Shown here: piece by piece, positions 1 through 64,000 of the stretch | Layout of the letters: every line of letters starts with the position of its first letter | Numbering within the stretch: position 1 is the first letter of the stretch | Assembly (NCBI GenBank): GCA_964436825.1 | Contig: CAYTEO010000004.1 | Coordinates: 28,372 to 92,371 of the forward strand | Source of the DNA: an uncultured Fibrobacteraceae bacterium | GTDB lineage: Bacteria; Krumholzibacteriota; Krumholzibacteriia; LZORAL124-64-63 | Direction of reading: 5' to 3' | DNA: 64,000 bases | The notes under the pieces: generated by a model | Seen by the model: the letters and a program-made list of their open reading frames with translations, nothing else | Database searches by the model: none | What the model was told of the DNA's origin: nothing | Position numbers and translations under genes: made by a program

Positions 1-815
1 CAGAGCAGCCAGACCGACAGGCCGGCAAGCCCGATGGCGAAGGTGAACCGCGTCGTCAGCACCGGTCCCGGCGAGGCGAGCCACCAGCCGTGCTGGGCCA
101 GGTTGACCGGCACCGCCGCGAGCGACAGCGCGAACTCGCCGCTCGGGCCGTGGTCGAAGCCGCGCCAGAGGAGCCACCCTTCCGCGATCGCCACCGGCAG
201 CAGCAGCAGCCCGGCCAGCCGGGCCCGGCGCGCCGCCGCGCCGTCGGCCAGGCGCGACGTCGCCAGCAGGCCCGCCGGCAGCAGCAGGGCACTCTCCTTC
301 GAGAGGATGGCCGCCCCCCCGGCCAGGATCGCCGCGGCCACGGCGAGGCGGCCACCGGCGAGCAGCCGCTCGACCGCGACCAGCAGCAGGGCCAGCCCCA
401 GCAGTTCCTGCACCCCCGCCGCCCAGCGCAACGGCGTGAAGGCCAGCGGCGAGGCGGCCACCAGCAGGCCGGCCGCCAGGGCCGCCGCCGCCGGCAGCCG
501 CAGCAGTCGACCGATGCGCACGGTCAGTCCGGCGCAGAGGGCGAACAGCAGCAGGCGGGTCCAGGCCCAGGGATGGGGATCGAGACCCGCCACCGGCCAC
601 ATGAGGTCCCAGTAGAGGTGGCGGCTCAGCCAGCGGGCGGGCGGGCCTGCGACGTGGCGCAGGCCGGCCGCGCCGGCCAGCAGCTCCCAGTCGTCGGCGT
701 TCCACCAGGCGCCGAGGGCCGGCAGACGCCCCAGCAGCGCGGCCGCTGCCGCGGCCAGCGGCAGCCAGCGGTCGGCCGGGTCGGTCCGGTGTCTGGTCTC
801 CCACGTCGTCGCCAT
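1..815 (-). CDS. integral membrane protein, N-terminal 271 aa only (3' end lies beyond window start); possibly polyprenyl-dependent glycosyltransferase-like
   Basis: Manual translation of minus strand from ATG at 815-813: MATTWETRHRTDPADRWLPLAAAAAALLGRLPALGAWWNADDWELL...HLYWDLMWPVAGLDPHPWAWTRLLLFALCAGL... The frame stays open to position 3, has high GC3 and repeated W/L/A-rich hydrophobic segments. Plus-strand ORFs 34..615 and 90..905 over the same DNA are low-complexity R/A/Q/S shadow frames. Confidence 0.55.
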   Translation of the reverse strand, partial: MATTWETRHRTDPADRWLPLAAAAAALLGRLPALGAWWNADDWELLAGAAGLRHVAGPPARWLSRHLYWDLMWPVAGLDPHPWAWTRLLLFALCAGLTVRIGRLLRLPAAAALAAGLLVAASPLAFTPLRWAAGVQELLGLALLLVAVERLLAGGRLAVAAAILAGGAAILSKESALLLPAGLLATSRLADGAAARRARLAGLLLLPVAIAEGWLLWRGFDHGPSGEFALSLAAVPVNLAQHGWWLASPGPVLTTRFTFAIGLAGLSVWLL

Positions 816-905
816 GAGCCTCGTTCCGGAAACTTGAAGGACGGGACGGTGTTGTCGTATCCTGTCTCCCCGCCGCCGCGCCGGCGGCGGGTGCGCCGAA
901 CATAG

Positions 906-1622
906 ATGCTGCAGGAGGCGGGAGCAACCGTCGGCCCGCCGCCAACCGAGGAGATCGACGTGACCCGAACGGCCAGGTACCTCATCCTCCTGTCGCTAGC
1001 CGCGCTGCTGCCGGCGTCCCTGCTGCTGCCCGGCTGCGGCGCCGATGCCCCCGGCCCGGTCCAGATGAGCGCCACCGAGCGCGACGACTGGGAGATCCGG
1101 CTGGTGGAGATGCGCATCGACAAGAACGAGCGGTTCCGTGACCCCAAGCAGTCGCCCCTGCCGCCGGACCAGATCCCCGTCTTCCGCGGGCTGAACTACT
1201 TCTACCCCGCCCCCGGGTTCCGCTGGCGCGTCCGGTTCGAGCCCGAGGCCAGTCCCGACACCGTCCTGCTCGAGAAGGCCAAGGGCCGCCGCGTCCCCTA
1301 CGTCCGCCGGGGCAGGGTCCGCTTCAAGCACGAGGGGAAGGTCTACTCGCTCCGGGTCTACGGACCGGCCGACACCACGGAAGGCGACTACCTCTGGCTG
1401 CCGTTCTACGACAAGACCAACGGCAAGCTGACCTACGCCGGCGGTCGCTACCTGGACCTGACCGTCGACGAGGACGGGCTGGTCGATCTGGACTTCAACT
1501 TCGCCTACAACCCGTTGTGCGACTACAACCACCAGCGGTACGACTGCACCCTGCCCCCCGAGGAGAACCGCCTGCCTTTCGAGGTCCTGGCGGGGGAGAA
1601 GGAGTACAGTCTCGTTGAGTGA
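906..1622 (+). CDS. DUF1684 domain lipoprotein
   Basis: Lipobox LLPGCG after a hydrophobic leader. C-terminal motifs FNFAYNPLCDYN and RYDCTLPP are typical of DUF1684. The true start may be the internal GTG near 957. Confidence 0.7.
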   Translation: MLQEAGATVGPPPTEEIDVTRTARYLILLSLAALLPASLLLPGCGADAPGPVQMSATERDDWEIRLVEMRIDKNERFRDPKQSPLPPDQIPVFRGLNYFYPAPGFRWRVRFEPEASPDTVLLEKAKGRRVPYVRRGRVRFKHEGKVYSLRVYGPADTTEGDYLWLPFYDKTNGKLTYAGGRYLDLTVDEDGLVDLDFNFAYNPLCDYNHQRYDCTLPPEENRLPFEVLAGEKEYSLVE

Positions 1623-1640
1623 TCCCTCCCGGAGAAGGCG

Positions 1641-2204
1641 ATGTTGACGGCCGCGGGCCACGCGCTCGCGGCCGTCGGCCACGCCCTGGCCGCCGCCCTG
1701 CCCTGGATCCTCTACTTCCTGTGGGCCGCCGCCCTGCTGGCCGCGCCGCTGCTGACCTGGCTCGGCCTGGGCGGCAACTTCGCCATCGTCGGCCTGGGGC
1801 TGCTGCACGGCCTGGTGACCGGCTTCGATCCCGTCGGCTGGCGCCTGCTGCTGTTCCTGCTGGGGCTGGTCGTCCTGGGCGAGGTCGTCGAGTCGCTGCT
1901 GGGGACCTTGTACGTGGCCCGCAGGGGGGCGTCGCGGTGGGGCGTCCTCGGCGCCTTCGCGGGCGGGCTGCTCGGGGCGGCGGTCGGCAGCTCGGTTGCG
2001 CCGCTGGTGGGGACGATCCTCGGCTCGATCGTCGGCTCCTGGGCCGGGGCGGTCCTGGGCGAGTACTGGCGGCAGCGGCGCCTGGCCCCGAGCCTGCGCG
2101 TGGGCGGCCATGCCTTCGTCGGGAAGATGGCGGCCCTGCTGGTCAAGCAGGGGATCGGGGTGGGGATGATCGTGGTGCTGCTGCGCAGGGGGTGGCCGGT
2201 GTAG
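1641..2204 (+). CDS. DUF456 family membrane protein
   Basis: Gly/Ala/Leu-rich multi-TM protein (…GNFAIVGLGLLHGLVTGFDP…GAFAGGLLGAAVGS…). Consistent GC3, no overlap conflicts. Confidence 0.65.
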   Translation: MLTAAGHALAAVGHALAAALPWILYFLWAAALLAAPLLTWLGLGGNFAIVGLGLLHGLVTGFDPVGWRLLLFLLGLVVLGEVVESLLGTLYVARRGASRWGVLGAFAGGLLGAAVGSSVAPLVGTILGSIVGSWAGAVLGEYWRQRRLAPSLRVGGHAFVGKMAALLVKQGIGVGMIVVLLRRGWPV

Positions 2205-2385
2205 CCAGGGCCCCTGTCCGGTCGGGCCTGGACTCATACCAGATCAGTATGGTATAGTATAGGCCTCTCTCGATACTGCACGATAGCGGGGCCCAGAGGC
2301 CGAACGCTCCGGTGGCACGGAACGGACGTGCGGGTGCCGGGGATCGTCGCTCCCGCGGCCCCCGAACGCCCGGAGGCCTCGCCCA

Positions 2386-2576
2386 TGGCTGATCGTTATC
2401 CATCCCGTCTCCTGATCCAACGGACGCTCATCGCCGCTGTCGCCCTTCTGCTGACCGTCCCGGCGGGCAGGGCGACGGCACAGGACTGCCTCGACTACGC
2501 CGCGGCCGGCGTCTACTTGCTGCGGCTGGAGGCCGGGCCGGCACGGGCGACCGGCAGTGTGGTGCTGGTCAGGTAG
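2386..2576 (+). CDS. small secreted peptide (63 aa precursor) whose mature part resembles the terminal beta-strands of a T9SS/Por-type C-terminal sorting domain
   Basis: GGAGG Shine-Dalgarno 8 nt upstream of ATG 2386. Signal peptide RTLIAAVALLLTVPAGRATA/QD. Mature tail DCLDYAAAGVYLLRLEAGPARATGSVVLVR parallels the end of the S8 protease CTD in this window (GVYFYRVEAGDHVFTDRMALIK). Lies in an otherwise convergent spacer. Confidence 0.35.
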
Positions 2577-2609
2577 GTTCGCCGGCCGACACGGCGCAGG
2601 GGCGGCCGG

Positions 2610-3665
2610 CTACATCCCGTCCCGCTGCCCCCACGCCATCTCCCGGTTCGCCGCCACCCCCCAGCCGTCCCGTCCCACGGCGATCAGTCCCAGCGAGTAC
2701 TCCGCCGGGAACTCCGCGCAGGCCTGCCTGACCGCGTCGCGGGCCGAGAGCCCGGCCTCCATCAACGCGTAGACGGTGCGGGCCATCTGGTGGCGGATGA
2801 TCTCCTCGCCGAAGCCGGTGCAGGCCACCGCGCCGGCCGGTCCCGCGTAGCAGCCGCAACCGTAGACCGGCACGTCGCCCACCCGGCCGTCGAGGGTGAT
2901 GGAGGTGCCGCCGGTACTGATGGTCGCGGCGAATCGACCGTCGGCGTCGCGTACCACGGTGGCCACGGTGTCGCCCGTCTCGGGGTCGTCGGACCAGGCA
3001 AGCGTGTCGGCGGGCGTGGGGGGCGGGCCGGGGAAGTTCCACGCGGCGCGCCAGTCGAACGTGTCGTAGCCGCCGCCGGCCTCCCCGCGCAGCAGCCGCG
3101 CGATGCGGCGGCGGTACTTGGCCACCGCCTCGGGGCAGGTCGGCACCACGTCCGCGAAGCCCATCCGGTGGGCGAAGCGGGTCGCACCGTCGCCGGCCAG
3201 CAGCCGGTGCGGGGTGTCCAGGACGGCCCTGGCCACCAGGATGGGGTTGCGGACCCGCTCGATGACCGCCACCGCCGCGTACTCGCCGTCGCCGGTCATC
3301 AGGGCGGCGTCCATCTGGATCGTCTCGCCGTCCAGGCGGATGTTGGCGCCGGTGCCGGCGTTGAACAGGGGGTCGTTCTCCAGGGCGACCGTCCCCGCCA
3401 GGGCGGCGTCCAGGGCCGTCGCGCCTCCCTGCAAGGCGGCCGCGGCGCTGTCGGCGGCGGCCTGGGCGTGGGGCGTCCAGGAGGCCGGCGAACCGACCCC
3501 GCCGTGGGTGACGACGATCCCGCCGTCGGGCACCGCTCCGCCGGCCAGGGTCGGCAGGTGGGTACCGGGCAGGGGGGCCTGGTCGGGGAGCTTCTGGCAG
3601 CCGGCCAGCGGGAGGACGGCCAGCAGGACGACGAGCACGGCACGCGAAGGCGCACGACGGGACAT
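2610..3665 (-). CDS. isoaspartyl peptidase / L-asparaginase (Ntn-hydrolase, plant-type asparaginase family) lipoprotein
   Basis: Lipoprotein signal VLLAVLPLAGC. Motifs GTVGAVALD-like (GTVALENDPLFNAGTGANIRLDG) and the autoproteolytic nucleophile region ISTGGTSITLDGRVGDVPVYGCGCYA are typical of the family. Confidence 0.8.
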   Translation of the reverse strand: MSRRAPSRAVLVVLLAVLPLAGCQKLPDQAPLPGTHLPTLAGGAVPDGGIVVTHGGVGSPASWTPHAQAAADSAAAALQGGATALDAALAGTVALENDPLFNAGTGANIRLDGETIQMDAALMTGDGEYAAVAVIERVRNPILVARAVLDTPHRLLAGDGATRFAHRMGFADVVPTCPEAVAKYRRRIARLLRGEAGGGYDTFDWRAAWNFPGPPPTPADTLAWSDDPETGDTVATVVRDADGRFAATISTGGTSITLDGRVGDVPVYGCGCYAGPAGAVACTGFGEEIIRHQMARTVYALMEAGLSARDAVRQACAEFPAEYSLGLIAVGRDGWGVAANREMAWGQRDGM

Positions 3666-3682
3666 GGATCGACCTCCGGGGC

Positions 3683-4297
3683 TCAGAAACGGCGTGACAC
3701 GGTCCAGGTGACCGCCAGCAGCGAGGCCCAGACGTCCAGGTCGCCGCCGGCGAAGCCACTGTAGCCGCAGCGGGGCGTGACGGTCCAGCGGTCGTTCAGC
3801 GGCACGTCCCAGCCCAGACCCAGCAGGACGGTCGGTCCGTCGTCGGTGCCGCCGTGCACCGTGCCGCGCTCCTGGTAGACGACCCGCGCGATCCCCAGCC
3901 CGTAGCCCAGGCGCAGGAACAGGCCGCGCCCGCCGGGATGCCAGCTCAGCGCCGGGACCAGCAGCAGCATGTCCAGGTGGGCGTCGCCGAGCGCGTCGTC
4001 GGCGCCGCGGGACCAGGCCGTGACCTCCAGGCCGGCCCCCAGCGTCGGCAGCAGGCGGTTCTCCACGACCAGCCGCAGCAGCAGACCGTTCTCCCGGTCG
4101 TAGAGCCGGGGCAGCCGGTCCTGGTCCTCGAAGACGCGCAGGGTGTTGTCAGACAGCCGGCCACCGCCCCAGCCCAGGCCCAGGCCCAGGGACCAGTCGC
4201 CGGGGACGGCGGCGATGGCAGGCCGCGGCAGCGCGGCCGACGCCAGCAGGACGACCAGCGGCAGGAGAGCGACGGCGCGGCCAAGTCGCGTTGACAT
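3683..4297 (-). CDS. small outer-membrane beta-barrel protein
   Basis: Signal peptide MSTRLGRAVALLPLVVLLASAALP…AIAA. Alternating amphipathic strands rich in G/L/W, and a C-terminal aromatic residue (…WTVSRRF) typical of OMP beta-barrels. Confidence 0.55.
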   Translation of the reverse strand: MSTRLGRAVALLPLVVLLASAALPRPAIAAVPGDWSLGLGLGWGGGRLSDNTLRVFEDQDRLPRLYDRENGLLLRLVVENRLLPTLGAGLEVTAWSRGADDALGDAHLDMLLLVPALSWHPGGRGLFLRLGYGLGIARVVYQERGTVHGGTDDGPTVLLGLGWDVPLNDRWTVTPRCGYSGFAGGDLDVWASLLAVTWTVSRRF

Positions 4298-4393
4298 CAC
4301 GATCGCTTTCCGGGCAGGATGAAAGCGGTTTCGCATCAGTATCGCTTTTCCAGGTCGACATCATGTGACGTATCGATCGTCACGGAGACTGTA

Positions 4394-6300
4394 ATGAATC
4401 GCCCTCATCGCCGATTCTGGCACACCGTCGTGGCGGTGTCCACGGCCCTGCTGGTCGTGGTCGCCGTCGTGGCGATGGCGATCCGCGGACGGCACGACGA
4501 CGGGCCCAGGACCATCGACCTCTCCCGCCTGCCCCGGCACCTGCCCTACGCGTTCCGTCTTCCGAGAACCACCTACCGTTACACCTTTCGACAAGGCTAC
4601 AATTACCTGTTCACGCGGGACGAGTCCGGCACGGTCAGGTCGTACTCGTTCAACGATGTGGGCCTGGTGGCGGACCGCTGGCGGGGCAAGCGATTCGAGG
4701 ATCTCTGGCAGCACAATCCGCCACCCGCTTCGGACCGGTCTCGCAGGCGCGTCTCTCCCTCGCCCACGACGTGGACGGAGACGGCCGCACGGATGTCCTG
4801 CTGGCGCTCTCCACACCCGACGGCAGCGAGTGACTGGTGGAGGGGCTGGACCGGGACAGCAGCACCGTCCTGTCCCGCGTGACGTTGACCGGTGGGCCTG
4901 ACCTGCGCGAGGACGGCCGCTGGGACGGACTGTATCACGTGGTGGGACTGGACGAGGTGCCGGCAGGGGGTGAGACGGTTCGCGCCTGCATCATGATCGT
5001 CCTGGCCGGTCACGATCGGGTTCCCCGCGGTGCCCTGGCGGTGGCGGTGGATGACGGCCGTGTTCTCTGGGAGTACAGGATGGGCGCGAAGCCCGCCCTG
5101 GAGTACACCTTCCTCGCCGACCTGGACGGCGACGGCCGTCGTGAGCTGCTGGTGGCGATCAAGGACAGGGTCCGCGACCACGGCGCCCTGCTGGTCCTGG
5201 ACCCCGCTTCCGGACGGCAGAGGACCGCACTGGTGTGGCCCCAGGGTCTGGTCGGGCCTGTCCTGGTGCCGGGAGGGGACGGACCCGCAGAGCTGCTGGT
5301 CTCCTCCTGGGACGGTGATCTGCATCTGTTCCGCTGGGACGGCGGCCCACCGCCCTGGCTGCCGCTCCCGCCCGCCCTGCTGGTCGCGATCGGCGCCTGG
5401 TGGTATCTGCGTCGACGCCGCCGCAGCAGCAGCGTGGCGCGCATGGCGCGACGCCAGCTGCTGGCGTCGCTACGCCTGGCCAACCATGGCGCCACGGGAC
5501 AGGCCCACGCGCTGCAGGCCTATGTGGGTCTGCTGCGGATCGCCGCCTCCGGGAGGGGGGACGAGGAGCGGCTCCGCCGGCGCCTCGCCGACCGCGCGGC
5601 GGACCTGCTGGACGGGACGCTGCCCGAGCTGCGCGAGCAGCTGGACATGGCCCGGCTGGCCGGCCTGGACGAGCACGAGATCGCCCTGGCGGAGGCCTGC
5701 GCGGCGCGGATCGAGGAGCTTGTACAGGAGACGGAGGCGGCGCCGACGGTTGCGCGCTGCCGTGCCGTCGCCGACGAGCTGGCGGGACAGGCGGATCGCC
5801 TGGCGGGGCACCTGCGTGCCCTGCGGCGGGAGATCCTGCGCGGCTTCCGTACCGACCCCGCGGCGGTACAGCGGCGGGTCCTGGACGCGCACGCCGCCAT
5901 GATCGAGAAGGACGGCGTGACGCTGGATGCCCCCGATCCCCGGGTTCCGCCGGTGGCGGTGGCGCCGGAGGACCTGACCTTCATCCTGGATAACCTGGTG
6001 GCCAACGCCCTGCAGGCCATGGCCGGCGGCGCGACGCGGCGGTTGTCGTTGACGTGGGAGGCCGCTGGGGAGAGGGTGGTCTGCCGCGTGGCGGACACCG
6101 GCTGCGGCCTGCCGCGTGATCTGTGGGAGCGTGCCCTGGACACCACTTTCTCCACGCGCGAGGGCGGCGGGACGGGCCTGCCGGCCTCGCGGGAGAAGCT
6201 GCGGGCCTGTGGGGGCAGCCTGGAGATCGAGAGCAGCGAGGTGGGTCGGGGGACGGTCTTCGTCCTGACCCTGCCGGTCGTGGAGGAGGGGGCGGCGTAA
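4394..6300 (+). pseudogene. sensor histidine kinase (TM - periplasmic FG-GAP/beta-propeller-like sensor - TM - HATPase_c), reading frame disrupted by one frameshift (~4715-4745) and an in-frame TGA (4831-4833)
   Basis: Frame 2 from ATG 4394 gives TM1 (WHTVVAVSTALLVVVAVVAMAI) and a plausible periplasmic sequence up to …FEDLWQHNPP. Frame 1 then reads …RFGPVSQARLSLAHDVDGDGRTDVLLALSTPDGSE, stops at TGA 4831, and continues as LVEGLDRD…FLADLDGDGRRELLV…TM2 (LLVAIGAWWYL)…N-box LDNLVANALQA, G1 DTGCGLP, G2 GGGTGLPASR. The DxDGDGRxxLL repeats continue across both breaks, so this is one gene. Confidence 0.6.
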
Positions 6301-6330
6301 CCGTGCCGCGGCAGAAGGGGGGAGAACGCG

Positions 6331-7506
6331 ATGACGAACGGGACGTCCCGCCCGCGCGTCCTGCTGGTGGACGACGACCGGGCCTTCTGGGAGGACCTGG
6401 CCCTCTACCTGGAGGCGGACCACGAGCTGTTCTTCGCACCGGACCCGCTCGCCCAGCGGCGCGACGGGCGCCGCTCCCGCGGCGACCTGGTCCACGCCGA
6501 CCCAGCCATGGCCCGCCTCCTGGACCACCTGGCCGCGGTGGCCGCCACCGACACCACCGTCCTGCTGACCGGCGAGAGCGGCACCGGCAAGGAGATGGTG
6601 GCCCGCTGGATCCACGAGCGCAGCGGGCGTGCCGACGGTCCCTTCTGGGCGGTCCACTGCGCGGCCCTGCCGGAGAACCTGATCGAGAGCGAGCTGTTCG
6701 GCCACGTCCGCGGTGCGTTCACCGGCGCGGACCGCGACCACGCCGGCGCCTTCGACCTGGCCCGGGGCGGCACGCTGCTGCTGGACGAGATCGGCGAGGC
6801 GCCCATGGCCGTGCAGGTGAAGCTGCTGCGGGTGCTGGAGAACCGGGAGTACAAGCGGGTGGGCGGGGAACGGATGCTGCGGACCGACGTCCGCCTGGTC
6901 TGCGCCACGCGCCGGGACCTGCGCCGGGAGGTGGCCGCCGGCCGTTTCCGCGACGACCTCTTCTACCGCATCAGCGTGGTGCAGGTGGAACTGCCGCCGT
7001 TGCGCGTGCGCCGCGGGGACATCCCGCGGCTGGCCGAGCACTTCGTCCGCCTCTACGCCGCACAGCTCGGCAAGCCGCTGGTGGGCCTGACAGAGGCGGC
7101 CCTGCAGGACCTGGCGGGCCGCTCCTGGCCCGGCAACGTGCGCGAGTTGCGCAACGTCATCGAGCGGGCCGTCATCGTGGCGCGCGGCGACCGGGTGACC
7201 CTGGCCGACCTGGCCGTCCCCTCCACCCTGACCGCCGCCGCGGACTTTCCGCACTACGAGTCCCTCAAGCAGGCCACGCAGCTCGAGTTCGACACGGGCT
7301 ACATGCTGGAACTGATGATCCGCGCCCGGGGCAACGTCATCCGCGCCTCGGAGCTGAGCGGCCTGTCGCGGACCTCCATCTACCGGCTGCTGGACCGCAC
7401 CGGCTTGCGCGAGAAGTTCGAGACCGGATATTTCAAGCGCCGGCCCGTCGAGGGAGACGCCTGCGAGGAGGAAAACGATGAAGGACAGGGTGTCGCGGTT
7501 TCGTGA
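6331..7506 (+). CDS. sigma-54-dependent transcriptional activator (NtrC/Fis family) with a truncated, non-functional-looking receiver N-terminus
   Basis: AAA+ sigma-54 interaction domain: Walker A GESGTGKE, ESELFGH, GAFTGA, arginine finger region, and a C-terminal Fis-type HTH (TSIYRLLDRTGL). N-terminus RVLLVDDDRAFWEDLALYL looks like receiver beta1-alpha1, but only ~55 aa precede the AAA+ domain. Confidence 0.85.
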   Translation: MTNGTSRPRVLLVDDDRAFWEDLALYLEADHELFFAPDPLAQRRDGRRSRGDLVHADPAMARLLDHLAAVAATDTTVLLTGESGTGKEMVARWIHERSGRADGPFWAVHCAALPENLIESELFGHVRGAFTGADRDHAGAFDLARGGTLLLDEIGEAPMAVQVKLLRVLENREYKRVGGERMLRTDVRLVCATRRDLRREVAAGRFRDDLFYRISVVQVELPPLRVRRGDIPRLAEHFVRLYAAQLGKPLVGLTEAALQDLAGRSWPGNVRELRNVIERAVIVARGDRVTLADLAVPSTLTAAADFPHYESLKQATQLEFDTGYMLELMIRARGNVIRASELSGLSRTSIYRLLDRTGLREKFETGYFKRRPVEGDACEEENDEGQGVAVS

Positions 7507-7825
7507 GTATCGCCAGCGCATGAACGAGCGCATCCTGGCACGTGGCACCCTGACCACGCGCCGCTTCTTCAACCTGGACACGCGCTGCTACGAGGACGGC
7601 GCCCTGGACGCCCGGACCAAGGAGATGCTGGGCCTGGTCGCCTCGCTGGTCCTGCGGTGCGACGACTGTGTGGCCTACCACCTGATTCGCTGCGTCGAGG
7701 AGGGCGTGACGGAATCGGAGCTGATGGAAGTCCTCGACGTCGGTCTGATCGTCGGTGGCTCCATCGTCATTCCCCACCTCCGCCGTGCCCACGAGCTCCT
7801 CACGGAACTCACCGGCGGCGACTGA
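7478..7825 (+). CDS. carboxymuconolactone decarboxylase (CMD) / AhpD-like family protein
   Basis: GAGGAGGAAAACG RBS before ATG 7478. Core CMD motif with CxxC…H (VLRCDDCVAYHLIRC). 115 aa. Overlaps the 3' end of the activator gene by 29 nt. Confidence 0.7.
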   Translation: MKDRVSRFREYRQRMNERILARGTLTTRRFFNLDTRCYEDGALDARTKEMLGLVASLVLRCDDCVAYHLIRCVEEGVTESELMEVLDVGLIVGGSIVIPHLRRAHELLTELTGGD

Positions 7826-7862
7826 ACTCATCCCCAGGTGAAAGAGATGACGACGGGGAAGG

Positions 7863-7885
7863 CGGGGTGTCCGGCCCCGTTCCCG
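7863..7885. terminator. candidate bidirectional hairpin terminator between convergent CMD-family gene and mltF
   Basis: CGGGG-tgtccgg-CCCCG hairpin followed by TTCCC, in an 86-nt convergent spacer. Confidence 0.25.
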
Positions 7886-7911
7886 ATAGCCGTCCCGCCC
7901 GTGCGACCGGG

Positions 7912-9414
7912 TCAGTCGTCGCCGTGGTAGAGGGAGAGGAAGCGCCGGTAGAGGCGCCAGCGGTAGAGGATCGTCTCCGTGTAGCGGACCGTCTCGTCGC
8001 CGCGGTAGTAGCCGTAGCGGGTGCTGCGGTAGCTGGCGCGGTCGCGCTTGCGGCGCAGGCCGACGACGACGTTGCCCTCCCACCGGTTGGGATCCAGCCC
8101 CAGGTCCATGGCCAGCCGCCGGGCGTCGTTCATGTGGCCGCGCCCGGCGTGGTAGGTGGCGATGGTGAAGGCGAGCCGGTCCGTGGAGTCCAGGTAGGCG
8201 TAGCCCCGGTACAGGGAGGTCAGCTGGCGGACGCCCTCGCGGATGTTGACCTCGGGATCGAGCAGGGCGGTCGTGTCGGCATCGGCGAAGCGGGGCAGGA
8301 CCTGCATCAGGCCGACGGCGCCGGCGTCGCTGCGGGCGGTGGGATCGAAGTGGGATTCCTGCTGGATGAGGGCGGCCACCAGCAGCCAGTCCAGTTCCGT
8401 CCCGAGGCACTCCCGGCGGATGATGTCGTCCCATGGCGAGATCCGCCCGCAGCGGTCCGGCCGCAGGGAGGCCTGGCGGTAGTAGCGGACCTGGGCCGGA
8501 TCCTCGAAGTAGCGGGCCATCAGCGTTCCCAGGGATTGGCTGCGGCGCGGTCCCTCCACGCCCATGCGGTAGTGGCGGCGGAGGAAACGGTCGACGGCGT
8601 CGCGCAGTTGCGGGGCGTTGGCGCGCAGCAGCCAGCCCACCGGCATGATGTCGGTCAGCACCGCGCCGACGGTGACACGGCCGGTGACGGCGCGGGCGGC
8701 CCGCAGCGACAGGTCGGTCGTCGCCACGGCCGGGATCTCGCCCCGGGCCAGGCGCAGCAGCAGGAGCTCCTCGGTGACGTCAGGCGGTTCCTTGACCAGC
8801 AGCAGGTCGGTCCCGCCGTCGCGCAGCCGGCGCAGGGCCGGCAGCAGGGGGGACCAGGCAGGGACGTGGACGGTCACCCCGTCCAGCGAGGTGATGGTCG
8901 GGGCGCCGGCCGGGTCCGCCTGTACGGCCACCACGCCGCGCGTGTGGGCGTAGTTGTAGCTCCAGGCGCCGTAGCGTTTCCAGGAGTTGACGGCGGGCCG
9001 GCCGCCGGCCACCAGGTCGCCGGCGCCCTCGGCCAGCAGGGTCAGGGGGTCCTCCCCCGGCCCCGGCAGGACGACCTCGAGGCGCAGGTTCAGGTTCCCG
9101 GCGAAGGCGCGGGCCAGTTCCACCTCGAAGCCGGTATCCTCGCCCCGGAAGATCATGCAGCGGGTGGGGCCGGGGCAGGTGATGAGCCGCAGGATCCCCT
9201 CGCGCTGGATGTCCGGCAGGTCGCGGACGACCGGCATCGTCGGCTCGGGCAGGTCGATCGCGCCGCCCGGCGGCGGGAGCGTGCCGGCGTCGTCCACGCG
9301 CTCGGCACAGCCGCCCAGGACCAGCAGGACTGCCAGCAGGAGCGCTCCCCTGCCGGAGGCGGACCGGGAGCGGCGCCCGTGCCTGGAGCCGTGTCGTCGG
9401 GGGAGAGGCGTCAT
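7912..9414 (-). CDS. mltF: membrane-bound lytic murein transglycosylase F (periplasmic solute-binding domain + SLT domain)
   Basis: Start ATG at 9414 (MTPLPRRHG…) with lipoprotein-like leader ALLLAVLLVLGGC. N-terminal SBP_bac_3-like domain. C-terminal SLT motifs ESHFDPTARSDAGAVGLMQVLP and ATYHAGRGH. The 548-aa track ORF starts earlier only by read-through. Confidence 0.8.
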   Translation of the reverse strand: MTPLPRRHGSRHGRRSRSASGRGALLLAVLLVLGGCAERVDDAGTLPPPGGAIDLPEPTMPVVRDLPDIQREGILRLITCPGPTRCMIFRGEDTGFEVELARAFAGNLNLRLEVVLPGPGEDPLTLLAEGAGDLVAGGRPAVNSWKRYGAWSYNYAHTRGVVAVQADPAGAPTITSLDGVTVHVPAWSPLLPALRRLRDGGTDLLLVKEPPDVTEELLLLRLARGEIPAVATTDLSLRAARAVTGRVTVGAVLTDIMPVGWLLRANAPQLRDAVDRFLRRHYRMGVEGPRRSQSLGTLMARYFEDPAQVRYYRQASLRPDRCGRISPWDDIIRRECLGTELDWLLVAALIQQESHFDPTARSDAGAVGLMQVLPRFADADTTALLDPEVNIREGVRQLTSLYRGYAYLDSTDRLAFTIATYHAGRGHMNDARRLAMDLGLDPNRWEGNVVVGLRRKRDRASYRSTRYGYYRGDETVRYTETILYRWRLYRRFLSLYHGDD

Positions 9415-9547
9415 GATGGAGGATGGTCGGGGATGGCCGGGTCGCGTGTCAACGGTTGTGCCCCGGAAAATGTGTCCGGCCTCTTTCCCTTGGCCCCGGC
9501 GGCGTCGCTGCCCTATCGTCGTCCCGCACGCCAGCAAGGAGCCGATC

Positions 9548-9862
9548 ATGGACGACATCCGCGTCTACACCGGGACCCTGATCGCCGACCTGAGGTTGCC
9601 GTGGGCCGAGAGCCTGAAGGAGCGCCGCCAGGCGTTGAGGGGGGTCCTGGACCGGTTGCGCCGCGAGGAGTTCGGGGTGGCCCAGGTGGGACCCGCCGAG
9701 CTGCGCCAGCGGGTCTTCCTTGCCATCACGGCCGTCTCGGGCGATCCTGGCGTGCTCGAGGAGCGGCTCGACGCCGCCGAGCGGATCCTGTTCCGCAGCG
9801 AGTTCGAGGTGGGCTCGGTCCGGCGTGAGACGAGTGCCTGGACCGGGTCCTCCCTGGCGTGA
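9548..9862 (+). CDS. DUF503 family protein
   Basis: AGGAG RBS, ATG 9548. Sequence MDDIRVYTGTLIADLRLPWAESLKERRQALRGVLDRLRREEFGVAQVGPAELRQRVFLAITAVS… matches the DUF503 pattern (…IxLxIPxxxSLKEKR…). Confidence 0.7.
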   Translation: MDDIRVYTGTLIADLRLPWAESLKERRQALRGVLDRLRREEFGVAQVGPAELRQRVFLAITAVSGDPGVLEERLDAAERILFRSEFEVGSVRRETSAWTGSSLA

Positions 9863-9897
9863 CCCGGATCCACGCTGCAGCGGAGAGGTCTCCTGCA

Positions 9898-10521
9898 ATG
9901 CCCCTGATCGACCTGACCCACACCATCCGGAGCGGCATGCCGGTCTATCCGGGCGATCCCACGTCGCCGGCGATCGTCCGCGAGAGCGAGCACGGGGCCG
10001 GCAGCCATCAGTCGTCGTCGGTGCGGCTGGGCTGTCACACCGGCACCCACATCGATCTGCCTCTGCACTTCCGGGCCGGGGAGCCGTCTCTGGAGGCGTT
10101 CCCGGCGGAGCGCTGCGTCGGCCCGGCCGTGGTGGTCGACGCGCCGGAAGGGGAGATCCCGGCGTCGGTCCTGGACGGGATCGACCTGGCGGGGATCGAC
10201 TTCGTCCTGCTGCGCACCGGCTGGGAGCGGCACTGGGGCGGCGACCGCTACTACGACGGCTGGCCGTTCCTGGCGCCGGCGCTGGCCGAGCGGCTGGCGG
10301 CGGCGCGGCTCAAGGGGGTGGGGCTCGACACGCCCAGCATCGACCCGGGCGATTCCGAGACCTGCCACCGCCTGCTGGCGGCGGCGGGGATGATCAACAT
10401 CGAGAACCTGGCCCACCTGCAGAGGCTGCCGGTGGGCCGGCCGGTGCGACTGTGGGTCCTGCCCCTGCGGCTCGACGGTGCGGAGGCCTCGCCGGTGCGG
10501 GCCGTGGCGGAGGTCGGATGA
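9898..10521 (+). CDS. cyclase family protein (kynurenine formamidase-like, PF04199)
   Basis: Signature HTGTHIDLPLHF (HxGTHxDxPxH metal site). 207 aa from ATG 9898 (MPLIDLTHTI…). Confidence 0.75.
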   Translation: MPLIDLTHTIRSGMPVYPGDPTSPAIVRESEHGAGSHQSSSVRLGCHTGTHIDLPLHFRAGEPSLEAFPAERCVGPAVVVDAPEGEIPASVLDGIDLAGIDFVLLRTGWERHWGGDRYYDGWPFLAPALAERLAAARLKGVGLDTPSIDPGDSETCHRLLAAAGMINIENLAHLQRLPVGRPVRLWVLPLRLDGAEASPVRAVAEVG

Positions 10522-10534
10522 ACGGTCCTTGGGC

Positions 10535-11491
10535 ATGGAGGGAGCGGTGCTGACCCAGCTGCTGCTGTTCGCGGTGGGCATCGTCGTCCTGCTGGCCGGC
10601 GCCTGGGCGCTGGTCCGGGGCGGGTCGCGCCTGGCCACCCTGCTGGGAGTGCCGCCGGTGGTGATCGGCCTGACGATCGTCGCCTGGGGAACCTCCGCGC
10701 CGGAGCTGGTCGTCTCGCTGGCGGCGGCGCTGCGCGGCAACGGACAGATCATGCTGGGCAACGTCATCGGCTCGAACCAGGCAAACATCGGCCTGATCCT
10801 GGGCGCGGCGGCGCTGCTGATGCGCCCCGGCATCGACCGGCGGCTCCTGCGGTTCGACCTGCCGTTCCTGCTGGCGTCCACGCTCGTCTTCTCGCTGATG
10901 CTCCTGGACGGGGCGCTCGGCCGGTGGGAGGGGCTGGTCCTGCTGGCCGGGTTCGCCGCGATCACCGTCCACACCCTGGGTGCGGCCCGGCGCGGGGAGA
11001 TCGAGGTGCCGGCCGATGAGGTGCCCAGTGCCGGGATGGGGGTACCGCTCAGCGGCCTGATGGTCCTGGCGGGCGGCGGGCTGCTCGGGCTGGGGGGACA
11101 CCTGATCGTCGCCAACGCCGAGCAGATCGCCCGTGGCCTGGGCGTCAGCGAGATGGTCATCGGCCTGACCCTGGTGGCCATCGGGACGAGCCTGCCCGAG
11201 ATGGCGGCCACCCTGGTGGCGGTCTGGCACGGCGAGAGCGGGATCGCCATGGGCAACGTGGTCGGCTCCAACCTGTTCAACCTGCTGGCGGTAGGCGGGC
11301 TGGTGCCGGTCGTCCAGCCGATCCTGACGCCGGGGACCGTGGTCCACCGCGAGGTCCCGGCGATGCTGGCCATGACGCTGGTCATGGCGCTGCTGATGAA
11401 CCGGCGCCGGACCTTCCCGCGTGCCGGAGGTGTCCTGCTGCTGCTGTTGTATGCTATCCTGATGACCTGGCAGGCACGCCTCTGGCCCTGA
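10535..11491 (+). CDS. sodium/calcium exchanger (CaCA family, YrbG-like) membrane protein
   Basis: Two alpha-repeat motifs GTSAPELVVSL and GTSLPEMAATL with GNVIGSN / GNVVGSNLFN, on a ~10-TM hydrophobic profile. Confidence 0.8.
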   Translation: MEGAVLTQLLLFAVGIVVLLAGAWALVRGGSRLATLLGVPPVVIGLTIVAWGTSAPELVVSLAAALRGNGQIMLGNVIGSNQANIGLILGAAALLMRPGIDRRLLRFDLPFLLASTLVFSLMLLDGALGRWEGLVLLAGFAAITVHTLGAARRGEIEVPADEVPSAGMGVPLSGLMVLAGGGLLGLGGHLIVANAEQIARGLGVSEMVIGLTLVAIGTSLPEMAATLVAVWHGESGIAMGNVVGSNLFNLLAVGGLVPVVQPILTPGTVVHREVPAMLAMTLVMALLMNRRRTFPRAGGVLLLLLYAILMTWQARLWP

Positions 11492-11508
11492 CGACGAGGA
11501 GTCGCGCG

Positions 11509-12279
11509 TTGGTGGATGCCCGGTCGAACGACGGACGTGTTCCGACCCAGGAGGAACGCCGCGGCCTGATGGGCCTGGCGCGCCGGATCGCCAAGGCCGG
11601 CTACGCCTCCCGCCGCGTCGCCGAGGAGATCGTGCGCGCCGGCAGGGTCCAGGTGGACGGCCAGCGCATCCTGGATCCCTACCTGGGGGTCCCCGAGGAC
11701 GTGGAGATCGCCGTCGACGGCCAGGTGCTGCAGGAGGTGGCCCGGGTCTACTTCGCCTTCTACAAGCCGCTGGGAGTGACGACGAATCCCACCGTCGGCC
11801 AGCGCGGTCGTCTGGTCTCCGAGTTCCTGCCCTCCGACATCACCGGCCTGCGCCCGGCCGGCCGGCTGGACCTGGGCACGACGGGCCTGCTGCTGATCTC
11901 CAACGACAACCGCTGGAACGGCCTGGCCGCCGCCGGCAACGGGCACGAGAAGGAGTTCCTGTTGCGGGTGGCCGGCGAGATCAGCGACCTGCAGCTCGAC
12001 CTGATCGCCTCCGGCGTCCAGATCCACAAGGTGGGGACGGTCCAGCCGACGCTGGTCAAGCTGGAGGCCCGCAACGTCCACAACTCTGTCATCAAGATAG
12101 CCCTGCGGGAGGGGAAGGTGCGCCAGCTCCGCGCCCTCTGCCAGGCCCTCCGCCTGGAACTGAAGGGGTTGCACCGTATCCGCATCGGACCGATCCATCT
12201 GGGCTCGCTGCGGCCCGGCAAGATGCGCCCGCTGACCGACGAGGAGATCGAGGCCATCCGGCGGGGGGCGGGCCAGTGA
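11509..12279 (+). CDS. pseudouridine synthase, RsuA/RluB family (S4 domain + catalytic domain)
   Basis: S4 RNA-binding N-terminus (RIAKAGYASRRVAEEIVRAGRVQVDG) and catalytic-Asp motif AGRLDLGTTGLLLISND. The real start may be the internal ATG at 11569. Confidence 0.8.
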   Translation: MVDARSNDGRVPTQEERRGLMGLARRIAKAGYASRRVAEEIVRAGRVQVDGQRILDPYLGVPEDVEIAVDGQVLQEVARVYFAFYKPLGVTTNPTVGQRGRLVSEFLPSDITGLRPAGRLDLGTTGLLLISNDNRWNGLAAAGNGHEKEFLLRVAGEISDLQLDLIASGVQIHKVGTVQPTLVKLEARNVHNSVIKIALREGKVRQLRALCQALRLELKGLHRIRIGPIHLGSLRPGKMRPLTDEEIEAIRRGAGQ

Positions 12280-13007
12280 GTCGGCAACATCCCTTCGCCT
12301 CCGGCAAGCCGGCGGGGAAGGGGCAGTTCCTGCTGGCGCGACGTTCCCGGGTCGTTGCGCCATGGTTGCCGCGACAGGGCGTCCTGCTCGACCTCGGCTG
12401 TGGCAACGGCGCCCAGACCGTTCATCTCGCGGCCGGGTTCTCGCGGGTGATCGGTGTCGACATCGTACCGGACTTCCTGCGGCTGTTCTCAGAGACGCTG
12501 GCACCCGTGGCCGGCGGTGTCGAGGTCCTGGGGATGGTCTCCGACGGTTCCCGGCTCCCGCTGCGTTCGGCATCCGTCGACTGCGTCGTCAGTTTCGAGG
12601 TCCTCGAACACGTGGCCGACGAGCGGGAGACGTTGCAGGAAATCAGGCGGGTCCTCAAGCCGGGAGGACGGTTGGTCGTCTCGGTCCCCAACAAGTGGTG
12701 GATCTTCGAGACGCACGGCGCGGACCTGCCGCTGCTCCGGTGGAATCGCGTGCCGTTTTTCAGCTGGTTGCCCCGCCGGATCCACGAGCGCTATGCCCGC
12801 GCGCGGATCTACACGCGCCGGCGCATCAGGCACCTCTTGACGATGCACGGCTTCGCCGTCAGGCACGAGACCTATCTGACGGCCCCGATGGACATGGCGC
12901 CGTCGGCCGCTCTGCGCTCGTTCCTCAGGTCGACGGTCTTCTCCCGGGACACGACGGCATGCCCGTTCCTCTCCACGTCGATCGTCTGCGTGGCGGACCG
13001 GTCGTGA
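12276..13007 (+). CDS. class I SAM-dependent methyltransferase
   Basis: Motif I VLLDLGCGNG, motif post-I VIGVDI, and LKPGGRLVVSVPN. Start overlaps the previous stop (ATGA). Confidence 0.75.
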   Translation: MSRQHPFASGKPAGKGQFLLARRSRVVAPWLPRQGVLLDLGCGNGAQTVHLAAGFSRVIGVDIVPDFLRLFSETLAPVAGGVEVLGMVSDGSRLPLRSASVDCVVSFEVLEHVADERETLQEIRRVLKPGGRLVVSVPNKWWIFETHGADLPLLRWNRVPFFSWLPRRIHERYARARIYTRRRIRHLLTMHGFAVRHETYLTAPMDMAPSAALRSFLRSTVFSRDTTACPFLSTSIVCVADRS

Positions 13008-14074
13008 CGTCGCTCGTCATGGTATCCGGAATCGCCCCGGCGGCGACGATCGTCGTCGACCAGTCCGGTGCGGGAGACTATCTGACCATCGCCGGCGCCG
13101 TGGCCGCTGCCGCGGACGGTGACGAGATCGTGATCAACCCCGGCACGTACGACGAGTACATCAATCTCACCAGGAGTGTCGATTTCTCGGCGACAGGTGG
13201 TCCGGGGACGGTCACCTGGACCGGTTCGGGGATCCACCAGCTCCTGAACATCGAGCAGCCCGTGACCTGCCACTGCACGGGAATCGTCTTCGCGGGCGGT
13301 CGCGTCACGGGGGTCGAGGGTGTCGGGGCGGCCGTCCACGTGGGGGTCGGCGCCGTGGTGACCTTCGACCGGTGCCGGTTCGAGAACAACTGGGCCGGTT
13401 GGGACTGCGCCCGCTCCGCCCAGGGGAGCGGCACGGACGTCAAGGTCACCGGCTGCGAGTTCAGGGGCAACTACGCGTACCACAACGCGCCCGCCGCCGG
13501 CGTGCTGTTGTCGGCGACGATGCGCCTGGAATCCTGCCTGTTCGTCGACAACACCTGTGACGCTCTTGCCGGCGCCGTGGGAGCCTACCAGGACGCGACC
13601 CTGGACGTCGGCCAGTGCGTGTTCCTCCACAATCAGGGTGTCGAGTCGGGGGCGCTGCGCTACTATGACGCCTCCGGCACCGCCACCAACAACACCTTCC
13701 ACGACAACACGGGCGACGCGGTCGTCGTGGTCCGCTACTCGACGGCCGTCCAGTTCACCCACAACATCGTGACGACGAATGCCGCGGGAGCCGGTCTGGC
13801 GTTCGACTACCCCCTCGACCACGACTGCAACATCTTCTTCGACATCGCCGGTCCCGCCGTTGCCGGCGGGGACCTGGCACCCGGCGAACAGGTCACCGAT
13901 CCGCTCTATTGCAACCACGAGCTCGGCGAGCTGACCCTCTGTTCGCTGTCGCCCGCCCTGCCCGCCAACAGCGGCTGCGGCCTGATCGGTGCGCTGGGGG
14001 AGGGGTGTTCCGACTGCGGCCCCATCGCCAACGAGTCCGTGACGTGGGGCGGCCTCAAGGCGATGTTCCGGTAG
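13004..14074 (+). CDS. right-handed parallel beta-helix repeat protein (pectate-lyase-like fold) ending in a short conserved C-terminal tail
   Basis: GTG 13004 overlaps the upstream stop (GTGA). Pectin-lyase-fold N-terminus TIVVDQSGAGDYLTIAGAVAAAADGDEIVINPGTYDE. Repeated NN/HN/DN beta-helix rungs. CGLIGALGEGC mirrors CGQIGALGQGC of the S8 protease. Ends …ESVTWGGLKAMFR. No N-terminal signal peptide. Confidence 0.65.
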   Translation: MTSLVMVSGIAPAATIVVDQSGAGDYLTIAGAVAAAADGDEIVINPGTYDEYINLTRSVDFSATGGPGTVTWTGSGIHQLLNIEQPVTCHCTGIVFAGGRVTGVEGVGAAVHVGVGAVVTFDRCRFENNWAGWDCARSAQGSGTDVKVTGCEFRGNYAYHNAPAAGVLLSATMRLESCLFVDNTCDALAGAVGAYQDATLDVGQCVFLHNQGVESGALRYYDASGTATNNTFHDNTGDAVVVVRYSTAVQFTHNIVTTNAAGAGLAFDYPLDHDCNIFFDIAGPAVAGGDLAPGEQVTDPLYCNHELGELTLCSLSPALPANSGCGLIGALGEGCSDCGPIANESVTWGGLKAMFR

Positions 14075-14093
14075 GTCCCGGCGGCGGGCGGCC

Positions 14094-15554
14094 CTACAGC
14101 AGCCCCACCCGCTCGTTGAAGGCCCGGATCAGGGCGTCCCACTGCTCGGCCTCGGCGAACATCTCGGGCCAGAAGTCGGGATCCCACAGCCGGCGCAGAT
14201 CGTCCACGTCCTTCTGCTGCTGCTCGACCCAGGTGTAGTACTTGAAGTTGTGGAGCTGCTTGCGGTCCTGGTAGCCCAGCTCGCGCACGTAGTCGGGGGT
14301 GATCCCGCGCAGCCAGCGCTCCAGGTGCCGCAGGCCCAGGTCACGGGTGTAGGGGCCCTCGCTCCCGTTCAGCTCGCGCAGGCGGGAGGTGTACATCTCG
14401 CTGGAGTCGGTCAGGCAGGTGAACAGGACGTCCCGGCCGTCCAGGTCGTAGTAGCGGGCCGTCTTGATGGCCGCGGCCAGGTTGCCGATGCTGGAGATCC
14501 CCAGCAGCGGGAGCTGCCCGATCAGCTCCTGCGGCACCCCGGCGTCGGCCAGGGCGGCGTGGCCCTCCGGCTCGTTGAACAGCCGCAGCAGGTCCATGCA
14601 CTGCTGGTCGTCGATGGCCACGACGAAGTCCGTGTTGCGGACGTTGTGGATCCAGGGGACGTGCTTGTCGCCGATCCCCTCGATGCGGTGCCCGCCGAAA
14701 CCGCAGCGCAGCAGGGTGGGGCACTGGAGCGCCTCGGCCGCGGCGACGAGCATCCCGGGGTGGCGCGTCTTGAGGAAGTCGCCGGCGGCGATCGTCCCGG
14801 CCGAGCCGGTGGCCGAGACGTAGGCGGAGAGCCGCTGCCCGGGCGCCGCCAGGCGCTGGAACAGCTCGTCGATGATCGAGCCGGTCATGTGGTAGTGCCA
14901 CTGGGCGTTGCCGAACTCGTCGAACTGGTTGAAGATGACGCAGTCGGGCCGGGTGCGCCGGATCTCCCAGCACTTGTCGTAGATCTCCTTGACGTTCGAC
15001 TCGCAGCCGGGCGTGGCGATGACCTCGGTGGCCACCCCCTTGAGCCACTCGAACCGCTCGCGGCTCATCTCCTCGGGCAGGATCGCCACCGAGTCGCAGG
15101 CCAGCAGCTTGCTGTCGAAGGCCCCGCCGCGGCAGTAGTTGCCGGTGCTGGGCCAGACGGCCTTCTGGGTCGTGGGATCGAAGGCGCCGGTGACGAGCCT
15201 CGGGACCAGGCAGCCGAACGCCGCCCCCACCTTGTGGGCCCCGGTGGGGAACCACTTGCCCACCAGGCCGATGATCCGGGCCTGGACCCCGGTCAGCTCC
15301 GGCGGGAATTCCAGCCAGTTGCCGTCGTTGTAGAGGCCCGTCTCCGGGTCGTTCTTCCAGGTGATCCGGAAGAGGTTGACCGGGTCGATGTCCCACAGCC
15401 CCACGTCCTTCAGGCGCGCCTTGATCTTCTCTGGGACCAGGCGGGCCGGGTCCTTCATCTCGGCCAGGGTGGGGATGATGATGTTCCGCTCCCGGCAGCG
15501 GGCGGCGGCCTTCTCCAGGACTTCCTCGTTCACGACGGTCAGGCGGGTGATCAT
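14094..15554 (-). CDS. PLP-dependent enzyme, tryptophan-synthase-beta/threonine-synthase-like fold (fold type II), 'PLP-dependent lyase/thiolase'-like with ~130-aa C-terminal extension
   Basis: ATG at 15554 preceded by GGGAGT RBS ([12 protein letters not shown]…). Lysine motif region [13 protein letters not shown] resembles PTGSFKDRG of fold-II PLP enzymes. Glycine-rich loop [12 protein letters not shown]. 486 aa. Confidence 0.65.
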
Positions 15555-15754
15555 GTTCGACTCCCATCGGCTGTTATTCTCCAGCAGTCTGCGGAAACGA
15601 TGGGCTCCGGCCGCGGTCCGGTCAACAGATTCCGGCCGGGAGCCGGACTTGCCCTCGCCGTCCCCAGGCTCCATTATCCTGGCGTCACCGTGAACAGCGA
15701 CCAACGAGCACCCCATCCCGGGGCACCATGACCTCACCCGAGGAAGGTATCGCC

Positions 15755-18028
15755 ATGCAGATCGAGACGACTCCCCAGATGGTCCAGGACGTCTATCGCC
15801 GCAGCCGCGAGCACCTGGCCGTGGTGCGCGAGCGGCTGGGCCGTCCCCTGACCCTCGCCGAGAAGGTCCTGTTCGGCCACCTCGACGATCCGGCCGGCCA
15901 GCAGCTGGAGCGGGGCAAGGCGACCCTGCGCCTGCGTCCCGACCGGGTGGCCATGCAGGACGCCACCGCCCAGATGGCCATCCTCCAGTTCATGATGGCG
16001 GGCCGGGACGAGACGGCCGTCCCGACGACCGTCCACTGCGACCACCTCCTGCTGGCCTACAAGGGGGCGGAGGAGGACCGCAGGACGGCCCTGGACGTCA
16101 ACCGCGAGGTCTACGAGTTCCTCGAGAGCGCCGCGGCGCGCTACGGGATGGGCTTCTGGAAGCCGGGCTCGGGGATCATCCACCAGATCGTCCTGGAGAA
16201 CTACGCCTTCCCCGGCGGGATGATCATCGGCACCGACAGCCACACCCCCAACGGCGGCGGGCTGGGCATGGTGGCCGTGGGCGTGGGGGGCGCCGACGCC
16301 GTCGACGTCATGGTCGGCATGCCGTGGGAGGTGCTCCACCCGAAGCTGATCGGCGTGCGGCTGACCGGCGCTCCCAGCGGCTGGACGGCGCCCAAGGACG
16401 TCATCCTGAAGCTGCTGGACATCCTGACGGTCAAGGGCGGCACCAACGCCATCGTCGAGTACTTCGGGCCGGGCACCGCGGCGCTGAGCTGCACCGGCAA
16501 GGCGACGATCACGAACATGGGCGCCGAGCTGGGGGCCACCACCAGCATCTTCCCCTACGACGAGCGGATGGCCGCCTACCTGCGCGGCACCCGCCGCGCC
16601 GAGCTGGCCGACCTGGCCGACGCCAACACCGACCTGCTGACCGCCGATCCCGAGGTCCAAGCCGATCCGGGGCGGTTCTACGACCAGCTCATCGAGATCG
16701 ACCTGTCGACCCTCGAGCCGCACCTGGTCGGTCCGCACACCCCCGACCTGGCCCACCCGGTGGGCCGGATGGCCGAGGACACCGAGCGCGAGGGCTACCC
16801 CGAGCGGCTCACCGCCGCCCTGATCGGCAGCTGCACCAACAGCAGCTACGAGGACATCTGCCGCGCCGCCGACGTCGCCCGCCAGGCCCTGGACAAGGGG
16901 CTGCGGATGAAGGCCCGGCTGCTGGTCTCCCCGGGCTCGGACCAGATCTACGAGACGATCAAGCGCGACGGCCAGCTGGCGGTCCTGGAGCAGGTCGGCG
17001 CGACCGTCCTGACCAACGCCTGCGGGCCGTGCATCGGCCAGTGGAAGCGCGACGACATCCAGCCGGGCGAGCCGAACAGCATCGTCACCTCGTTCAACCG
17101 CAACTTCCGCAAGCGCAACGACGGCAATCCGGAGACCCACGCCTTCATCGGCAGCCCCGAGATCGTCATGGCCTACGGTCTGGCCGGGACGCTGAAGTTC
17201 AACCCGCTGACCGACACCCTGACGGCGGTGGACGGCAGCCAGGTCAAGCTCGATCCTCCCGCCCCGGCGCCGGAGCTGCCGCCGGAGGGCTTCGTGTCGG
17301 CCACCGCGGGCTACCAGGCGCCTCCCGCGGACCGCGGCGGCGTGGCCGTCAAGGTCGATCCCGACAGCGAGCGCCTGGCCCTGCTGGAACCGTTCCCGGC
17401 CTGGGACGGCGAGGACTACCGGGACCTGGTCCTGCTGATCAAGGCCCGGGGCAAGTGCACGACCGACCACATCTCCATGGCCGGCCCCTGGCTGAAGTAC
17501 CGCGGCCACCTGGACAACATCAGCAACAACATGCTGATCGGCGCCGTCAACGCCTTCAACGGCGAGACGAACAGGGTCAAGGACCAGCTCGCCGGCGAGT
17601 ACGGCGAGGTCCCGCAGGTGGCGCGCCACTACAAGGCCGAGGGGGTGCGCTGGATCGTCGTCGGCGACGAGAACTACGGCGAGGGTTCCAGCCGCGAGCA
17701 CGCCGCCATGGAGCCCCGGCACCTGGGCGGGGTGGCCGTCATCGCGCGCAGCTTCGCCCGCATCCACGAGACGAACCTCAAGAAGCAGGGCCTGCTGCCG
17801 CTGACCTTCGTCGACCCGGCCGACTACGACAAGGTCCAGGAGGACGACCGGATCGACATCCTGGGCCTGAAGGAGCTGGCGCCGGGCAAGCCGCTGACCG
17901 TCGTCCTGCACCACGCCGACGGGAGCGAGGAGAGCTTCCCGGTGGCCCACACGCTGACCGACGAGCAGATCGAGTGGTTCCGCCACGGCTCGGCCCTCAA
18001 CAAGATCCGGGCCGAGAGCGGCAGCTAG
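15755..18028 (+). CDS. acn: aconitate hydratase (mitochondrial/AcnA-type, ~757 aa)
   Basis: RBS GAGGAAGG before ATG 15755. Aconitase motifs [53 protein letters not shown], and the swivel domain with SREHAA. Confidence 0.85.
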
Positions 18029-18055
18029 CCGGGACCGGCACCGGTGGACGCGGGC

Positions 18056-18090
18056 GGGGGCGCCGAAAGGCGCCCCCGTCCCATTTCCCC
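18056..18090 (+). terminator. rho-independent terminator candidate after aconitase
   Basis: Perfect hairpin GGGGGCGCC-gaaa-GGCGCCCCC 28 nt after the TAG stop, followed by GTCCCATTTCCCC. Confidence 0.5.
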
Positions 18091-18152
18091 GGTGAAGTCG
18101 GCGGCGTCGGGTGCGATAATACCCCGTGTCACCCACGACGGGGGGAGGGATC

Positions 18153-19232
18153 ATGAAGCGCTGCACCCGCTGCATCCTGCCGGAGACGGTTCCCGGCATC
18201 ACGTTCGACGCCGACGGTGTCTGCCGCTTCTGCCGCGAGCGCCTGCCCATCAGCTACCACGGCGAGGAGCCGCTGCTGGAACTGTTCGCCGCCGCGCGGG
18301 AGCAGGGGCGACCGTACGATGCCGTCGTGCCCCTCAGCGGCGGGCGGGACAGCTCGTTCATCCTCCACTACGCCGTCACCCACGGCCTGAAGGTGCTGGC
18401 CGTCAACTACGACAACGAGTTCGTCACCGACCTCGCCGTGGCGAACATGCAGCGGGTGTGCCGGAAACTGGGGACCGACCTGGTCCGTTACCGCTCCCGG
18501 CACGGCCTGGCCCGGCGGATCGTCCGCGACAGCATCCTCAACGCCTCGCGCCACGACCTGCCGACCCTGGCCCAGTGCTTCTGCGGGGCGTGCAGCTACG
18601 GGTTCCGGGCCGTCGTCTACGAGACGGCGCGACGGCACGGGATCCCGCTGATCCTGTGGGGGGGCTCGCGGATCGAGGAGACGACGCACATGACCCGCCA
18701 GGGGCTGGCCACCGGGCGCAGGACGGTCGCCGGCCTGGTCGGCAAGCTGCGGCCGGTCAACGTCCGCAGCCGGGTCAACATGTATCGACTGCGCTGGGAG
18801 TTCCCGTCGGGCCGGTCGTTCGTGGAGGACCTGCGCCTGGAACGGCCGCTGCCGGCCTCGCCGGGGATCACCGAGGTGAGCGTCTTCGACTATATCGGTT
18901 GGGACCGGCAGCTCCTGAAACGGACGATCCTCGACGAGCTGGGCTGGCGGAAGCCCGAGGGCGCCGCCACCACCTGGCGCTCGGACTGCAAGCTGGAACC
19001 GCTGGTCACCTACTGCTTCAAGAACATCTTCGGCTGCGACAAGAGCGCCTTCGGCTTCCACAACATGATCAACGAGGGACAGATGACGCGCGCGGAGGCC
19101 CTGCAGCGGGAGGAGGCGACGACCGGCGCGTACACGCCCGAGCTGGATCGCCTGTTGCGGGAGGAGATCGGCCTGCCGGAGAAGCCGATCGCGCGCATCC
19201 GCTCGTTCGCGCGGCCGGAGCTCTGGAGCTGA
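18153..19232 (+). CDS. N-acetyl sugar amidotransferase (PP-loop ATPase, WbuX/WbpG-like, LPS/O-antigen biosynthesis)
   Basis: N-terminal zinc-ribbon CTRCILPETVPGITFDADGVCRFC followed by PP-loop SGGRDSSF, the architecture of TIGR03573-type amidotransferases. Confidence 0.7.
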   Translation: MKRCTRCILPETVPGITFDADGVCRFCRERLPISYHGEEPLLELFAAAREQGRPYDAVVPLSGGRDSSFILHYAVTHGLKVLAVNYDNEFVTDLAVANMQRVCRKLGTDLVRYRSRHGLARRIVRDSILNASRHDLPTLAQCFCGACSYGFRAVVYETARRHGIPLILWGGSRIEETTHMTRQGLATGRRTVAGLVGKLRPVNVRSRVNMYRLRWEFPSGRSFVEDLRLERPLPASPGITEVSVFDYIGWDRQLLKRTILDELGWRKPEGAATTWRSDCKLEPLVTYCFKNIFGCDKSAFGFHNMINEGQMTRAEALQREEATTGAYTPELDRLLREEIGLPEKPIARIRSFARPELWS

Positions 19233-19286
19233 GGTGGTACTGCCGTCCGCTCCCCGGCGCACCGGAAAGACCCTGCACGGAGGAGG

Positions 19287-20171
19287 ATGACCCTGCAGCA
19301 GCAACCTCTCGTCTCGGTGGTCACGGCCACCTACAACATGGCCCGGCACCTGCCCGAGGCCATCGCCTCGGTCCTGCAGCAGGACTACCCCGCCATCGAG
19401 CACATCATCGTCGACGACGGCTCCACCGACGACACCCGGGCCGTCTTGCAGCGGTGGCGCGACGACCCGCGCGTCCGCGTGGTCCACCAGGCCAACGCCG
19501 GCCAGACCGTGGCCAAGAACCGGGGGATCGCCGAGGCCCGCGGCGAGCTGATCGCCTTCCTGGACGCCGACGACGCCTGGCTGCCCGGCAAGCTGAGCAG
19601 GCAGGTGCCCCACTTCGCCGATCCGGAGGTGGGGGTCGTCTTCGGCAACATGATCTACGTCGACGACGCCGGTCGTCCCCTGCCCATCGCCCCGATGCGG
19701 GCCCATGGCGGCTGGATCACCGACAAGCTGCTGATCGACAACTTCGTCGCCTTCCCCACCGTCGTCGTCCGGCGCAGCGTCCTGGACGAGCTGGGCGGGT
19801 TCGACGAGAGCCTGTCGATGTCCATCGACTACGAGCTGTGGCTGCGCGTCTCGGTCCGCTACCGCTTCGTCCACATCGACGAGCCGCTGGCCCGCTACCG
19901 CATCTGGGAGGGACAGATGTCGCACCGCAAGGGGGAGCGGTTCGACAACTTCTTCCGCATGCTGGAACGCTTCCTGGCCGAGCACCCCGGTGTGGTCTCC
20001 GGCGCGGCGATCCGGCACGGCTACGCCCACTCCTACACCTCGCGCGCCTGGTGGCACCTGAGCGAGGGTCGCCGCGGCGCCGCGTTGCGCGACCTGGGCC
20101 GCGCCCTGCGGCTGCGTCCCTGGGACCTGCGCGCCTGGCGGACGGTGGCGAAGGCCGTCACGGGGGTCTGA
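19287..20171 (+). CDS. glycosyltransferase family 2
   Basis: VSVVTATYNMARHLPEAIASVLQQDYPAIEHIIVDDGSTDDT…FLDADD…: classic GT-A fold GT2 N-terminus with DxD. Confidence 0.8.
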   Translation: MTLQQQPLVSVVTATYNMARHLPEAIASVLQQDYPAIEHIIVDDGSTDDTRAVLQRWRDDPRVRVVHQANAGQTVAKNRGIAEARGELIAFLDADDAWLPGKLSRQVPHFADPEVGVVFGNMIYVDDAGRPLPIAPMRAHGGWITDKLLIDNFVAFPTVVVRRSVLDELGGFDESLSMSIDYELWLRVSVRYRFVHIDEPLARYRIWEGQMSHRKGERFDNFFRMLERFLAEHPGVVSGAAIRHGYAHSYTSRAWWHLSEGRRGAALRDLGRALRLRPWDLRAWRTVAKAVTGV

Positions 20172-20208
20172 CCCGGGGCCGGGCGCACCCGCCCGCGCCG
20201 CCGCTGTG

Positions 20209-20640
20209 CTAGTCCTCCTCGCCGCCTGGCCGCCTCCTCTCCCGCTTGATCCGGCTGCGTCGGCGCTTCTGTTGCAGGCGTCGCTCCCGCGACGCCGTCG
20301 TGGGACGGGTCGCCCGGCGCGGTTTCGGGCGCCGGAGGGCCTGTTCCAGCAGTGCCGTCAGGCGGGCGACGGCGTCGTCGAGGTTCCGCTCCCGGGAGCG
20401 GAAGCGCCGCGCGTCGATGACGACGACGCCGTCGGCCGTGGCCCGCCGCCCGGCCAGCCGCAGCAGCCTGGCGCGGACGTCGTCGGGCAGCGAGGGGGAG
20501 CCGGCCGCGTCGAAGCGGAGCTGGCAGGCGGTGGCCACCTTGTTGACGTGCTGGCCGCCGGGGCCGGAGGCGTGGACGAAGCGCACCTCCAGCTCCGAAT
20601 CGGGGATGACGATCCGTGGCGGGCCGGGCAGCTCGATCAT
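20209..20640 (-). CDS. arfB: alternative ribosome-rescue factor ArfB (peptidyl-tRNA hydrolase, GGQ family)
   Basis: GGQ motif ASGPGGQHVNKV and a basic C-terminal tail RRLQQKRRRSRIKRERR typical of ArfB/YaeJ. 143 aa. Confidence 0.85.
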   Translation of the reverse strand: MIELPGPPRIVIPDSELEVRFVHASGPGGQHVNKVATACQLRFDAAGSPSLPDDVRARLLRLAGRRATADGVVVIDARRFRSRERNLDDAVARLTALLEQALRRPKPRRATRPTTASRERRLQQKRRRSRIKRERRRPGGEED

Positions 20641-20974
20641 CGGCGCGCTCCTGGCTGACGGTCAACGGACGTCGACGGCCCCGCCCGGGGGCGGGACCGC
20701 CAGGATCGCACAGGTGGTCGCTCCTGTCATCCGACCAGCGGCACCCGCCGGGCGACCGGGACGGCGGGTGCCGGCAGGAGGGTCCAGGATCGCAGCGGGA
20801 TGCCCGTGGGCTGTTCCCCTGGTCGGGCGCCGCATGACCGGTGGCGGGTCGTGGCGTCGATTCGTGTGGCCGCTCGCGCCGGGGGTCGATCCGTTTCTTG
20901 AAAACAGGGGACGTTTCCGTGCCGGGGAGGTATTCTCCCGGAGGTCCAGGCGAACATCATCCGGGAGCGCGACG

Positions 20975-22366
20975 ATGAAACTCTCCTTCCACGGCGCCGC
21001 CGGCGGCGTCACCGGTTCCTGTCACCTGCTCGAGGTCGGCGGCCGGCGGATCCTGATCGATTGCGGCCTGTTCCAGGGCCGGCGCGAGATCGAGGAGGAG
21101 AACCGCGAACCGTTCGGTTTCGCGCCGGCCTCGCTCGACGCCGTCCTGTTGACCCACGCCCACCTGGACCACTGCGGAAGGTTGCCGCTGCTGGTCCAGG
21201 AGGGGTTCGCCGGCCCGGTGATCACCACGGCCGCCAGCCTGGAGCTGGTGCGCCTGGTGCTTCTGGATGCCGCCCACCTGCAGGAGGAGGAGGCCGAACG
21301 GAACCGCCGCAGGGCGCAGCGCCGCGGCCGGGACACCCGCGGGATCGAACCCCTCTACACGGTCGTCGACGCCATGGCCAGCTTCGACGCCTTCGCCCGG
21401 CCGGTGGGGTACAAGCAGCCGTTCGAGCTGGTGCCGGGGGTGACGGCCACCTTCTTCGACGCGGGCCACATCCTGGGCTCGGCGTCGATCCTGCTGGAGA
21501 TCGTCGAGAACGGCAGGAAGCGGCGGCTGGTCTTCTCCGGCGACATCGGCAACCTCGGCCGGCCCATCCTGCGTCCGCCCGAGGCGCCGCCGGCGGCGGA
21601 CGTCGTCGTCATGGAGACGACCTACGGCGGCCGCCTCCACAAGACGGTCGAGGCGTCGCGTCACGAGCTCTACGACGCCGTCAGGCGGATCCACCGGCGC
21701 GGAGGCAACGTCGTCATCCCGACCTTCGCCCTGGAACGTGCCCAGGAGGTCCTCTACTTCCTGCGCCAGGGACTGGCCGAGGGGGAGCTGCGGCAGCCGC
21801 TGCAGGTCTTCCTGGACTCGCCGATGGCCATCTCGGCCACCAACGTCTTTCGCCGCCACCCCGAGGCGTTCGACAACGAGGCGGCCCGGCTCTTCGCCGA
21901 CGGCGAGGATCCGTTCGTCTTCGAGGGGTTGAAGATGACCCGGGAGGCGGCCGACTCGCGCCTGATCAACGAGGTGCGCCACGGGGCGGTCGTCATGGCC
22001 GGCTCGGGGATGTGCGTCGGCGGGCGCGTCCGCCATCACCTGCGCCGCAACCTGTGGCGCCCCGAGAGCGGCGTCGTCTTCGTCGGGTACGCCTCCCACG
22101 AGACCCTGGCGGGACGGATCATCGACGGTGCGCGCGAGGTGACGCTGTTCGGCGAGACGATCCCGGTGGCGGCGGAGATCGTCACCATCGGCGGGTTCTC
22201 CGCCCACGCCGACCAGGCCGAGCTGCTCGCCTGGCGCGAGCAGGCGGGCCGGCCGGAGCTGACGATCCTCGTGCACGGCGATCCCGATGCCAGCGAGGCC
22301 TTCGCCGCCGAGCTCGCCGGCGCCGAGACGATCATCCCGCAGCTGCACGATACGCTGGAGCTGTGA
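20975..22366 (+). CDS. MBL-fold metallo-hydrolase with beta-CASP domain (RNase J / CPSF-like RNA-metabolising enzyme)
   Basis: HxHxDH motif LTHAHLDHCGRLP, beta-CASP motifs (FDAGHILGS, SGDIG, GGFSAHAD). 463 aa from ATG 20975. Confidence 0.8.
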   Translation: MKLSFHGAAGGVTGSCHLLEVGGRRILIDCGLFQGRREIEEENREPFGFAPASLDAVLLTHAHLDHCGRLPLLVQEGFAGPVITTAASLELVRLVLLDAAHLQEEEAERNRRRAQRRGRDTRGIEPLYTVVDAMASFDAFARPVGYKQPFELVPGVTATFFDAGHILGSASILLEIVENGRKRRLVFSGDIGNLGRPILRPPEAPPAADVVVMETTYGGRLHKTVEASRHELYDAVRRIHRRGGNVVIPTFALERAQEVLYFLRQGLAEGELRQPLQVFLDSPMAISATNVFRRHPEAFDNEAARLFADGEDPFVFEGLKMTREAADSRLINEVRHGAVVMAGSGMCVGGRVRHHLRRNLWRPESGVVFVGYASHETLAGRIIDGAREVTLFGETIPVAAEIVTIGGFSAHADQAELLAWREQAGRPELTILVHGDPDASEAFAAELAGAETIIPQLHDTLEL

Positions 22367-22372
22367 GCGCGG

Positions 22373-23389
22373 TCAGTCCCCGGCGAGGACGAGCTCGGTG
22401 ATCGTCGGCCTGTCCGGAAGGGCCAGCAACCGCCGGCGCGCGACGGAGACGGCCCGCCCGCTCGCGTCGCAGCCCAGCCAGCGGCGCCCCAGCCGCGCCG
22501 CCGCCACGAGCGTCGTTCCCGAGCCGCAGAAGAAGTCGGCCACCAGGTCGCCCGGCCGCGAGTGGGCGGCGACGATCCTCTCCAGCAGGGCCAGCGGCTT
22601 CTGCGTGGGGTAGCCGGTCCGCTCGCGGGCCATGTTGTTCAGGCTGGGGATGTCGGTCCAGACGTCGGGGCACTTCTTCAGCTGCCCGCGCAACCGCTGC
22701 GAGGTGGCCGGCACCAGCGGGGGCGTGAAGGTCCAGTCGTCTCCCTTGCTGTACCAGAGCAGCGTGTCGTGCTTGCGGGGATAGGCCCGCCGGCTCGAGC
22801 CGCCCAGGCCGTAGGTCCAGACGATCTCGCCGCGGAAACCGGGCGCGCCGCGCCGGCCGCCGCGCTCGCCGGGCCCGAAGACCTCGTCGCAGAGCAGCGC
22901 CAGCGCCGGTGCCAGGCGCCAGTCGCAGTGCAGGACGAGGCTGCCGGCTGGGGAGAGCAGCTCGCGGATCAGCAGCAGGCGCGGGTGGATCATCGCCAGG
23001 TAGCCGGCCGGGCCGCCGTCCCAGCGGTCGCGGTAGGCGAGGCCGCCCTCGTCGTCGACCGTTCCCCGCGGGCGATGCCGGAACGCGTCGCCGGTCCCGA
23101 AGGGCGGATCGGTGACGACCAGGTCGATCTGCCCGGCCAGCTCCCGGTGCAGGGCGGCCATGACCGGCAGGTTGTCACCTTGGATCAGCCTGCCCGGCGG
23201 GGCGTCGCCACCGCCGTCCGCGGCGGGGTGGGTCGCGCGGACCGACAGCGCCGGCGGCGTCGCCAGCAGGCGGTCGACGATCGCGTCCGCCTGCCCCTTG
23301 CCGGGCCAGCAGAGGTGCGGGGCGCGGACCGCGTCGGGAGGCGATGCCGCGCGTCTTCGGGTGCCGGGGCCGGTGTCGTCTCTCATCAT
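22373..23389 (-). CDS. site-specific DNA methyltransferase (N6-adenine/N4-cytosine, beta-class, N6_N4_Mtase family); no cognate restriction gene nearby
   Basis: Motif IV VVTDPPFGTG precedes motif I DFFCGSGTT (beta-class order). Also YPTQKPLALLERIV. Start ATGATG at 23389. The 958-aa track ORF is a shadow-frame read-through. Confidence 0.8.
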   Translation of the reverse strand: MMRDDTGPGTRRRAASPPDAVRAPHLCWPGKGQADAIVDRLLATPPALSVRATHPAADGGGDAPPGRLIQGDNLPVMAALHRELAGQIDLVVTDPPFGTGDAFRHRPRGTVDDEGGLAYRDRWDGGPAGYLAMIHPRLLLIRELLSPAGSLVLHCDWRLAPALALLCDEVFGPGERGGRRGAPGFRGEIVWTYGLGGSSRRAYPRKHDTLLWYSKGDDWTFTPPLVPATSQRLRGQLKKCPDVWTDIPSLNNMARERTGYPTQKPLALLERIVAAHSRPGDLVADFFCGSGTTLVAAARLGRRWLGCDASGRAVSVARRRLLALPDRPTITELVLAGD

Positions 23390-23394
23390 CGGCC

Positions 23395-23979
23395 TCAGTG
23401 CGGATACGCCGCCAGCCCGTCCAGGAAGAGCTGGACCGACAGGGCCACCAGGATCATCCCCATCAGCCGCTCGATCGCCACCAGGCCGCGCCGGGTCAGG
23501 ATCCGCCGCAGGAAGGTGGAGCTGACCAGGACGACGAAGGTGGCCGCCCAGGCCAGGCCGGTGGCCAGCAGCAGGTCGGTCAGCCGTCCCGGCGCGGCGG
23601 TGGAGAACATCAGCAGGACCGCCAGCAGCGACGGGCCGGCGATCAGCGGCACGGCCATGGGGACCAGCAGCGGCTCGCCGTCGGACTCGGCCCCGGCCAG
23701 GGACTGCCCGGTGGGAAAGACCATCCGGACGGCGATCAGGAAGAGGATGATTCCCCCGGCGATGCTGACCGACTCGCGGCGCAGGCCCATGGCGTCCATG
23801 ACGTGCCGGCCGCCGAAGAGGAACGCGGCGATGACCACCAGGGCCAGCAGCAGCTCCCGGACCAGGACCCGGCGCCGCCGGTGCTCGGGGACCCGCTCGA
23901 GGATCGGCAGGAAGACCGGGATGTTCCCGAACGGGTCCATGATCAGGAACAGGGTGATGGCCATCGACAGGACGGACAT
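23395..23979 (-). CDS. MarC family (UPF0056) inner-membrane protein
   Basis: MSVLSMAITLFLIMDPFGNIPVFL… is a typical MarC N-terminus (DPxGNxPxF). Six hydrophobic segments. Stop lies 3 nt before the MTase start. Confidence 0.75.
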   Translation of the reverse strand: MSVLSMAITLFLIMDPFGNIPVFLPILERVPEHRRRRVLVRELLLALVVIAAFLFGGRHVMDAMGLRRESVSIAGGIILFLIAVRMVFPTGQSLAGAESDGEPLLVPMAVPLIAGPSLLAVLLMFSTAAPGRLTDLLLATGLAWAATFVVLVSSTFLRRILTRRGLVAIERLMGMILVALSVQLFLDGLAAYPH

Positions 23980-24145
23980 GGCGGCGACCTCGGTTGGACA
24001 GAGGGGGTGGTCGGATCGTTCGCCGGGATGATCGGTCCCCGGCGGCCACGGGGCAAGGGAGATCCCGGGCAACGCCCTGCAGGGCGGGCGACCGCTCCGT
24101 CCTTGCGCCGCCGCCGCGGGGTGACGATCTTTCGAGGAGAGCCTC

Positions 24146-24170
24146 TATCCTATTGAAATAGTGGGGGATA
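24146..24170. promoter_or_regulatory. AT-rich nested inverted repeat (candidate operator) upstream of the NifX/MinD operon
   Basis: TATCC-TATTGAAATAG-TGGG-GGATA: outer IR TATCC/GGATA enclosing CTATT-ga-AATAG, 41 nt upstream of ATG 24211, in the divergent marC/nifX-like spacer. A conspicuous AT island in a ~70 % GC context. Confidence 0.3.
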
Positions 24171-24210
24171 TACCGACGGCGGCAGCGTCGGGCCGCCGGG
24201 GAGGAGCCGA

Positions 24211-24571
24211 GATGAAGGTCGTCGTCACAGCGCTGGGACAGGACCTGGACAGCGAGGTCGATCCCCGCTTCGGCCGGGCCCACTGGATGATCCTGGCCGA
24301 TACCGGTTCGGACGCGGTCGAGGTGCTGGACAACCGCGACCAGGCGTCCGCCGGCCAGGGTGCCGGGGTCCAGGCGGCGCAGCTGGTCATCGCGGCGGGG
24401 GCCGAGGCCCTGCTGACCGGCCACTGCGGTCCCAAGGCGTTCCAGGTCCTCGAGGCCGGCGGGGTGGCCGTCTACTCGGGCGTGACCGGCACCGTCCGCG
24501 AGGCGCTGCGGAAGCTGCGCGACGGCGAGCTGGAGCCCAGCGGCGGGCCCGACACGGCCGGCCACTGGTAG
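24211..24571 (+). CDS. NifX/NifB-C-terminal-like (dinitrogenase FeMo-cofactor-binding family, PF02579) protein
   Basis: GGAGGAG RBS before ATG 24211. MKVVVTALGQDLDSEVDPRFGRAHWMIL…AQLVIAAGAEALLTGHCGPKAFQVLEAGGVAVY fits the family pattern (GRAxxF, GxCGxxA). Confidence 0.7.
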
Positions 24572-24593
24572 GAACGGACCGGGGAGGGTTGCC

Positions 24594-25448
24594 ATGCGGA
24601 TCGCGGTCGCCAGCGGCAAGGGCGGGACCGGCAAGACGACCGTCGCGGTCGGACTGGCCGTCCTGGCGTCCCGTGCGGGCCTGCCGGTCCGCCTGGGCGA
24701 CTGCGACGTCGAGGAGCCCAACGCCCACCTCTTCCTCCAGCCCAGCTTCGGCGAGTCCGTGCCGGTGAAGGCGGAGATCCCCGTCGTCGACCAGGACCGC
24801 TGCGACCACTGCGGTGCCTGCGGCGAGATCTGCCAGTTCAACGCCATCGCCTGCCTGCCCGACAGGACGATCGTCTTCCCCGACCTCTGCCACAGCTGCG
24901 CCGGCTGCTGGCTGGTCTGTCCCCGCGGGGCCATCGCCACCACGGACCGTGTCCTGGGCGAGGTGAGCAGCGGCCCGGCCGACGGGATCGCGTGCGTCAG
25001 GGGCAGGCTGCGCGTCGGCGAGACGGTCGTTCCGCCCCTGGTCCGGGAGGTCAAGCGACGGGCGGCGGGCGACGGGGGGTGGGTCATCCTGGACGCGCCG
25101 CCGGGGGCGTCGTGTCCCGTCGTCGAGACCCTCCGCGACGCCGACTTCGTCCTGCTGGTCACCGAGCCGACACCGTTCGGACTGCACGACCTGGCCGTGG
25201 CCGTCGAGCTGGTCCGCTCGCTGGGGCGGCCGTGCGGGGTCGTCGTCAACCGGGCCGGCAGCGGGGACGACCGGGTGGAACGGTTCTGCGCCGAGCAGGG
25301 GATCGAGATCGCGGCCAGGCTGCCGTTCAGCAGGGCCGTGGCCGAGGCCTACGCCCACGGCAGGCTGGCCGTCGACGCCGACCCGGCCGTCGGCGATGCC
25401 ATGGCCGGCCTGGTGGCATGGCTGCGCGAGAGGGAGGTGCGGTCGTGA
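24594..25448 (+). CDS. MinD/ParA/CooC-like P-loop ATPase with embedded 4Fe-4S ferredoxin domain
   Basis: Deviant Walker A ASGKGGTGKTTV. Two CxxCxxC clusters (CDHCGACGEIC, CHSCAGCWLVCP). Confidence 0.8.
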   Translation: MRIAVASGKGGTGKTTVAVGLAVLASRAGLPVRLGDCDVEEPNAHLFLQPSFGESVPVKAEIPVVDQDRCDHCGACGEICQFNAIACLPDRTIVFPDLCHSCAGCWLVCPRGAIATTDRVLGEVSSGPADGIACVRGRLRVGETVVPPLVREVKRRAAGDGGWVILDAPPGASCPVVETLRDADFVLLVTEPTPFGLHDLAVAVELVRSLGRPCGVVVNRAGSGDDRVERFCAEQGIEIAARLPFSRAVAEAYAHGRLAVDADPAVGDAMAGLVAWLREREVRS

Positions 25449-26338
25449 CCGAGCTCGTCGTCTGCAGCGGCAAGGGGGGGACGGGCAAGACGAGCGTGCT
25501 GGCCTCGTTCGCCGCGCTGTCGGCCGGCGGCGCCGTGCTGGCCGACGCCGACGTCGACGCCGCCAACCTCCACCTCGTCCTCGCGCCGCGGCGGTGCCAC
25601 GCCGAGCCGTTCATCAGCGGGCACGTGGCCGTCATCCGGCAGCAGGACTGCACGGGCTGCGGGACCTGCCACGATCTCTGTCGCTTCGATGCCATCGTCC
25701 GGGAGCCGGGCGACGACGGCTGGCGCTTCCGGGTCGACCCGGCGGCCTGCGAGGGCTGCGGTGTCTGCGTCCACTTCTGTCCCACCGGCGCCATCGACTT
25801 CCCCGACGCCCGCTGCGGCGAGTGGTACCTGTCGGAGACGCCCTACGGGCCGCTGGTCCACGCCCGTCTCGAGCCTGGCGCCGAGAACTCGGGCAAGCTG
25901 GTCACCCTGGTGCGCGAGAAGGCGCGCCAGGAGGCCGAGCGGGCGGGCCGGGAGTTGATCCTGGTGGACGGACCACCTGGGATCGGCTGCCCGGTGACCG
26001 CCGCGCTGACCGGCGCCGACGTCGTCCTGCTGGTGGCCGAGCCGAGCCTCTCCGGTCTGCACGACCTGGAGCGGGTCGTCGAGCTGGCGGCCCATTTCGG
26101 CGTGCGGGCGCTGGCCTGCGTCAACAAGGCGGACCTGAGCGAAGAGCTGACCGGCCGGATCGAGCAGTGGTGCGCCGAGCGCGGCGTGCCGGTGGCGGGG
26201 CGGATCCCGTTCGATCCCGCCGTGACGCGGGCCCAGCTCGAGGGTCGCAGCCTCGTCGAGGCGGCACCCGGGTCGGCGGCCGGCCGGGCCGTCCGCGCGC
26301 TCTGGGAACGGGTTCGTCGCGAGCTGACAGGAGGATGA
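25445..26338 (+). CDS. second MinD/ParA-like P-loop ATPase with 4Fe-4S ferredoxin domain (paralogue of previous gene)
   Basis: GTG 25445 overlaps the upstream stop (GTGA). Walker A CSGKGGTGKTSV. Cys clusters CTGCGTCHDLC and CEGCGVCVHFCP. Confidence 0.8.
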   Translation: MTELVVCSGKGGTGKTSVLASFAALSAGGAVLADADVDAANLHLVLAPRRCHAEPFISGHVAVIRQQDCTGCGTCHDLCRFDAIVREPGDDGWRFRVDPAACEGCGVCVHFCPTGAIDFPDARCGEWYLSETPYGPLVHARLEPGAENSGKLVTLVREKARQEAERAGRELILVDGPPGIGCPVTAALTGADVVLLVAEPSLSGLHDLERVVELAAHFGVRALACVNKADLSEELTGRIEQWCAERGVPVAGRIPFDPAVTRAQLEGRSLVEAAPGSAAGRAVRALWERVRRELTGG

Positions 26339-26343
26339 CGCGG

Positions 26344-26682
26344 ATGATCATCGCCGTGCCCACGGCCGGGGGCCTGCTGACGCCCCACTTCGGCCACTGC
26401 GAGCAGTTCGCCCTGGTGGAGGTGGATCCCGACGCCGGGAGCGTCGGCGAGGTCCGCCTGGTGACCCCGCCCCCGCACGCACCGGGCATCCTGCCGGTCT
26501 GGCTGGCGGAGCAGGGGGTCGACCTGGTCCTGGCCGGCGGCATGGGCGGCCGCGCCAGGCAGCTGCTGGAAGGGGCGGGTGTCGAGGTGATCCTGGGGGT
26601 GGCCTCCGCCGCGCCGGACGAGCTGGCCCGCGCCTGGCTCGACGGTTCCCTCCCGACCGGGGAGAACGCCTGCGATCACTGA
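26344..26682 (+). CDS. NifX/NifB-like FeMo-cofactor-binding family protein (second copy)
   Basis: RBS AGGAGG before ATG 26344. MIIAVPTAGGLLTPHFGHCEQFALVEV…LVLAGGMGGRARQLL… has the same family signature as 24211..24571. Confidence 0.7.
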   Translation: MIIAVPTAGGLLTPHFGHCEQFALVEVDPDAGSVGEVRLVTPPPHAPGILPVWLAEQGVDLVLAGGMGGRARQLLEGAGVEVILGVASAAPDELARAWLDGSLPTGENACDH

Positions 26683-26688
26683 CTCGGC

Positions 26689-27519
26689 TCAGTGGCTGTC
26701 CGACACGCCCCGCTGCCGCCGCGCCTCGTAGGCCAGCAGCGCCGCCGCCACGCTGACGTTCAGGGAGTCGGCCGCTCCCAGCATGGGGATCCGGCAGCGC
26801 ACGTCGGCCGCCCCCAGCAGCCCTGCCGACAGGCCCGTGTCCTCCGCGCCCAGCAGGATGGCCACCGGCCCGGTCAGGTCGATCTCGGTGTGCAGCATGT
26901 CGGCGTCGGGGGTCGTCGCCACCAGCGCCAGGCCGCGCCCGCGCAGCCAGGGCACCAGCTCCGCGGACGGCAGCTCGAGGACGGGCACGCTGAAGACGGC
27001 GCCGGTGGAGGCGCGCAGGGCGTTGGGGTTCCAGGGATCGGCCCCCGCGCCGCAGGCGATGACGGCGTCGACCCCCGCCCCGCTGGCCGTGCGGACGATC
27101 GCCCCCAGGTTGCCGGGCTTCTCGACCTCCTCCAGGACCAGGACCAGCGGCGACGGTGGCAGCGCGAGGTCGGCGGGTGACCAGGCCGGCGGCGTCGCGA
27201 CGACGACCAGCCCCGCCGGGTGCTTCCGGTAGGCGATCTTCTCCAGGACGGGAGGGGAGACCTCGACGACCAGGGCGTCGCCGGCGGTCAGCGGCGGCAG
27301 CAGGGCCGCCGCCTCGGGGTGGGCGGCCACGACCTCGGGGCAGTGGTAGACCTCGCGGACGGCGACACCGGCGGCCAGGGCCCGCGCCACCACCCGCGGC
27401 TCCTCCATCACGAAGACCCCCTCCTCGCGGCGGTGGCGGCGCTCCCGCAGGCGGACCAGCCGCTTGACGCGGGGATTCTGCAGGCTGGTCAGCCGCAATG
27501 GCTCGCGCGGCGCGCTCAC
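26689..27519 (-). CDS. TrmH/SpoU-family RNA 2'-O-methyltransferase (RlmB-like)
   Basis: SPOUT motifs LVLVLEEVEKPGNLGAIVRTA, ILLGAEDTGLS and LNVSVAAALLAYE. GTG start at 27519 overlaps the thioesterase stop (GTGA). Confidence 0.8.
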   Translation of the reverse strand: MSAPREPLRLTSLQNPRVKRLVRLRERRHRREEGVFVMEEPRVVARALAAGVAVREVYHCPEVVAAHPEAAALLPPLTAGDALVVEVSPPVLEKIAYRKHPAGLVVVATPPAWSPADLALPPSPLVLVLEEVEKPGNLGAIVRTASGAGVDAVIACGAGADPWNPNALRASTGAVFSVPVLELPSAELVPWLRGRGLALVATTPDADMLHTEIDLTGPVAILLGAEDTGLSAGLLGAADVRCRIPMLGAADSLNVSVAAALLAYEARRQRGVSDSH

Positions 27520-27950
27520 CGGGACAGCTCCCGCAGGCGGCGCTCGACGGCCCGGGGCAGGGCGCGGACGCCGCGGCTGTCGTAGTCGAAGCAGACCATG
27601 CCCGTCTCGGCCAGCGCGACGACCGCCCCGTCGCGGGGCCGGGTCACCCGGTAGGAGAGCCGGAATCCGGCCCGGCCGATCTCGGCGATCCCGACCTCGA
27701 TCGCCAGCTCGTCTCCGGCGAAGGCCTCGCCCCGGTAGACGATCCCCGCGTCGCCCATGATCAGGGCCACGCCGCCCAGGTCCAGCTCGCTCCACCCCTC
27801 GGCGGCCAGGAAGGCCACGCGCGCCTCGTGCAGCAGGGCCAGCAGCCGGTCGTTGCCCAGGTGGCCGCCGTAGTTCAGGTCGGTCACCCGGACGGTCTGG
27901 GTCGTCCGGAAGGGGTAGCGATCCAGGGGGGCGATCTGCAGGCGGGGCAT
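27516..27950 (-). CDS. acyl-CoA thioesterase, hotdog fold (4HBT/YbgC-like)
   Basis: 144 aa from ATG 27950. RVTDLNYGGHLGNDRLLALLHEARVAFL matches the 4HBT active-site region. It is the only genuine part of the 1298-aa shadow ORF 27516..31412. Confidence 0.7.
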   Translation of the reverse strand: MPRLQIAPLDRYPFRTTQTVRVTDLNYGGHLGNDRLLALLHEARVAFLAAEGWSELDLGGVALIMGDAGIVYRGEAFAGDELAIEVGIAEIGRAGFRLSYRVTRPRDGAVVALAETGMVCFDYDSRGVRALPRAVERRLRELSR

Positions 27951-27952
27951 CG

Positions 27953-29248
27953 TCAGCCTCCGATGAGGATCCCGGCGATCGTCGCCGTCAGCCACGAGGC
28001 CAGCGCGCCGCCGAACATGGCCTTCAGGCCGAGCCGGGCCAGGTCGCTGCGCCGCTCCGGGGCGATCCCGCCGATCCCGCCGATCTGGATGGCGATGCTG
28101 CCGAAGTTGGCGAACCCGCACAGGGCGTAGGTGGCGATCACCACGCTGCGGGGTGACAGGGCGCCCGCGCGGACGGCGTCCTCCAGCTGGATGTAGGCCA
28201 GGAACTCGTTGACCGAGATCTTGGTCCCCAGCAACCCGCCGACGATGGGGGCATCGTGCCACGGCACCCCCATGCACCAGGCCAGGGGCGAGAAGAGCCA
28301 GCCGAAGATCTTCTGCAGCGACAGGTCGACCAGGCCCAGCCCGGCGTCGACCATGGCCACCAGCGCGACGAAGGCCAGCAGCATGGCTCCCACGTTGGCC
28401 GCCAGCTTCAGGCCCACACCGGCGCCCCCGGCGGCGGCGTCGATGAGGTTGGCGTGCTCGCGGGGGATCTCCAGCCGCGCCTCGCCCGCGGTGACCGACT
28501 CCTCCGTCTCGGGATAGACGATCTTGGCGATGACCAGGGCCGCCGGCGCCGACATGATGCTGGCCGCCAGCAGGTGCCCCGCGTCGACACCGAAGCGGAC
28601 GTAGGCCGCCAGCACCCCGCCGGCGACCGTGGCGAACCCGCCGACCATGACGGCCATCAGCTCGGACATGGTCATCGTCTTGACGTAGGGGCGGACCACC
28701 AGCGGCGCCTCGGTCTGGCCCACGAAGATGTTGGCGGCGCAGGAGAGGGTCTCCGAGCCGCTGGTCCCCATCGTCCGCCGCATCAGCAGGGCCATGGCGG
28801 CGATGAGACGCTGCATGATCCCCAGGTGGTAGAGGATGGCCATCAGGCTGGAGAAGAAGATGATCGTCGGCAGGACGTGGATGACGAAGATCGTCCCCAG
28901 GGCGATCGGCTGGCCCGTCGACGAGTCCAGGACCTGGAAGTAGCCGGGGCCCATGGGCCCCGGCCCGATGTACTGGATGACGTCCGGCCCGGTCCGGAAC
29001 AGGTTGCCGAACAGGAAGGCCGTGCCGGCGTCGGTGAAGCCGAGGATGCGGGCGATCAGCAGGCGCGCCCCGCTGAAGACCTTTTCTCCCCACGGCGTGC
29101 GCAGCAGCAGCAGGGCGAAGACGACCTGCAGCAGCAGGCCCCAGGCAACGGTCCGCCACGGGAAGAGGCGGCGGTTGCTGCTCATCAGCCAGGCCAGGGC
29201 CAGGATGACGACCAGGCCCAGGACGGAGACGAGGTTTTCCGGTGTCAC
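27953..29248 (-). CDS. nupC: concentrative nucleoside transporter (NupC/CNT family)
   Basis: 431 aa multi-TM protein with conserved CNT regions GTIFVIHVLPTIIFFSSL, ANIFVGQTEAPL and TYALCGFANFGSIAIQIGG. Confidence 0.85.
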   Translation of the reverse strand: MTPENLVSVLGLVVILALAWLMSSNRRLFPWRTVAWGLLLQVVFALLLLRTPWGEKVFSGARLLIARILGFTDAGTAFLFGNLFRTGPDVIQYIGPGPMGPGYFQVLDSSTGQPIALGTIFVIHVLPTIIFFSSLMAILYHLGIMQRLIAAMALLMRRTMGTSGSETLSCAANIFVGQTEAPLVVRPYVKTMTMSELMAVMVGGFATVAGGVLAAYVRFGVDAGHLLAASIMSAPAALVIAKIVYPETEESVTAGEARLEIPREHANLIDAAAGGAGVGLKLAANVGAMLLAFVALVAMVDAGLGLVDLSLQKIFGWLFSPLAWCMGVPWHDAPIVGGLLGTKISVNEFLAYIQLEDAVRAGALSPRSVVIATYALCGFANFGSIAIQIGGIGGIAPERRSDLARLGLKAMFGGALASWLTATIAGILIGG

Positions 29249-29317
29249 GACGGCCTCCTGGTTCGGGGTCGACCGATTCTAGGGGCCGGCACCGGCGGTC
29301 GCAAGGTCGGGGTGGGG

Positions 29318-29371
29318 TTGACAACCGGAAGCAGGGGATTAAAGTGTAGATCATGCTTGAACACTTGCTCA
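29318..29371 (+). promoter_or_regulatory. sigma-70-like promoter with ArsR/SmtB-type operator (imperfect 6-2-6 inverted repeat) for the arsR-P1B-ATPase operon
   Basis: TTGACA (29318-23), 16-nt spacer, TAAAGT. Inverted repeats AAGTGT…ACACTT (29342-66) and TGAACAcTTGcTCA (29358-71) resemble SmtB/CzrA operators (TGAACA…TGTTCA) and overlap the -10/+1 region, 13 nt before ATG 29384. Confidence 0.4.
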
Positions 29372-29383
29372 AATGAGGTTGAT

Positions 29384-29749
29384 ATGTTGGTTGACGTCTG
29401 CCAGCAGCACCAGGAACACGACGCGCTGATCGCCGCGGGCCGGCAGCGCCTGCCCGATCCCGACGCCATGCGCGAGGTGGCCGACTACTTCGACGCCCTG
29501 GGCAACCCGACCCGCCTGACGATCCTCTACGCCCTGGCCGGCGGAGAGCTGTGCACCTGCGACCTGGCGCGGATCGCCGAGCTGTCGGTCTCGGCCATCT
29601 CCCACCAGCTGCGGATCCTGCGGGACCGCCGGCTCCTCGTCTCCCGCAAGGAGGGCAAGAACGTCTTCTACCGTCTGCGTGACGAGCACGTGGCGGATCT
29701 GCTGCGGGTGGCCCTGGACCACCAGCGGGAGGACCGTCGCCATGGCTGA
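29384..29749 (+). CDS. ArsR/SmtB-family metal-sensing transcriptional repressor
   Basis: wHTH with metal-binding ELCTCDLA (alpha3 CxC), DNA-recognition helix SVSAISHQLRILRDRRLL, plus N-terminal Cys/His. Stop overlaps the ATPase start by 8 nt. Confidence 0.85.
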   Translation: MLVDVCQQHQEHDALIAAGRQRLPDPDAMREVADYFDALGNPTRLTILYALAGGELCTCDLARIAELSVSAISHQLRILRDRRLLVSRKEGKNVFYRLRDEHVADLLRVALDHQREDRRHG

Positions 29750-31850
29750 GCCGCTGCGGCTGCGCCTGAAGGGGCTGGACTGTGCCAGCTGCGCCGCCAG
29801 GATCGAGCAGGCCCTCCAGCAGGAGGGGTTCGCCGACGCCGCGGTGAACTTCGTGCGCCGGGAGGCCGTCCTGACCGGCGACGCCGACCGGGCGGGGGCG
29901 ATCATCCGGCGGATCGAGCCGGGGGTGCGGGTCGTGCCGGTCGTCGCCGGCGAAAAGGACGATCCGGACCGGCCACACCGCATCCCGGCGGCGATGCTCG
30001 CCGCCGTCGCCCTGTTCGCGGCAGCCCTGGCGGCGCGTTACGGCCCGTGGGGTGTGGGTCGGGCGGCCGACCCGCTGTTCGTCGCTGCCTACCTGCTGGC
30101 CGGCAGGAAGGTCCTGCGCCTGGGCCTGCTCGGCCCGCTGCGGGGCAAGCTGCTGGACGAGAACTTCCTGATGACCGTCGCCACCGCCGGCGCGTTCGCC
30201 ATCGGCGAGTTCCCCGAGGCGGCGGGCGTCATGGTCTTCTTCATGGTCGGCGAGTTCTTCCAGGACCTGGCCGTGGACCGGTCGCGTCGCAGCATCCGTT
30301 CCCTGCTGTCCCTCAAGGCCGACGTGGCCCACCGGCTGGACGGCCTGCGGATGCAGGACGTCGATCCCGCCGGCCTGGTCCCCGGCGACCGGATCGTCGT
30401 CCGGCCGGGGGAACGGGTCCCGGTCGACGGTGTCGTCGCGAGCGGGTCGGCGAGCGTCGACCTGTCGGCCCTGACCGGTGAGAGCATGCCCAGGAGCGTG
30501 GCAGAGGGGGACGAGATCCTCTCCGGCGCCCTCTGCCGGGACGGGTTGTTGACGATCCGGGTGGCACGGCCCCTGGAGGAGTCGACCGTCGCGCGGATCC
30601 TCTCCCTGGTCGAGGACGCCACGGCCCGCAAGGCGCGCACGGAGCGGTTCATCACCCGCTTTGCCAGGGTCTACACGCCGGTCGTCGTCGGCCTGGCACT
30701 GTTGGTGGCCGTGGTACCGCCGCTGGTCTACGGGGCCCCCTTCTCCCGCTGGCTCTACCGGGCGCTGGTCCTGCTGGTCATCTCCTGCCCCTGCGCGCTG
30801 GTCCTGTCCATCCCCCTGGGCTACTTCGCCGGGCTCGGCCGGGCGGCCGCGCGGGGGATCCTGGTCAAGGGCTCCAGTTTCCTGGACGCCCTGGCGCGAC
30901 CGGCCGTCGTCGCCTTCGACAAGACCGGGACGCTGACCCGGGGCGAGCCGCGGGTCGTCGAGACGGTGACGCGCAACGGCTTCAGCGAGTCGGAGCTGGT
31001 GGCCTTGGCCGCGCTGGCCGAGGCCCATTCGTCGCACCCGGTGGCCGTCGCGGTCCGCGAGGCCCACGGGGCGCCCGTCGATCCGGCCGCCGTCAGCGCC
31101 GTGGAGGAGGTCGCCGGGGCCGGGGTCGTGGCACATGCCGGTGGCCGGGAGATCCTGGTCGGCAACGACCGCCTGCTGCACCGGCACGACATCGACCACG
31201 ACACCTGCGACGTCGCCGGGACGGTCGTCCACGTGGCCGTCGACGGTCTCTACGCCGGCTACCTGGTCCTGGCCGACGAGCTGAAGGAGGACGCCGCGGC
31301 CGCGGTCCGGGCGTTGAAGCGCCTGGGCGTGGGCAAGGTCGTCATGGTGACCGGCGACGACCGTGGCGTGGCCGAGGCCGTGGCCCGCCAGGCCGGTGTC
31401 GACGAGGTTCACGCCGAGCTGCTGCCCGCGGACAAGGTGGCGGTCATCGAGCGGCTCGCCCGGGAGGTCGACGGGGCGGGGACGGTCGTCTTCGTCGGTG
31501 ACGGGATCAACGACGCGCCTGTGCTGGCGCGGGCGGACGTCGGCATTGCCATGGGGGCGCTGGGCAGCGACGCCGCCGTCGAGACGGCCGACGTCGTCCT
31601 GATGGACGACCGCCCCATGCAGGTGGCCGAGGGGATCGGCCTGGCGCGGGCCACCGGCCGGATCGTCCGCCAGAACATCGCCCTGGCCCTGGGGGTCAAG
31701 GTCCTGTTCATCGGCCTGGGGATCTCCGGGGAGGCCACGATGTGGGAGGCTGTCTTCGCCGACGTGGGGGTGGCCCTGCTGGCCGTGGGCAACGCGTTGC
31801 GGATCATGCGGGTCGGCCCGCGTGGCGGGGGCGGAACTCGGAGGGATTGA
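29742..31850 (+). CDS. heavy-metal-translocating P1B-type ATPase (Cd2+/Zn2+/Pb2+ exporter, CadA/ZntA-like)
   Basis: N-terminal HMA domain GLDCASCAARIE, transmembrane CPC motif VISCPCALVLS, DKTGTLT phosphorylation site, GDGINDAP hinge and VGIAMG. Confidence 0.85.
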   Translation: MAEPLRLRLKGLDCASCAARIEQALQQEGFADAAVNFVRREAVLTGDADRAGAIIRRIEPGVRVVPVVAGEKDDPDRPHRIPAAMLAAVALFAAALAARYGPWGVGRAADPLFVAAYLLAGRKVLRLGLLGPLRGKLLDENFLMTVATAGAFAIGEFPEAAGVMVFFMVGEFFQDLAVDRSRRSIRSLLSLKADVAHRLDGLRMQDVDPAGLVPGDRIVVRPGERVPVDGVVASGSASVDLSALTGESMPRSVAEGDEILSGALCRDGLLTIRVARPLEESTVARILSLVEDATARKARTERFITRFARVYTPVVVGLALLVAVVPPLVYGAPFSRWLYRALVLLVISCPCALVLSIPLGYFAGLGRAAARGILVKGSSFLDALARPAVVAFDKTGTLTRGEPRVVETVTRNGFSESELVALAALAEAHSSHPVAVAVREAHGAPVDPAAVSAVEEVAGAGVVAHAGGREILVGNDRLLHRHDIDHDTCDVAGTVVHVAVDGLYAGYLVLADELKEDAAAAVRALKRLGVGKVVMVTGDDRGVAEAVARQAGVDEVHAELLPADKVAVIERLAREVDGAGTVVFVGDGINDAPVLARADVGIAMGALGSDAAVETADVVLMDDRPMQVAEGIGLARATGRIVRQNIALALGVKVLFIGLGISGEATMWEAVFADVGVALLAVGNALRIMRVGPRGGGGTRRD

Positions 31851-31882
31851 CTCTCGCGCCGGGTGTGGTATCTTGCAGCCCC

Positions 31883-32542
31883 ATGAACTCTGCCGCCCCC
31901 ATCCAGCACCCTCCCGTCATCATCGGGATCGCCGGCGGCTCCGGCTCCGGCAAGACGACCGTGGCGTTGAAGGTGCAGGAGGCGGCACCGGGCAAGACCG
32001 TCCAGATCATCCATCACGATTCCTACTACCGGGATAACTCGCACCTGACTTTCGAGGACCGCGCCAAGATCAACTACGACCACCCCAACGCCTTCGAGAC
32101 CGAGTTGCTGGTCGAGCACCTGCAGGCCCTGAAGCGGGGGGAGGCCGTCGACGTTCCCATCTACGACTACGCGACCCACAGCCGTCTGCCCGAGACCCGG
32201 CGCGTCGAGCCGGCCGACATCATCTTCGTCGAGGGGATCCTGGTGCTGGAGTCGCCGGTCCTGCGGGAGCTGATGGACATCCGGCTCTACGTGGGCGTCG
32301 ACGCCGACGAGCGGTTCATCCGCCGCCTGCGTCGGGACATCGTCGAGCGGGGCCGCTCCGTCGACTCGGTCATCGAGCAGTACCTCACCGTCGTGCGGCC
32401 CATGCACGAGCAGTTCGTCAGCCCGACCAAGAAGTACGCCCACCTGATCATCCCCGAGGGTGGGCACAACCAGGTGGCCATCGACCTGATCGTCGCCAAG
32501 ATCAACAGCATCCTGCGGGAACGGAACCGCGGGAACGAGTAG
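31883..32542 (+). CDS. udk: uridine kinase
   Basis: P-loop VIIGIAGGSGSGKTTV, HHDSYY, and FVEGILVL motifs. 219 aa. Confidence 0.85.
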   Translation: MNSAAPIQHPPVIIGIAGGSGSGKTTVALKVQEAAPGKTVQIIHHDSYYRDNSHLTFEDRAKINYDHPNAFETELLVEHLQALKRGEAVDVPIYDYATHSRLPETRRVEPADIIFVEGILVLESPVLRELMDIRLYVGVDADERFIRRLRRDIVERGRSVDSVIEQYLTVVRPMHEQFVSPTKKYAHLIIPEGGHNQVAIDLIVAKINSILRERNRGNE

Positions 32543-32556
32543 AGGGGAAAGGTCAC

Positions 32557-33111
32557 ATGTCCTACGACGACGCCGAGCTGGTGCGCAGGGATCCGCTGAT
32601 CGAGAAGATCCTGATCGGATCGGACGAGCTGCAGAAACGGGTCACCCAGCTGGGGATCGAGATCAGCCGCGACTACGGCGACTCGCTGCCCATCCTGGTC
32701 AACATCCTCAAGGGCGGCTACATGTTCCTGGCCGACCTGACCCGCGCCATGTCGATCCACCACGAGATCGACTTCATGGCCATCAGCAGCTACAACGGCG
32801 GCACCGAGAGCACCGGCGTGGTCAAGATCGAGAAGGACCTCAAGAGCGTCATCACCGGACGCGACGTGCTGATCGTCGAGGACATCATCGATACCGGCCT
32901 GACCCTCAGCCACCTGCTCGAGCTGCTCGGCACCCGCAATCCCCGCAGCCTGCGCATCTGCGCCCTGCTGGACAAGACCTCGCGGCGGATCAAGGATGTG
33001 CCGGTGGACTACCGCGGCTTCGAGATCCCGGACGAGTTCGTCATCGGCTACGGCCTTGATTACGACGAGAAGTACCGCAACCTTCCGTTCATTGGGGTGC
33101 TGCGTCCCTGA
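32557..33111 (+). CDS. hpt: hypoxanthine phosphoribosyltransferase
   Basis: PRPP-binding motif VLIVEDIIDTGLTL. 184 aa, typical HPRT length and start (…LIEKILI…ELQKRV). Confidence 0.85.
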   Translation: MSYDDAELVRRDPLIEKILIGSDELQKRVTQLGIEISRDYGDSLPILVNILKGGYMFLADLTRAMSIHHEIDFMAISSYNGGTESTGVVKIEKDLKSVITGRDVLIVEDIIDTGLTLSHLLELLGTRNPRSLRICALLDKTSRRIKDVPVDYRGFEIPDEFVIGYGLDYDEKYRNLPFIGVLRP

Positions 33112-34635
<1,524 letters not shown>

Positions 34636-35846
34636 TGACCGGCCGGGTGCTGGCGCGCTGGCGCGCCCTGGATCCCGACTTCCGCCGCCTGCTGCTGGCG
34701 ACCCTCTGTTTCGGGGCCGCCAGCGGGATCTTCACCTCGACCCTGAACAACTACCTCTCCGACGTCCACGGCCTGGGGGCCGAGGCCCGCGGCTGGCTGG
34801 AACTGCCGCGCGAGCTGCCCGGCTTCGCCATGATCTTCGTCGCGGGGGCCCTGCTGGGATTCCTGCGCGAGGCGCGGATGGCCGCGGTGGCGATGCTGCT
34901 GACCGCCGCCGGCGCCCTGGGTCTGGGCCTGGTGGCCCGCCAGATGGTGCCGCTGGTCGTGTTCGTCATCATCTGGTCCCTGGGCGACCACATCATCTTC
35001 ACCGTCGAGGGGCCCATCGGCCTGCGCCTGGCCCGCCGCGGCGGGGAGGGCCGGCGCCTGGGACAGCTGGGCGGCGCCCGCAACCTGGGCACGATCCTGG
35101 GCGTGTCGGCCGTCTTCGCCATCGCCCACGGGATCGGGGAGCGGTACGACCTGTTCTACGGCGTTGCCGCCGGTTGCGCCCTGCTGGCGTGTGTCTTCTA
35201 CCTGCAGCTCCGCGTCGGCAGGGGCGAGCCGCCATCGCGCCGGTTCGTCCTGAAGCGCAAGTACACGATCTTCTACGCCATCAGTGCCCTGTTCGGCGTG
35301 CGCAAGCAGATCTTCCTGGCCTTCGGCGGGTGGGTCCTGGTGCGGATCCACGGCGTGCCGGTGGCGACGATCGCGCTGCTCTACTTCGTCGCCGCCACCC
35401 TGGGGGTCATCCTGCGGCCGCTGCTGGGCGACGTCATCGACTGGGTGGGCGAGCGGATCGTCCTGGCCACGGACGAGGTCCTGCTGCTGCTGATCTGCCT
35501 CGCCTACGCCTTCGCCTCGGACCTGCTGCCGGCGCCGTGGGACCTGCGGCTCCTCTACGGGGCCTACATCCTGGACAGCGTCCTGTTCGCCCTGCGCATC
35601 GCCCGGACGACCTACCTGAAGAAGATCGTCGATGATCCGGCGGAGATCACGCCGACGATCTCGGTGGGGATCACCATCGATCACGCCGTCGCCATGAGCC
35701 TGCCGGTCCTGTCGGGCTACATCTGGGAGGCGTACGGTTTCCGGTGGGTCTTCCTGCTGGCCGGGGCCATCGCCGTGGCCGGGTTCTTCATCTGCCTGCG
35801 GATCCGCGTGCCGCCGCTGTCGCGGCAGGAGGTGAGTGCCACATGA
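34636..35846 (+). CDS. MFS transporter
   Basis: ATG 34636 immediately after the guaB stop. 12 hydrophobic segments. Loop motif GDHIIFTVEGPIGLRLARRG between TM2 and TM3. Confidence 0.65.
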
Positions 35847-36304
35847 CCGCCATCACCGGAACCGGCTGGGAGGCCGTCGCCGCCATGGTGACGGCCAACG
35901 CGACCGCCCAGCTCATCAAGTTCGTCCGCGGCTGGCTCGCCCGGGGCGAGCCGGACTTCCCGCTCCTGGTCTCGACCGGCGGCATGCCGTCGAGCCACAG
36001 CTCGACGGTGGCGGCCCTGAGCACGTCGATCGGCATGATCGCCGGCTGGGACTCGCCCCTGTTCGCGGTGACGCTCTGCTTCTCGGGGATCACCATGTAC
36101 GACGCCGCCGGACTGCGCCGCTCGGCCAGCCTCCAGGCCCAGGCCCTGAACGAGATCGTCCGCGAGCTGCTGGCGCCCGACCACCGCCTCAACATCCACA
36201 AGCTGAAGGAACTGCTGGGACACACCCCCCTGGAGGTCATGGCCGGGGCGGTGCTGGGGATCGTCGTGGCACTGGGGTGGCACTGGTTGCTGCGGCTCTC
36301 CTGA
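35843..36304 (+). CDS. divergent PAP2 family protein (PF02681, acid-phosphatase-like membrane protein)
   Basis: AGGAGGTGAG RBS, ATGA overlap with the MFS stop. Motif STGGMPSSHSSTVAALST corresponds to the PAP2 PSGH signature. Confidence 0.7.
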   Translation: MTAITGTGWEAVAAMVTANATAQLIKFVRGWLARGEPDFPLLVSTGGMPSSHSSTVAALSTSIGMIAGWDSPLFAVTLCFSGITMYDAAGLRRSASLQAQALNEIVRELLAPDHRLNIHKLKELLGHTPLEVMAGAVLGIVVALGWHWLLRLS

Positions 36305-36398
36305 CGGTCGGTTCCCCCACCGTCGCGCGACGACGCCCACCAAGACGAAGGCCCCGTCCCGGGGACGGGGCCTCGCCGTGACGTTCCTTGCCGGAGAA

Positions 36399-37319
36399 CT
36401 ACTTGTACTGGGCCTTGACGGCGCCCCAGCTGGCGTTCTCGTTGGCCACCGGCGCGTCGATGGTGATGACGACCGGGCAGCCGCTGCCGGTGTAGGCATC
36501 GACGATCAGGTAGTACCAGCCTTCGGCCTCGGCGACGTAGCTGATGACCTCGTCGGCACCGCTGCAGCAGTTGTCCGAGCAGGCGACGCTGCTGCCGTAG
36601 GTGTCGGCGCAGTCGGTGACCAGGTACATGGCCATGTCGCAGCTGCCGCTCTCGGTGGCCGTGAAGGTCTCGCCCGCCTGCAGGTAGATCTTGTAGACGG
36701 CGTCAGGGCCGTTGAAGCTCCACGAGAAGCTGCCGCACTCGAAGTAGTCGTTGGCGTAGGTGGTCAGGTCGACGCTGAAGCGGTTCAGGCTGGCCTGCTG
36801 CAGGTCGACGGCGTCGGCGCAGGTCTCGCCGCCGGGCAGCTCGGTGGGCGGAGGCAGGATCGGGTTGCACTCCAGGGCCAGGTCGAAGGTCGACTCGGCA
36901 CCGTTGTAGCCGTCGACGACGACGTAGTAGGTCCCGGCGGCCAGGTCGGCGGTGAAGGAGGTGTTGCCGTAGGCCAGGCAGTCGCTCTCGTCGCAGGAAC
37001 CCAGCAGCCAGATGTCCAGGTCGGCGCCCATGTTGCTGAGGGTTCCGGTGACGCTGTAGTCGCCGTCCAGGGTGAACGTGTAGACGACCTCGCCGCCCGA
37101 TTCGGTCCAGCCGGTACAGCTGTAGGTCTCGACGTTGTTGGGCATGCCGGTGTTGTCGCCGCTGACGAGGTCGCCGCAGGCCAGGGGGATGGCGCCCGAG
37201 CAGTCCAGCGCGCCCCGGCTGGTCAGCACCGGGTCGGTCTTGATCTTGCCGGCCAGGGCCGGACCCACCGCAAGGGTCAGGACGACGGTCAGGACGAGCA
37301 GCGTTCTCCAGATACGCAT
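36399..37319 (-). CDS. secreted Cys-rich protein with two tandem PPC-like (pre-peptidase C-terminal-like) domains and a conserved C-terminal tail
   Basis: Signal peptide MRIWRTLLVLTVVLTLAVGPALAG. Two ~115-aa repeats: CGDLVSGDNTG…YTFTLDGDYSVTG…DLDIWLLG…YYVVVDGYNG and CADAVDLQQ…YKIYLQAGETFTA…MAMYLVTDC…YYLIVDAYTG. Ends …ENASWGAVKAQYK. Confidence 0.65.
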   Translation of the reverse strand: MRIWRTLLVLTVVLTLAVGPALAGKIKTDPVLTSRGALDCSGAIPLACGDLVSGDNTGMPNNVETYSCTGWTESGGEVVYTFTLDGDYSVTGTLSNMGADLDIWLLGSCDESDCLAYGNTSFTADLAAGTYYVVVDGYNGAESTFDLALECNPILPPPTELPGGETCADAVDLQQASLNRFSVDLTTYANDYFECGSFSWSFNGPDAVYKIYLQAGETFTATESGSCDMAMYLVTDCADTYGSSVACSDNCCSGADEVISYVAEAEGWYYLIVDAYTGSGCPVVITIDAPVANENASWGAVKAQYK

Positions 37320-37592
37320 GATTCCCTCCATTGGTGCCGGGTGGCACCGGATCGAGATGGAACAGATCGTGCACCGACGCCGTTCGCCCGCTGCGGGTTG
37401 CGGGTGACAGCGACGACCTCGGCGAGTGGTCAGTCGGTGCGATACCTAGGCGGGGGAACATCACTCTAGCATTTTTTCTCTCCATATTGCAAGAGCGTCT
37501 TCAGGTCGGAGGGTCCCGCGATCCTGCCAGCCGGGCGACCCTGTTCCGGGGATCGCCGTTCGCTCCGCTTGTCCGGCCGCGACCGGTGACCT

Positions 37593-39362
37593 ATGATGGA
37601 ACCGGCAGATGCAGGATCGGCATGGCAGCGTCGCCCCGTCGCCGGAGGTCATCGCGTGGAAGCCGGGACCGCTCTTCTGATCGAGCACATCCGCGAGAGC
37701 GTCATCGGTCGCGACCGGGCCCTGCACGGCCCCTGGGGGCCGCGGCGGATCACCTACGCCGACTACACCGCCTCGGGGCGCAGCCTGGCCTTCATCGAGC
37801 GGTTCATCGACCAGGAGGTCCGACCCCTCTACGCCAACACCCACACCGAGACCTCGACGACCGGCCTGCAGACGACCCGCTTCCGCGAGGACGCCCGGCG
37901 GATCATCCTCGAGGCGGTGGGGGGGACGGACGAGGACGTGGTCATCTTCACGGGCTCGGGGGCGACCGGAGCCATCAACAAGCTGGTGGAGATCCTGAAC
38001 CTGCGCCTGCCGGCCGACCTGGACGCCCGCTACGGTCTGTCCCGGCACATCCCCGCCGACGAGCGGCCGGTCGTCTTCATCGGGCCCTACGAGCACCACT
38101 CCAACGAGCTGCCGTGGCGGGAGTCCATTGCCGACGTCGTGCTGATCGACGAGGACGCCGACGGGCGGATCGACGCCGGCCACCTGGAGCGGGAGCTGGA
38201 GCGCTACGCCGACCGGCCGCTGAAGATCGGCAGCTTCTCCGCGGCCAGCAACGTGACCGGCATCGTCTCGGACACCTACGGCATCTCGGCCCTGCTGCAC
38301 CGGCACGGGGCGCTGGCCTTCTGGGACTTCGCGGCGGCGGCACCCTACGTGCGGATCGACATGAATCCCCCTGCCGGGCGGGGCCTGGCCCCGGAGAGCT
38401 ACAAGGATGCCGTCTTCATCTCCCCCCACAAGTTCGTCGGCGGACCGGGGACGCCGGGCGTCCTGGTCGTCAAGCGGCGGCTGGTGACGAACACGGTGCC
38501 CACCGTGCCGGGCGGCGGGACGGTCAGCTACGTCAACCGCTTCCACCACGACTACCTGACCGATCCGGCACACCGGGAGGAGGGCGGCACGCCGGCCATC
38601 ATCGAGTCGATCCGCGCCGGACTGGTCTTCGCCCTCAAGCGGGCCGTGGGCGAGGACAACATCGAGGCCCTCGAGAGGACCTTCGTCGACCGCGCCATCG
38701 CCGCCTGGTCCGCCGAGCCGAACATCGAGATCCTGGGCAACGTCCGGGCCCACCGCCTGTCGATCGTCTCGTTCGTCATCCGCTGCGGCGAGCGACTGCT
38801 CCACCACAACTTCGTCGTCGCCCTGCTGAACGACCTGTTCGGCATCCAGGCCCGCGGCGGCTGCTCCTGCGCCGGGCCGTACGGTCACCGGCTGCTGGGG
38901 ATCGACCTGCAGCGCTCCATGCGCTACCACGATGCCATCGAGCACGGCTGCGAGGGGATCAAGCCGGGCTGGGTGCGGGTCAACTTCAACTACTTCCTCA
39001 GCGACCGGGTCGTCGACTTCATCATCGAGGCCGTGCGGCTGATTGCCCGCGACGGCTGGCGCCTGCTGCCGTGGTACCGCTTCGACCACGAGACCGGTAT
39101 CTGGCGCCACCGCGACCATCCCGCCGGCGAGGAGCTGTCGCTGCGCGACGTCCGTTTCGACGAACGGGGGCGGCTGGCCTACGCCGCCGAGCACGTCACC
39201 GAGCCGGAGTCGGCCCTGTCCGGCTACCTGGAGCAGGCGAGGCGGATCATCGCCGAGGCGGCGGCCGGTCCGCCGCCCGTCCCCCAGGCGCCGCCGCTGC
39301 CCGGGGACGTCGAGCGTCTGCGCTGGTTTCCCCTGCCGGGGGAAGGAGCGCCGGTGGGCTGA
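37593..39362 (+). CDS. aminotransferase class V-fold PLP-dependent enzyme (cysteine-desulfurase-like) with long C-terminal extension
   Basis: Class-V motifs VIFTGSGATGAINKL, FIGPYEHHSNELPW, SFSAASNVTGIV and PLP-Lys region FISPHKFVGGPGTPGVLV. 589 aa if ATG 37593; the alternative GTG 37656 is possible. Confidence 0.75.
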   Translation: MMEPADAGSAWQRRPVAGGHRVEAGTALLIEHIRESVIGRDRALHGPWGPRRITYADYTASGRSLAFIERFIDQEVRPLYANTHTETSTTGLQTTRFREDARRIILEAVGGTDEDVVIFTGSGATGAINKLVEILNLRLPADLDARYGLSRHIPADERPVVFIGPYEHHSNELPWRESIADVVLIDEDADGRIDAGHLERELERYADRPLKIGSFSAASNVTGIVSDTYGISALLHRHGALAFWDFAAAAPYVRIDMNPPAGRGLAPESYKDAVFISPHKFVGGPGTPGVLVVKRRLVTNTVPTVPGGGTVSYVNRFHHDYLTDPAHREEGGTPAIIESIRAGLVFALKRAVGEDNIEALERTFVDRAIAAWSAEPNIEILGNVRAHRLSIVSFVIRCGERLLHHNFVVALLNDLFGIQARGGCSCAGPYGHRLLGIDLQRSMRYHDAIEHGCEGIKPGWVRVNFNYFLSDRVVDFIIEAVRLIARDGWRLLPWYRFDHETGIWRHRDHPAGEELSLRDVRFDERGRLAYAAEHVTEPESALSGYLEQARRIIAEAAAGPPPVPQAPPLPGDVERLRWFPLPGEGAPVG

Positions 39363-39400
39363 GCGGAGTCCGGCCGGTACCGGGAGCGAAAGGACACGTC

Positions 39401-39739
39401 ATGAGGCTGGAGGACGATGGCAAGCTGCTGCGGATCTTCGTCGACGAGAATGCCCGCCACGACGGCAAGCCGCTCTACGAGCAGATCGTCCGGCGCTGCC
39501 TGGACGCGGGACTGGCCGGTGCGACGGTCCTGCGCGGAATCCAGGGCTACGGCGCCCGCCACCGGCTCCACACCGCCTCGATCCTGCGGCTGAGCACCGA
39601 CCTGCCGGTCGTCGTGGAGATCGCCGACACGCCCGAGAGGATCGACGCCTTCCTGCCGACCGTGGAGGCGATGATCGACGACGGGCTGATCACCGTCGAG
39701 CGGATCCGGATGATCCGCATCGTGCCGGAGGGGGACTGA
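39401..39739 (+). CDS. DUF190 (PF02641, PII-like fold) domain protein
   Basis: RBS AAAGGA, ATG 39401. …GKPLYEQIVRRCLDAGLAGATVLRGIQGYGARHRLHT… fits the DUF190 signature. 112 aa. Confidence 0.7.
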   Translation: MRLEDDGKLLRIFVDENARHDGKPLYEQIVRRCLDAGLAGATVLRGIQGYGARHRLHTASILRLSTDLPVVVEIADTPERIDAFLPTVEAMIDDGLITVERIRMIRIVPEGD

Positions 39740-39841
39740 GACGGCCCGCGGCGGTGCGCGGAATCCGGCGGGTCGGCCTCCCCGGAGGCGGGAACGCCCC
39801 CGGGTGGCGCGAGGTCTGGTAACCTGTCGAGGGAGGAATCC

Positions 39842-40789
39842 ATGACCCCGGACTGGAGGGACAATCCCGTCTGCCGGTTGCTGGGGATCGAACACCCCAT
39901 CATCCAGGCCGGCATGGTCTACAACAGCGGCGCCGAGCTGGCGGCGGCGGCGGCCGAGGCGGGCTGCCTGGGGCTGATCGCCGCGGGCTGGTTCCGGCCC
40001 GACGACCTGCGCGCCGAGATCCGCCGCTGCCGCGAGCTGACCGCGCGGCCCTTCGGGGTCAACCTGCCGCTGATCCACGACCACGCCGCCGACTGCCTGC
40101 GGGTGGCCCTGGAGGAGGGAGTGCGGATCTTCGTCACCTCGGCCGGCTCGCCGCGGCGGGTGGCCGGTCCGCTGCGCGAGGCAGGGGCGATCTTCATCCA
40201 CGTGGCCGCCTCGCCGTCCCTGGCGCGCAAGTGCGAGGAGGCCGGCTGCGACGCCGTGGTCGTCGAGGGGTTCGAGGCCGGCGGTCACAACGGCCGCGAG
40301 GAGCTGACGACGATGGTCCTGGTCCCGGCCGCCCGCCGGGTCGTCTCGATCCCCCTGATCGCCGCCGGCGGCATCGCCACCGGCGAGCAGATGGCCGCCG
40401 CCCTCGCCCTGGGTGCCGATGCCGTCCAGGTGGGGTCGCGGTTCGCCGTCACGCGCGAGTCGGTGGCCCATGCGGCGTACAAGCGGGCTGTCGTCGAGGG
40501 GGAAGACACCCGGCTGGTCCTGAAGCAGCACCTGCCGGTCCGGTTGCTGCGCAACCGCTTCCGGGAGATGGTCGAGGAGCTGGAGGCCCGCGGCGCCTCG
40601 CGCGAGGAACTGGTCGCACTGCTGGGCCGGGGCCGCGCCCGCCGCGGGATGCTCGAGGGCGACCTGGAGGAGGGCGAGCTGGAGATCGGCCAGGTGGCGG
40701 CCCTGATCGACGACATCCCCACCGTGGCCGAGGTCGTCCGGCGGCTGCTGGACGGCTACGCGGTCGCCGTCGCCCGCCTGAGGGGATGA
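39842..40789 (+). CDS. NAD(P)H-dependent flavin oxidoreductase, nitronate monooxygenase family (2-nitropropane dioxygenase/FabK-like)
   Basis: Motifs HPIIQAGMVYNSGAELAAAAAEAGCLGLIAAG, VVVEGFEAGGHNG and LIAAGGIATGEQMAAALALGADAVQVGSRF. Confidence 0.8.
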   Translation: MTPDWRDNPVCRLLGIEHPIIQAGMVYNSGAELAAAAAEAGCLGLIAAGWFRPDDLRAEIRRCRELTARPFGVNLPLIHDHAADCLRVALEEGVRIFVTSAGSPRRVAGPLREAGAIFIHVAASPSLARKCEEAGCDAVVVEGFEAGGHNGREELTTMVLVPAARRVVSIPLIAAGGIATGEQMAAALALGADAVQVGSRFAVTRESVAHAAYKRAVVEGEDTRLVLKQHLPVRLLRNRFREMVEELEARGASREELVALLGRGRARRGMLEGDLEEGELEIGQVAALIDDIPTVAEVVRRLLDGYAVAVARLRG

Positions 40790-40796
40790 AACCGGG

Positions 40797-41987
40797 ATGG
40801 GCGCACCCTCCGTCTCCGCCGTCCAGCTGCGGGAGATCCTCCGTCCGGTCCGGGAGGCGCACCGTCTCGACCTGGTCGGCGTCGTCGCGCTGCCCCGGGC
40901 GCTGCCGCACACGGCGGCGTGGCTGAACTGGCTGCTCGAGGGTCGCCACGGCGACCTGGCGTACCTGCTGCGGGATCCCCACGCCAGGGCGGACCCCACG
41001 CGGGAGCGGCCCTGGGCCCGCTCGCTGATCGTGGTCGCCCAGCGCTACGTCAACGGGTGGGAGCGCGACGACCCCGAGGCCGTGGCCGGCGTGGCGGCCG
41101 GTGGCTCGTGGCTGGCCGGCGTCTCCCGCTACGCCCGCGGCCGTGACTACCACGATGTCCTGCGGCGCGCCCTGCGACGACTGGTCCAGGTGCTGCGCGA
41201 GGAGCTGATCGCGCGGGGGATCATCGCCCGCTACGACGACCTGCGGGCCGAGACCGCCGTCGACGCCGGGCCGTTCCTGGAGCGCGAGTGGGCCTGGCTG
41301 GCGGGGCTCGGTTTCATCGGCAAGAACACCATGCTGATCCACCCCCGGCTGGGATCGGGGCTGTTCCTGGGGGTGGCGGTCCTGGGCCTGGAGGTCGAGG
41401 CGCTGGCCGACGCTCCCCGCCCCCTGCTCGGCCCGCCGGCCCAGCGGCTGCCCGAACCGGAGGGGATGGCCTCGCTCTGCGGCCACTGCACCGCCTGCCT
41501 GGACGCCTGCCCCACCGGAGCGCTGGTGGCGCCGCTGCGACTGGACGCCGGCCGCTGCCTGTCGACCTGGTCCATCGAGTGGCGGGGCGGGGCGCCGCCG
41601 GGGGAGAGGCCGGCCCAGGGCGGCCTGCTGTTCGGCTGCGACGTCTGCCAGCAGGTCTGTCCCTGGAACCACAAGGCGGCCCGGCTGTTGACCGATCCGC
41701 CGGCGGCCGCCTACGCCGAACTGCCCGGGCACGGCGAGCTTTCGCTGGCGGACCTGATGACGATCGACGCGCAGACGTTCCGGCGGCGGTTCCGCCACAC
41801 TCCCCTGTGGCGCTGTCACCCCGAGGGGATGCGCCGCAACGCCCTGATCGTGGCGGCCAACACGGGGAGGCGGGACCTGCGGCGGGTCATCGAGGCCGTC
41901 GCCGCCGGCGATCCCGACCCCGGCGTGCGCGAGACGGCCGGCTGGGCCCTGTCGCGGCTCGACCCCGGCGGAGGGGAGGAGGAGTGA
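40797..41987 (+). CDS. queG: epoxyqueuosine reductase
   Basis: Two 4Fe-4S motifs CGHCTACLDACPTGA and CDVCQQVCPWN. B12-binding/tRNA-binding N-terminal region (…GFIGKNTMLIHPRLGS…). C-terminal HEAT-like repeat (DPDPGVRETAGWAL). Confidence 0.85.
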   Translation: MGAPSVSAVQLREILRPVREAHRLDLVGVVALPRALPHTAAWLNWLLEGRHGDLAYLLRDPHARADPTRERPWARSLIVVAQRYVNGWERDDPEAVAGVAAGGSWLAGVSRYARGRDYHDVLRRALRRLVQVLREELIARGIIARYDDLRAETAVDAGPFLEREWAWLAGLGFIGKNTMLIHPRLGSGLFLGVAVLGLEVEALADAPRPLLGPPAQRLPEPEGMASLCGHCTACLDACPTGALVAPLRLDAGRCLSTWSIEWRGGAPPGERPAQGGLLFGCDVCQQVCPWNHKAARLLTDPPAAAYAELPGHGELSLADLMTIDAQTFRRRFRHTPLWRCHPEGMRRNALIVAANTGRRDLRRVIEAVAAGDPDPGVRETAGWALSRLDPGGGEEE

Positions 41988-42997
41988 TGGGCACGAAGAC
42001 TTGGCCCGAGGCCGCCTGGTGGCACCCCCTGTCCGACGGGCGGGTCGCCTGCGACCTCTGTCCCATCGGCTGCAGGCTGCGCGAGGGGCAGGACGGTCCC
42101 TGCGGCACCCGCGGCGTCCGCGACGGGCGGATGGTCGCCCTGCAGTACGGCAGGGTCGTCGCGGCCGGGATCGACCCCATCGAGAAGAAGCCCCTCTACC
42201 ACTTCCATCCCGGCCGCCCGATCCTGTCGCTCGCCGCCCCGGGGTGCAACCTCCACTGCGCCTTCTGCCAGAACTGGACCATCAGCCAGCAGCACGACGG
42301 CCTCCCGACCGAGGACCTGCCGCCCGCGGCGGCGGTCTCCCAGGCCGACCGCGACGGCTCGATCGGCGTCGCCTACACCTACACCGAGCCGCTGGTCTGG
42401 TACGAGTACGTCCGCGACACGGCGCGGCTCGTCCGCGAGCGCGGCCTGGTGAACGTCCTGGTGACCAACGGCTACCTCGAACCCGGTCCCCTGGCCGAGC
42501 TGCTGCCGCTGATCGACGCCGCCAACGTCGATCTCAAGAGCATGGACGACGACTTCTACCGCCGGGTCTGCAAGGCGCGGCTCGACCCGGTCCTGGCGGC
42601 CATCCGGCGGATCCGCGCCGCCGGGGTCCACCTGGAGATCACCAACCTCGTCATCCCCGGACACAACGACAGCGACGAGCAGCTGGCGGCCCTGGTCGAC
42701 TTCGTGGCCGACGAGCTGGGTCGCGAGGTGCCGCTGCACTTCTCGGCCTACCATCCGGCCTGGCAGTTCGACGCCCCGGCCACGCCGCCCCGGACGCTGC
42801 TGCGCGCCGCGGAGATCGCGCGCCGCAGGCTGGACTTCGTCTATCTGGGGAATGTTAATCTCGCGGGAGAGAGTGACACCCGCTGCCCCGGCTGCGGGAC
42901 CGTCGTCGTCCGTCGCGGCGGCTTCAGCGCGCGGGTCGCGCTGGGGCCGGGAGCCACCTGCCCCGGCTGCGGCCGCCGGCTGCCGATCGTCGTCTAG
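41987..42997 (+). CDS. AmmeMemoRadiSam-system-type radical SAM enzyme (PFL-activase-like)
   Basis: ATG overlaps the queG stop (TGATG). N-terminal auxiliary cluster VACDLCPIGCRLREGQDGPCGTR, radical SAM CNLHCAFCQNW, and C-terminal zinc-ribbon CPGCGTVV…CPGCGRRL. Confidence 0.75.
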   Translation: MGTKTWPEAAWWHPLSDGRVACDLCPIGCRLREGQDGPCGTRGVRDGRMVALQYGRVVAAGIDPIEKKPLYHFHPGRPILSLAAPGCNLHCAFCQNWTISQQHDGLPTEDLPPAAAVSQADRDGSIGVAYTYTEPLVWYEYVRDTARLVRERGLVNVLVTNGYLEPGPLAELLPLIDAANVDLKSMDDDFYRRVCKARLDPVLAAIRRIRAAGVHLEITNLVIPGHNDSDEQLAALVDFVADELGREVPLHFSAYHPAWQFDAPATPPRTLLRAAEIARRRLDFVYLGNVNLAGESDTRCPGCGTVVVRRGGFSARVALGPGATCPGCGRRLPIVV

Positions 42998-43006
42998 GAG
43001 GCCGTC

Positions 43007-43663
43007 TTGTCGTTCCAGCGTTCCCAACCCGAGTTTTCCACGGGCGAGGAGATCGCCCACAGCGTCACCCACGGCCTGGGGGCCGTCCTGGGGATCGTCG
43101 GCCTGGTCCTGCTGGTCCGCCGCGCCTTGGTCCTGGGCGATCCCCGCGTCCTGGCGGCCGATGTCGTCTTCGGCGCCAGCATGATCGTCCTCTACGCGGC
43201 CTCGACCCTCTACCACGCCCTCACCCCGCCTCGGGTCAAGCGGGTGTTCGAGATCCTCGACCACGGGGCCATCTACCTGCTGATCGCCGGCACCTACACG
43301 CCGTTCCTGGTCCTGGGGATCGGTGGCACCCTGGGGCGGACGCTGCTGATCGTCGTCTGGTTCCTGGCGGTGGCGGGGATCGTCTTCAAGGTCTTCTTCA
43401 CCGGCCGTTTCCGGCTCGTCTCGACCCTGCTCTACATCGGGATGGGCTGGTTGATCGTGGTGGCCGTGCGGCCGCTGGTGGCAGCGGTGCCGACGCCGGC
43501 GCTGGTGTGGCTGCTGGCGGGCGGGATCTGCTACACGGGGGGGACGGTCTTCTACCTGTGGCGCGGCCTGCGGTTCGGCCATGCCCTGTGGCACCTGTGC
43601 GTGCTGGCGGGGACGGCCTGCCACTTCGTGGCCGTCTACCGCTACCTGCCGCCGGTCGGGTGA
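43007..43663 (+). CDS. hemolysin III / PAQR family channel protein
   Basis: Seven-TM protein with the conserved HSVTHGLGAVLGI and LDHGAIYLLIAGTYTPF motifs of the HlyIII/YqfA family. Confidence 0.8.
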   Translation: MSFQRSQPEFSTGEEIAHSVTHGLGAVLGIVGLVLLVRRALVLGDPRVLAADVVFGASMIVLYAASTLYHALTPPRVKRVFEILDHGAIYLLIAGTYTPFLVLGIGGTLGRTLLIVVWFLAVAGIVFKVFFTGRFRLVSTLLYIGMGWLIVVAVRPLVAAVPTPALVWLLAGGICYTGGTVFYLWRGLRFGHALWHLCVLAGTACHFVAVYRYLPPVG

Positions 43664-43681
43664 CCCGGCCGCCGGTCCGTC

Positions 43682-44077
43682 TCACCACGGCTGCCGCCAC
43701 GCCGGCGGTTCGCCCAGCCAGCCCTCGCGCCGGTGGGCGACGCGGACGTAGGTCGTGATCCCGCCGCGGACGAACCACTTGGCGTCGATCTCCAGGAACC
43801 ACGGATCGAGCAGCCGGACCAGGTCGGCCAGGATCTCGCCGGTCACCCTCTCGTGGAAGGCACCCACGTCGCGGTAGGTCCACAGGTAGAGTTTCAGGGA
43901 CTTCAGCTCGACGCACAGCTCCCGCGGGATGTAGCGGATCTTGAAGTGGGCGAAGTCCGGCTGCCCGGTCAGGGGGCAGAGGCAGGTGAACTCCGGGCAG
44001 TCGAACAGGATCTCGTACTCCCGGTCCGGGTGGGGGTTCGGGAACGTCTCCAGGTCGCGGGACGGCTGGGTCGGCAT
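43682..44077 (-). CDS. queF: NADPH-dependent 7-cyano-7-deazaguanine (preQ0) reductase
   Basis: Start ATG 44077 (MPTQPSRD…). QueF motifs ILFDCPEFTCLCPLTGQPDFAHFKIRY (Cys nucleophile) and ELKSLKLYLWTYR. 131 aa, unimodular type. Confidence 0.85.
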   Translation of the reverse strand: MPTQPSRDLETFPNPHPDREYEILFDCPEFTCLCPLTGQPDFAHFKIRYIPRELCVELKSLKLYLWTYRDVGAFHERVTGEILADLVRLLDPWFLEIDAKWFVRGGITTYVRVAHRREGWLGEPPAWRQPW

Positions 44078-44296
44078 GCTGTGACCTCCGTTGGGGTTGG
44101 GTCCAGGATAGTGATCGCCGCCGCGGCGGGCAAGCCGACATCCGTTGGTGCGCCCCCGATCCCTAGGGGTTAGCATGGCCGACCGGAGGGGCCACCGGCC
44201 GGCGGGAGGTCAAGCCGCCCCCGCGCCGACCGATGGAACGGGGGTACCGCTGCGACAGGCGGCACGCGGGCCATGACCGAGCGACACGGGAGAGAG

Positions 44297-45853
44297 ATGT
44301 CGACGATCCGCTCGACATTCCGCCACGCCTCCGTCTACACCATGGCGGCGGTCCTGGGGAAGCTGATCAGCTTCTTCATGCTGCCGTTCTACGCCCATAT
44401 CCTGCAGGACGTCGGCTACGGCGTCATCGGGATGATCGACACGACGCTGGCCTTCCTCATGGGCCTGCTGGCCTACGGGGCCCGCGGGGGGATCGTCCGC
44501 CTCTACCACGAACATCCCGAGGGGAGGAAGAACGAGGTCGTCAGCACCGGCTTTCTGCTGGTGGGAATGACGGTCTTCGCCCTCGTGGGGCTGCTGTTGC
44601 CGTTCAGCGGGCTGATCAGCAGGGGGTTGCTGGGCGACAGCAAGTACGCCATCCTGCTGGTGATGGCGCTGGTCGGCTTCGCCCTGGAGCTGACCGGGCA
44701 GGCCGCGTCCTCCATCCTGCTGATCCAGCGGCGCTCCCTGTTCTATTCCGGCGTGGGCATGCTGCGCCTGTTCGTCGGGCTGGGGCTGAACATCTGGCTC
44801 GTCGTCATCCTGCGCTGGGACCTGTACGGCTATTTCCTGAGTTCCCTGCTGACCTCGCTGATCTCCAACGTCATCTTCATCGTCGCGGCGTTGCGGATCT
44901 GCGGCCGGCGCTTCGACCACGGGACGGCCCGGGAGCTGATCCGCTTCCAGCTGCCGCTGATCCCGGGCAACCTGGCCTCGTTCGTCTCGCGGCAGGTGGA
45001 GCGGATCCTCGTCCGCTACCAGATCGACCTGGCCAGCCTGGGCGTGCTGGAGATGGGCTACAAGTTCCCCGTCCTGATCAGCCTGCTGGTCACCCAGCCG
45101 TTCATGCGCTCCTGGAACACGACGCGCACCGAGATCGCCGACGAGCCGGGCGCCCCCCGGCAGATCGGCCAGATGTTCAGCTTCTTCCTGGCCCTGGTCG
45201 TCTTCGGCGGGCTGCTGATCGCCGTCAACATCAAGACGGTCCTGCACCTGCTGACCCCGCCCGAGTTCTGGCCGGCCTACCGGATCGCCCGGATCGACGT
45301 GCTGGCCCTCATTCTCACCGGCTGCTACTACCACGTCTCGTTCGGCCTCTACTACGCCAAGGACACCGCCACGATGTCCAAGCTGCGGGCCGCCACCTCG
45401 GTCGTGAAGGTCCTGCTCTCCTACCTGTTCATCCGCTTCTGGGGGCTGTACGGCGCCGCCTGGTCGGCGTTCATCACGGCCCTGATCCTGGCCACCGCCG
45501 GCGGGGTGCTGGCCCAGCGGCGCTACCGGATCGAGCTGGAGTGGCGCAAGATCGCCGCCGTCGTCGGCTGGGCAGTGGTCCTCTTCCTGCTGTTGACCCG
45601 GACCGACCTGCGGGTCCTGGGCGCCTGGCGATGGCTGGACGGCACGGCCCTCCCGCAGCTGGTCGACATTCTCTCCCGGACCCCCGTGGGGAGCTGGAAG
45701 GACGGCAAGGTCATGGCTCTCCTGTCGGAGCGGTCGGCCCTGACGGCCGATCTGGTCCTGCAGGTCCTGTTCTGCTTCGGCTACCTGGCCATCGTGCCCG
45801 CCCTCCATTCCGAGACCCGCCGCAGGCTCCTGCGCCGGATCGGTCTCGGCTGA
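44297..45853 (+). CDS. polysaccharide biosynthesis protein / oligosaccharide flippase (Wzx-like, MOP superfamily)
   Basis: ~14 TM segments. Conserved MOP-flippase N-terminus ASVYTMAAVLGKLISFFMLPFYAHIL and internal …FQLPLIPGNLASFVSRQVERILV. Confidence 0.7.
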   Translation: MSTIRSTFRHASVYTMAAVLGKLISFFMLPFYAHILQDVGYGVIGMIDTTLAFLMGLLAYGARGGIVRLYHEHPEGRKNEVVSTGFLLVGMTVFALVGLLLPFSGLISRGLLGDSKYAILLVMALVGFALELTGQAASSILLIQRRSLFYSGVGMLRLFVGLGLNIWLVVILRWDLYGYFLSSLLTSLISNVIFIVAALRICGRRFDHGTARELIRFQLPLIPGNLASFVSRQVERILVRYQIDLASLGVLEMGYKFPVLISLLVTQPFMRSWNTTRTEIADEPGAPRQIGQMFSFFLALVVFGGLLIAVNIKTVLHLLTPPEFWPAYRIARIDVLALILTGCYYHVSFGLYYAKDTATMSKLRAATSVVKVLLSYLFIRFWGLYGAAWSAFITALILATAGGVLAQRRYRIELEWRKIAAVVGWAVVLFLLLTRTDLRVLGAWRWLDGTALPQLVDILSRTPVGSWKDGKVMALLSERSALTADLVLQVLFCFGYLAIVPALHSETRRRLLRRIGLG

Positions 45854-45949
45854 TCCCGGCGACCGGCGCCGGTCGTGGACGAATGCGCACGACGAGGAAC
45901 CGCCCCGCTCCCGGGGGAGCGGGGCGGCTGCGCGGTGGACGGCGACCCG

Positions 45950-48900
45950 TTACTTGATCAGGGCCATGCGGTCGGTGAAGACGTGGTCTCCCGCCTCGAC
46001 GCGGTAGAAGTAGACGCCGGTCGGCATCTCCCGGCCCGCCTCGTCGCGGCCGTCCCACTGGACCGTGTGGACGGCCGCGGGCAGGCGCGCGTCCAGCAGG
46101 GTCCGGACCAGGTGCCCGGCCACGTCGTAGACCGCCACGCGCGTGCGGCTCTCCGCCGGCAGGGCGAAGCGGATCGTCGTCGTCGGGTTGAACGGGTTGG
46201 GGAAGTTGGGCTCGACGGCGAAGGCGCGCGGCACGCCGGGCAGCTCGCCGTCGTCGACACCCGTGCCCGCGCTGCAGCCCTGGCCCAGGGCGCCGATCTG
46301 GCCGCACCCGCCGCTGTTGCCGGCCAGGCACGGCGAGGTGTCGAACAGGGTGTAGTCGCCGGCGCCGGCGTCACAGAACTCGGGGTCGACCGACACGTTG
46401 CCCGCGGTGCCGGTGGGATCGGTGACGCCGTCGTAGTCGGCGGTCTGGTTCCCGTAGACGTCGTTGCAGTCGAAGGTGGGGCTGGCCGACGAGACGTGGA
46501 TCCCGTTGGCCACCGATGCCGACCCGGTGTTGAAGGCCACGATGTTGTGCGAGACGGCCGCGTCGGTACCCTGCAGGTACATCCCCCCGCCGCCGCCGCT
46601 GGAGAAGTTGTCGGCGAACGTGTTGCCGCTGACATCGGCGACCGGCACGCTGATCAGGTAGAGGCCGCCGCCCACGTAGTTGCCCGAGTTGCCGGCGACC
46701 AGGGAGGCGGTCAGGCTGAACGAGGCGGTGGCGTTGGCCACGATGCCGCCGCCGAACAGGCCCGTGTTGCCGGTGACGGTCAGGCTGTCCAGCTGGACCG
46801 TTCCCGAGGTGGCCAGCAGGGCGCCGCCGTACATGAACGTGCCGTCGGGGGTGACGGAGTTGCCGGTCAGGGCCACGGCCGTCAGCCGGAGCAGGTCCCC
46901 CTGGAACAGCAGTCCGCTCCCGTCGCCCTTGCTGGAGTTGCCGCTGATGCTGCCGCCGTGGGCGGTCAGCTGCATCCCGCCAGCCGAGTTGACGGCGTAG
47001 ATGCCGCCGCCGCTCTCCAGACCGGTATGGCCGGAGACGGTGCAGTCCTCAAGGGTCAGATCGGCGTCGACGGCATAGATGCCGCCGCCGAGGGGAGGTG
47101 TCGTGTTGGCGGCCAGGCCGGTGTTGTCCTCGATGACGCAGCCGCTGAGCGTCGGGGCGCCGCGGTAGACGTGGATCCCCCAGCCGTGGACGGCGCTGTT
47201 GCCGTGGACGTGGACGTTCTCCAGCACGGCGTTGGAGTCCTTCAGCAGGATCCCGCCCCCGCTGCCCAGCTGGCTGGCGCTGCCGCAGGCGTTGCCCGTC
47301 ACTTCCAGGTTGCGCAGGGTGGGCGAGGCGTTGGACACGATGATCCCGCCGCCGAAACGGCCGCTGAACGGGATGTTCGTGAAATAGTTCCCGCCTCCGC
47401 CGGTGCAGCGGAAGCCATCGACCACGACATCCGGACCGGCGGCGGCGTCGAACTGCAGGGTAGTCCCGGTGGCGATCCCCTGGATGATCGTCGGGTTGCC
47501 GAGCGGATCGCGGCTCCCGTACCCGCCGTCCCAGCCGCCCAGGTAGAGGAGCGCCTTGTCCGGCAGGGTCAGCGGACCGGCGACGACCGTCCCGCCGGTG
47601 AAGGCGATCGTGTCGCCGGGTGCCGACTCGTTGACGGCGTCGAACCAGTCCTCGAACTCGTCGGGCACCTGCTGGAAGTTGTCGCCCAGGGCCCGCAACA
47701 GGTTGATGCGGCCGGACCCGAGCAGGCCGACGTAGGAGGGATTGGCGTCGTCGACGGAGTCGCAGGTGCTCAGCAGCAGGTCCTGGACCTGGGTCGCCGT
47801 CCAGTCGGGATGGGCGGACCAGATCAGGGCCAGGGCCCCGCAGGTGATCGGCGAGGCGAAGGAGGTCCCGTTGACACTGGCGTAGGTGTGGGCTCCCGTC
47901 GTGTGGTCGTACCAGGTCGACTTGATCCCCTCGCCGGGCGCGCACAGCTCGATCCAGCTACCGTAGTTGGAGAAGCTGGATTTCTGGTCGCTGGCGTTGA
48001 CGGACGCCACCGACAGGACGTAGGGATGGGTGCCGTAGTACTCGGCGACGTCCGAGTCGTCGTTCCCGGCGGCGTTGACGATGATGGCGCCCTGGTTGTG
48101 GGCGTAGTCGGTGGCGTTGGCCAGGTAGCTGCTGGTCCCCCAGCTGCAGTTGAGGATCCGGGCACCCTTCTGGACGGCGTACATGATTCCCTGGGAGGCG
48201 TAGAGCATGGAGACGACGCCCAGGCTGGAGCCGTCGGGCAGCCAGCCCACGCGCACGGCCATGATCTTGACGCCGCCGGCGACACTGGCGATGCCCAGCC
48301 CGTTGTCCATGACCGCCCCGACGGTCCCGGCGCAGGCCGTGCCGTGGCTCTCGTAGTCCATGGGGTCGTTGTCCGGATCGAAGACGTCCTCGTCGGGGTA
48401 TCCGTCGCCGGAGTTGACGAAGTCCCACCCGCGGATGTCGTCCACCTTGCCGTTGCCGTCGTCGTCGAAGTTGGGCAGGCCGTTGTATTCCGGCCAGTTG
48501 ATCCAGATGGCGTCGGCCAGGTCGGGATGGTGCCAGTCGACGCCGGAGTCGATGATGGCCACGATGACGTTGCTGTCGCCCAGCGCCTCGGCCCAGCCGC
48601 CCACGGCGCGGATGTCCTTGCCGCCCATCGTCGTGTTGCGCAGGTACCACTGGTAGGGCAGCTCCGGGTCGTTGGGCAGGGGACGGTCGACGTAGTAGAG
48701 TTCGTCCTTGAGGACCTGGCTGACCTCGGGCAGCCTGGCGAAGTCGGCCATGGCGGCGTCGAGATCGGCATCCGGGGCCAGGGAGACGACCCACTCCCGG
48801 CTCATGTCGAAGCCGCCGGTCTTGTCAGGGGTCGGCGCGGTGGGGTAGGCCTGTTCCAGGCCGCGGACCCGGTGCGTCTCCATCAGGGTGCGCAGGCGGG

Positions 48901-49078
48901 GATCGTCGGGCACGAGGCCGCCGGCGCTCTTGACGCCGCTGGGCGCGTACCCGGGTTCGAAGCGGACGATGAAGTGATGTTTGGCGTAACCGGCAAAGCC
49001 GCCGGCGCCGGCCGTGACGGCCAGGGTGAGCGACATCAGGGCGGCCGCCAGGGCGAGACAGCGGGAGAGACGGTTCAT
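45950..49078 (-). CDS. S8 family subtilisin-like serine peptidase with beta-helix repeat region and T9SS/Por-type (FlgD-Ig-like) C-terminal sorting domain
   Basis: Signal peptide MNRLSRCLALAAALMSLTLAVTAGA. I9-like propeptide. Catalytic triad motifs VAIIDSGVD, HGTACAGTV, GTSFASPITCG. Long Gly/Asn-rich parallel beta-helix. CTD NPFNPTTTIRFALPAESRTRVAVYDVAGHLVRTLLD…GVYFYRVEAGDHVFTDRMALIK. Confidence 0.85.
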   Translation of the reverse strand: MNRLSRCLALAAALMSLTLAVTAGAGGFAGYAKHHFIVRFEPGYAPSGVKSAGGLVPDDPRLRTLMETHRVRGLEQAYPTAPTPDKTGGFDMSREWVVSLAPDADLDAAMADFARLPEVSQVLKDELYYVDRPLPNDPELPYQWYLRNTTMGGKDIRAVGGWAEALGDSNVIVAIIDSGVDWHHPDLADAIWINWPEYNGLPNFDDDGNGKVDDIRGWDFVNSGDGYPDEDVFDPDNDPMDYESHGTACAGTVGAVMDNGLGIASVAGGVKIMAVRVGWLPDGSSLGVVSMLYASQGIMYAVQKGARILNCSWGTSSYLANATDYAHNQGAIIVNAAGNDDSDVAEYYGTHPYVLSVASVNASDQKSSFSNYGSWIELCAPGEGIKSTWYDHTTGAHTYASVNGTSFASPITCGALALIWSAHPDWTATQVQDLLLSTCDSVDDANPSYVGLLGSGRINLLRALGDNFQQVPDEFEDWFDAVNESAPGDTIAFTGGTVVAGPLTLPDKALLYLGGWDGGYGSRDPLGNPTIIQGIATGTTLQFDAAAGPDVVVDGFRCTGGGGNYFTNIPFSGRFGGGIIVSNASPTLRNLEVTGNACGSASQLGSGGGILLKDSNAVLENVHVHGNSAVHGWGIHVYRGAPTLSGCVIEDNTGLAANTTPPLGGGIYAVDADLTLEDCTVSGHTGLESGGGIYAVNSAGGMQLTAHGGSISGNSSKGDGSGLLFQGDLLRLTAVALTGNSVTPDGTFMYGGALLATSGTVQLDSLTVTGNTGLFGGGIVANATASFSLTASLVAGNSGNYVGGGLYLISVPVADVSGNTFADNFSSGGGGGMYLQGTDAAVSHNIVAFNTGSASVANGIHVSSASPTFDCNDVYGNQTADYDGVTDPTGTAGNVSVDPEFCDAGAGDYTLFDTSPCLAGNSGGCGQIGALGQGCSAGTGVDDGELPGVPRAFAVEPNFPNPFNPTTTIRFALPAESRTRVAVYDVAGHLVRTLLDARLPAAVHTVQWDGRDEAGREMPTGVYFYRVEAGDHVFTDRMALIK

Positions 49079-49080
49079 GG

Positions 49081-49114
49081 CACGGACCTCACTCGTGTGG
49101 CACGGACCTCGACG
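49081..49114. repeat. 12-bp tandem direct repeat (GGCACGGACCTC x2, 10-bp spacer) abutting the S8 peptidase start codon
   Basis: On the minus strand it reads GAGGTCCGTGCC-acacgagt-GAGGTCCGTGCC-ATG. The proximal copy supplies the GAGGT Shine-Dalgarno. Confidence 0.5.
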
Positions 49115-49197
49115 GTTGGCGGGGGCGTACTAGATCGATGTTATTATAGCTCAATTCCCGAGGGGCTACAACGGGCGTGAGCCGGAGGTGGCGACGG

Positions 49198-50334
49198 ATG
49201 CGGGTGTTGCTGCTGGAACCCTACGACGGCGGATCTCACCGAGCCTTCCGGCTGGGGCTGGCCCGGCATTCCCGGCACCGGATCGAGGCGCTGACCCTCC
49301 CGGCCCGTTTCTGGAAGTGGCGGATGCGGGGCGCCGCCGTCTGGTTTGCCGACCGGATCGCCGGGCTGGCCGAGCCCGCCGACCTGCTGCTGGTGACCGA
49401 CTATCTCAACGTGGCCGATCTCAAGGGGTTGCTCCCGCCGTCCTGGCACCGGGTGCCGATCCTGCTCTACATGCACGAGAACCAGCTGACCTATCCCCTG
49501 TCGCCGGAGGAGGAGTTCGATTTCCACTTCGGCTTCACGAACATCGTCAGCTGCCTGGCCGCCGACCGGGTCGTCTTCAACTCCGGGTACCACCGCGACC
49601 TGTTCCTGGAATCACTGCCCGAATACCTGGGCCGGATGCCGGAGGCCGTTCCCCGCGACGTCCGCCCCCGCCTGGAGGCCAAATCGACGGTCCTGCCGGT
49701 GGGAATCGAGCGGCGACCGCACCCGTCGGACAGTTTCGCCCCCTACCTGGGCGGACGGTGCGAGCCGGGGCTGGGGCCGGACTGGCCCCGCGGCGGACGT
49801 CGGCACCTGGTGCTGTGGAACCACCGCTGGGAGTTCGACAAGCGTCCCGAACGGTTCCGGCGGGCGATCCTCCGGCTGGCCGACGCCGGTCTGGAGTTCG
49901 ACCTCGCCCTGCTGGGGGACCCCCGCGGGCACGAGGAGGTCTTCCAGCCCTTGCGCGATCGGCTCGGCGAGCGCATCGTGGCGTGGGGACATCAGCCCGA
50001 CCGCGGCGTGTACGAGCGGTGGCTCGAACGCGCCGACATCGTCGTCAGCACGGCGGCCCAGGAGTACTTCGGGATCGCCGTGGCCGAGGCGGTCCATGCC
50101 GGCGCCTATCCCGTCCTGCCGCGGGAGCAGGTCTATCCTTCCCTGTACGGTCGCCGCTGCCGCGGGCGACACCTCTACCGGGACGAGGACGAGCTGGTCG
50201 GATTGCTGACCGACCTGCTGACCGGCGACGGGTGCGGGCACGTCTGTTCCCTGCCCCTGGACGTGGACGAGGCCTGCTGGGAGCGGCTGGCCCCCCGGTA
50301 CGACGAGCTGTGCGAGGAGATGTGCCGCCGATGA
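49198..50334 (+). CDS. DUF3524-domain glycosyltransferase (GT4-like; homologous in architecture to eukaryotic GTDC1/QTMAN tRNA-queuosine mannosyltransferase)
   Basis: GGAGGTG RBS 7 nt before ATG 49198. Hallmark DUF3524 N-terminus MRVLLLEPYDGGSHRAF. C-terminal GT1/GT4-type region …VSTAAQEYFGIAVAEAVHAGAYPVLP… (EX7E-like). Confidence 0.75.
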   Translation: MRVLLLEPYDGGSHRAFRLGLARHSRHRIEALTLPARFWKWRMRGAAVWFADRIAGLAEPADLLLVTDYLNVADLKGLLPPSWHRVPILLYMHENQLTYPLSPEEEFDFHFGFTNIVSCLAADRVVFNSGYHRDLFLESLPEYLGRMPEAVPRDVRPRLEAKSTVLPVGIERRPHPSDSFAPYLGGRCEPGLGPDWPRGGRRHLVLWNHRWEFDKRPERFRRAILRLADAGLEFDLALLGDPRGHEEVFQPLRDRLGERIVAWGHQPDRGVYERWLERADIVVSTAAQEYFGIAVAEAVHAGAYPVLPREQVYPSLYGRRCRGRHLYRDEDELVGLLTDLLTGDGCGHVCSLPLDVDEACWERLAPRYDELCEEMCRR

Positions 50335-51176
50335 GAGAGCGACCCGCCGAACGCCTGGGCGCCTGCCTGCTCGACATCGAGGGGGTCCTGGTACGCGACA
50401 AGCGCTACCGACCCGTCGACGGCGCCGTGGACTGGGTCCGTGGCCTGGTCGACTGCGGCGTCCCCTTCGCCCTGGTCAGCAACAACACGACCCACCCGCC
50501 GCGGGAGCTGGCGGCCGCCCTGGCCGGGGTCGGTTTCCCGGTGACCGCCGATCACGTCGTCTCCGCGCTGGCGGTCGGCGCCCGCCTGCTGGCTGGCTGG
50601 GGCAAGACGCGCCTGCTCTGGCTGGGAAGGCCCGAACTGGCACCGTGGTGGCGGGAGCAGGGATTCGTGACCGACGCCGTCACCGACTGCCAGGCCGTCG
50701 TCCTGGGCCTGAACGAGCAGCTCTCGGTGGCCGACCTGGACCGGGCGCTGTCGCCCCTGGTCGACCAGGAGGCGGAACTGGTCGCCCTGCACCGCAACCT
50801 GTTCTACCTGGACAGCCGGGGCGAGCGTCGCTTCGGTCCGGGCTTCTACTGCGCCGCCCTGGCCGAGGCCGCGGCCAGGGACCCCGTCGTCATCGGCAAG
50901 CCCCACGAGCGGATCTACCGGGAGGGGCTCGAACGGGTGGGGCTCCCCGCCGACGAGGTCCTGTTCGTCTCCGACGACCCGGCGGCCGACCTGGTGACGG
51001 CCGGCCGGCTGGGAATGACGACGGCCTTCGTCCTGTCCGGCAAGCACCCCGATCATGCCGTCCTGGGTCGCCTCGACCAGCAGGAGTGGCCCGACATCAT
51101 CGCCGCGTCGCTGGCGGACGTCACGCCGCCGGAAGGGCCGGCGGGGATCACAGAAGGGAACGGAACGGATGAGTGA
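50331..51176 (+). CDS. HAD-superfamily subfamily IIA hydrolase (NagD-like phosphatase)
   Basis: ATGA overlap with the upstream stop. HAD motif I LLDIEGVL, motif II LVSNNT, and motif III/IV …KPHERIY…LFVSDD. Confidence 0.75.
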   Translation: MRERPAERLGACLLDIEGVLVRDKRYRPVDGAVDWVRGLVDCGVPFALVSNNTTHPPRELAAALAGVGFPVTADHVVSALAVGARLLAGWGKTRLLWLGRPELAPWWREQGFVTDAVTDCQAVVLGLNEQLSVADLDRALSPLVDQEAELVALHRNLFYLDSRGERRFGPGFYCAALAEAAARDPVVIGKPHERIYREGLERVGLPADEVLFVSDDPAADLVTAGRLGMTTAFVLSGKHPDHAVLGRLDQQEWPDIIAASLADVTPPEGPAGITEGNGTDE

Positions 51177-52038
51177 GAGCGCCGCAGTCTCGACCAGGGA
51201 CCAGACCCGCCTGCAACAGCTCTCCCTGGCCGTCTGGGAGATGGAGCAGCTGCCCCGCGAGCAGCTGCGCGAGCCCCTCGTCCGCCGCCAGTACCTGCGC
51301 GCCCAGCAACAGCTGCTGGCCGAGCAGGAGGCGGTCGCCGACATCGCCCCGGAGGCGCGGTCCCGCCTGCTGCTCCGCGAGGAGTCCCCGTCGGCGGCCC
51401 TGCTCGTCCACGGATCCACCGGCGTGCCGTCGGACCTGCAGGGGCTGGCCGACTCGCTCCACGCCTCCGGCCTGACGGTCTGGAACCTGCGCCTGCCGGG
51501 CCACGGCCTGCCCGGCGTGGAGCGCCCGCCCGTCACCTGGCGCGCCTGCGCCAATGCCGTGCGCAGGGCCTTCGGCATCCTGGACCGCTGCCACGAGCGG
51601 GTCCACCTGGTCGGTTTCAGCTTCGGGGCGGCCCTGGCCGTCGTCCTGACCCGCAAGGTCCGACCGGCCTCCCTGGCGCTGCTGTCGCCGGCGCTGCTGC
51701 CCCGCGTGCCGTGGCGGTTCCGGATCCTGCTCTGGCTGCGGATGCACCGGTTGCCGTGGCTGCGTCGCCGCTTCGGCTGGGACCTGGAGGTCCTGGAGGC
51801 CATGCAGCAGGCCCGCGCCCAGATCGGCCGGCTGCGACTGCCCGTCTACGCGGCCCATTGCGACGACGACGAGCGGATCGATCCCGGCTCGCTGCGCCTG
51901 TTGCAGCGGCGGGTCAAGGACCGGGTCTCCCGCTTCCGGCTCTACCCCCAGGGCGGTCACATGATCCTGCGCGCCCACGGCCCGGCGGGACTCTACCGGG
52001 AGATCCAGGATTTCCTGGAGGCCGACCGGGCCCGCTAG
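51169..52038 (+). CDS. alpha/beta-fold hydrolase (esterase/lipase family)
   Basis: Overlaps the HAD stop by 8 nt. Nucleophile elbow HLVGFSFGAALAV (GxSxG). HGSTG oxyanion-type motif. Catalytic Asp/His region …DDDERIDP…GGHMIL. Confidence 0.65.
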   Translation: MSESAAVSTRDQTRLQQLSLAVWEMEQLPREQLREPLVRRQYLRAQQQLLAEQEAVADIAPEARSRLLLREESPSAALLVHGSTGVPSDLQGLADSLHASGLTVWNLRLPGHGLPGVERPPVTWRACANAVRRAFGILDRCHERVHLVGFSFGAALAVVLTRKVRPASLALLSPALLPRVPWRFRILLWLRMHRLPWLRRRFGWDLEVLEAMQQARAQIGRLRLPVYAAHCDDDERIDPGSLRLLQRRVKDRVSRFRLYPQGGHMILRAHGPAGLYREIQDFLEADRAR

Positions 52039-52188
52039 CCTCCCCGTGGCCCGTGTTGCCCGACGCCCGTCGGGGATTGCAAGGTGCCGTCTTGCCCTGC
52101 TGTGGCCCAGGAGGCCCCATCGTTTCCCCGGTTCATGTAACATGGCTCATTGCAACGAGTTGTAGCGATCGTGGCCCGGTCCTGGACG

Positions 52189-52215
52189 GTGCCCGTCGCG
52201 GGCACGTCCATTGCA
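52189..52215 (+). promoter_or_regulatory. sigma-54 (-24/-12) promoter candidate upstream of the HTH / STAS-GAF gene pair, overlapped by a 7-bp GC-rich inverted repeat
   Basis: gGGCACG-tcca-TTGCA (52201-52215) fits the TGGCACG-N4-TTGCW consensus with exact GG-N10-GC spacing. Predicted +1 ~52226, 40 nt before ATG 52266. IR GTGCCCG-tcg-CGGGCAC (52189-52205) overlaps the -24 element. Further upstream lie palindrome CATGTaACATG (52134-44) and repeats CATTGCAAC / CATTGCAGC. Confidence 0.5.
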
Positions 52216-52265
52216 GCGTCCGGCGCGCGAGACAGATCCCCAGCCTCCGGGAGGATACAGACACC

Positions 52266-52484
52266 ATGATCGACACCCAGACGCGCGCCCCGATCTACAT
52301 CGGCGGCGAGGAGAACACGCACCAGGTGATGACCTCCGTCGAGGCGGCCGAGTACCTGCAGATGCACGTCAAGACCATCTGTCGGCTGGCGAAGGAAGGG
52401 AAGATCCCGGCCCGCAAGGTGGGTAGCGAGTGGCGGTTCCTGCGCAAGGTCCTGGATCGCTGGCTCGCCGACGAGATGGAGTGA
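52266..52484 (+). CDS. excisionase-family helix-turn-helix DNA-binding protein (MerR-like HTH_17)
   Basis: GGGAGGAT RBS before ATG 52266. MTSVEAAEYLQMHVKTICRLAKEGKIPARKVGSEWRF matches the excisionase/HTH_17 consensus (LTVxEAAxxLGVSxxTIYRLxxxGxIPAxKVGxxWRF). 72 aa. Confidence 0.7.
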   Translation: MIDTQTRAPIYIGGEENTHQVMTSVEAAEYLQMHVKTICRLAKEGKIPARKVGSEWRFLRKVLDRWLADEME

Positions 52485-52485
52485 G

Positions 52486-53466
52486 ATGCCTCTGACGATC
52501 GAGCCGCAGCGGACTGCCGGGGAGCGCATCGCCGCGTTCCGCGTGACGGGGACACCGGTCCCGGACGAGGGCCGGGACCTGGTGTCCCATCTTCGCGACG
52601 GCATCCCGGACCGGGCGGAGGAGATCCATCTCGACCTGGCCGGCGTCACGGCGATGCCCGACGATCTGGCCAGGGCCCTGGTCTCTCTCTGGCGCGATCT
52701 GCAGGACCGGGGCACCGGTCTGCGGATCACCGGCACCACCGTCGTCGTCGGCTGGGTGCTGGCCCGCCACCTGGGGCCGGTGGCGGCGGAGGTCCTGGGC
52801 GACGAGCGCTGGGCGGTGCTGGCCGGCGGCCGGAAGCGGGCGGGGATCCCTGTCGACAGGCAGGAGCGTCCCGAGCGCGACGTGGCCGTCCGCCTGCAGT
52901 TCCGCCTGCGGGAGGCCGCCGATCCTGTCGCCGTGGAGCGGGAGATCGCCGCCACCCTGACCCGGTGCGGACTGGCGGCAGGGGTCGTGCTGGCGATAAG
53001 CAGCGGCGGCCGCCTCCTCGTGCCCGGAAGCGGGGAGGTCCATCCCGTCCCCGCCTCCGGCTGGCTCGGTTCCCTGCTGGCGAGTGCCGACTGTCCGCTG
53101 GCCACCGACGAGATCGACCTCGCCGGACTGACCCTGGAGGAGCGTGCCCTGCTGAAGTGGTCCGGCGCGGACCTGCTGGTCCCCCTGCTCCACGGGGGCG
53201 AGCTGCGGGGGCTCCTGCTGCTGCGCAGTGGTCGCGAGGCCGGCCTGGCCGGCTACCGGTCGGGAGAGGTGCTGGCCCTGGACCTGCTGGGACGTTCCCT
53301 GGCCGGGCATCTGGCGGCCGTCGCCGGACGCCTGGACGGAACCCTCGTCCCGGGCTCGAAGGTGGAGACCCGGACCTGGGGCGGCACTACCCGCGAGGAC
53401 GGAGCGAGTACCGTCGTCGGGCAGCACGTGGCCGTGGCCGATCCCACACCGGTTGCAGTCTGCTGA
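52486..53466 (+). CDS. STAS-like (anti-sigma-antagonist-like) domain + GAF-like domain protein, function unknown
   Basis: ATG 2 nt after the HTH gene stop. N-terminal …IHLDLAGVTAMPDDLARALVSLWRDLQDRGTGLRITG resembles STAS. Residues ~150-290 (…LAAGVVLAISSGGRLLVPGSGEV…LLVPLLHGGELRGLLLLRSGRE…LALDLLGRSLAGHLA) resemble a GAF fold. High GC3 throughout. Confidence 0.5.
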   Translation: MPLTIEPQRTAGERIAAFRVTGTPVPDEGRDLVSHLRDGIPDRAEEIHLDLAGVTAMPDDLARALVSLWRDLQDRGTGLRITGTTVVVGWVLARHLGPVAAEVLGDERWAVLAGGRKRAGIPVDRQERPERDVAVRLQFRLREAADPVAVEREIAATLTRCGLAAGVVLAISSGGRLLVPGSGEVHPVPASGWLGSLLASADCPLATDEIDLAGLTLEERALLKWSGADLLVPLLHGGELRGLLLLRSGREAGLAGYRSGEVLALDLLGRSLAGHLAAVAGRLDGTLVPGSKVETRTWGGTTREDGASTVVGQHVAVADPTPVAVC

Positions 53467-54044
53467 TCCGTTCCTGGCGTTCCATCGCTCCCTGTCCCGT
53501 TCCTGCGACACACTGCTATCACCATGTCCCTTCCTCGGTTGGGGGCCGTCATCGGTGTGCGGCCACCGGGCTCGTCCGTATGCGGGACAGGTGCGGGCGA
53601 CGGCCGGAGCCTGTCCGGATGGGGGACACCCACGTAACTGTCTGCTGGCGAATACGATAGGGCGACGACGTTGCCGGTCCCGTTCCCTCTGGCCCGTGGA
53701 CGGTCCCTTGCACTCGCGGGGTGGGGGTGACGGTCCCGGGAATGGGAGGCTCGAGGCCGTCACAGGGCAACGCCGGTGCGAGGGGAGGGCGCCTGCCCCC
53801 TCGTACCGGCCACCCACCCCGGCGGATGCTTCCTCACGGGACGGAGACACGGCGGGTCGCTCGCTGCGGCTGAACATCGACCAGCGGGTGGTGCGTCGGC
53901 AGGAGGGATGGGAGCCGCCGGACCATTTCCCCCCGGTCCGGGGACCGCTTCGGCGAAGGAGATCATGATCCCGTGGTGGCGGTCCGGGCGTTCGGCAGCA
54001 CGACCGGCAACTGTCGAACGCCCCGGCTCGCACCGTCGTGTCGC

Positions 54045-54824
54045 TCAGGTCGCGACGCTCTTCTTCGCTTCCCGGGCCAGGATCCGGTTGAGCATGGCCG
54101 TCAGGTCGTCGGTCGAGAGCCCTCTTTCGATCCGGCCCTGGTAGGCCAGGGAGATGGCCCGGGTCTCCTCGGAGACGACGATGACGACCGCGTCGGAGAC
54201 CTCGGTCAGGCCGATGGCGGCCCGATGGCGGGTGCCGAGCTGGTAACTCAGCTCGGTCTGCTCCGAGTTGGGCAGGATGCAGGCGGCCGCGGCGATCCGG
54301 TCCTCGCTGATGATGATGGCGCCGTCGTGCAGGGGCCCAGGGACGGTGAAGATGGACTCGATGAGCTCGCTGGAGATCTTGGCGTCCAGCTCCGTTCCCG
54401 TCTTGATCCAGCGTCCCAGGCCGATCTCCCGCTCCAGGACGATCAGGGCACCCAGGCCACGCCGGCTGAGTCGCTCGGTGGCCTTGATGATGTCGTTCTG
54501 GGCCGGGATCTCGTTGGTCGTGGAGAAGAACTTCAGCAGGCGCCGGCGCCCCAGGTAGGTCAGGGCCGTCCGCAGCTCGGGCTGGAAGATGATCAGGAAG
54601 GCGACGACCCAGACCGTCTGCAGCGAGGAGATGATCTGCCGCAGGACGATCATCCCGGTGCGGTCGGCCACCCAGGCCATCAGCACCAGGATTCCCAGAC
54701 CCGCCAGCATCTGGATGGCGCGAGTGCCGTAGACCAGCAGCAGGAGCCGGTAGATCAGCAGCGCCACCAGCAGGATGTCGAGCAGGTCGATCAGCAGGGA
54801 ATCGTGCAGGAACGAGCTCATGAT
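54045..54824 (-). CDS. cdaA: diadenylate cyclase CdaA (c-di-AMP synthase, membrane-anchored DAC domain)
   Basis: Start ATG 54824 (MSSFLHD…). Three N-terminal TM helices. DAC motifs PLHDGAIII (DGA) and GTRHRAAIG (RHR). Confidence 0.85.
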   Translation of the reverse strand: MMSSFLHDSLLIDLLDILLVALLIYRLLLLVYGTRAIQMLAGLGILVLMAWVADRTGMIVLRQIISSLQTVWVVAFLIIFQPELRTALTYLGRRRLLKFFSTTNEIPAQNDIIKATERLSRRGLGALIVLEREIGLGRWIKTGTELDAKISSELIESIFTVPGPLHDGAIIISEDRIAAAACILPNSEQTELSYQLGTRHRAAIGLTEVSDAVVIVVSEETRAISLAYQGRIERGLSTDDLTAMLNRILAREAKKSVAT

Positions 54825-54939
54825 CTCCCGCCGGGTCTGGTGAACGGACGACGTCGCGGCGAAGGGTAGCACCCGTCACCGGGTGCGGCAACAGCGGCCT
54901 CGCCGTCCGTCGGCACCGGTCCGGGATGGACGACCGGCG

Positions 54940-55799
54940 TCACCGCGCTGCGGCGACGGCCTCCAGGACAGCCAGCGTCTGGACGGTGGCCGCCACGTCG
55001 TGGACCCGGACCACCGCCACCCCCTGGGTGAACGCCGCCGCCACGGCGGCCAGGCTGCCGGGCAGGCGGTCCTCGACGCCGGCCCCGGTCAGCATCCCGA
55101 TGAACGACTTGCGCGAGGCGCCCAGCAGGACGGGCCGGCCGCCGCCGAGCGTCTCCAGGTGCGCCAGCAGTGCCAGGTTGTGGGCGAGGGTCTTGCCGAA
55201 CCCGATGCCCGGGTCGACGACGATCGCCTCGCGGACGACGCCGGCCGCCTCCGCCGCCGCGGCCCGCTCGGCCAGGAAGGCCGACACCTCGGCCACGACG
55301 TCGTCGTAGCGGGGATCGATCTGCATCGTCCGGGGCGAGCCGGCCATGTGCATCAGGACCAGTCCCGCTTCCCGCTCGGCGACCAGCGGCAGCATCCGGG
55401 GATCGCCACGGCCGGCGGTGATGTCGTTGATGCCGTCGGCGCCGGCCTCCAGGGCCGCGGCGGCGGTCTCGGCGCGGTAGGTGTCGACGGTCAGCGGTAG
55501 GTCGCAGGCGTCGCGGACGGCCGCGAGGGCGGGCAGCAGGCGGTGACGCTCCTCGTCCGGGGAGACGGGATCGGCGCCGGGACGGGACGACTCGGCGCCC
55601 AGGTCCAGCAGGTCCGCCCCGGCGGCCGCCATGGCCCGGGCCTGGTCGGCCACGGCACCGGGAGCGACGCGCGAGCCGGGATAGAAGCTGTCGGGGGTCA
55701 GGTTGAGGATCCCCATCACCAGGGGGCGCCCGCCCAGCGGCAGGCGCCTGCGGCCCAACCGCCAGACGGCGGCCGGGTGGCCGGCGTCCCCGGCGGTGG

Positions 55800-55803
<4 letters not shown>
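54940..55803 (-). CDS. folP: dihydropteroate synthase
   Basis: MGILNLTPDSFYPGS, DLLDLGAESSRPGA, VDTYRAETAAAALEAGADGINDI and VDPGIGFGK motifs. GTG 55803 overlaps the ftsH stop (GTGA); the alternative ATG is 55716. Confidence 0.85.
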
Positions 55804-57836
<2,033 letters not shown>

Positions 57837-57857
57837 AGATCTCCTAGAGGATGGCGG

Positions 57858-59258
57858 TCACACGGGATCGAGACGGAGTGTAACGTTCCGCCGCTCACCC
57901 GGCAAGATACGCGTCCGCGCGGCCGCCGCCAAGCCGACGACCCACAGGACGCCGCCCCGGTCCGCGACGACGAGCACCCCCTCGCGGCGGAACCAGGGGA
58001 TCCTCCGCTCCTGGAGCAGGTCGCCCACCAGGACGGGGTGCCTCCCCGCGACGGGGACCAGCCGGTCGCCGGCCTCCCACCGGCGCAGGTGCGGATCGCC
58101 GCGCAGGGCGTCTTCCGGGACGGTCAGCCGGTACGGCAGGGGCCGGGGCGGGCAGCCGTGCTGGATGGGGTCGACGACCGGCTCCCCGTCGGTGGGCGCG
58201 ACGGTGAGGGCCAGGCGCACCGCCGGGGCGTGCGGTGGTTCCGGGGGCAGCAGGGCGATTCCGTCGAAGGCCCGGGCCGCGCGCCAGCCGCCGCAGAGGT
58301 CGATCGCCGAGCCGCTGCGGCTGCGCGGCAGCCAGGCCAGGAGCCGTCGCCAGTGGCGCTCCTCCAGCAGCGGGGCGCCGATCCCGGCGCCCTGGGCGGC
58401 GTAGGCCAGCGCGAGCATGACGACCCGCCGGGCCAGCGGGGCCGGCAGGGCGGTCAGCCCGGCCGCGGGCAGCAGGCCGTCGTCGCGGCCGGCGGCCAGC
58501 CGCTCCAGCGCCTGCGCGGCCAGCCGGTGCAGGGTGTCGCTCTCGGCAGCGGCCAGCCGGGCCAGCCGCAGCGGCGCCTCCCTGGCGGCGGGGCCGAAGA
58601 TCGCCTCGGCCAGCGGCACCAGCTCGTGGCGAACCCGGCTGCGGCGGTTCTGCCCGTCGGCGTTGGTGCTGTCGTCCCGCCAGGGTTGTTCCTGGCGCCG
58701 GAGAAAGGCGAGGATCTCCCGGCGGTCCGTCTCCAGCAGGGGGCGGACGAGCCGGCCGATGACCGGCCGCATGACGGCCAGGCCGTCCAGGCCGGTCCCG
58801 CGGAACAGGCGCAGCAGGATCGTCTCGAGCTGGTCGTCCCGCTGGTGACCCAGGGCGCAGGCGGTCAGCTCCGCCGACCCGTCCAGCACCGCTGTGATGG
58901 CCTGGAGGCGCAGGTGGCGGGCCGCCTCCTCCAGCCCGGCGCCCCGGGCGGCGGCCGTCTCGGTCGTGGCGACCCGGCGGACGGTCAGCGGGACGTCGTG
59001 GCGGGCGCAGAGGTCGCGGCAGAACGCCTCGTCCCCGTCGCTCTCGGCGCCGCGCAGCCCGTGGTTGAGGTGCAGGGCGGCCACGGGCCGGCCGGTCCGC
59101 CCTCTCCAGGCGACGGCGGTCAGCAGCAGGGCCGTCGAGTCGGGACCGCCGGACAGCGCGACCAGCAGGCCGGGTTCGCTGCCGGGACCGGAAGCGCGGT
59201 GCACCAGCTCGTCGAGCCGGGGGACGTGGCGCTGCAGGAAGGGATCGCTCGCTGTCAT
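57858..59258 (-). CDS. tilS: tRNA(Ile)-lysidine synthetase
   Basis: PP-loop LLVALSGGPDSTALL at the N-terminus of a 466-aa protein, upstream of ftsH in the conserved tilS-…-ftsH arrangement. Start ATG 59258. Confidence 0.8.
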   Translation of the reverse strand: MTASDPFLQRHVPRLDELVHRASGPGSEPGLLVALSGGPDSTALLLTAVAWRGRTGRPVAALHLNHGLRGAESDGDEAFCRDLCARHDVPLTVRRVATTETAAARGAGLEEAARHLRLQAITAVLDGSAELTACALGHQRDDQLETILLRLFRGTGLDGLAVMRPVIGRLVRPLLETDRREILAFLRRQEQPWRDDSTNADGQNRRSRVRHELVPLAEAIFGPAAREAPLRLARLAAAESDTLHRLAAQALERLAAGRDDGLLPAAGLTALPAPLARRVVMLALAYAAQGAGIGAPLLEERHWRRLLAWLPRSRSGSAIDLCGGWRAARAFDGIALLPPEPPHAPAVRLALTVAPTDGEPVVDPIQHGCPPRPLPYRLTVPEDALRGDPHLRRWEAGDRLVPVAGRHPVLVGDLLQERRIPWFRREGVLVVADRGGVLWVVGLAAAARTRILPGERRNVTLRLDPV

Positions 59259-59289
59259 GGAATCCGCCCGGAGGGGGCAAAAAAGGAAA

Positions 59290-59366
59290 TGGTAGCGGCT
59301 CAGGGACTCGAACCCCGGACACGTGGATTATGATTCCACTGCTCTAACCAACTGAGCTAAGCCGCC
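59290..59366 (-). tRNA. tRNA with anticodon CAT (elongator Met or Ile2/lysidine substrate), 77 nt with encoded CCA
   Basis: Minus-strand sequence GGCGGCTTAGCTCAGTTGGTTAGAGCAGTGGAATCATAATCCACGTGTCCGGGGTTCGAGTCCCTGAGCCGCTACCA folds as a cloverleaf: 7-bp acceptor (G1·U72 wobble), D-arm GCTC/GAGC, anticodon stem GTGGA/TCCAC with loop ATCATAA, T-arm CGGGG-TTCGAGT-CCCTG. Confidence 0.85.
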
Positions 59367-59431
59367 ACCATATTCCGTTTTCAGGAGCCGCCAAGGAGCG
59401 GCTGATCAGAATCTAGACCAGCCCGCATCCC

Positions 59432-59460
59432 TTGTCAAGGGGGAGCGGCACCCCTATTGT
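59432..59460 (+). promoter_or_regulatory. sigma-70-like promoter candidate for ilvC
   Basis: TTGTCA-N17-TATTGT, 40 nt upstream of ATG 59500. GGAGAGG RBS at 59487-93. Confidence 0.3.
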
Positions 59461-59499
59461 CGGCACGTCACGCGGTGGCCTGAACCGGAGAGGCGTTCC

Positions 59500-60543
59500 A
59501 TGGCAGACGATCGGACGGTGTTCCCGCCGGAGGTCTTCGAGGAGGCGGATGTCGATCTCGCGCCCCTGGCCGACCGGACCGTGGCCGTGGTCGGCTACGG
59601 CAACCAGGGGCACGCCCACGCCCTGAACCTGCGCGACAGCGGGATCGAGGTCCTGGTCGGCGCCCGGCCGGGAGGTCGGGGCGCAGCGGCGGCCCGCGAC
59701 GCCGGCTTCCCGGTCCTGGCACCGGCGGCGGCCGCGGCCGCCGCCGACGTCGTCATGCTCCTGCTGCCCGACGAGGTCCAGCAGGCGGTCTGGGAGCGGG
59801 AGGTCGCCCCGCACCTGCGGCCCGGCGCGGCGGTGGGATTCGCCCACGGCTTCGCCGTCGCCTTCGGGCTGATCACCCCGCCACCGGGGGTGCCGTGTTT
59901 CCTGGTGGCGCCCAAGGGACAGGGACACATGCTGCGCCGGGCCTACCGCGCCGGCGGCGGGCTGCCGTCCCTGCTGGCGGTGGTCCCGCCGGCCGACGAC
60001 GCAACCTGGCGCCTGGCGGCTGCGTATGCCAAGGCGATCGGCTGCCTGCGCGGGGGCGGTTTCACGACGACCTTCCGCGAGGAATGCGTGGCCGACCAGT
60101 TCGGGGAGCAGGCCGTCCTGTGCGGCGGGTTGCCGGAGCTGATCGTCGCCGCCTTCGAGACCCTCGTCGCTCGCGGCTACGACGAGCGGAACGCCTACTT
60201 CGAATGCGTCCACGAGGTGAAACTCATCGCCGACCTGCTCCACGCCGAGGGGATCGACGGCATGCGGCGCCTCATCAGCCCCACGGCGGCCTACGGCGGG
60301 CTGACCCGGGGGCCGCGCCTGATCGACCAGGAGGTCCGCCGCCGGCTGGTGGCGATCCTGGACGAGATCGAGAGCGGCGCCTTCGCGCGCGAGTTCCTGG
60401 AAGACGCCGCCTCCAGCAAGCCCCGCCTGGAGGAGTTGCGCCGGCGGGAGGCCGCAGGGCAACTGGCCGCCTCCGGGCGGCGCCTGCGGGAGCGACTGGC
60501 CGCGCTCGGCCTGCACAAAGACGAGGAGGACGACGATGCATGA
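59500..60543 (+). CDS. ilvC: ketol-acid reductoisomerase (class I)
   Basis: Rossmann motif VAVVGYGNQGHAHALNLRDSG, and LPDEVQ…, GFAHGFAV, FREECVADQFGEQAVLCGG motifs. 347 aa. Confidence 0.85.
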   Translation: MADDRTVFPPEVFEEADVDLAPLADRTVAVVGYGNQGHAHALNLRDSGIEVLVGARPGGRGAAAARDAGFPVLAPAAAAAAADVVMLLLPDEVQQAVWEREVAPHLRPGAAVGFAHGFAVAFGLITPPPGVPCFLVAPKGQGHMLRRAYRAGGGLPSLLAVVPPADDATWRLAAAYAKAIGCLRGGGFTTTFREECVADQFGEQAVLCGGLPELIVAAFETLVARGYDERNAYFECVHEVKLIADLLHAEGIDGMRRLISPTAAYGGLTRGPRLIDQEVRRRLVAILDEIESGAFAREFLEDAASSKPRLEELRRREAAGQLAASGRRLRERLAALGLHKDEEDDDA

Positions 60544-61231
60544 CGGTGTCCTGACCCGCCTCCGACTCATCCTGACCGACCCGGCCCGCGCCATGGCGAT
60601 GGTGCGCGAGCGCCCCCGGTGGGCCGTGGGAGCGCTGATCTGCCTGCTGGCCGTCGGCCTGATGAGCGCGACGACGATCCAGATCACCGGGCCCGAGCAG
60701 ATCGACCTGATGAAGGATACCAAGCTGGGTCAGGCGATGAGCGACGAGCAGCTGGACGAGCAGTACGCCCGTTTCGAGGAGATCTCGACGGGGCGGCGCA
60801 TCGCGGCGGGCGTCCAGGCCGGCCTGGGGATCCTGGTCACCCTGCTGTTCCTGTCGGCCCTCTACCACCTGGCGGCCAAGATCACCGGTGGCCAGGGCGG
60901 GTTCCGGCACACCCTGGGGATCGTCTGCTGGGCCAACATCGTCGGGCTCGCACTGGCCTCGCTGGTGAAGATCCCCCTGGTCCTGGCCCGCGGCTCGTCC
61001 ATGGACCTGTCGTTCGGGCCGGCCCTGCTGGTGGCCGACCGTGGTCCCCTCGATGCCCTGTTCCAGGTGCTCTCCCTGTTCGACCTGTTCACCGTCTGGA
61101 CGGTCGTGCTCGTGGTCGTCGGCTTCGAGCAGGTCCACGGGCTGGCCCGCGGCAGGGCCGCCGCGGCGGTGGTGACGATCTGGCTGCTGGTCTCGCTGGT
61201 CATGATCGGCATCGGGCGCCTGTTCATCTGA
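60536..61231 (+). CDS. Yip1-domain family membrane protein
   Basis: ATG overlaps the ilvC stop. Soluble N-terminus then 5 TM helices (…GLGILVTLLFLSALYHLAAKITGG…CWANIVGLALASLV…). Confidence 0.55.
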   Translation: MHDGVLTRLRLILTDPARAMAMVRERPRWAVGALICLLAVGLMSATTIQITGPEQIDLMKDTKLGQAMSDEQLDEQYARFEEISTGRRIAAGVQAGLGILVTLLFLSALYHLAAKITGGQGGFRHTLGIVCWANIVGLALASLVKIPLVLARGSSMDLSFGPALLVADRGPLDALFQVLSLFDLFTVWTVVLVVVGFEQVHGLARGRAAAAVVTIWLLVSLVMIGIGRLFI

Positions 61232-61257
61232 GCGGGTGACGCGGAAAGGACGACGAC

Positions 61258-62511
61258 GTGAGGAAATGGCTCCTGCTGGCCGCCGCCGTGCTGGTGGTGG
61301 CGCTCATCGCGGTCAACCTGGTCCGCCGCAACGGACGGGCCGTGCAGGTGGAGACGGCCGAGGTCGCCCGCAAGAACCTGACGGAGACGGTCGCCGCCTC
61401 GGGCAAGCTGACGCCCAAGCGCAAGGTGAACGTCAGCGCCAACACGATGGGGCGCATCACCAGGCTGGCCGTCGATGAGGGGGACACCGTCCGGGCCGGC
61501 GACTTCCTGCTGGAGATCGATCCCACCGAGTACTCCACGGCCCTGCGGGGCCTGGAGGCGGCCCTGGCCAGCGCCCGGGCCGGCCTGGCCAGCGCCCGGG
61601 CCGCCGCCGCCAAGGCGGACGAGGACCTCGCCCGCGTCGAGCAGCTCTACGGCGAGGGGCTGGCCAGCGAGCAGCAGCTGGCCGACGCCCGCACCAGCGC
61701 CAGCGTCCAGCGGGCCGAAGCCGATGCCGCCGCGGCGCGTGTCCGCCAGGCCGAGGCCAACCTGGACCGGGCCCGCTACGACCTCTCCAAGGTGACGATC
61801 ACCGCGCCCATGGGCGGTGTCATCACCCGCCTCAACGTGGAGGAGGGGGAGAACGCGGTGGTCGGGACCCTGAACGTGCCCGGGACGGTCCTGCTGGAGA
61901 TCGCCGACCTGGCGACGATGGAGGCCGAGGTCGACGTCGACGAGACCGAGGTGGTCAAGGTGGCCCTGGGCCAGCCGGTCGCGGTGGAGGTGGACGCCTT
62001 CCCCGACACGAGCTTCGCCGGCACGGTCACCGAGATCGGCAACAGCCCCATCTTCTCCGGCGGCGACCGGCAGCAGGCCGTGGACTTCAAGGTGATCGTC
62101 ACCCTGCGGGACCGGATCGAGAGGGTCCGGCCGGGTCTGTCGGCCAAGGCCAAGATCACCGTCGGGACGGCCGACAGCGTCGTGGCCGTGCCCATCGGGG
62201 CGGTCGTCGTCCGCAAGTGGCCGCCGGTGCCGCCGGCCCACGGGCGCCGCCGCGCCCACCGTCGCGCCGACGCCGACACGACCGGGGTCGAGCGGAAGGA
62301 GCGCGAGGGTGTCTTCGTCGTCGAGGACGGCGTGGCCCGCTTCCGTCCCCTGGAGCTGGGCCTGACCGGCGAGGAGGACTTCCAGGTCCTGTCCGGCCTG
62401 GAGGCGGGCGAGACGATCGTCACCGGCCCGTTCCGCGTCCTGCGCGACCTGCGCGACGGCGACGCGGTCAAACCGGCCCGGGACAAGGGACGCCGCGGCG
62501 GGAAGCGATGA
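61258..62511 (+). CDS. efflux transporter periplasmic adaptor subunit (HlyD/MacA family)
   Basis: N-terminal TM anchor, long Ala/Glu/Arg-rich coiled-coil (…LEAALASARAGLASARAAAAKADEDLARVEQLY…), lipoyl/beta-barrel motifs ITAPMGGVITRLNVEEGE. Confidence 0.8.
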   Translation: MRKWLLLAAAVLVVALIAVNLVRRNGRAVQVETAEVARKNLTETVAASGKLTPKRKVNVSANTMGRITRLAVDEGDTVRAGDFLLEIDPTEYSTALRGLEAALASARAGLASARAAAAKADEDLARVEQLYGEGLASEQQLADARTSASVQRAEADAAAARVRQAEANLDRARYDLSKVTITAPMGGVITRLNVEEGENAVVGTLNVPGTVLLEIADLATMEAEVDVDETEVVKVALGQPVAVEVDAFPDTSFAGTVTEIGNSPIFSGGDRQQAVDFKVIVTLRDRIERVRPGLSAKAKITVGTADSVVAVPIGAVVVRKWPPVPPAHGRRRAHRRADADTTGVERKEREGVFVVEDGVARFRPLELGLTGEEDFQVLSGLEAGETIVTGPFRVLRDLRDGDAVKPARDKGRRGGKR

Positions 62512-63739
62512 ACCTGCTGGAGGGTGTCCGCATCGCCCTGGACAGCCTGCGGCGCCACAAGCTGCGGACCCTGCTGACGCTGCTGGGGAACATCGTCGGG
62601 ACGATGAGCGTCATCGCCGTCGTCTCGCTGATCAACGGCGTCGACCTCTACGCCCGCCAGAAGGTCCTGGAGGAGGGGAGCAACGTCTTCACCGTCTCGC
62701 GGGTCAACTTCTTCGAGATCCTGACCGACCTGGACGCCTTCCTCGAGTCCCTGAGCAACCCCCGCCTGACCCTGGACGACCGCGACTGGTTGCGGGAACG
62801 GATGACGACCCCGGCGACGATCGGCGCCTCCGTGGAGGGGTCGGCCGACCTCTGGGCGCCGGGAGGGAAGACCTCGCGCGGCGTCCAGGTCCAGGGCAAG
62901 ACATCCGACTACCCCCTGCTGGACAAGTGGGAGCTGGCCGCCGGCCGGCACTTCAGCCGGCAGGAGGTCCGCGCCAGCCGCACGGTCGTCGTCCTGGGCT
63001 GGGGGATCGCCCGGGACCTGTTCCCCCGGCTGGCCGATCCGGTCGGACGGGAGGTCAAGATCGGGCGGCGGCATTTCACGGTGGTCGGCGTGGCCGCGGA
63101 GCGGCCGCGGATCCTGGGCAACGACCGCAACCGCTTCGTCGTCGTCCCCATCACGACCTACCGCAAGGTCTTCGGCGGCGGCGAGTCGGTGGACATCAAG
63201 GTCGCCGTCACCGACCTGGCGCAGCTGGAGGACGCCAAGGAGGAGGTCCGCCAGCTGATGCGGATCCGCCACCGGCTGCGTCCCACCCAGAAGGACGATT
63301 TCGGGATCGTGACCATGGACGAGCTGCTGGGGATCTGGTCGGGGATCTCCAGGGCCATCTACAGCGCCCTGGTGCCGCTGGTGGGGATCAGCCTCGTCGT
63401 GGGCGGGATCGTCCTGATGAACATCATGCTCGTGGCCGTCACCGAGCGGACCCGCGAGATCGGCATCCGCAAGGCCATCGGCGCGCGCCGGGCGGCCGTC
63501 CTGTGGCAGTTCCTGGTCGAGTCGATCACCCTGTCGGTCAGCGGCGGGCTGCTGGGGATCGGCATCGGGACGGCCCTGGCGGCGCTGATCGCCGCCGTCT
63601 CGCCGGTGCCGTTCTCCTTCGCGCCGTGGTCGGTGGCGCTGGGGCTGTCGGTGACCTTCGTCGTGGGGCTGGTCTTCGGGACCTATCCGGCCTGGAAGGC
63701 GGCCGGCCTGGACCCGGTGGAGGCGCTGCGCCATGAATG
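62508..63739 (+). CDS. ABC transporter permease (MacB/FtsX-like, with periplasmic MacB_PCD domain)
   Basis: ATGA overlap with the adaptor stop. N-terminal TM, large periplasmic domain, and C-terminal FtsX region with ERTREIGIRKAIGA motif. Confidence 0.8.
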
Positions 63740-64000
63740 AGCGGATGCGTTTCGCCGACGTGCTGGACCAGGCGTGGCGGATCGTCACCGGCCACCGGCT
63801 GCGCAGCTTCCTGCTCATCCTGGGGGTGGCCGTCGGGGTGGCCACCCTGCTGGGGATCACGACCATCGTCCGGGGGCTGAGCGGCAAGATCCGCCAGGAC
63901 ATCGTCTCGGCGGCCCGGCCCTACCTCTACGTGGCCCGCTACACCGGCCTGGGCGGGGAAGACGTGGAGGCGAAGATGCGCCGGCCCCAGATCCAGCCCG
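63732..64000 (+). CDS. ABC transporter permease (FtsX-like), N-terminal 89 aa; continues beyond window end
   Basis: ATG 63732 overlaps the previous gene's end. MNERMRFADVLDQAWRIVTGHRLRSFLLILGVAVGVATLLGI parallels the start of the upstream permease. Confidence 0.6.

What the first reader, a model, noticed from the sequence alone, without database searches (positions are those of the whole stretch)
13930..14074. Shared C-terminal decapeptide tail [ST]-W-G-[AG]-[VL]-K-A-[QM]-[YF]-[KR] on two unrelated secreted-type proteins: candidate novel sorting tag
The beta-helix protein (13004..14074) ends …CGLIGALGEGCSDCGPIANESVTWGGLKAMFR. The tandem PPC-like Cys-rich protein (36399..37319, minus strand) ends …ITIDAPVANENASWGAVKAQYK. 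The two tails align residue by residue (E-S/N-A-[ST]WG[GA][LV]KA[MQ][FY][RK]-stop), yet the upstream domains are unrelated. In the beta-helix protein the tail replaces the full ~80-aa T9SS-type CTD that the paralogous S8 protease carries after the same CGxIGALGxGC motif. This looks like a compact alternative C-terminal secretion, anchoring or processing signal. I do not recognise it as any named sorting motif (Por CTD, PEP-CTERM, GlyGly-CTERM and others).
Basis: seen in the sequence. Interest (0 to 1): 0.55.

Follow-up and report, generated by a model that had tools for sequence, protein, structure and literature searches.

The report
Unannotated C-terminal tag on exported proteins
Two unrelated exported proteins in this window end in the same 13-16-residue tail, and that tail closes more than a thousand protein families in uncultured Eisenbacteria and related phyla, so it is very probably a new protein-sorting or anchoring tag, though its function is untested.

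Summary
Both proteins end in E-x-x-[ST]-W-G-x-[IVL]-K-[AS]-x-[YF]-[RK]-stop. These are the only two matches in the six-frame translation of the window.

- **Frequency and position:** A profile built from the tail alone, searched against 1.84 billion representative proteins, finds 1,221 clusters at E<=0.001. Of the 142 listed hits not already retrieved by earlier searches, 112 end exactly at the C-terminus and 14 more have one extra residue.
- **Carriers:** They have diverse or unknown domains. About 81% have signal peptides, against 11% of neighbouring ORFs. They are small (median 246 aa).
- **Hosts:** All carriers come from MAGs. The labelled ones are mostly Eisenbacteria and Krumholzibacteriota, with some Latescibacterota.
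- **Swap with the T9SS CTD:** In homologues the tail and a type IX secretion C-terminal domain (T9SS CTD) replace each other at the same junction.
- **Level of selection:** Codons vary synonymously, so selection acts on the peptide.
- **Structure:** AlphaFold2 predicts a flexible linker followed by a free 8-residue helix on both scaffolds, at low confidence.
- **Tandem and internal copies:** One lipoprotein-like family carries 2-5 tandem or internal copies.
- **Prior description:** Pfam, NCBIfam, the PDB and the searchable literature hold nothing on it.

My best reading is a modular envelope retention or sorting tag bound by a conserved partner. That mechanism is inferred, not shown.

The parts
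12959..14074 (+). Gene for an exported right-handed beta-helix protein carrying the tail.
   Evidence: GC3 is 0.89 in this frame. Pfam Beta_helix matches at E=1e-10. Orthologues P0286-P0292 have signal peptides that end just before the conserved A-T-[IL]-V-V-D, and ATG 12959 gives MPVPLHVDRLRGGPVVTSLVMVSGIAPA|ATIVVD.
14033..14071 (+). Tail module ESVTWGGLKAMFR, followed by TAG at 14072-14074.
   Evidence: W, G and K are invariant in the beta-helix orthologue alignment. AF2 predicts helix 359-366 of the modelled protein, with pLDDT mostly about 50 or lower (below 50 for residues 364-367).
36399..37319 (-). Gene for an exported Cys-rich tandem PPC-like protein (identical to P0001) carrying the tail.
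   Evidence: It has the signal peptide MRIWRTLLVLTVVLTLAVGPALA. The AF2 model has mean pLDDT 90.6.
36402..36440 (-). Tail module ENASWGAVKAQYK, followed by TAG at 36399-36401.
   Evidence: K302 is one of only four invariant columns in the 54-sequence family alignment. AF2 predicts a linker at 290-297 and a helix at 298-305 with pLDDT about 65.
45950..49078 (-). Comparator: an S8 protease with a beta-helix region, the same CGQIGALGQGC junction and a full FlgD_ig/T9SS-type C-terminal domain in place of the tail.
   Evidence: One search gives the sequence after the junction. One search gives the precomputed Pfam hits: Peptidase_S8, Beta_helix and FlgD_ig.

Best explanation
The tail is a short modular C-terminal tag, with consensus P-V-E-[DE]-x-[ST]-W-G-x-[IV]-K-[AS]-[LM]-[YF]-R-COOH. 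It sits on Sec-exported proteins of Eisenbacteria, Krumholzibacteriota, Latescibacterota and neighbouring uncultured lineages. What is shown: it is real, it is under peptide-level selection, it is almost always at the extreme C-terminus, it is attached to many unrelated passenger domains that have signal peptides, and it alternates with the T9SS C-terminal domain at the same junction in homologues. What is inferred: after Sec export, the flexible linker presents an N-capped 8-9-residue helix. A conserved envelope component, either a receptor protein or an abundant envelope polymer, binds that helix through the near-invariant Trp, Gly, Lys, aromatic and Arg residues. This binding retains or sorts small exported proteins at the cell envelope. 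On this reading the tail is a non-covalent anchoring or sorting tag that works in parallel with the T9SS CTD route, which the same genomes use for larger proteins.
For: - **Frequency and position:** 1,221 clusters at E<=0.001. Of the 142 listed hits not already retrieved by earlier searches, 112 end exactly at the C-terminus and 14 more have one extra residue, although HMMER knows nothing about termini.
- **Conservation within families:** 101 of 120 PPC-family homologues end in the tail, down to about 30% identity. Lys is invariant, while Trp, Gly, Tyr/Phe and Arg are each present in 87-100% of tails. K302 is one of four invariant columns in that family. W, G and K are invariant in the beta-helix orthologues.
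- **Peptide-level selection:** All four Gly codons, all six Arg codons and both Ser codon families are used at the conserved positions.
- **Exported carriers:** 65 of 80 carriers have a signal peptide by a heuristic, against 57 of 511 other ORFs. Among the representative hits it is 61 of 92, and the others are mostly N-terminally truncated.
- **Modularity:** Carriers hold Beta_helix, PPC, CBM, cohesin or P-domain, or most often no Pfam domain.
- **Swap with the T9SS CTD:** P0011 versus P0001, P0295 versus the beta-helix protein, and the S8 protease in the window. The same loci are full of CTD proteins.
- **Different clientele:** The median length is 246 aa for tail carriers and 637 aa for CTD carriers.
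- **Predicted structure:** A free helix follows a low-confidence linker on two unrelated scaffolds.
- **Binding rather than export:** A lipoprotein-like family carries 2-5 tandem copies, copies after each duplicated domain, or a copy directly after the signal peptide. That pattern is typical of avidity-based binding modules.
- **Specific recognition:** Near-invariance of individual residues across phyla fits a specific partner better than generic membrane affinity.
Against: - No partner was identified. No non-tail gene family recurs next to tail genes in 119 loci, and both window genes sit among housekeeping genes.
- The helix prediction has low confidence (pLDDT about 45-69).
- The strong preference for stopping exactly after Arg (82% of tails) could mean that a free carboxylate or an export step matters. 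A pure binding module would not require that.
- There is no experimental or proteomic evidence, and every carrier comes from an uncultured organism.
Confidence: 0.5

Rival explanations
1. The tail is an export signal, a minimal substitute for the T9SS CTD. A component of the type IX system or another outer-membrane translocon recognises it to move small folded proteins across the outer membrane.
For: The tail and the T9SS CTD replace each other at the same junction in homologues. Both endings are abundant in the same genomes. Both end in a Lys, a few hydrophobic residues and a terminal Lys or Arg: CTDs end ...RKMVLLK and tails end ...IKALYR. The tail is strongly preferred at the exact C-terminus.
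Against: There is no sequence or size similarity to the roughly 80-aa Ig-like CTD, and PF18962 and PF13860 do not match. The tail is predicted as a helix, not a strand. Tandem, internal and N-terminal copies are not expected of a translocation signal. T9SS components could not be surveyed.
Confidence: 0.2
2. The tail is a generic in-plane amphipathic helix that inserts into a membrane leaflet, as in PBP5 or the MinD membrane-targeting sequence, with no specific protein partner.
For: The tail is predicted as a short helix after a flexible linker. On a helical wheel, Leu, Ile, Tyr and Trp cluster on one face with Lys and Arg flanking them (my own inference from the sequence). Tandem copies would add avidity.
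Against: The hydrophobic moment is 0.46, and 26% of shuffles reach it. Only four hydrophobic residues are available. Invariance of Gly, Lys and the upstream Glu across phyla is unusual for lipid-binding helices, which tolerate substitutions.
Confidence: 0.12
3. The tail is a site of covalent attachment. The invariant Lys, five residues from the end, is cross-linked to peptidoglycan in the manner of Braun's lipoprotein (which ends Y-R-K), or it is lipidated or otherwise modified by a dedicated transferase.
For: Lys is the only strictly invariant residue in the three tail sets examined (101 PPC-family tails, 47 diverse tails, 9 beta-helix orthologues). The -Y-R and -Y-K endings recall Lpp's ...K-Y-R-K (established knowledge of Lpp and the LdtA/B/C transpeptidases). 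Lipoprotein-like carriers with C-terminal tails would bridge two envelope layers, as Lpp does.
Against: Lpp uses its terminal Lys, whereas here the terminal residue is Arg in 82% of tails and the Lys is internal. No L,D-transpeptidase or transferase lies nearby. The resemblance is recalled from memory and was not tested.
Confidence: 0.1
4. The tail is a processing, quality-control or degradation tag. It would be a C-terminal degron or pro-peptide recognised by a periplasmic PDZ or tail-specific protease, and would play no part in localisation.
For: The position is exactly C-terminal. A conserved P-V-E-[DE] linker could serve as a cleavage site.
Against: A degron kept on more than 1,000 families under strong purifying selection is hard to rationalise. 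Known tail-specific protease signals are apolar, such as ...LAA, and do not end in Arg. Tails with 1-5 extra residues and internal copies remain conserved.
Confidence: 0.07
5. The shared tail is a chance resemblance, or a nucleotide-level element such as a terminator, a recombination site or an assembly artefact that happens to be translated.
For: Nothing beyond the shortness of the motif.
Against: E-values reach 3e-9 against 1.84 billion proteins, with 1,221 clusters. Synonymous codons are used freely at the conserved residues. A degenerate DNA pattern gives at least 119 loci in GTDB genomes, concentrated in a few candidate phyla, and only 1 in IMG/VR.
Confidence: 0.01

Closest known systems
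T9SS type A C-terminal domain (TIGR04183 / PF18962, and FlgD_ig PF13860 as used in these lineages)
   Same: It is a C-terminal appendage on Sec-exported proteins of the FCB-group lineages (Fibrobacterota-Chlorobiota-Bacteroidota). It occurs in the same genomes and on the same passenger families, such as beta-helix proteins with the ...SPC...CGxIGAxGxGC junction and PPC proteins. It is swapped at the same position. It ends in a basic residue preceded by hydrophobic residues.
   Different: The tail has 13-16 residues against about 80. It is predicted as a linker plus a short helix, not a seven-stranded Ig-like sandwich. It matches no profile. It occurs in tandem and internally. It sits on much smaller proteins (median 246 aa against 637 aa).
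Exosortase-, sortase- and rhombosortase-type tags (PEP-CTERM, LPXTG, GlyGly-CTERM, MYXO-CTERM and others)
   Same: These are lineage-specific C-terminal tags found on many unrelated exported proteins. They have a short signature (here P-V-E), a more hydrophobic stretch and a terminal basic residue. The sorting enzyme is usually not encoded next to the substrates.
   Different: There is no transmembrane helix. Only about 9 residues follow the signature, with four hydrophobic ones among them, so the tripartite architecture these systems require is absent.
C-terminal amphipathic membrane-targeting helices (PBP5/DacA, MinD membrane-targeting sequence)
   Same: A short helix at the extreme C-terminus follows a flexible linker, with aromatic and aliphatic residues flanked by Lys and Arg.
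   Different: The tail is shorter and its hydrophobic moment is unremarkable. Individual residues are conserved far more strictly than in lipid-binding helices.
Braun's lipoprotein C-terminus (...K-Y-R-K), cross-linked to peptidoglycan by L,D-transpeptidases
   Same: An aromatic-basic C-terminal end with a critical Lys, on envelope proteins. Some carriers resemble lipoproteins.
   Different: The terminal residue is Arg and the invariant Lys is internal. The carriers are not small coiled-coil lipoproteins. No transpeptidase link was found.
Short receptor-read C-terminal signals in eukaryotes (PTS1 -SKL, read by Pex5; KDEL, read by its receptor)
   Same: The working principle in the best explanation is the same: a very short C-terminal peptide on many unrelated cargoes is read by one dedicated receptor.
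   Different: The kingdom, compartment and sequence all differ, and there is no homology. This is an analogy only.

Membership tests
T9SS type A CTD (TIGR04183 / PF18962 / PF13860) | A C-terminal domain of about 70-100 residues that matches the family profiles | tested here: not met
   Neither window protein matches PF18962, PF13860 or TIGR04183 even at E<=1. The S8 protease in the same window and P0011 do match. Only 13-16 conserved residues follow the passenger domain.
T9SS type A CTD (TIGR04183 / PF18962 / PF13860) | An Ig-like beta-sandwich fold | tested here: not met
   AF2 predicts a coil linker and a single 8-residue helix, at low confidence, on both scaffolds.
T9SS type A CTD (TIGR04183 / PF18962 / PF13860) | Dependence on PorV, PorU and Sov for export and CTD cleavage | not testable with these tools
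   Whole genomes and experiments are not available here.
PEP-CTERM, LPXTG, GlyGly-CTERM and related sortase-type tags | A signature motif followed by a hydrophobic transmembrane helix of about 20 residues and a basic cluster | tested here: not met
   The sequence shows this directly. After P-V-E there are about 12 residues, of which four are hydrophobic. No NCBIfam CTERM model matches at E<=10.
Outer-membrane protein beta-signal | A terminal aromatic residue, alternating hydrophobic residues, and a beta-barrel carrier | tested here: not met
   The terminal residue is Arg in 82% of tails. The hydrophobic residues do not alternate. The carriers are a soluble beta-helix protein and a PPC sandwich protein.
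C-terminal amphipathic membrane-targeting helix (PBP5 / MinD type) | A helix with a clearly segregated hydrophobic face (high hydrophobic moment) | tested here: inconclusive
   A helix is predicted. The hydrophobic moment of 0.46 is reached by 26% of shuffles of the same residues.
Lpp-type peptidoglycan attachment | A C-terminal Lys as the residue that is cross-linked | tested here: not met
   The terminal residue is Lys in only 9 of about 275 tails, although the window's PPC protein is one of them. The invariant Lys lies at position -5.
Lpp-type peptidoglycan attachment | Covalent linkage to peptidoglycan by an L,D-transpeptidase | not testable with these tools
   This needs mass spectrometry or biochemistry.
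ssrA/tmRNA degradation tag | Added by tmRNA and ending in an apolar ...LAA-type sequence | tested here: not met
   The tail is encoded in-frame in every gene, with synonymous codon variation. It ends in Y-R. The window holds no tmRNA gene.

The most novel reading that the evidence does not exclude
The tail is the address label of a so far unknown envelope-sorting or surface-anchoring pathway in uncultured FCB-related phyla (Eisenbacteria, Krumholzibacteriota, Latescibacterota). A 13-residue helical peptide is read by a dedicated receptor or enzyme. It has no transmembrane segment and no folded domain. The pathway runs in parallel with type IX secretion and serves a distinct set of hundreds of small exported proteins.
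Probability: 0.4. Interest if true: 0.85.

Novelty: new variant of a known kind. Interest (0 to 1): 0.65.

Why it matters
C-terminal sorting tags such as LPXTG, PEP-CTERM and the T9SS CTD have each led to the discovery of a dedicated envelope machinery, and they are routinely used to predict surface proteomes. This tag is absent from Pfam and NCBIfam and from the literature I could search. Yet it marks more than 1,200 protein clusters at 50% identity, most of them "hypothetical", in candidate phyla that have no cultured member.

A model for it would immediately improve annotation by flagging a set of exported, envelope-associated proteins. Phylogenetic profiling with that model could then find the cognate receptor or enzyme. 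Its small size would also make it attractive as a portable tag, if the mechanism turns out to be transferable.

Tried and rejected
- **X-padded 40-column version:** It returned only 22 short gene fragments, because candidate selection in the word index favours short proteins. The fragments still showed diverse upstream contexts. The exhaustive representative search was the right tool.
- **Search for a cognate partner:** Both window neighbourhoods are housekeeping. All-against-all clustering of 700 ORFs from 119 tail loci gave no recurrent non-tail neighbour. The only large cluster is linked through beta-helix and T9SS-CTD proteins.
- **Amphipathic-helix test:** The hydrophobic moment is not distinguishable from shuffles.
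- **PDB profile search:** 0 hits at E<=10.
- **Literature searches:** Searches on Eisenbacteria with C-terminal, on motif spellings, and on Krumholzibacteriota or Latescibacterota with T9SS found nothing relevant.
- **tmRNA-tag idea:** The 'ANEN...' stretch resembles 'ANDENY...', but the tail is gene-encoded and ends differently, so I rejected it.
- **TAG stop-codon excess:** Tail genes use TAG 61-65% of the time against about 30% in the background. T9SS-CTD genes in the same loci also use TAG 53% of the time, so the excess is not specific to the tail.
- **Apparent cytoplasmic carrier:** P0148 has a NifU_N domain but looks like a chimeric assembly.

Full report
**1. Observation**

Translation confirms both endings. 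The beta-helix ORF ends ...CGLIGALGEGCSDCGPIANESVTWGGLKAMFR*. The minus-strand PPC ORF, 36399-37319, ends ...ITIDAPVANENASWGAVKAQYK*. A relaxed motif scan of all six frames of the 64-kb window (71% G+C) finds exactly these two matches, each directly before a stop codon. A 16-column tail HMM scores them 23.9 and 26.2 bits, and the next best ORF in the window scores 5.5 bits.

Pfam sees Beta_helix in one protein and PPC in the other, and nothing over the tails. NCBIfam also has nothing over the tails. The S8 protease at 45950-49078 (minus strand) has the same ...SPC...GGCGQIGALGQGC junction, followed by ...FPNPFNPTTTIRF...GVYFYRVEAG...MALIK. This is a FlgD_ig/T9SS-type C-terminal domain.

Frame-specific GC3 shows that the beta-helix gene is real, at 0.89. 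Its orthologues have signal peptides that end just before the conserved A-T-[IL]-V-V-D. The start is therefore most likely ATG 12959, giving MPVPLHVDRLRGGPVVTSLVMVSGIAPA|ATIVVD. GTG 13004 and the internal Met used in the public gene call are both less likely.

**2. The tail is conserved within each family**

The PPC protein is identical to a protein from a JGI metagenome contig. Of its 120 homologues, 101 end in [WF]-G-x-[IVL]-K-x-x-[YF]-[RK], down to about 30% identity. The homologues that carry a name are labelled Candidatus Eisenbacteria or Latescibacterota.

The consensus is [VS]-P-V-E-[DE]-x-[ST]-W-G-x-[IV]-K-[AS]-[LM]-[YF]-R-COOH. Lys is invariant. Among the 101 tails, Gly is present in 92, Trp in 88, Arg in 93 and the upstream Glu in 81. 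In the 54-sequence alignment of full-length homologues, the tail Lys is one of only four invariant columns.

The beta-helix orthologues, at 46-62% identity, also keep the tail, and W, G and K are invariant.

**3. The tail is a module shared by many unrelated proteins and sits at the C-terminus**

I built a 30-column profile from 47 diverse C-termini. Only the tail is conserved in it. I searched it with HMMER against 1.84 billion representative proteins. It found 1,221 clusters at E<=0.001, with a best E-value of 3e-9.

HMMER has no notion of protein ends. Even so, of the 142 listed hits not already retrieved by earlier searches, 112 have the motif ending exactly at the last residue, 14 have one extra residue and a few have 2-5 extra. 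Across all the tails I collected, the residue after the aromatic position is a single terminal Arg in 226 of about 275.

Of the 92 hits of 120 aa or longer, 16 have Beta_helix. A few have PPC, CBM_4_9, cohesin, a proprotein-convertase P-domain or a LamG-like domain. About two thirds have no Pfam domain.

**4. Carriers are exported**

In the representative set, 61 of 92 carriers show a classical signal peptide, and most of the others are visibly truncated at the N-terminus. In 119 genomic loci, a simple signal-peptide heuristic is positive for 65 of 80 complete tail ORFs. It is positive for 57 of 511 other ORFs (odds ratio 34, p=8e-38) and for 15 of 27 T9SS-CTD ORFs.

**5. Selection acts on the peptide, not the DNA**

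At the conserved positions, all four Gly codons, all six Arg codons, both Ser codon families and both Lys, Tyr and Glu codons are used.

**6. Taxonomic range**

I scanned one genome per GTDB species with a degenerate DNA pattern for E-x-x-[ST]-W-G-x-[IV]-K-[AS]-x-[YF]-R-stop. I expected less than one chance hit under uniform base composition.

| Label on the locus | Loci |
|---|---|
| Eisenbacteria / Eiseniibacteriota | 27 |
| Krumholzibacteri* | 11 |
| Gemmatimonadota-type labels | 7 |
| "Fibrobacteraceae" (automatic label) | 6 |
| Latescibacter* | 3 |
| Effluviviaceae | 2 |
| Verrucomicrobia (probably mis-binned) | 1 |
| Reyranella (probably mis-binned) | 1 |
| Unlabelled | the rest |

The same pattern occurs once in the IMG/VR viral collection, which serves as a rough empirical control. 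The 119 loci hold 160 tail-bearing ORFs. Some form tandem arrays of paralogous secreted proteins of about 200 aa: four in L017, and three each in L061 and L077.

**7. Relation to type IX secretion**

The tail and the T9SS CTD replace each other at the same junction.

- P0011 is 52% identical to the window's PPC protein. Where the tail would begin (...IESPVTVVED...), it continues into a PF18962/PF13860 CTD.
- The distant beta-helix homologue P0295 and the window's S8 protease carry a CTD after the ...SPC...CGLIG...GC junction. The beta-helix protein and many others carry the tail there instead.

The loci around tail genes are full of CTD proteins, so both endings coexist in the same genomes. 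Their clienteles differ. The median length is 246 aa for tail carriers and 637 aa for CTD carriers (p=4e-10).

**8. Anatomy and predicted structure**

AlphaFold2 models the PPC protein well, with mean pLDDT 90.6. The last strand ends at residue 289. A low-confidence linker, PVANENAS, follows at 290-297. An isolated helix, WGAVKAQY, then runs from 298 to 305 with pLDDT of about 65.

The beta-helix model puts a low-confidence helix on the same residues, at 359-366. The tail therefore behaves as a flexible linker plus a short helix N-capped by Ser or Thr, and the helix does not pack on its own protein. On a helical wheel, Leu, Ile, Tyr and Trp fall on one face, flanked by Lys and Arg. This is my own inference from the sequence. 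The hydrophobic moment of 0.46 is not unusual, because 26% of shuffles reach it.

**9. An informative exception**

One family resembles lipoproteins: P0146, P0151, P0152, P0161, P0162, P0192, P0227 and P0234. It carries the module in one of three arrangements:

- as 2-5 tandem copies, for example ...ESTTWGRIKALYRKGEPLAENTTWSTIKGVYS...GTWGRIKAL...VTWGGIKAQVL;
- after each of two duplicated domains;
- directly after the signal peptide as well as at the C-terminus, as in P0152 and P0161.

The module E-x-x-[ST]-W-G-x-I-K-x-x-Y is therefore autonomous and does not depend on position. Repetition is typical of avidity-driven binding modules and is unexpected for a translocation signal or a signal that needs a free carboxylate.

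**10. What it most likely is**

It is shown that this is a real, widespread, peptide-level-conserved C-terminal tag on Sec-exported proteins, and that it alternates with the T9SS CTD. I infer, with a probability of about 0.5, that it is a retention or sorting tag whose short helix is bound by a conserved envelope partner. The rivals are:

| Rival explanation | Probability |
|---|---|
| Minimal export signal for T9SS or another translocon | 0.2 |
| Generic lipid-binding amphipathic helix | 0.12 |
| Covalent attachment through the invariant Lys, as in Lpp | 0.1 |
| Processing or degradation tag | 0.07 |
| Chance or a DNA-level element | excluded |

No partner gene could be identified. The neighbours of both window genes are housekeeping genes, and no non-tail family recurs near tail genes. 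This is what is usually seen for sorting tags whose machinery is encoded elsewhere, but it leaves the mechanism open.

**11. Comparison with what is known, and novelty**

The tail fails the defining features of each family I considered:

- **T9SS CTD:** the size, profile and fold do not match.
- **Sortase- and exosortase-type tags:** there is no transmembrane helix.
- **Outer-membrane protein beta-signal:** the terminal residue is Arg, and the carriers are soluble.
- **Lpp:** the terminal residue is not Lys.
- **ssrA tags:** the tail is gene-encoded and ends differently.

No Pfam or NCBIfam model covers it. The PDB holds no similar sequence. Three literature searches found no description. I class it as a new variant of a known kind, namely C-terminal sorting or anchoring tags. 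If a dedicated pathway is found, it could be a new class.

**12. Limits**

- All carriers come from uncultured organisms.
- Per-genome counts and phylogenetic profiles could not be computed, because only 8-kb loci are accessible.
- The signal-peptide and CTD calls in the loci are heuristic.
- The structural predictions for the tail have low confidence.

Noticed in passing
P0146, P0151, P0152, P0161, P0162, P0192, P0227, P0234 (representative-search hits, not in the window): A lipoprotein-like family with no Pfam domain carries the tail module as 2-5 tandem copies, after each of two duplicated domains, or directly after the signal peptide (P0152, P0161). Paralogues with a lipobox Cys lack the N-terminal copy.
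   Followed up: partly
window 14072-14074 and 36399-36401; loci L003-L121: Both window tail genes end in TAG. Tail genes use TAG in 61-65% of cases, against about 30% for crude background ORFs (p=1e-5 after taking one representative per similarity cluster). T9SS-CTD genes in the same loci also use TAG 53% of the time, so the bias is not specific to the tail, and the background set may contain spurious ORFs.
   Followed up: partly
window 12959-13020: The public gene call for the beta-helix protein (P0285, 351 aa) starts at an internal Met and loses the signal peptide. ATG 12959 restores it. That start overlaps the 3' end of the upstream methyltransferase gene (12276-13007) by 49 nt.
   Followed up: yes
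P0288, P0290, P0291, P0292 (orthologues of the window's beta-helix protein): A sub-clade of orthologues ends ...WGDVKKMYD or ...WGEVKMLFD. The terminal residue is Asp instead of Arg, so the terminal basic residue is not indispensable.
   Followed up: no
L017 606-3405; L061 4775-7584; L077 3518-5804: Tandem arrays of three or four paralogous genes encode secreted proteins of about 200-300 aa with unknown function. All of them end in the tail.
   Followed up: no
P0148: A NifU_N domain (cytoplasmic type) is fused to the C-terminal piece of a tail-bearing family. This is most likely a chimeric assembly or gene call, not a genuine cytoplasmic carrier.
   Followed up: partly
L067 (MAG labelled Verrucomicrobia), L106 (MAG labelled Reyranella), L122 (IMG/VR contig): These are isolated tail-bearing genes in records labelled outside the main lineages, plus one in a viral contig. 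They could reflect mis-binning or horizontal transfer.
   Followed up: no
window 45950-49078 (-): A large secreted protein of 1,042 aa combines a Peptidase_S8 domain, a beta-helix region and a FlgD_ig-type T9SS CTD. It shows that the source organism uses T9SS-type sorting.
   Followed up: partly
window 59290-59366 (-): tRNA-Met (CAT) is the only tRNA gene in the window. The window holds no tmRNA gene.
   Followed up: yes

What the first reader, a model, noticed from the sequence alone, without database searches (positions are those of the whole stretch)
24080..26682. NifX-like / MinD-ferredoxin / MinD-ferredoxin / NifX-like four-gene operon with AT-rich palindromic operator
Two paralogous P-loop ATPases, each carrying two CxxCxxC ferredoxin clusters, are flanked on both sides by small NifX/NifB-C-terminal-family (FeMo-cofactor-binding-like) proteins. 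The genes are spaced by 22, -4 and 5 nt and preceded by strong GGAGG RBSs. This arrangement recurs in anaerobes but is functionally uncharacterised; a metallo-cofactor or Fe-S carrier and insertion role is presumed. No nitrogenase genes are in the window, so the NifX-like proteins must serve another cofactor. The promoter region holds a nested inverted repeat (TATCC-TATTGAAATAG-TGGG-GGATA, 24146-24170) that stands out as an AT island and is a candidate binding site for an Fe/redox regulator.
Basis: partly seen in the sequence, partly recalled or inferred. Interest (0 to 1): 0.5.

Follow-up and report, generated by a model that had tools for sequence, protein, structure and literature searches.

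The report
Minimal orange-protein (ORP) complex operon
The four genes are a compact version of the "orange protein complex" cluster known from sulfate-reducing bacteria, a widespread anaerobe machine that handles metal-sulfur clusters and whose cellular role is still unclear; the proposed operator upstream is not supported.

Summary
The four genes exist exactly as described: 24212-24571, 24594-25448, 25445-26338 and 26344-26682, with spacings of 22, -4 and 5 nt and a GGAGG-type RBS before each. The domain calls are also right.

The cassette is not an orphan. It is a minimal form of the ORP (orange protein) complex cluster of Desulfovibrio.
- g1 is most similar to the D. gigas orange protein (PDB 2WFB, 44% identity).
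- g2 and g3 have the Orp3/Orp4 architecture: a MinD-like ATPase with two [4Fe-4S] motifs.
- g4 is a free-standing copy of the C-terminal domain of MrpORP, including its HFGHCE and CDH motifs.

NifX-like / ATPase / ATPase / NifX-like is the commonest single gene order among 83 loci from more than 15 phyla. Many relatives add an Mrp domain, a DUF134 regulator or an OrpR-like sigma-54 activator. The window has none of these, and no nif genes.

The "operator" is two 5-bp arm pairs that share one base (9 pairs). It is not significant once the whole intergenic region is scanned, and relatives do not share it. They carry a different, strongly conserved palindrome, TGAGCATATGCTCA. The AT island is real and probably marks the promoter.

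Verdict: a new member of a known kind. Interest is modest.

The parts
24138..24172 (.). AT-rich island in the 232-bp MarC/g1 intergenic region. It is the probable promoter region of the operon, or possibly a bidirectional one.
   Evidence: 25-nt windows with GC of 36% or less occur at only 6 places in 64 kb. Five are intergenic and one is in the tRNA gene. GC dips to 0.57 in a 60-nt window. The consensus scan found no sigma-70-type match here, and there is no sigma-54 -24/-12 match.
24146..24170 (+).
   Evidence: Present in the sequence. It gives 9 nested pairs. 62 of 300 shuffled intergenic regions reach that score. DNA fold z is +0.46. The inner 12-mer is unique in the window. It is absent from relatives.
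24212..24571 (+). g1: small Di-Nase/NifX-like protein of the orange-protein (Orp8) subfamily, 119 aa.
   Evidence: PF02579, E 2.2e-22. Best PDB match is 2WFB, the D. gigas ORP: E 2.6e-24, 50 of 114 residues identical. The subfamily motifs DPRFGRA, GAGI, TGxCGPxA and C-terminal GHW are conserved in 76 relatives.
24594..25448 (+). g2: MinD-like deviant-Walker-A ATPase with a 2x[4Fe-4S] ferredoxin insert (type A; Orp3/Orp4 architecture), 284 aa.
   Evidence: Motifs: GKGGTGKT; DCDVEEPN with Cys37 (99% conserved); 8 ferredoxin Cys; DAPPGxSCP with Cys174 (100% conserved). The AF2 model has pLDDT 93.9 and its best fold match is archaeal MinD.
25445..26338 (+). g3: paralogous MinD-like ATPase with a 2x[4Fe-4S] insert (type B), 297 aa, GTG start overlapping the g2 stop.
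   Evidence: 38% identical to g2. It has 8 ferredoxin Cys and an invariant Cys182 in DGPPGIGCP. Type B follows type A in 80 of 83 loci.
26344..26682 (+). g4: small Di-Nase protein of the MrpORP C-terminal-domain subfamily, 112 aa.
   Evidence: PF02579, E 1e-19. It matches positions 265-365 of NCBIfam NF041136 MrpORP, E 1.5e-32. H15, H18, C19, H45, C110 and H112 are conserved, forming HFGHCE, PPHxPG and a terminal CDH. These are the motifs reported for the MrpORP Di-Nase domain (PMC6345978).

Best explanation
The cassette is a minimal, single-operon version of the ORP (orange protein) complex cluster.

Shown by homology and comparative genomics:
- g1 is an orange-protein (Orp8-type) small cluster-binding protein.
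- g2 and g3 are the Orp3/Orp4-type pair of MinD-like ATPases, each carrying two [4Fe-4S] ferredoxin motifs.
- g4 is a free-standing copy of the Di-Nase domain that is fused to an Mrp ATPase in MrpORP (Orp9). It keeps that domain's His/Cys motif.

Inferred mechanism:
- g2 and g3 form an ATP-dependent heterodimer, with the deviant Walker A acting as an ATP "sandwich".
- The four [4Fe-4S] clusters of the dimer, plus conserved interface cysteines, give it redox and metal-handling capacity. These cysteines are Cys37 and Cys174 in g2 and Cys182 in g3. The Cys lies 7 residues after the Walker B Asp, the same spacing as the switch II cluster ligand of NifH.
- The dimer docks the two small NifX-like carriers. 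g1 holds a non-covalently bound metal-sulfide cluster (Mo-Cu-S in Desulfovibrio). g4 holds an Fe-S cluster through His/Cys ligands.
- The machine assembles, stores or hands over a metal-sulfur cluster under anoxic, reducing conditions. It is unrelated to nitrogenase.

The window lacks the dedicated Mrp loader, so Fe-S loading would have to come from housekeeping systems.

The operon is most likely transcribed from the AT island about 40-70 nt upstream of g1, under regulation that differs from that in Desulfovibrio.
For: Identity of the four proteins:
- g1's best solved relative is the D. gigas ORP.
- g4 matches the MrpORP C-terminal domain and has its HFGHCE and CDH motifs (PMC6345978).
- g2 and g3 have the architecture published for Orp3/Orp4.

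Comparative genomics:
- In relatives such as L009 and L019, the gene in g4's position scores 517-539 bits against the NCBIfam MrpORP equivalog (cut-off 450). In L052 a MrpORP gene (518.5 bits) lies just upstream of the ATPase pair.
- The type A then type B pair is adjacent in 80 of 83 loci.
- The x1-A-B-x4 order is the commonest architecture (11 loci, plus 1 with a duplicated x1). A further 18 loci show the same order with Mrp added.
- The DUF134 (Orp7-type) gene and PAS-sigma-54 activators (OrpR-type) recur next to the pair, in 22 and 21 of 84 loci.
- Natural A-B fusion proteins are common: about 30 of the top representatives are 580-710 aa with two matched stretches, as is L065. This argues that A and B act together.

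Published biochemistry: Orp3 co-purifies with Orp4 and Orp8, and MrpORP transfers Fe-S clusters to them.

Fold: g2 is MinD/Mrp/HypB/NifH-like.
Against: - Orthology of g2 and g3 to Orp3/Orp4 therefore rests on architecture and on shared neighbours.
- The window lacks Mrp, DUF134, DUF5320, OrpR, the OrpR site and a sigma-54 promoter. It is not the full Desulfovibrio system.
- The physiological function of the ORP complex is itself unresolved; the published hypothesis is cell division.
- The metal content of g1 outside Desulfovibrio is unknown.
- The NifH-like role proposed for Cys174/Cys182 is inferred from motif spacing only.
Confidence: 0.6

Rival explanations
1. A cell-division or positioning system. 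The two MinD-like ATPases would act as ParA/MinD-type spatial regulators, redox-gated through their Fe-S clusters, as proposed for the Desulfovibrio ORP complex.
For: The best sequence and fold matches of the P-loop core are archaeal MinD and FleN/FlhG. orpR inactivation gives morphological defects in D. vulgaris and MrpORP localises to a cell pole.
Against: - Scores against the MinD NCBIfam models are far below cut-off (56-77 bits against 201.75).
- No MinC/MinE or other division gene lies in the neighbourhood.
- The recurring partners are metal-cluster proteins and Mrp Fe-S carriers, not cytoskeletal proteins.
- The published division link is indirect; the papers themselves call it a hypothesis.
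Confidence: 0.15
2. An ATP-driven low-potential reductase, NifH- or BchL-like. The g2/g3 dimer would use ATP hydrolysis to push electrons through its ferredoxin inserts into a cluster held on g1 or g4. Electron transfer, not cluster delivery, would be the main output.
For: A deviant Walker A ATPase combined with Fe-S clusters is the logic of NifH. There is an invariant Cys 7 residues after the Walker B Asp. NifH-like proteins appear among the fold matches. Precomputed annotations give faint PF00142 Fer4_NifH hits in relatives.
Against: No catalytic partner of the NifDK, BchNB or CfbD type lies in the window or recurs among the neighbours. The similarity to NifH is weaker than to MinD or Mrp. 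This rival overlaps the main explanation rather than excluding it.
Confidence: 0.15
3. Ordinary nitrogenase cofactor (FeMo-co) maturation, with the NifX-like proteins serving nif genes located elsewhere in the genome.
For: Both small proteins belong to PF02579, the family of NifX, NafY and the NifB C-terminal domain.
Against: - There is no nif gene in 64 kb.
- The best relatives are ORP, MTH1175 and TM1816-type stand-alone proteins, not NifX or NafY.
- The cassette occurs in many lineages with no nif genes among its recurrent neighbours.
Confidence: 0.02
4. The nested inverted repeat at 24146-24170 is the operator of a dedicated Fe/redox-sensing repressor or activator of the operon.
For: It sits in the only AT island of the intergenic region, about 40-65 nt upstream of the start codon. 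The inner 12-mer is unique in the window. Only 6 of 20000 same-composition 25-mers are as symmetric.
Against: - 21% of shuffled intergenic regions contain an equally good repeat.
- The arms are only 5 bp and the outer pair is offset by a 4-nt bulge.
- Relatives do not conserve it.
- No regulator gene is adjacent.
- It differs from the OrpR site and from the DUF134-associated palindrome.
- Contigs of the same population are identical here, so there is no variation to test.
Confidence: 0.2

Closest known systems
[quoted passage not shown]
   Same: The cast of protein types is the same: an orange-protein-type Di-Nase protein, two paralogous MinD-like ATPases each with two [4Fe-4S] motifs, and a Di-Nase domain with HFGHCE and CDH motifs. 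The genes are clustered. The lineages that carry the cluster are anaerobe-type.
   Different: - Here there is one four-gene operon instead of two divergent three-gene operons.
[quoted passage not shown]
- There is no DUF134 (Orp7) gene.
- There is no OrpR activator, OrpR palindrome or sigma-54 promoter.
- The host is a bacterium related to Krumholzibacteriota/Latescibacterota from a marine iron mat, not a sulfate reducer.
Orange protein of Desulfovibrio gigas (PDB 2WFB)
   Same: g1 aligns over its full length at 44% identity (E 2.6e-24). It shares the DPRFGRA, GAG and TGxxGP motifs.
   Different: Whether g1 binds the [S2MoS2CuS2MoS2] cluster is unknown. g1 has a Cys in the TGHCGP motif where the D. 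gigas protein has Val.
NifX / NafY / NifB C-terminal domain (FeMo-co carriers of nitrogenase)
   Same: Same Pfam family (PF02579). The role is the same in general terms: a small carrier of a complex metal-sulfur cluster working with a SIMIBI-class ATPase.
   Different: There is no nif context. The nearest solved relatives are non-nif stand-alone proteins. g4 has a His/Cys motif typical of the MrpORP domain.
MinD / Mrp-Nbp35-ApbC / ATPase-type HypB / CooC / NifH (SIMIBI deviant-Walker-A ATPases)
   Same: The P-loop fold, the signature lysine and the switch regions are shared. The metallochaperone members (Mrp, HypB, CooC) and NifH use ATP-dependent dimerisation to bind or deliver metal centres at the dimer interface.
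   Different: An insert of roughly 60 residues, carrying the two [4Fe-4S] motifs, follows switch I. No solved structure has it. Scores are below the cut-off of every named NCBIfam family.

Membership tests
ORP complex gene cluster (Desulfovibrio type) | An orange-protein (Orp8) homologue is present | tested here: met
   The best PDB hit of g1 is 2WFB, the D. gigas ORP: E 2.6e-24, 44% identity over 114 columns.
ORP complex gene cluster (Desulfovibrio type) | Two paralogous MinD/ParA-like ATPases, each with two [4Fe-4S] ferredoxin motifs (Orp3/Orp4) | tested here: met
   The architecture and the paralogy (38% identity) are shown. Direct alignment to DVU2103/DVU2104 was not possible, so orthology is inferred from shared neighbours.
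ORP complex gene cluster (Desulfovibrio type) | A full-length MrpORP (Orp9): Mrp P-loop domain fused to a Di-Nase domain | tested here: not met
   g4 covers only positions 265-365 of NF041136 (113 bits against a cut-off of 450). No Mrp-like gene is in the window. Relatives L009, L019 and L052 do pass the cut-off.
ORP complex gene cluster (Desulfovibrio type) | The Di-Nase domain carries CxHFGHCE and terminal CDH motifs | tested here: met
   g4 has HFGHCE at residues 15-20 and ends in ...NACDH. These residues are conserved at 90% or more in 50 relatives, except Cys19, which is conserved at 80% or more. The motifs are described in PMC6345978.
ORP complex gene cluster (Desulfovibrio type) | Sigma-54 promoter, adjacent OrpR activator and the OrpR site GGGCGYRTTTTGCGCCC | tested here: not met
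   The intergenic region has no -24/-12 match. There is no OrpR site within 3 mismatches near the operon. The only sigma-54 activator (6331-7506) is 17 kb away and lacks the PAS domain.
ORP complex gene cluster (Desulfovibrio type) | A DUF134 (Orp7) gene in the cluster | tested here: not met
   tblastn with three DUF134 proteins finds nothing in the window. The gene is present in 22 of 84 related loci.
ORP complex gene cluster (Desulfovibrio type) | The proteins form a physical complex and bind Fe-S and Mo-Cu-S clusters | not testable with these tools
   Needs co-purification and metal analysis. The only indirect support is that natural A-B fusions exist.
Nitrogenase FeMo-co carriers (NifX/NafY/NifB-C) | PF02579 domain | tested here: met
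Nitrogenase FeMo-co carriers (NifX/NafY/NifB-C) | nif gene context (nifHDK, nifEN, nifB) | tested here: not met
   None was found among about 50 ORFs of the window, and none among the recurrent neighbours in 84 loci.
MinD septum-site ATPase | Reaches the family score and has MinC/MinE partners | tested here: not met
   TIGR01969 scores 56 and 77 bits against a cut-off of 201.75; TIGR01968 scores 25 and 46 bits against 212.9. No min genes are nearby.
Mrp/Nbp35/ApbC Fe-S carrier | Reaches the family score and has a CxxC motif after Walker B | tested here: not met
   ApbC NF008669 scores 21 bits against a cut-off of 348. The motif here is PPGxxCP with a single Cys. The PF10609 domain-level hit is above its Pfam cut-off (47 bits against 27), so the relationship is at superfamily level only.

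The most novel reading that the evidence does not exclude
The four-gene core (ORP-type carrier, A/B MinD-ferredoxin heterodimer, His/Cys Di-Nase carrier) could be an autonomous, ancient, ATP- and redox-driven machine for assembling or delivering a metal-sulfide cluster. It would be built on the same logic as NifH plus NifX, but would serve non-nitrogenase clients such as Mo/W or other complex metalloenzymes. The Mrp, DUF134 and OrpR parts would be lineage-specific add-ons. On this reading the window shows the irreducible set, and in a non-sulfate-reducer.
Probability: 0.2. Interest if true: 0.6.

Novelty: new member of a known kind. Interest (0 to 1): 0.3.

Why it matters
The ORP complex is widespread in anaerobic bacteria and archaea. 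The ATPase family alone has 840 clusters at 50% identity with E of 1e-30 or better. It has been studied biochemically for about 15 years, yet its cellular job is still unknown.

Placing this cassette in that family replaces "uncharacterised" with a concrete literature and a concrete set of experiments.

The comparison across 83 loci also suggests which parts are core and which are optional. The core is the ATPase pair plus two different NifX-like carriers. The optional parts are Mrp, DUF134, DUF5320, a Zn-ribbon protein and the OrpR-like activator. That is useful for choosing a minimal system to reconstitute.

For this window itself the result is mostly a correct annotation, not a discovery.

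Tried and rejected
- Riboswitch or leader RNA in the 232-bp intergenic region: no Rfam match even at E up to 10. Fold z-scores are -1.5 on the plus strand and -2.3 on the minus strand. Rejected for lack of evidence.
- Sigma-54 promoter or OrpR site upstream of g1: none.
- The DUF134-type palindrome in the window: none within 3 mismatches near the operon.
- Sigma-70 consensus promoter upstream of g1: the scan found none. Its only hit, 26324-26351, lies at the g3/g4 junction.
The three other contigs carrying the locus are the same population and are identical in the intergenic region. The next relatives are only 66% identical in g2 and are not syntenic. Contigs of closer relatives found through IMPDH (83-86% identity) stop before the cassette. 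No informative comparison exists.
- Fetching the Fievet 2011 J Bacteriol paper: not held.
- L058 (Maridesulfovibrio) turned out to be a different A-B pair followed by a CGGC-domain gene, not the orp locus.
- Literature searches for DUF134/UPF0251/Orp7 function returned nothing relevant.
Full report
**1. What is in the sequence**

Four genes lie head to tail on the plus strand.

| Gene | Coordinates | Length |
|---|---|---|
| g1 | 24212-24571 | 119 aa |
| g2 | 24594-25448 | 284 aa |
| g3 | 25445-26338 | 297 aa (GTG start overlapping the g2 stop by 4 nt) |
| g4 | 26344-26682 | 112 aa |

- The gaps are 22, -4 and 5 nt. Each start is preceded by a GGAGG-type RBS.
- Public gene calls on three other contigs of the same population give the same four products.
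- g1 and g4 match PF02579 (Nitro_FeMo-Co), with E values of 2e-22 and 1e-19.
- g2 and g3 match the CbiA/ParA P-loop families. Each carries two C-x2-C-x2-C-x3-C motifs. They are 38% identical to each other.
- The flanking genes point the other way: a MarC-family membrane protein upstream and a SpoU-type RNA methyltransferase downstream. The unit is therefore a self-contained operon.
- Pfam scans of about 50 ORFs across the 64 kb found no nitrogenase, hydrogenase or CODH genes.

The descriptive part of the finding is correct.

**2. What it is**

- NCBIfam places g4 on positions 265-365 of the model for MrpORP, the "iron-sulfur cluster carrier protein MrpORP" (E 1.5e-32).
- The best solved relative of g1 is 2WFB, the orange protein (ORP) of Desulfovibrio gigas (E 2.6e-24, 44% identity).

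Both results point to the ORP complex of D. vulgaris Hildenborough. According to PMC6345978, the complex consists of:
- Orp3 and Orp4: similar to each other, each with two [4Fe-4S] ferredoxin motifs;
- Orp5: a Di-Nase protein;
- Orp8: the orange protein, which holds a non-covalent S2MoS2CuS2MoS2 cluster;
- Orp9, also called MrpORP: an Mrp/NBP35 P-loop domain fused to a Di-Nase domain.

The same paper reports further points.
- Orp3 co-purifies with Orp4 and Orp8.
- MrpORP transfers Fe-S clusters to these proteins.
- The MrpORP Di-Nase domain carries a CxHFGHCE motif and a terminal CDH.

g4 has HFGHCE at residues 15-20 and ends in NACDH. H15, H18, C19, H45, C110 and H112 are conserved in 50 relatives. 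g1 has the different motif set of the ORP subfamily: DPRFGRA, GAGI, TGxCGP and a terminal GHW.

**3. Comparative genomics**

One scan of species-representative genomes returned 80 loci. They come from Armatimonadota, Acidobacteriota, Planctomycetota, Desulfobacterota, Chloroflexota, Bacillota, Bathyarchaeia, Altiarchaeota and others. Six further loci came from the nearest metagenomic relatives.

I called ORFs in all of them and classified each by similarity to g1-g4.
- A g2-like gene (type A) is followed directly by a g3-like gene (type B) in 80 of 83 loci. The other three are cut by contig ends.
- The exact order g1-like / A / B / g4-like is the commonest single architecture: 11 loci, plus one with a duplicated g1-like gene.
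- Another 18 loci have the same order with an Mrp-type ATPase gene next to, or fused to, the g4-like domain.
- The fused proteins of L009 (Armatimonadota) and L019 (Planctomycetales) sit in g4's position. The one of L052 (Desulfobacteraceae) lies just upstream of the ATPase pair. All three score 517-539 bits against the MrpORP equivalog, whose cut-off is 450. These loci therefore encode a bona fide MrpORP next to the ATPase pair.
- The window differs from loci such as L009 and L019 by lacking the Mrp half.

Families that recur around the ATPase pair:

| Family | Loci (of 84) |
|---|---|
| DUF5320 | 40 |
| Zn_ribbon_8 | 30 |
| DUF134 (the Orp7 type) | 22 |
| PAS-sigma-54 activators (the OrpR type) | 21 |
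| Metallo-beta-lactamase fold | 17 |
| ARMT1-like | 14 |
| Radical SAM | 12 |
| CGGC | 10 |

- In the window I tested for DUF5320, the Zn-ribbon protein, DUF134, Mrp and CGGC, and found none. The only match to the OrpR-type activator is the PAS-less sigma-54 activator 17 kb away.
- An exhaustive HMMER search gave 840 representative clusters at E of 1e-30 or better. About 30 of the best hits are 580-710 aa proteins with two matched stretches. These are natural A-B fusions, as in L065, and they argue that A and B work as a pair.

**4. Features of the ATPases**

Both keep the deviant Walker A motif GKGGTGKT with the signature lysine.
- Type A has DCDVEEPN, with Cys37 conserved in 99% of relatives.
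- Both types have an invariant Cys in D-x-PPG-x-x-C-P: Cys174 in g2 and Cys182 in g3.
- From my own knowledge of NifH (Asp125 and Cys132 of switch II), this Cys has the same spacing, seven residues after the Walker B Asp, as the cluster ligand that couples nucleotide state to the [4Fe-4S] cluster. This is an inference, not a test.

An AlphaFold2 model of g2 is confident (pLDDT 93.9).
- Its best fold matches are archaeal MinD, followed by FleN/FlhG, ATPase-type HypB, ApbC and NifH-like proteins.
- No solved structure contains the ferredoxin motifs inserted after switch I.
- Scores against every named NCBIfam family (MinD, ApbC, ParA) are far below cut-off.

**5. How it most likely works**

Shown: the homology and the conserved gene partnership described above.

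Taken from the literature: complex formation by Orp3, Orp4 and Orp8, their Fe-S content, Fe-S loading by MrpORP, and expression only under reducing conditions.

Inferred for this cassette:
- g2 and g3 form an ATP-dependent heterodimer carrying four [4Fe-4S] clusters.
- The dimer docks the two small carriers. g1 holds a non-covalently bound metal-sulfide cluster. g4 holds a His/Cys-ligated Fe-S cluster.
- The machine assembles, stores or passes on a metal-sulfur cluster.
- Without a dedicated Mrp, the Fe-S clusters would come from housekeeping systems.

The published alternative is a role in cell division. It rests on the MinD similarity, the morphology of an orpR mutant and the polar localisation of MrpORP. 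I rate it lower because every recurrent partner is a metal-cluster protein. It is not excluded.

**6. The upstream region**

The intergenic region is 232 bp (23980-24211). The AT island at 24138-24172 is real. It is one of only six 25-nt stretches with 36% GC or less in the window. Five are intergenic and the sixth lies in the tRNA gene. It is a reasonable candidate for the promoter region.

The palindrome is weak.
- It consists of two 5-bp arm pairs that share one base (9 pairs).
- 6 of 20000 same-composition 25-mers match it, but 62 of 300 shuffled intergenic regions contain one as good.
- It shows no hairpin signal.

No promoter or known operator could be identified.
- There is no sigma-70 consensus match and no sigma-54 match.
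- There is no OrpR site.
- There is no Rfam family match.

The nearest relatives (66% identity in g2) have a different upstream arrangement.
- A divergent DUF134 gene sits upstream of their cluster.
- The 100-bp spacer contains a perfect palindrome, TGAG[CT]ATATACTCA, overlapping a TTGACT-17-TATACT promoter.
- This palindrome (consensus TGAGCATATGCTCA) recurs in distant phyla. There are 7 exact matches against 0.1 expected, and 23 matches with at most one mismatch against 2.5 expected.
- It lies 17-45 nt upstream of most of the 14 (of 23) DUF134 genes that have a copy nearby.
- The window has neither this site nor the DUF134 gene.

**7. Source**

The locus is on contigs of the Loihi Seamount iron-mat metagenome (accession prefix AMFO01). 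The named relatives closest to the window's IMP dehydrogenase are Latescibacteria and Krumholzibacteria, at 71-78% identity.

**8. Verdict**

- This is a new member of a known kind: a minimal ORP cluster in a lineage outside the sulfate reducers.
- Interest is modest. Its main value is that it points to the core gene set of a system whose function is still open.

Noticed in passing
L084 3147-3160; L086 7551-7564; L088 7559-7572; also L026 5868, L027 124, L037 5177, L043 4311, L060 1860, L080 7836, L072 9583 and 9963: A 14-bp palindrome, TGAGCATATGCTCA (variants TGAG[CT]ATATACTCA), sits 17-45 nt upstream of most DUF134 (PF02001, Orp7-type HTH) genes, or directly upstream of ORP-like operons, in distant phyla. 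Across 1.2 Mb there are 7 exact matches against 0.1 expected. 14 of 23 DUF134 genes have a copy nearby. It looks like the operator of the DUF134 regulator, and I found no description of it in the papers searched.
   Followed up: partly
L065 6889-9009; proteins P0249-P0277: Natural fusions of the two MinD-ferredoxin paralogues into single 580-710 aa proteins with four ferredoxin motifs are common. This supports an obligate A-B pair.
   Followed up: partly
window 24017-24129: There are interleaved GC-rich imperfect inverted repeats in the MarC/g1 intergenic region: 24030-24058 with 24101-24129 (29 nt, 76% complementary) and 24017-24029 with 24062-24074 (13 nt, 85%). There is no Rfam match, and the fold z-scores are only -1.5 (plus strand) and -2.3 (minus strand). 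They could belong to a MarC leader or be chance in 71% GC DNA.
   Followed up: partly
window 40797-41987, 43682-44176, 49177-50334: Three queuosine-related genes lie within 10 kb: a QueG-like epoxyqueuosine reductase, a QueF-like protein, and a protein with the N-terminal domain of tRNA-queuosine alpha-mannosyltransferase (PF12038, E 2e-61). The last hints at a glycosylated queuosine in this bacterium.
   Followed up: no
window 2232-2262, 29336-29395, 37455-37496, 49124-49162: These are the other AT islands of the window, and all are intergenic. 2232-2262 contains the palindrome ATACCAGATCAGTATGGTAT. 29336-29395 lies upstream of an ArsR-type regulator plus heavy-metal P-type ATPase operon and contains TGAACACTTGCTCA.
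   Followed up: no
window 4837-7506: A histidine kinase (4837-6300) and a sigma-54 activator without a PAS domain (6331-7506) show that the organism uses sigma-54. They are 17 kb from the cassette, and no OrpR-type site links them to it.
   Followed up: partly
window 26677-26694: CACTGA-CTCGGC-TCAGTG is a 6-bp-stem hairpin spanning the convergent stop codons of g4 and the SpoU-type methyltransferase. Both proteins end in His-stop, so it is probably coincidental. There is no T-run terminator after the operon.
   Followed up: no
whole window: The source is the Loihi Seamount iron-mat metagenome (AMFO01). The lineage is close to Krumholzibacteriota/Latescibacterota by IMP dehydrogenase (71-78% identity to named MAGs), and the window is 71% GC. 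Several secreted proteins carry FlgD_ig C-terminal domains, as in relatives.
   Followed up: partly

What the first reader, a model, noticed from the sequence alone, without database searches (positions are those of the whole stretch)
49198..52038. DUF3524 (QTMAN/GTDC1-like) glycosyltransferase, HAD-IIA phosphatase and alpha/beta hydrolase as one overlapping operon inside a tRNA-modification-rich neighbourhood
The three genes are chained by 4- and 8-nt start/stop overlaps (ATGA at 50331; ATG 51169 inside the HAD stop region), so they are almost certainly co-translated. In eukaryotes DUF3524 + Glycos_transf_1 is the architecture of GTDC1/QTMAN, the enzyme that mannosylates queuosine-34 of tRNA-Asp. 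No function is known for bacterial DUF3524 proteins. Within 10 kb upstream sit queG (40797), queF (43682) and an AmmeMemoRadiSam-type radical SAM, and tilS/tRNA-CAT and a TrmH-family MTase are also in the window. A sugar-transferase, phosphatase and hydrolase trio is what a modified-nucleoside glycosylation or remodelling route would need. This may be a bacterial glycosyl-queuosine (or other hypermodified base) pathway that has not been described.
Basis: partly seen in the sequence, partly recalled or inferred. Interest (0 to 1): 0.6.

Follow-up and report, generated by a model that had tools for sequence, protein, structure and literature searches.

The report
Bacterial QTMAN-like glycosyltransferase operon
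The first gene is a clear bacterial relative of the animal enzyme that attaches mannose to the tRNA base queuosine, so it may do the same in bacteria, but its two operon partners and the nearby queuosine genes are a quirk of one bacterial lineage and do not add support.

Summary
Three co-directional genes (49198-50334, 50331-51176, 51169-52038) overlap by 4 and 8 nt. They encode a DUF3524/QTMAN_N glycosyltransferase, a HAD-IIA hydrolase and an alpha/beta-fold protein.

The glycosyltransferase belongs to the QTMAN/GTDC1 family. It shows about 35% identity to human QTMAN in both domains, and all 19 family-invariant residues are shared.

The pathway reading is not supported:
- The HAD gene, the alpha/beta-fold gene and the que genes lie next to this glycosyltransferase only in one Krumholzibacteria-like lineage, inside a larger conserved gene block.
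- In 73 loci from about ten other phyla none of them is nearby, and no other partner recurs.
- The "hydrolase" has lost its nucleophile serine in 7 of 11 orthologues.
- The HAD gene is missing from two loci of the lineage.

The loci are not polysaccharide clusters either. Glycosylation of queuosine-34 in bacterial tRNA remains the best guess (about 0.5), but it rests on homology alone. Databases already carry that name, and no experiment exists. I rate it a new member of a known kind, of moderate interest.

The parts
49198..50334 (+). QTMAN-family (DUF3524 + GT4-type) glycosyltransferase, 378 aa. The start is the ATG at 49198, not the upstream GTG at 49177.
   Evidence: PF12038 at E 1.8e-61, profile 1-168 of 168. 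About 35-36% identity to human QTMAN in both domains. All 19 family-invariant residues are shared with vertebrate QTMAN. The AF2 model is GT-B, pLDDT 88.7, and its nearest solved folds are retaining GT4 enzymes. The sequence carries R210-x4-K215 and E289-x7-E297. The N-terminus MRVLLLEPYDGGSH matches the family consensus.
50331..51176 (+). HAD-IIA hydrolase, 281 aa, coupled to the glycosyltransferase gene by an ATGA overlap. Motif I is D-I-E-G (Glu at the Asp+2 position).
   Evidence: TIGR01460 at 107.9 bits, cut-off 100.15. The nearest solved relatives are pyridoxal-phosphate phosphatase/chronophin, p-nitrophenyl phosphatases and NagD. D15, E17, S50, N51, T53, K190, D215 and D216 are invariant in 8 orthologues. 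The subfamily was found only in this clade and always next to the glycosyltransferase gene.
51169..52038 (+). Alpha/beta-fold protein, 289 aa, carboxylesterase/monoacylglycerol-lipase type. It has a conserved N-terminal extension of about 60 aa. This copy keeps the G-F-S-F-G nucleophile elbow.
   Evidence: Hydrolase_4 and Abhydrolase_6. The nearest solved relatives are Est30-type carboxylesterases and thermostable MGLs. The orthologue alignment shows Ser replaced by Gly in 7 of 11, with Asp and His kept.
40797..41987 (+). Context only: queG (epoxyqueuosine reductase). It shows that the host makes queuosine-tRNA.
   Evidence: TIGR00276 at 221.6 bits, cut-off 200; Pfam QueG_DUF1730 and Fer4_16.
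43682..44176 (-). Context only: queF type II (preQ1 synthase).
   Evidence: TIGR03139 at 160 bits, cut-off 86.9.
45950..49078 (-). Context only: S8 subtilase with beta-helix and a T9SS-type C-terminal sorting domain. It is transcribed divergently from the operon and sets its upstream boundary.
   Evidence: Pfam Peptidase_S8 at 1.7e-49, plus Beta_helix, FlgD_ig and Por_Secre_tail. It occupies the same position in all clade loci.

Best explanation
Gene 1 encodes a bacterial orthologue of QTMAN (GTDC1). It is a soluble, retaining GT-B/GT4 glycosyltransferase whose N-terminal acceptor domain is the family-defining QTMAN_N fold. It most likely takes a nucleotide-hexose (GDP-mannose, by analogy) and transfers the sugar, with retention, onto a hydroxyl of the cyclopentenediol of queuosine-34 in a GUN-anticodon tRNA (tRNA-Asp, by analogy). 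The host supplies that substrate through its own que genes.

What is shown: family membership, an intact donor site, the fold, and the presence of queF and queG in the host. What is inferred by homology only: the acceptor (Q34-tRNA), the donor sugar and the tRNA species.

The HAD-IIA and alpha/beta-fold genes are lineage-specific additions to the operon in a Krumholzibacteria-like clade. They are co-expressed with the glycosyltransferase but are not part of its conserved function. In most of the clade the alpha/beta protein cannot be a classical serine hydrolase, so it is more likely an accessory or binding subunit than a pathway enzyme. The nearby que genes reflect conserved gene order in this lineage, not a dedicated gene cluster.
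For: - PF12038 is matched end to end at 207 bits.
- BLASTP against a sequence 100% identical to my recalled human GTDC1, and 96% identical to macaque proteins named 'tRNA-queuosine alpha-mannosyltransferase' (P0271), gives 35% identity over residues 1-166 (E 2e-31) and 36% over 205-340 (E 9e-29).
- All 19 columns invariant in 40 bacterial sequences from many phyla stay invariant after four vertebrate QTMANs are added. Ten of them lie in the acceptor-side N-domain: S13, H14, W39, R42, H93, E94, Q96, P100, N128, S129.
- Human-to-bacteria identity (median 31.4%, maximum 39.4%) lies almost within the bacteria-to-bacteria range (median 36.6%, minimum 28.7%).
- The model is a confident GT-B fold (pLDDT 88.7, pTM 0.88).
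- A profile search against the PDB finds GDP-mannose-dependent PimA and other GT4 enzymes for the C-domain.
- queF and queG lie in the same window.
- The family is single-gene, chromosomal and well conserved (35-48% identity across phyla). It sits in varied housekeeping contexts, not in polysaccharide clusters, and is absent from phage and plasmid collections.
- In four Spirochaetia loci the next gene is a NOL1/NOP2/Sun RNA m5C methyltransferase.
- QTMAN's reaction on tRNA-Asp Q34 is documented.
- The partners are lineage-specific and the nucleophile is lost.
Against: - There is no experimental evidence for glycosylated queuosine in any bacterium. A 2026 review lists only Q and gluQ as bacterial Q-based modifications.
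- No physical linkage to que genes exists outside one clade, and no GUN-tRNA genes lie nearby.
- The N-domain is somewhat less conserved between human and bacteria (32.8%) than among bacteria (43.7% to the window protein), so the acceptor could differ.
- Family proteins are not basic (median pI about 6.1).
- The nearest solved folds all act on small molecules or lipids.
- Conserved translational coupling to a HAD phosphatase in this clade is unexplained by tRNA mannosylation.
- I could not test genome-wide co-occurrence with tgt/queA.
Confidence: 0.5

Rival explanations
1. A two- or three-step small-molecule glycoside pathway. The GT4 enzyme glycosylates a phosphorylated small acceptor, as sucrose-phosphate synthase, MshA or glucosylglycerol-phosphate synthase do. 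The coupled HAD phosphatase then removes the phosphate, and the esterase trims or remodels the product (a compatible solute or a thiol-like cofactor).
For: - The GT and HAD genes overlap by 1-17 nt in eight clade loci.
- The closest solved folds are small-molecule GT4 enzymes: SenB, GlgM, BshA, MshA and sucrose-phosphate synthase.
- The HAD protein resembles generic small-molecule phosphatases.
Against: - The HAD partner is absent from 73 of 73 loci in other phyla and from two loci of the clade itself (L003, L011).
- The glycosyltransferase's N-terminal acceptor domain is QTMAN_N, with every invariant residue shared with the tRNA enzyme.
- The esterase nucleophile is lost in 7 of 11 orthologues.
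- The only apparent GT-HAD fusion is a frameshift artefact.
Confidence: 0.2
2. A QTMAN-family enzyme with a different nucleic-acid or deazapurine acceptor. Candidates are free queuine or queuosine (or a precursor), another hypermodified base, or another RNA. Vertebrate QTMAN would then have acquired its tRNA-Asp role after transfer of the gene to eukaryotes.
For: - The N-domain is more diverged between human and bacteria than among bacteria.
- Vertebrate proteins carry an insertion of about 120 aa between the domains that bacteria lack.
- In Spirochaetia the neighbour is an RNA m5C methyltransferase of unknown target.
Against: The invariant residues are identical in bacteria and vertebrates, and nothing positive points to any specific alternative acceptor.
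Confidence: 0.2
3. An ordinary cell-envelope or exopolysaccharide glycosyltransferase, as JGI's automatic name ('glycosyltransferase involved in cell wall biosynthesis') implies.
For: - The JGI names.
- A Polysacc_synt flippase gene lies 3.3 kb upstream.
- A second GT4 gene lies nearby in 4 of 73 loci.
Against: - The gene is not embedded in glycan clusters in 73 loci. There were 107 different Pfam families among 89 putative operon partners, and only 2 were GT1.
- The family is unusually well conserved for a glycan GT and has a specific N-domain.
- The flippase is separated from the operon by an oppositely oriented protease gene.
Confidence: 0.05

Closest known systems
QTMAN / GTDC1 (vertebrate tRNA-queuosine alpha-mannosyltransferase; Zhao et al. 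2023 as cited)
   Same: Both have the same two-domain architecture, QTMAN_N plus a GT4-type C-domain. Identity is 35-36% in both domains. All family-invariant residues are shared, as are the donor-site R-x4-K and E-x7-E motifs. The GT4 retaining fold fits an alpha-linkage.
   Different: This protein is bacterial and lacks the roughly 120-aa low-complexity linker of vertebrate proteins. The substrate, donor sugar and tRNA target are untested. In this clade it sits in an operon with a HAD-IIA and an alpha/beta-fold gene, which has no eukaryotic counterpart.
PimA / MshA / BshA / SenB / sucrose-phosphate synthase (solved retaining GT4 enzymes)
   Same: All share the GT-B fold and the nucleotide-sugar-binding C-domain. 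The profile hit to PimA is E 8e-7, and Foldseek gives E 1e-10 to 1e-12 with TM about 0.6-0.7.
   Different: Identity is only 12-18%. Sequence similarity is confined to the C-domain. The N-domain is a separate Pfam family (PF12038, not Glyco_transf_4).
GluQRS (YadB), the known bacterial enzyme that decorates Q34 of tRNA-Asp
   Same: By analogy only, the target would be the same: the cyclopentenediol of Q34 in tRNA-Asp. gluQ is the one known bacterial Q decoration.
   Different: The protein family and the chemistry are unrelated (aminoacyl ester versus glycoside). I did not test whether the two are mutually exclusive in genomes.
NagD / PDXP / p-nitrophenyl-phosphatase type HAD-IIA phosphatases
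   Same: Gene 2 passes the TIGR01460 cut-off and aligns over its full length with these enzymes. Motifs II-IV are intact.
   Different: Motif I reads D-x-E instead of D-x-D in all 8 orthologues. No equivalog model is reached, and the substrate is unknown.

Membership tests
QTMAN / GTDC1 family | N-terminal QTMAN_N (PF12038, formerly DUF3524) domain | tested here: met
   E 1.8e-61, 207.3 bits against a cut-off of 25; profile 1-168 of 168 on residues 2-170.
QTMAN / GTDC1 family | GT4/GT1-type nucleotide-sugar-binding C-domain with donor-site motifs, giving an overall GT-B fold | tested here: met
   Pfam GT1 models score below their cut-offs (20.7-24.3 bits). However, a family profile hits PimA, MshA and WaaG C-domains (E 8e-7 to 6e-5). 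The AF2 model is GT-B and matches GT4 structures. R210-x4-K215 and E289-x7-E297 are read directly from the sequence; assigning them to the donor site rests on established GT4 knowledge (PimA, MshA).
QTMAN / GTDC1 family | Collinear full-length similarity to an experimentally validated QTMAN | tested here: met
   Against the human-identical P0271: 35% identity over residues 1-166 (E 2e-31) and 36% over 205-340 (E 9e-29).
QTMAN / GTDC1 family | Family-invariant residues shared between bacterial and vertebrate members | tested here: met
   The same 19 invariant columns appear with and without four vertebrate sequences.
QTMAN / GTDC1 family | Catalytic activity: GDP-mannose + Q34-tRNA-Asp gives alpha-mannosyl-Q | not testable with these tools
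   This needs enzymology or nucleoside LC-MS. No bacterial report was found.
QTMAN / GTDC1 family | Substrate available: the host makes or salvages queuosine | tested here: met
   QueF-II and QueG both score above their equivalog cut-offs in the same window. tgt and queA are not in the window, so they were not seen.
   QueG and QueF relatives lie within 10 kb only in clade loci (6 of 83 by tblastn) and in 0 of 73 loci from other phyla. No que family appears among the neighbour clusters that recur in at least 4 loci.
   The trio occurs only in the Krumholzibacteria-like clade. The HAD gene is absent in L003 and L011. The alpha/beta nucleophile Ser is Gly in 7 of 11 orthologues.
GT + phosphatase compatible-solute-type pathway | The glycosyltransferase and its cognate HAD phosphatase co-occur wherever the glycosyltransferase occurs | tested here: not met
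   None of 73 non-clade loci has a HAD relative. No HAD family is among the top 25 Pfam families of 89 operon partners.
Polysaccharide / LPS glycosyltransferase | Embedded in a glycan-biosynthesis cluster (several GTs, flippase, polymerase, sugar-nucleotide genes) | tested here: not met
   The contexts are heterogeneous housekeeping genes. Only 2 of 89 partners are GT1.
HAD-IIA phosphatase (gene 2) | Subfamily HMM above its cut-off, and catalytic motifs I-IV | tested here: inconclusive
   TIGR01460 scores 107.9 against 100.15. Motifs II-IV and the nucleophile Asp15 are invariant, but the Asp+2 general acid/base is Glu17 in all 8 orthologues. Whether activity is retained was not tested.
Serine alpha/beta hydrolase (gene 3) | Ser-Asp-His catalytic triad conserved | tested here: inconclusive
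   The window copy has G-F-S-F-G, D233/D234 and H264. Ser is replaced by Gly in 7 of 11 orthologues, while Asp and His are invariant.

The most novel reading that the evidence does not exclude
Bacteria from a dozen phyla (Krumholzibacteria, Desulfobacterota, Spirochaetota, Planctomycetota, Chloroflexota, Bacteroidota/Rhodothermales, Verrucomicrobiota and others) glycosylate queuosine-34 in tRNA through QTMAN orthologues. This decoration has so far been described only in animals. In the Krumholzibacteria-like lineage the enzyme has recruited two accessory proteins. One is a HAD-IIA protein with an unusual D-x-E motif. The other is an alpha/beta-fold protein that has mostly lost its nucleophile and, in some members, gained a strongly basic disordered tail that could bind RNA.
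Probability: 0.4. Interest if true: 0.7.

Novelty: new member of a known kind. Interest (0 to 1): 0.42.

Why it matters
Glycosylated queuosines (manQ, galQ) are treated as an animal-specific layer on a bacterially made micronutrient. The reviews I could search list only Q and glutamyl-Q for bacteria.

A conserved bacterial QTMAN family is present in at least 596 species-representative genomes. If it really makes glycosyl-Q, the modification and its enzyme would be bacterial in origin. The known set of bacterial wobble modifications would grow. Simple culturable systems would then be available for studying what Q glycosylation does to decoding.

If the family proves to have another acceptor, it would show how QTMAN's tRNA specificity evolved. 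Either way, the family's rename to tRNA-queuosine alpha-mannosyltransferase (Pfam PF12038, QTMAN_N), already given by NCBI to at least one bacterial homologue, is an untested transfer and should be checked.

Tried and rejected
1. que linkage as evidence. tblastn of the window's QueG, QueF, HAD and alpha/beta proteins against 83 loci found hits only in the clade.
2. A recurrent partner elsewhere. De novo clustering of all ORFs within 7 kb of the glycosyltransferase gene, followed by Pfam, found nothing consistent: ABC ATPase in 13 loci, histidine kinases in 8, then clade-local sets.
3. A Rosetta-stone fusion. P0122 looked like a GT-HAD fusion, but its HAD part aligns only from residue 56 and its GT part is N-terminally truncated, so it is a frameshifted ORF.
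4. tRNA-gene adjacency. There is no enrichment of Asp, Tyr, His or Asn tRNA genes near the glycosyltransferase gene in 85 loci; one tRNA-Asp lies 3 kb away in L064.
5. Mobile or defence context. There is no DUF3524 in phage or plasmid collections and no PADLOC hit for the three genes.
6. A solved QTMAN structure. There is none in the PDB by sequence or by profile.
8. Zhao et al. 2023 is not held in the library.
9. My first self-trained gene caller picked antisense shadow ORFs in this 71% GC DNA, so I rebuilt it with an amino-acid-composition prior.
10. Basic pI as a hint of tRNA binding. The family median is about 6.1, which is uninformative.
Full report
**1. Observation**

The window is 71% GC. 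Reading the sequence directly shows three co-directional ORFs.

- The first runs 49198-50334. Its ATG has GGAGG 9 nt upstream, and its N-terminus MRVLLLEPYDGGSH matches the family consensus.
- The second runs 50331-51176, starting inside ATGA, which is a 4-nt overlap with the first.
- The third runs 51169-52038, starting 8 nt before the second gene's TGA.

Pfam and NCBIfam identify the products. Gene 1 matches PF12038 QTMAN_N (the former DUF3524) end to end at E 1.8e-61, with weak GT1 hits in its C-terminal half. Gene 2 is a HAD-IIA hydrolase, with TIGR01460 above its cut-off. Gene 3 is an alpha/beta-fold protein (Hydrolase_4, Abhydrolase_6).

They are QueG at 40797-41987, an AmmeMemoRadiSam radical SAM gene at 41987-42997, QueF-II at 43682-44176 on the minus strand, and TilS at 57858-59258 on the minus strand behind a tRNA-CAT at 59290-59366. 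I did not find the TrmH gene.

Between the que genes and the operon lie a HlyIII-family gene, a Polysacc_synt flippase gene, and a 1042-aa S8 subtilase gene on the opposite strand. The operon therefore begins at the glycosyltransferase gene, and the que genes are not part of it. The window matches a JGI metagenome contig.

**2. What the glycosyltransferase is**

The protein has about 4,970 scored relatives at 90% clustering. The best 120 are 64-76% identical and come from Krumholzibacteria-, Gemmatimonadales- or 'bacterium'-labelled MAGs. One of them already carries the NCBI name 'tRNA-queuosine alpha-mannosyltransferase domain-containing protein'. An exhaustive search of 50% cluster representatives gives 898 clusters at E <= 1e-30.

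To get a verifiable eukaryotic sequence, I searched with human GTDC1 as I recalled it. The database returned a 458-aa protein 100% identical over 100% of the length (P0271). It also returned macaque proteins, 96% identical, named tRNA-queuosine alpha-mannosyltransferase. I therefore used P0271 as human QTMAN.

- BLASTP of the window protein against P0271 gives 35% identity over residues 1-166 (E 2e-31) and 36% over 205-340 (E 9e-29). The human protein carries an extra linker of about 120 aa between the two domains.
- In an alignment of 40 bacterial members from many phyla, 19 columns are invariant. The same 19 remain invariant after four vertebrate QTMANs are added. Ten of them are in the N-terminal domain, which is the acceptor-binding half in GT-B enzymes.
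- Human-to-bacteria identity (median 31.4%, maximum 39.4%) lies almost within the bacteria-to-bacteria range (median 36.6%, minimum 28.7%).
- AlphaFold2 gives a confident GT-B model (pLDDT 88.7, pTM 0.88).
- No QTMAN structure exists in the PDB. The nearest solved folds are retaining GT4 enzymes (SenB, GlgM, BshA, MshA, PimA, sucrose-phosphate synthase) at 12-18% identity.
- The sequence carries R210-x4-K215 and E289-x7-E297. From established GT4 knowledge (PimA, MshA), these are the diphosphate- and sugar-binding signatures of the donor site.

A retaining GT4 mechanism fits the alpha-glycosidic bond that QTMAN forms from GDP-mannose.

**3. Comparative genomics**

A scan of one genome per GTDB species found at least 596 relatives, and 80 loci were fetched. 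They come from Krumholzibacteria, Spirochaetia, Desulfobacterota, Planctomycetota, Chloroflexota, Bacteroidota/Rhodothermales, Verrucomicrobiota, KSB1, TA06 and Acidimicrobiia. Two are from cultured strains: Desulfatibacillum alkenivorans DSM 16219 and Geomonas diazotrophica Red69.

tblastn of the window's proteins against 83 loci found HAD relatives in 8, alpha/beta relatives in 10, and QueG and QueF relatives in 6 each. All of these loci have a glycosyltransferase at least 63% identical to the window's. None of the 73 loci from other phyla has any of them.

Within the clade the whole region is syntenic: S8 protease (minus strand), GT, HAD, alpha/beta protein, HTH_17, CdaA, FolP, FtsH, TilS. 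Conserved adjacency there says little on its own.

- The HAD gene is missing in L003 and L011.
- QueG and QueF are missing from the flanks in L003, L004, L086 and L087.
- A search with the HAD protein found only clade members, 53-76% identical. The three I looked up all sit in the same S8, GT, HAD, alpha/beta arrangement.

Outside the clade I clustered all ORFs within 7 kb of the glycosyltransferase gene and scanned 89 putative same-strand operon partners against Pfam.

- There were 107 different families and no dominant partner.
- The commonest families were TPR (5 proteins) and NOL1/NOP2/Sun RNA m5C methyltransferase (4, all Spirochaetia). Only 2 partners were GT1.
- The recurrent clusters are an ABC ATPase, histidine kinases, isocitrate dehydrogenase, a ComF-like phosphoribosyltransferase, PGM/PMM, RNase J, FtsK and a T2SS ATPase.

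The gene is thus a solitary, well-conserved chromosomal gene in varied housekeeping contexts. It is absent from phage and plasmid collections and has no defence-system signature. GUN-anticodon tRNA genes are not enriched nearby.

**4. The two partners**

The HAD protein resembles generic C2-capped small-molecule phosphatases: PDXP/chronophin, p-nitrophenyl phosphatases and NagD. Its motif I reads D-I/V-E-G in all eight orthologues. The nucleophile Asp is kept, but Glu replaces the usual Asp+2. Motifs II-IV are intact.

The alpha/beta protein resembles Est30-type carboxylesterases and monoacylglycerol lipases. Across 11 orthologues the nucleophile Ser of the G-x-S-x-G elbow is present in only four, including the window copy. 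It is Gly in the other seven, while the Asp and His positions are invariant. Four of the Gly-type orthologues carry an N-terminal tail of 79-122 aa that is rich in Arg, Gly, Ser and Pro, with net charge +10 to +18. All eleven share a conserved N-terminal segment of about 60 aa (invariant L20, W23, L49, E54, R64).

This pattern fits an accessory or binding protein better than a pathway hydrolase. An apparent GT-HAD fusion (P0122) turned out to be a frameshifted ORF.

**5. Interpretation**

The strongest statement the data support is that gene 1 is a genuine member of the QTMAN family, probably an orthologue. It has an intact donor site and a conserved acceptor domain, and its host makes queuosine. 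The most likely function is glycosylation of Q34 in tRNA, at about 0.5. That inference is homology transfer across domains of life and nothing more.

QTMAN chemistry needs neither a phosphatase nor an esterase.

- The main rival is a glycoside-phosphate synthase plus phosphatase route to a small molecule. It explains the GT-HAD coupling, but it fails the test that the partners should travel with the glycosyltransferase.
- A different deazapurine or RNA acceptor cannot be excluded.
- An envelope-glycan role is unlikely.

**6. Known versus new**

I found no paper mentioning DUF3524 and none describing glycosylated queuosine or a QTMAN homologue in bacteria. A July 2026 review of bacterial RNA modifications lists only Q and gluQ. 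Pfam has renamed the domain, and NCBI already gives the QTMAN-domain name to at least one bacterial homologue, so the bioinformatic link is public.

The finding is therefore a new member of a known kind, with an untested and fairly interesting predicted activity. It also has some unexplained lineage-specific features: the D-x-E HAD protein, and the alpha/beta protein that has lost its nucleophile and in places gained a basic tail.

The decisive tests are nucleoside LC-MS on the cultured carriers, heterologous expression in E. coli, and a genome-wide PF12038 versus tgt profile.

Noticed in passing
window 51169-52038; orthologues L003:11289-12161, L005:12039-13214, L006:12024-13154, L008:11978-13099, L010:11918-12814, L011:4727-5599, L012:7472-8521: The nucleophile Ser of the alpha/beta-hydrolase elbow is Gly in 7 of 11 orthologues, while the triad Asp and His stay invariant. 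Four of the Gly-type proteins have an N-terminal tail of 79-122 aa rich in R/G/S/P, with net charge +10 to +18. All share a conserved N-terminal segment of about 60 aa with an invariant Trp.
   Followed up: partly
window 50331-51176 (residues 15-18): HAD motif I is D-I-E-G rather than D-x-D-G. Glu at the Asp+2 position is invariant in all eight orthologues. This HAD subfamily was found only in the Krumholzibacteria-like clade.
   Followed up: partly
window 40797-42997: queG is translationally coupled (TGATG, a 1-nt overlap at 41987) to an AmmeMemoRadiSam-type radical SAM gene (TIGR04337, 340 bits). The pair is also adjacent in L005-L008 and L088, and no AMMECR1 or Memo gene is seen next to it.
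   Followed up: no
window 57858-59366 (minus strand): A tRNA with a CAT anticodon (59290-59366) lies 31 nt upstream of tilS (57858-59258) on the same strand. It may be the tRNA-Ile2 substrate co-transcribed with its lysidine synthetase.
   Followed up: no
window 52266-53466: A 72-aa HTH_17 (excisionase-type) gene has a PADLOC mad1 hit (2e-8). It is followed by a 326-aa protein with no family hit above threshold (only a weak, sub-threshold DDE_5 match). The HTH_17 gene is conserved in the clade's syntenic block, but the gene after it varies, being STAS/HD_5 in other loci.
   Followed up: no
L013:3809-4729, L022:11085-11891, L039:11104-11880, L064:11058-11876: In four Spirochaetia loci the QTMAN-like gene is directly followed by, or overlaps, a short NOL1/NOP2/Sun-family RNA m5C methyltransferase gene. 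A PGM/PMM gene lies upstream in L013, L039 and L064 (and in L031). L064 also has a tRNA-Asp gene 3 kb away.
   Followed up: partly
protein P0122 (ENA contig, 217 kb): An apparent 589-aa GT-HAD fusion is a frameshifted ORF. The GT part starts at profile position 58 and the HAD part aligns only from residue 56.
   Followed up: yes
window 19233-20168: A GT2-family glycosyltransferase gene lies 30 kb upstream. By my recollection the vertebrate galactosyl-Q enzyme QTGAL/B3GNTL1 is also GT2-type, but GT2 is a very large family and I did not compare them.
   Followed up: no
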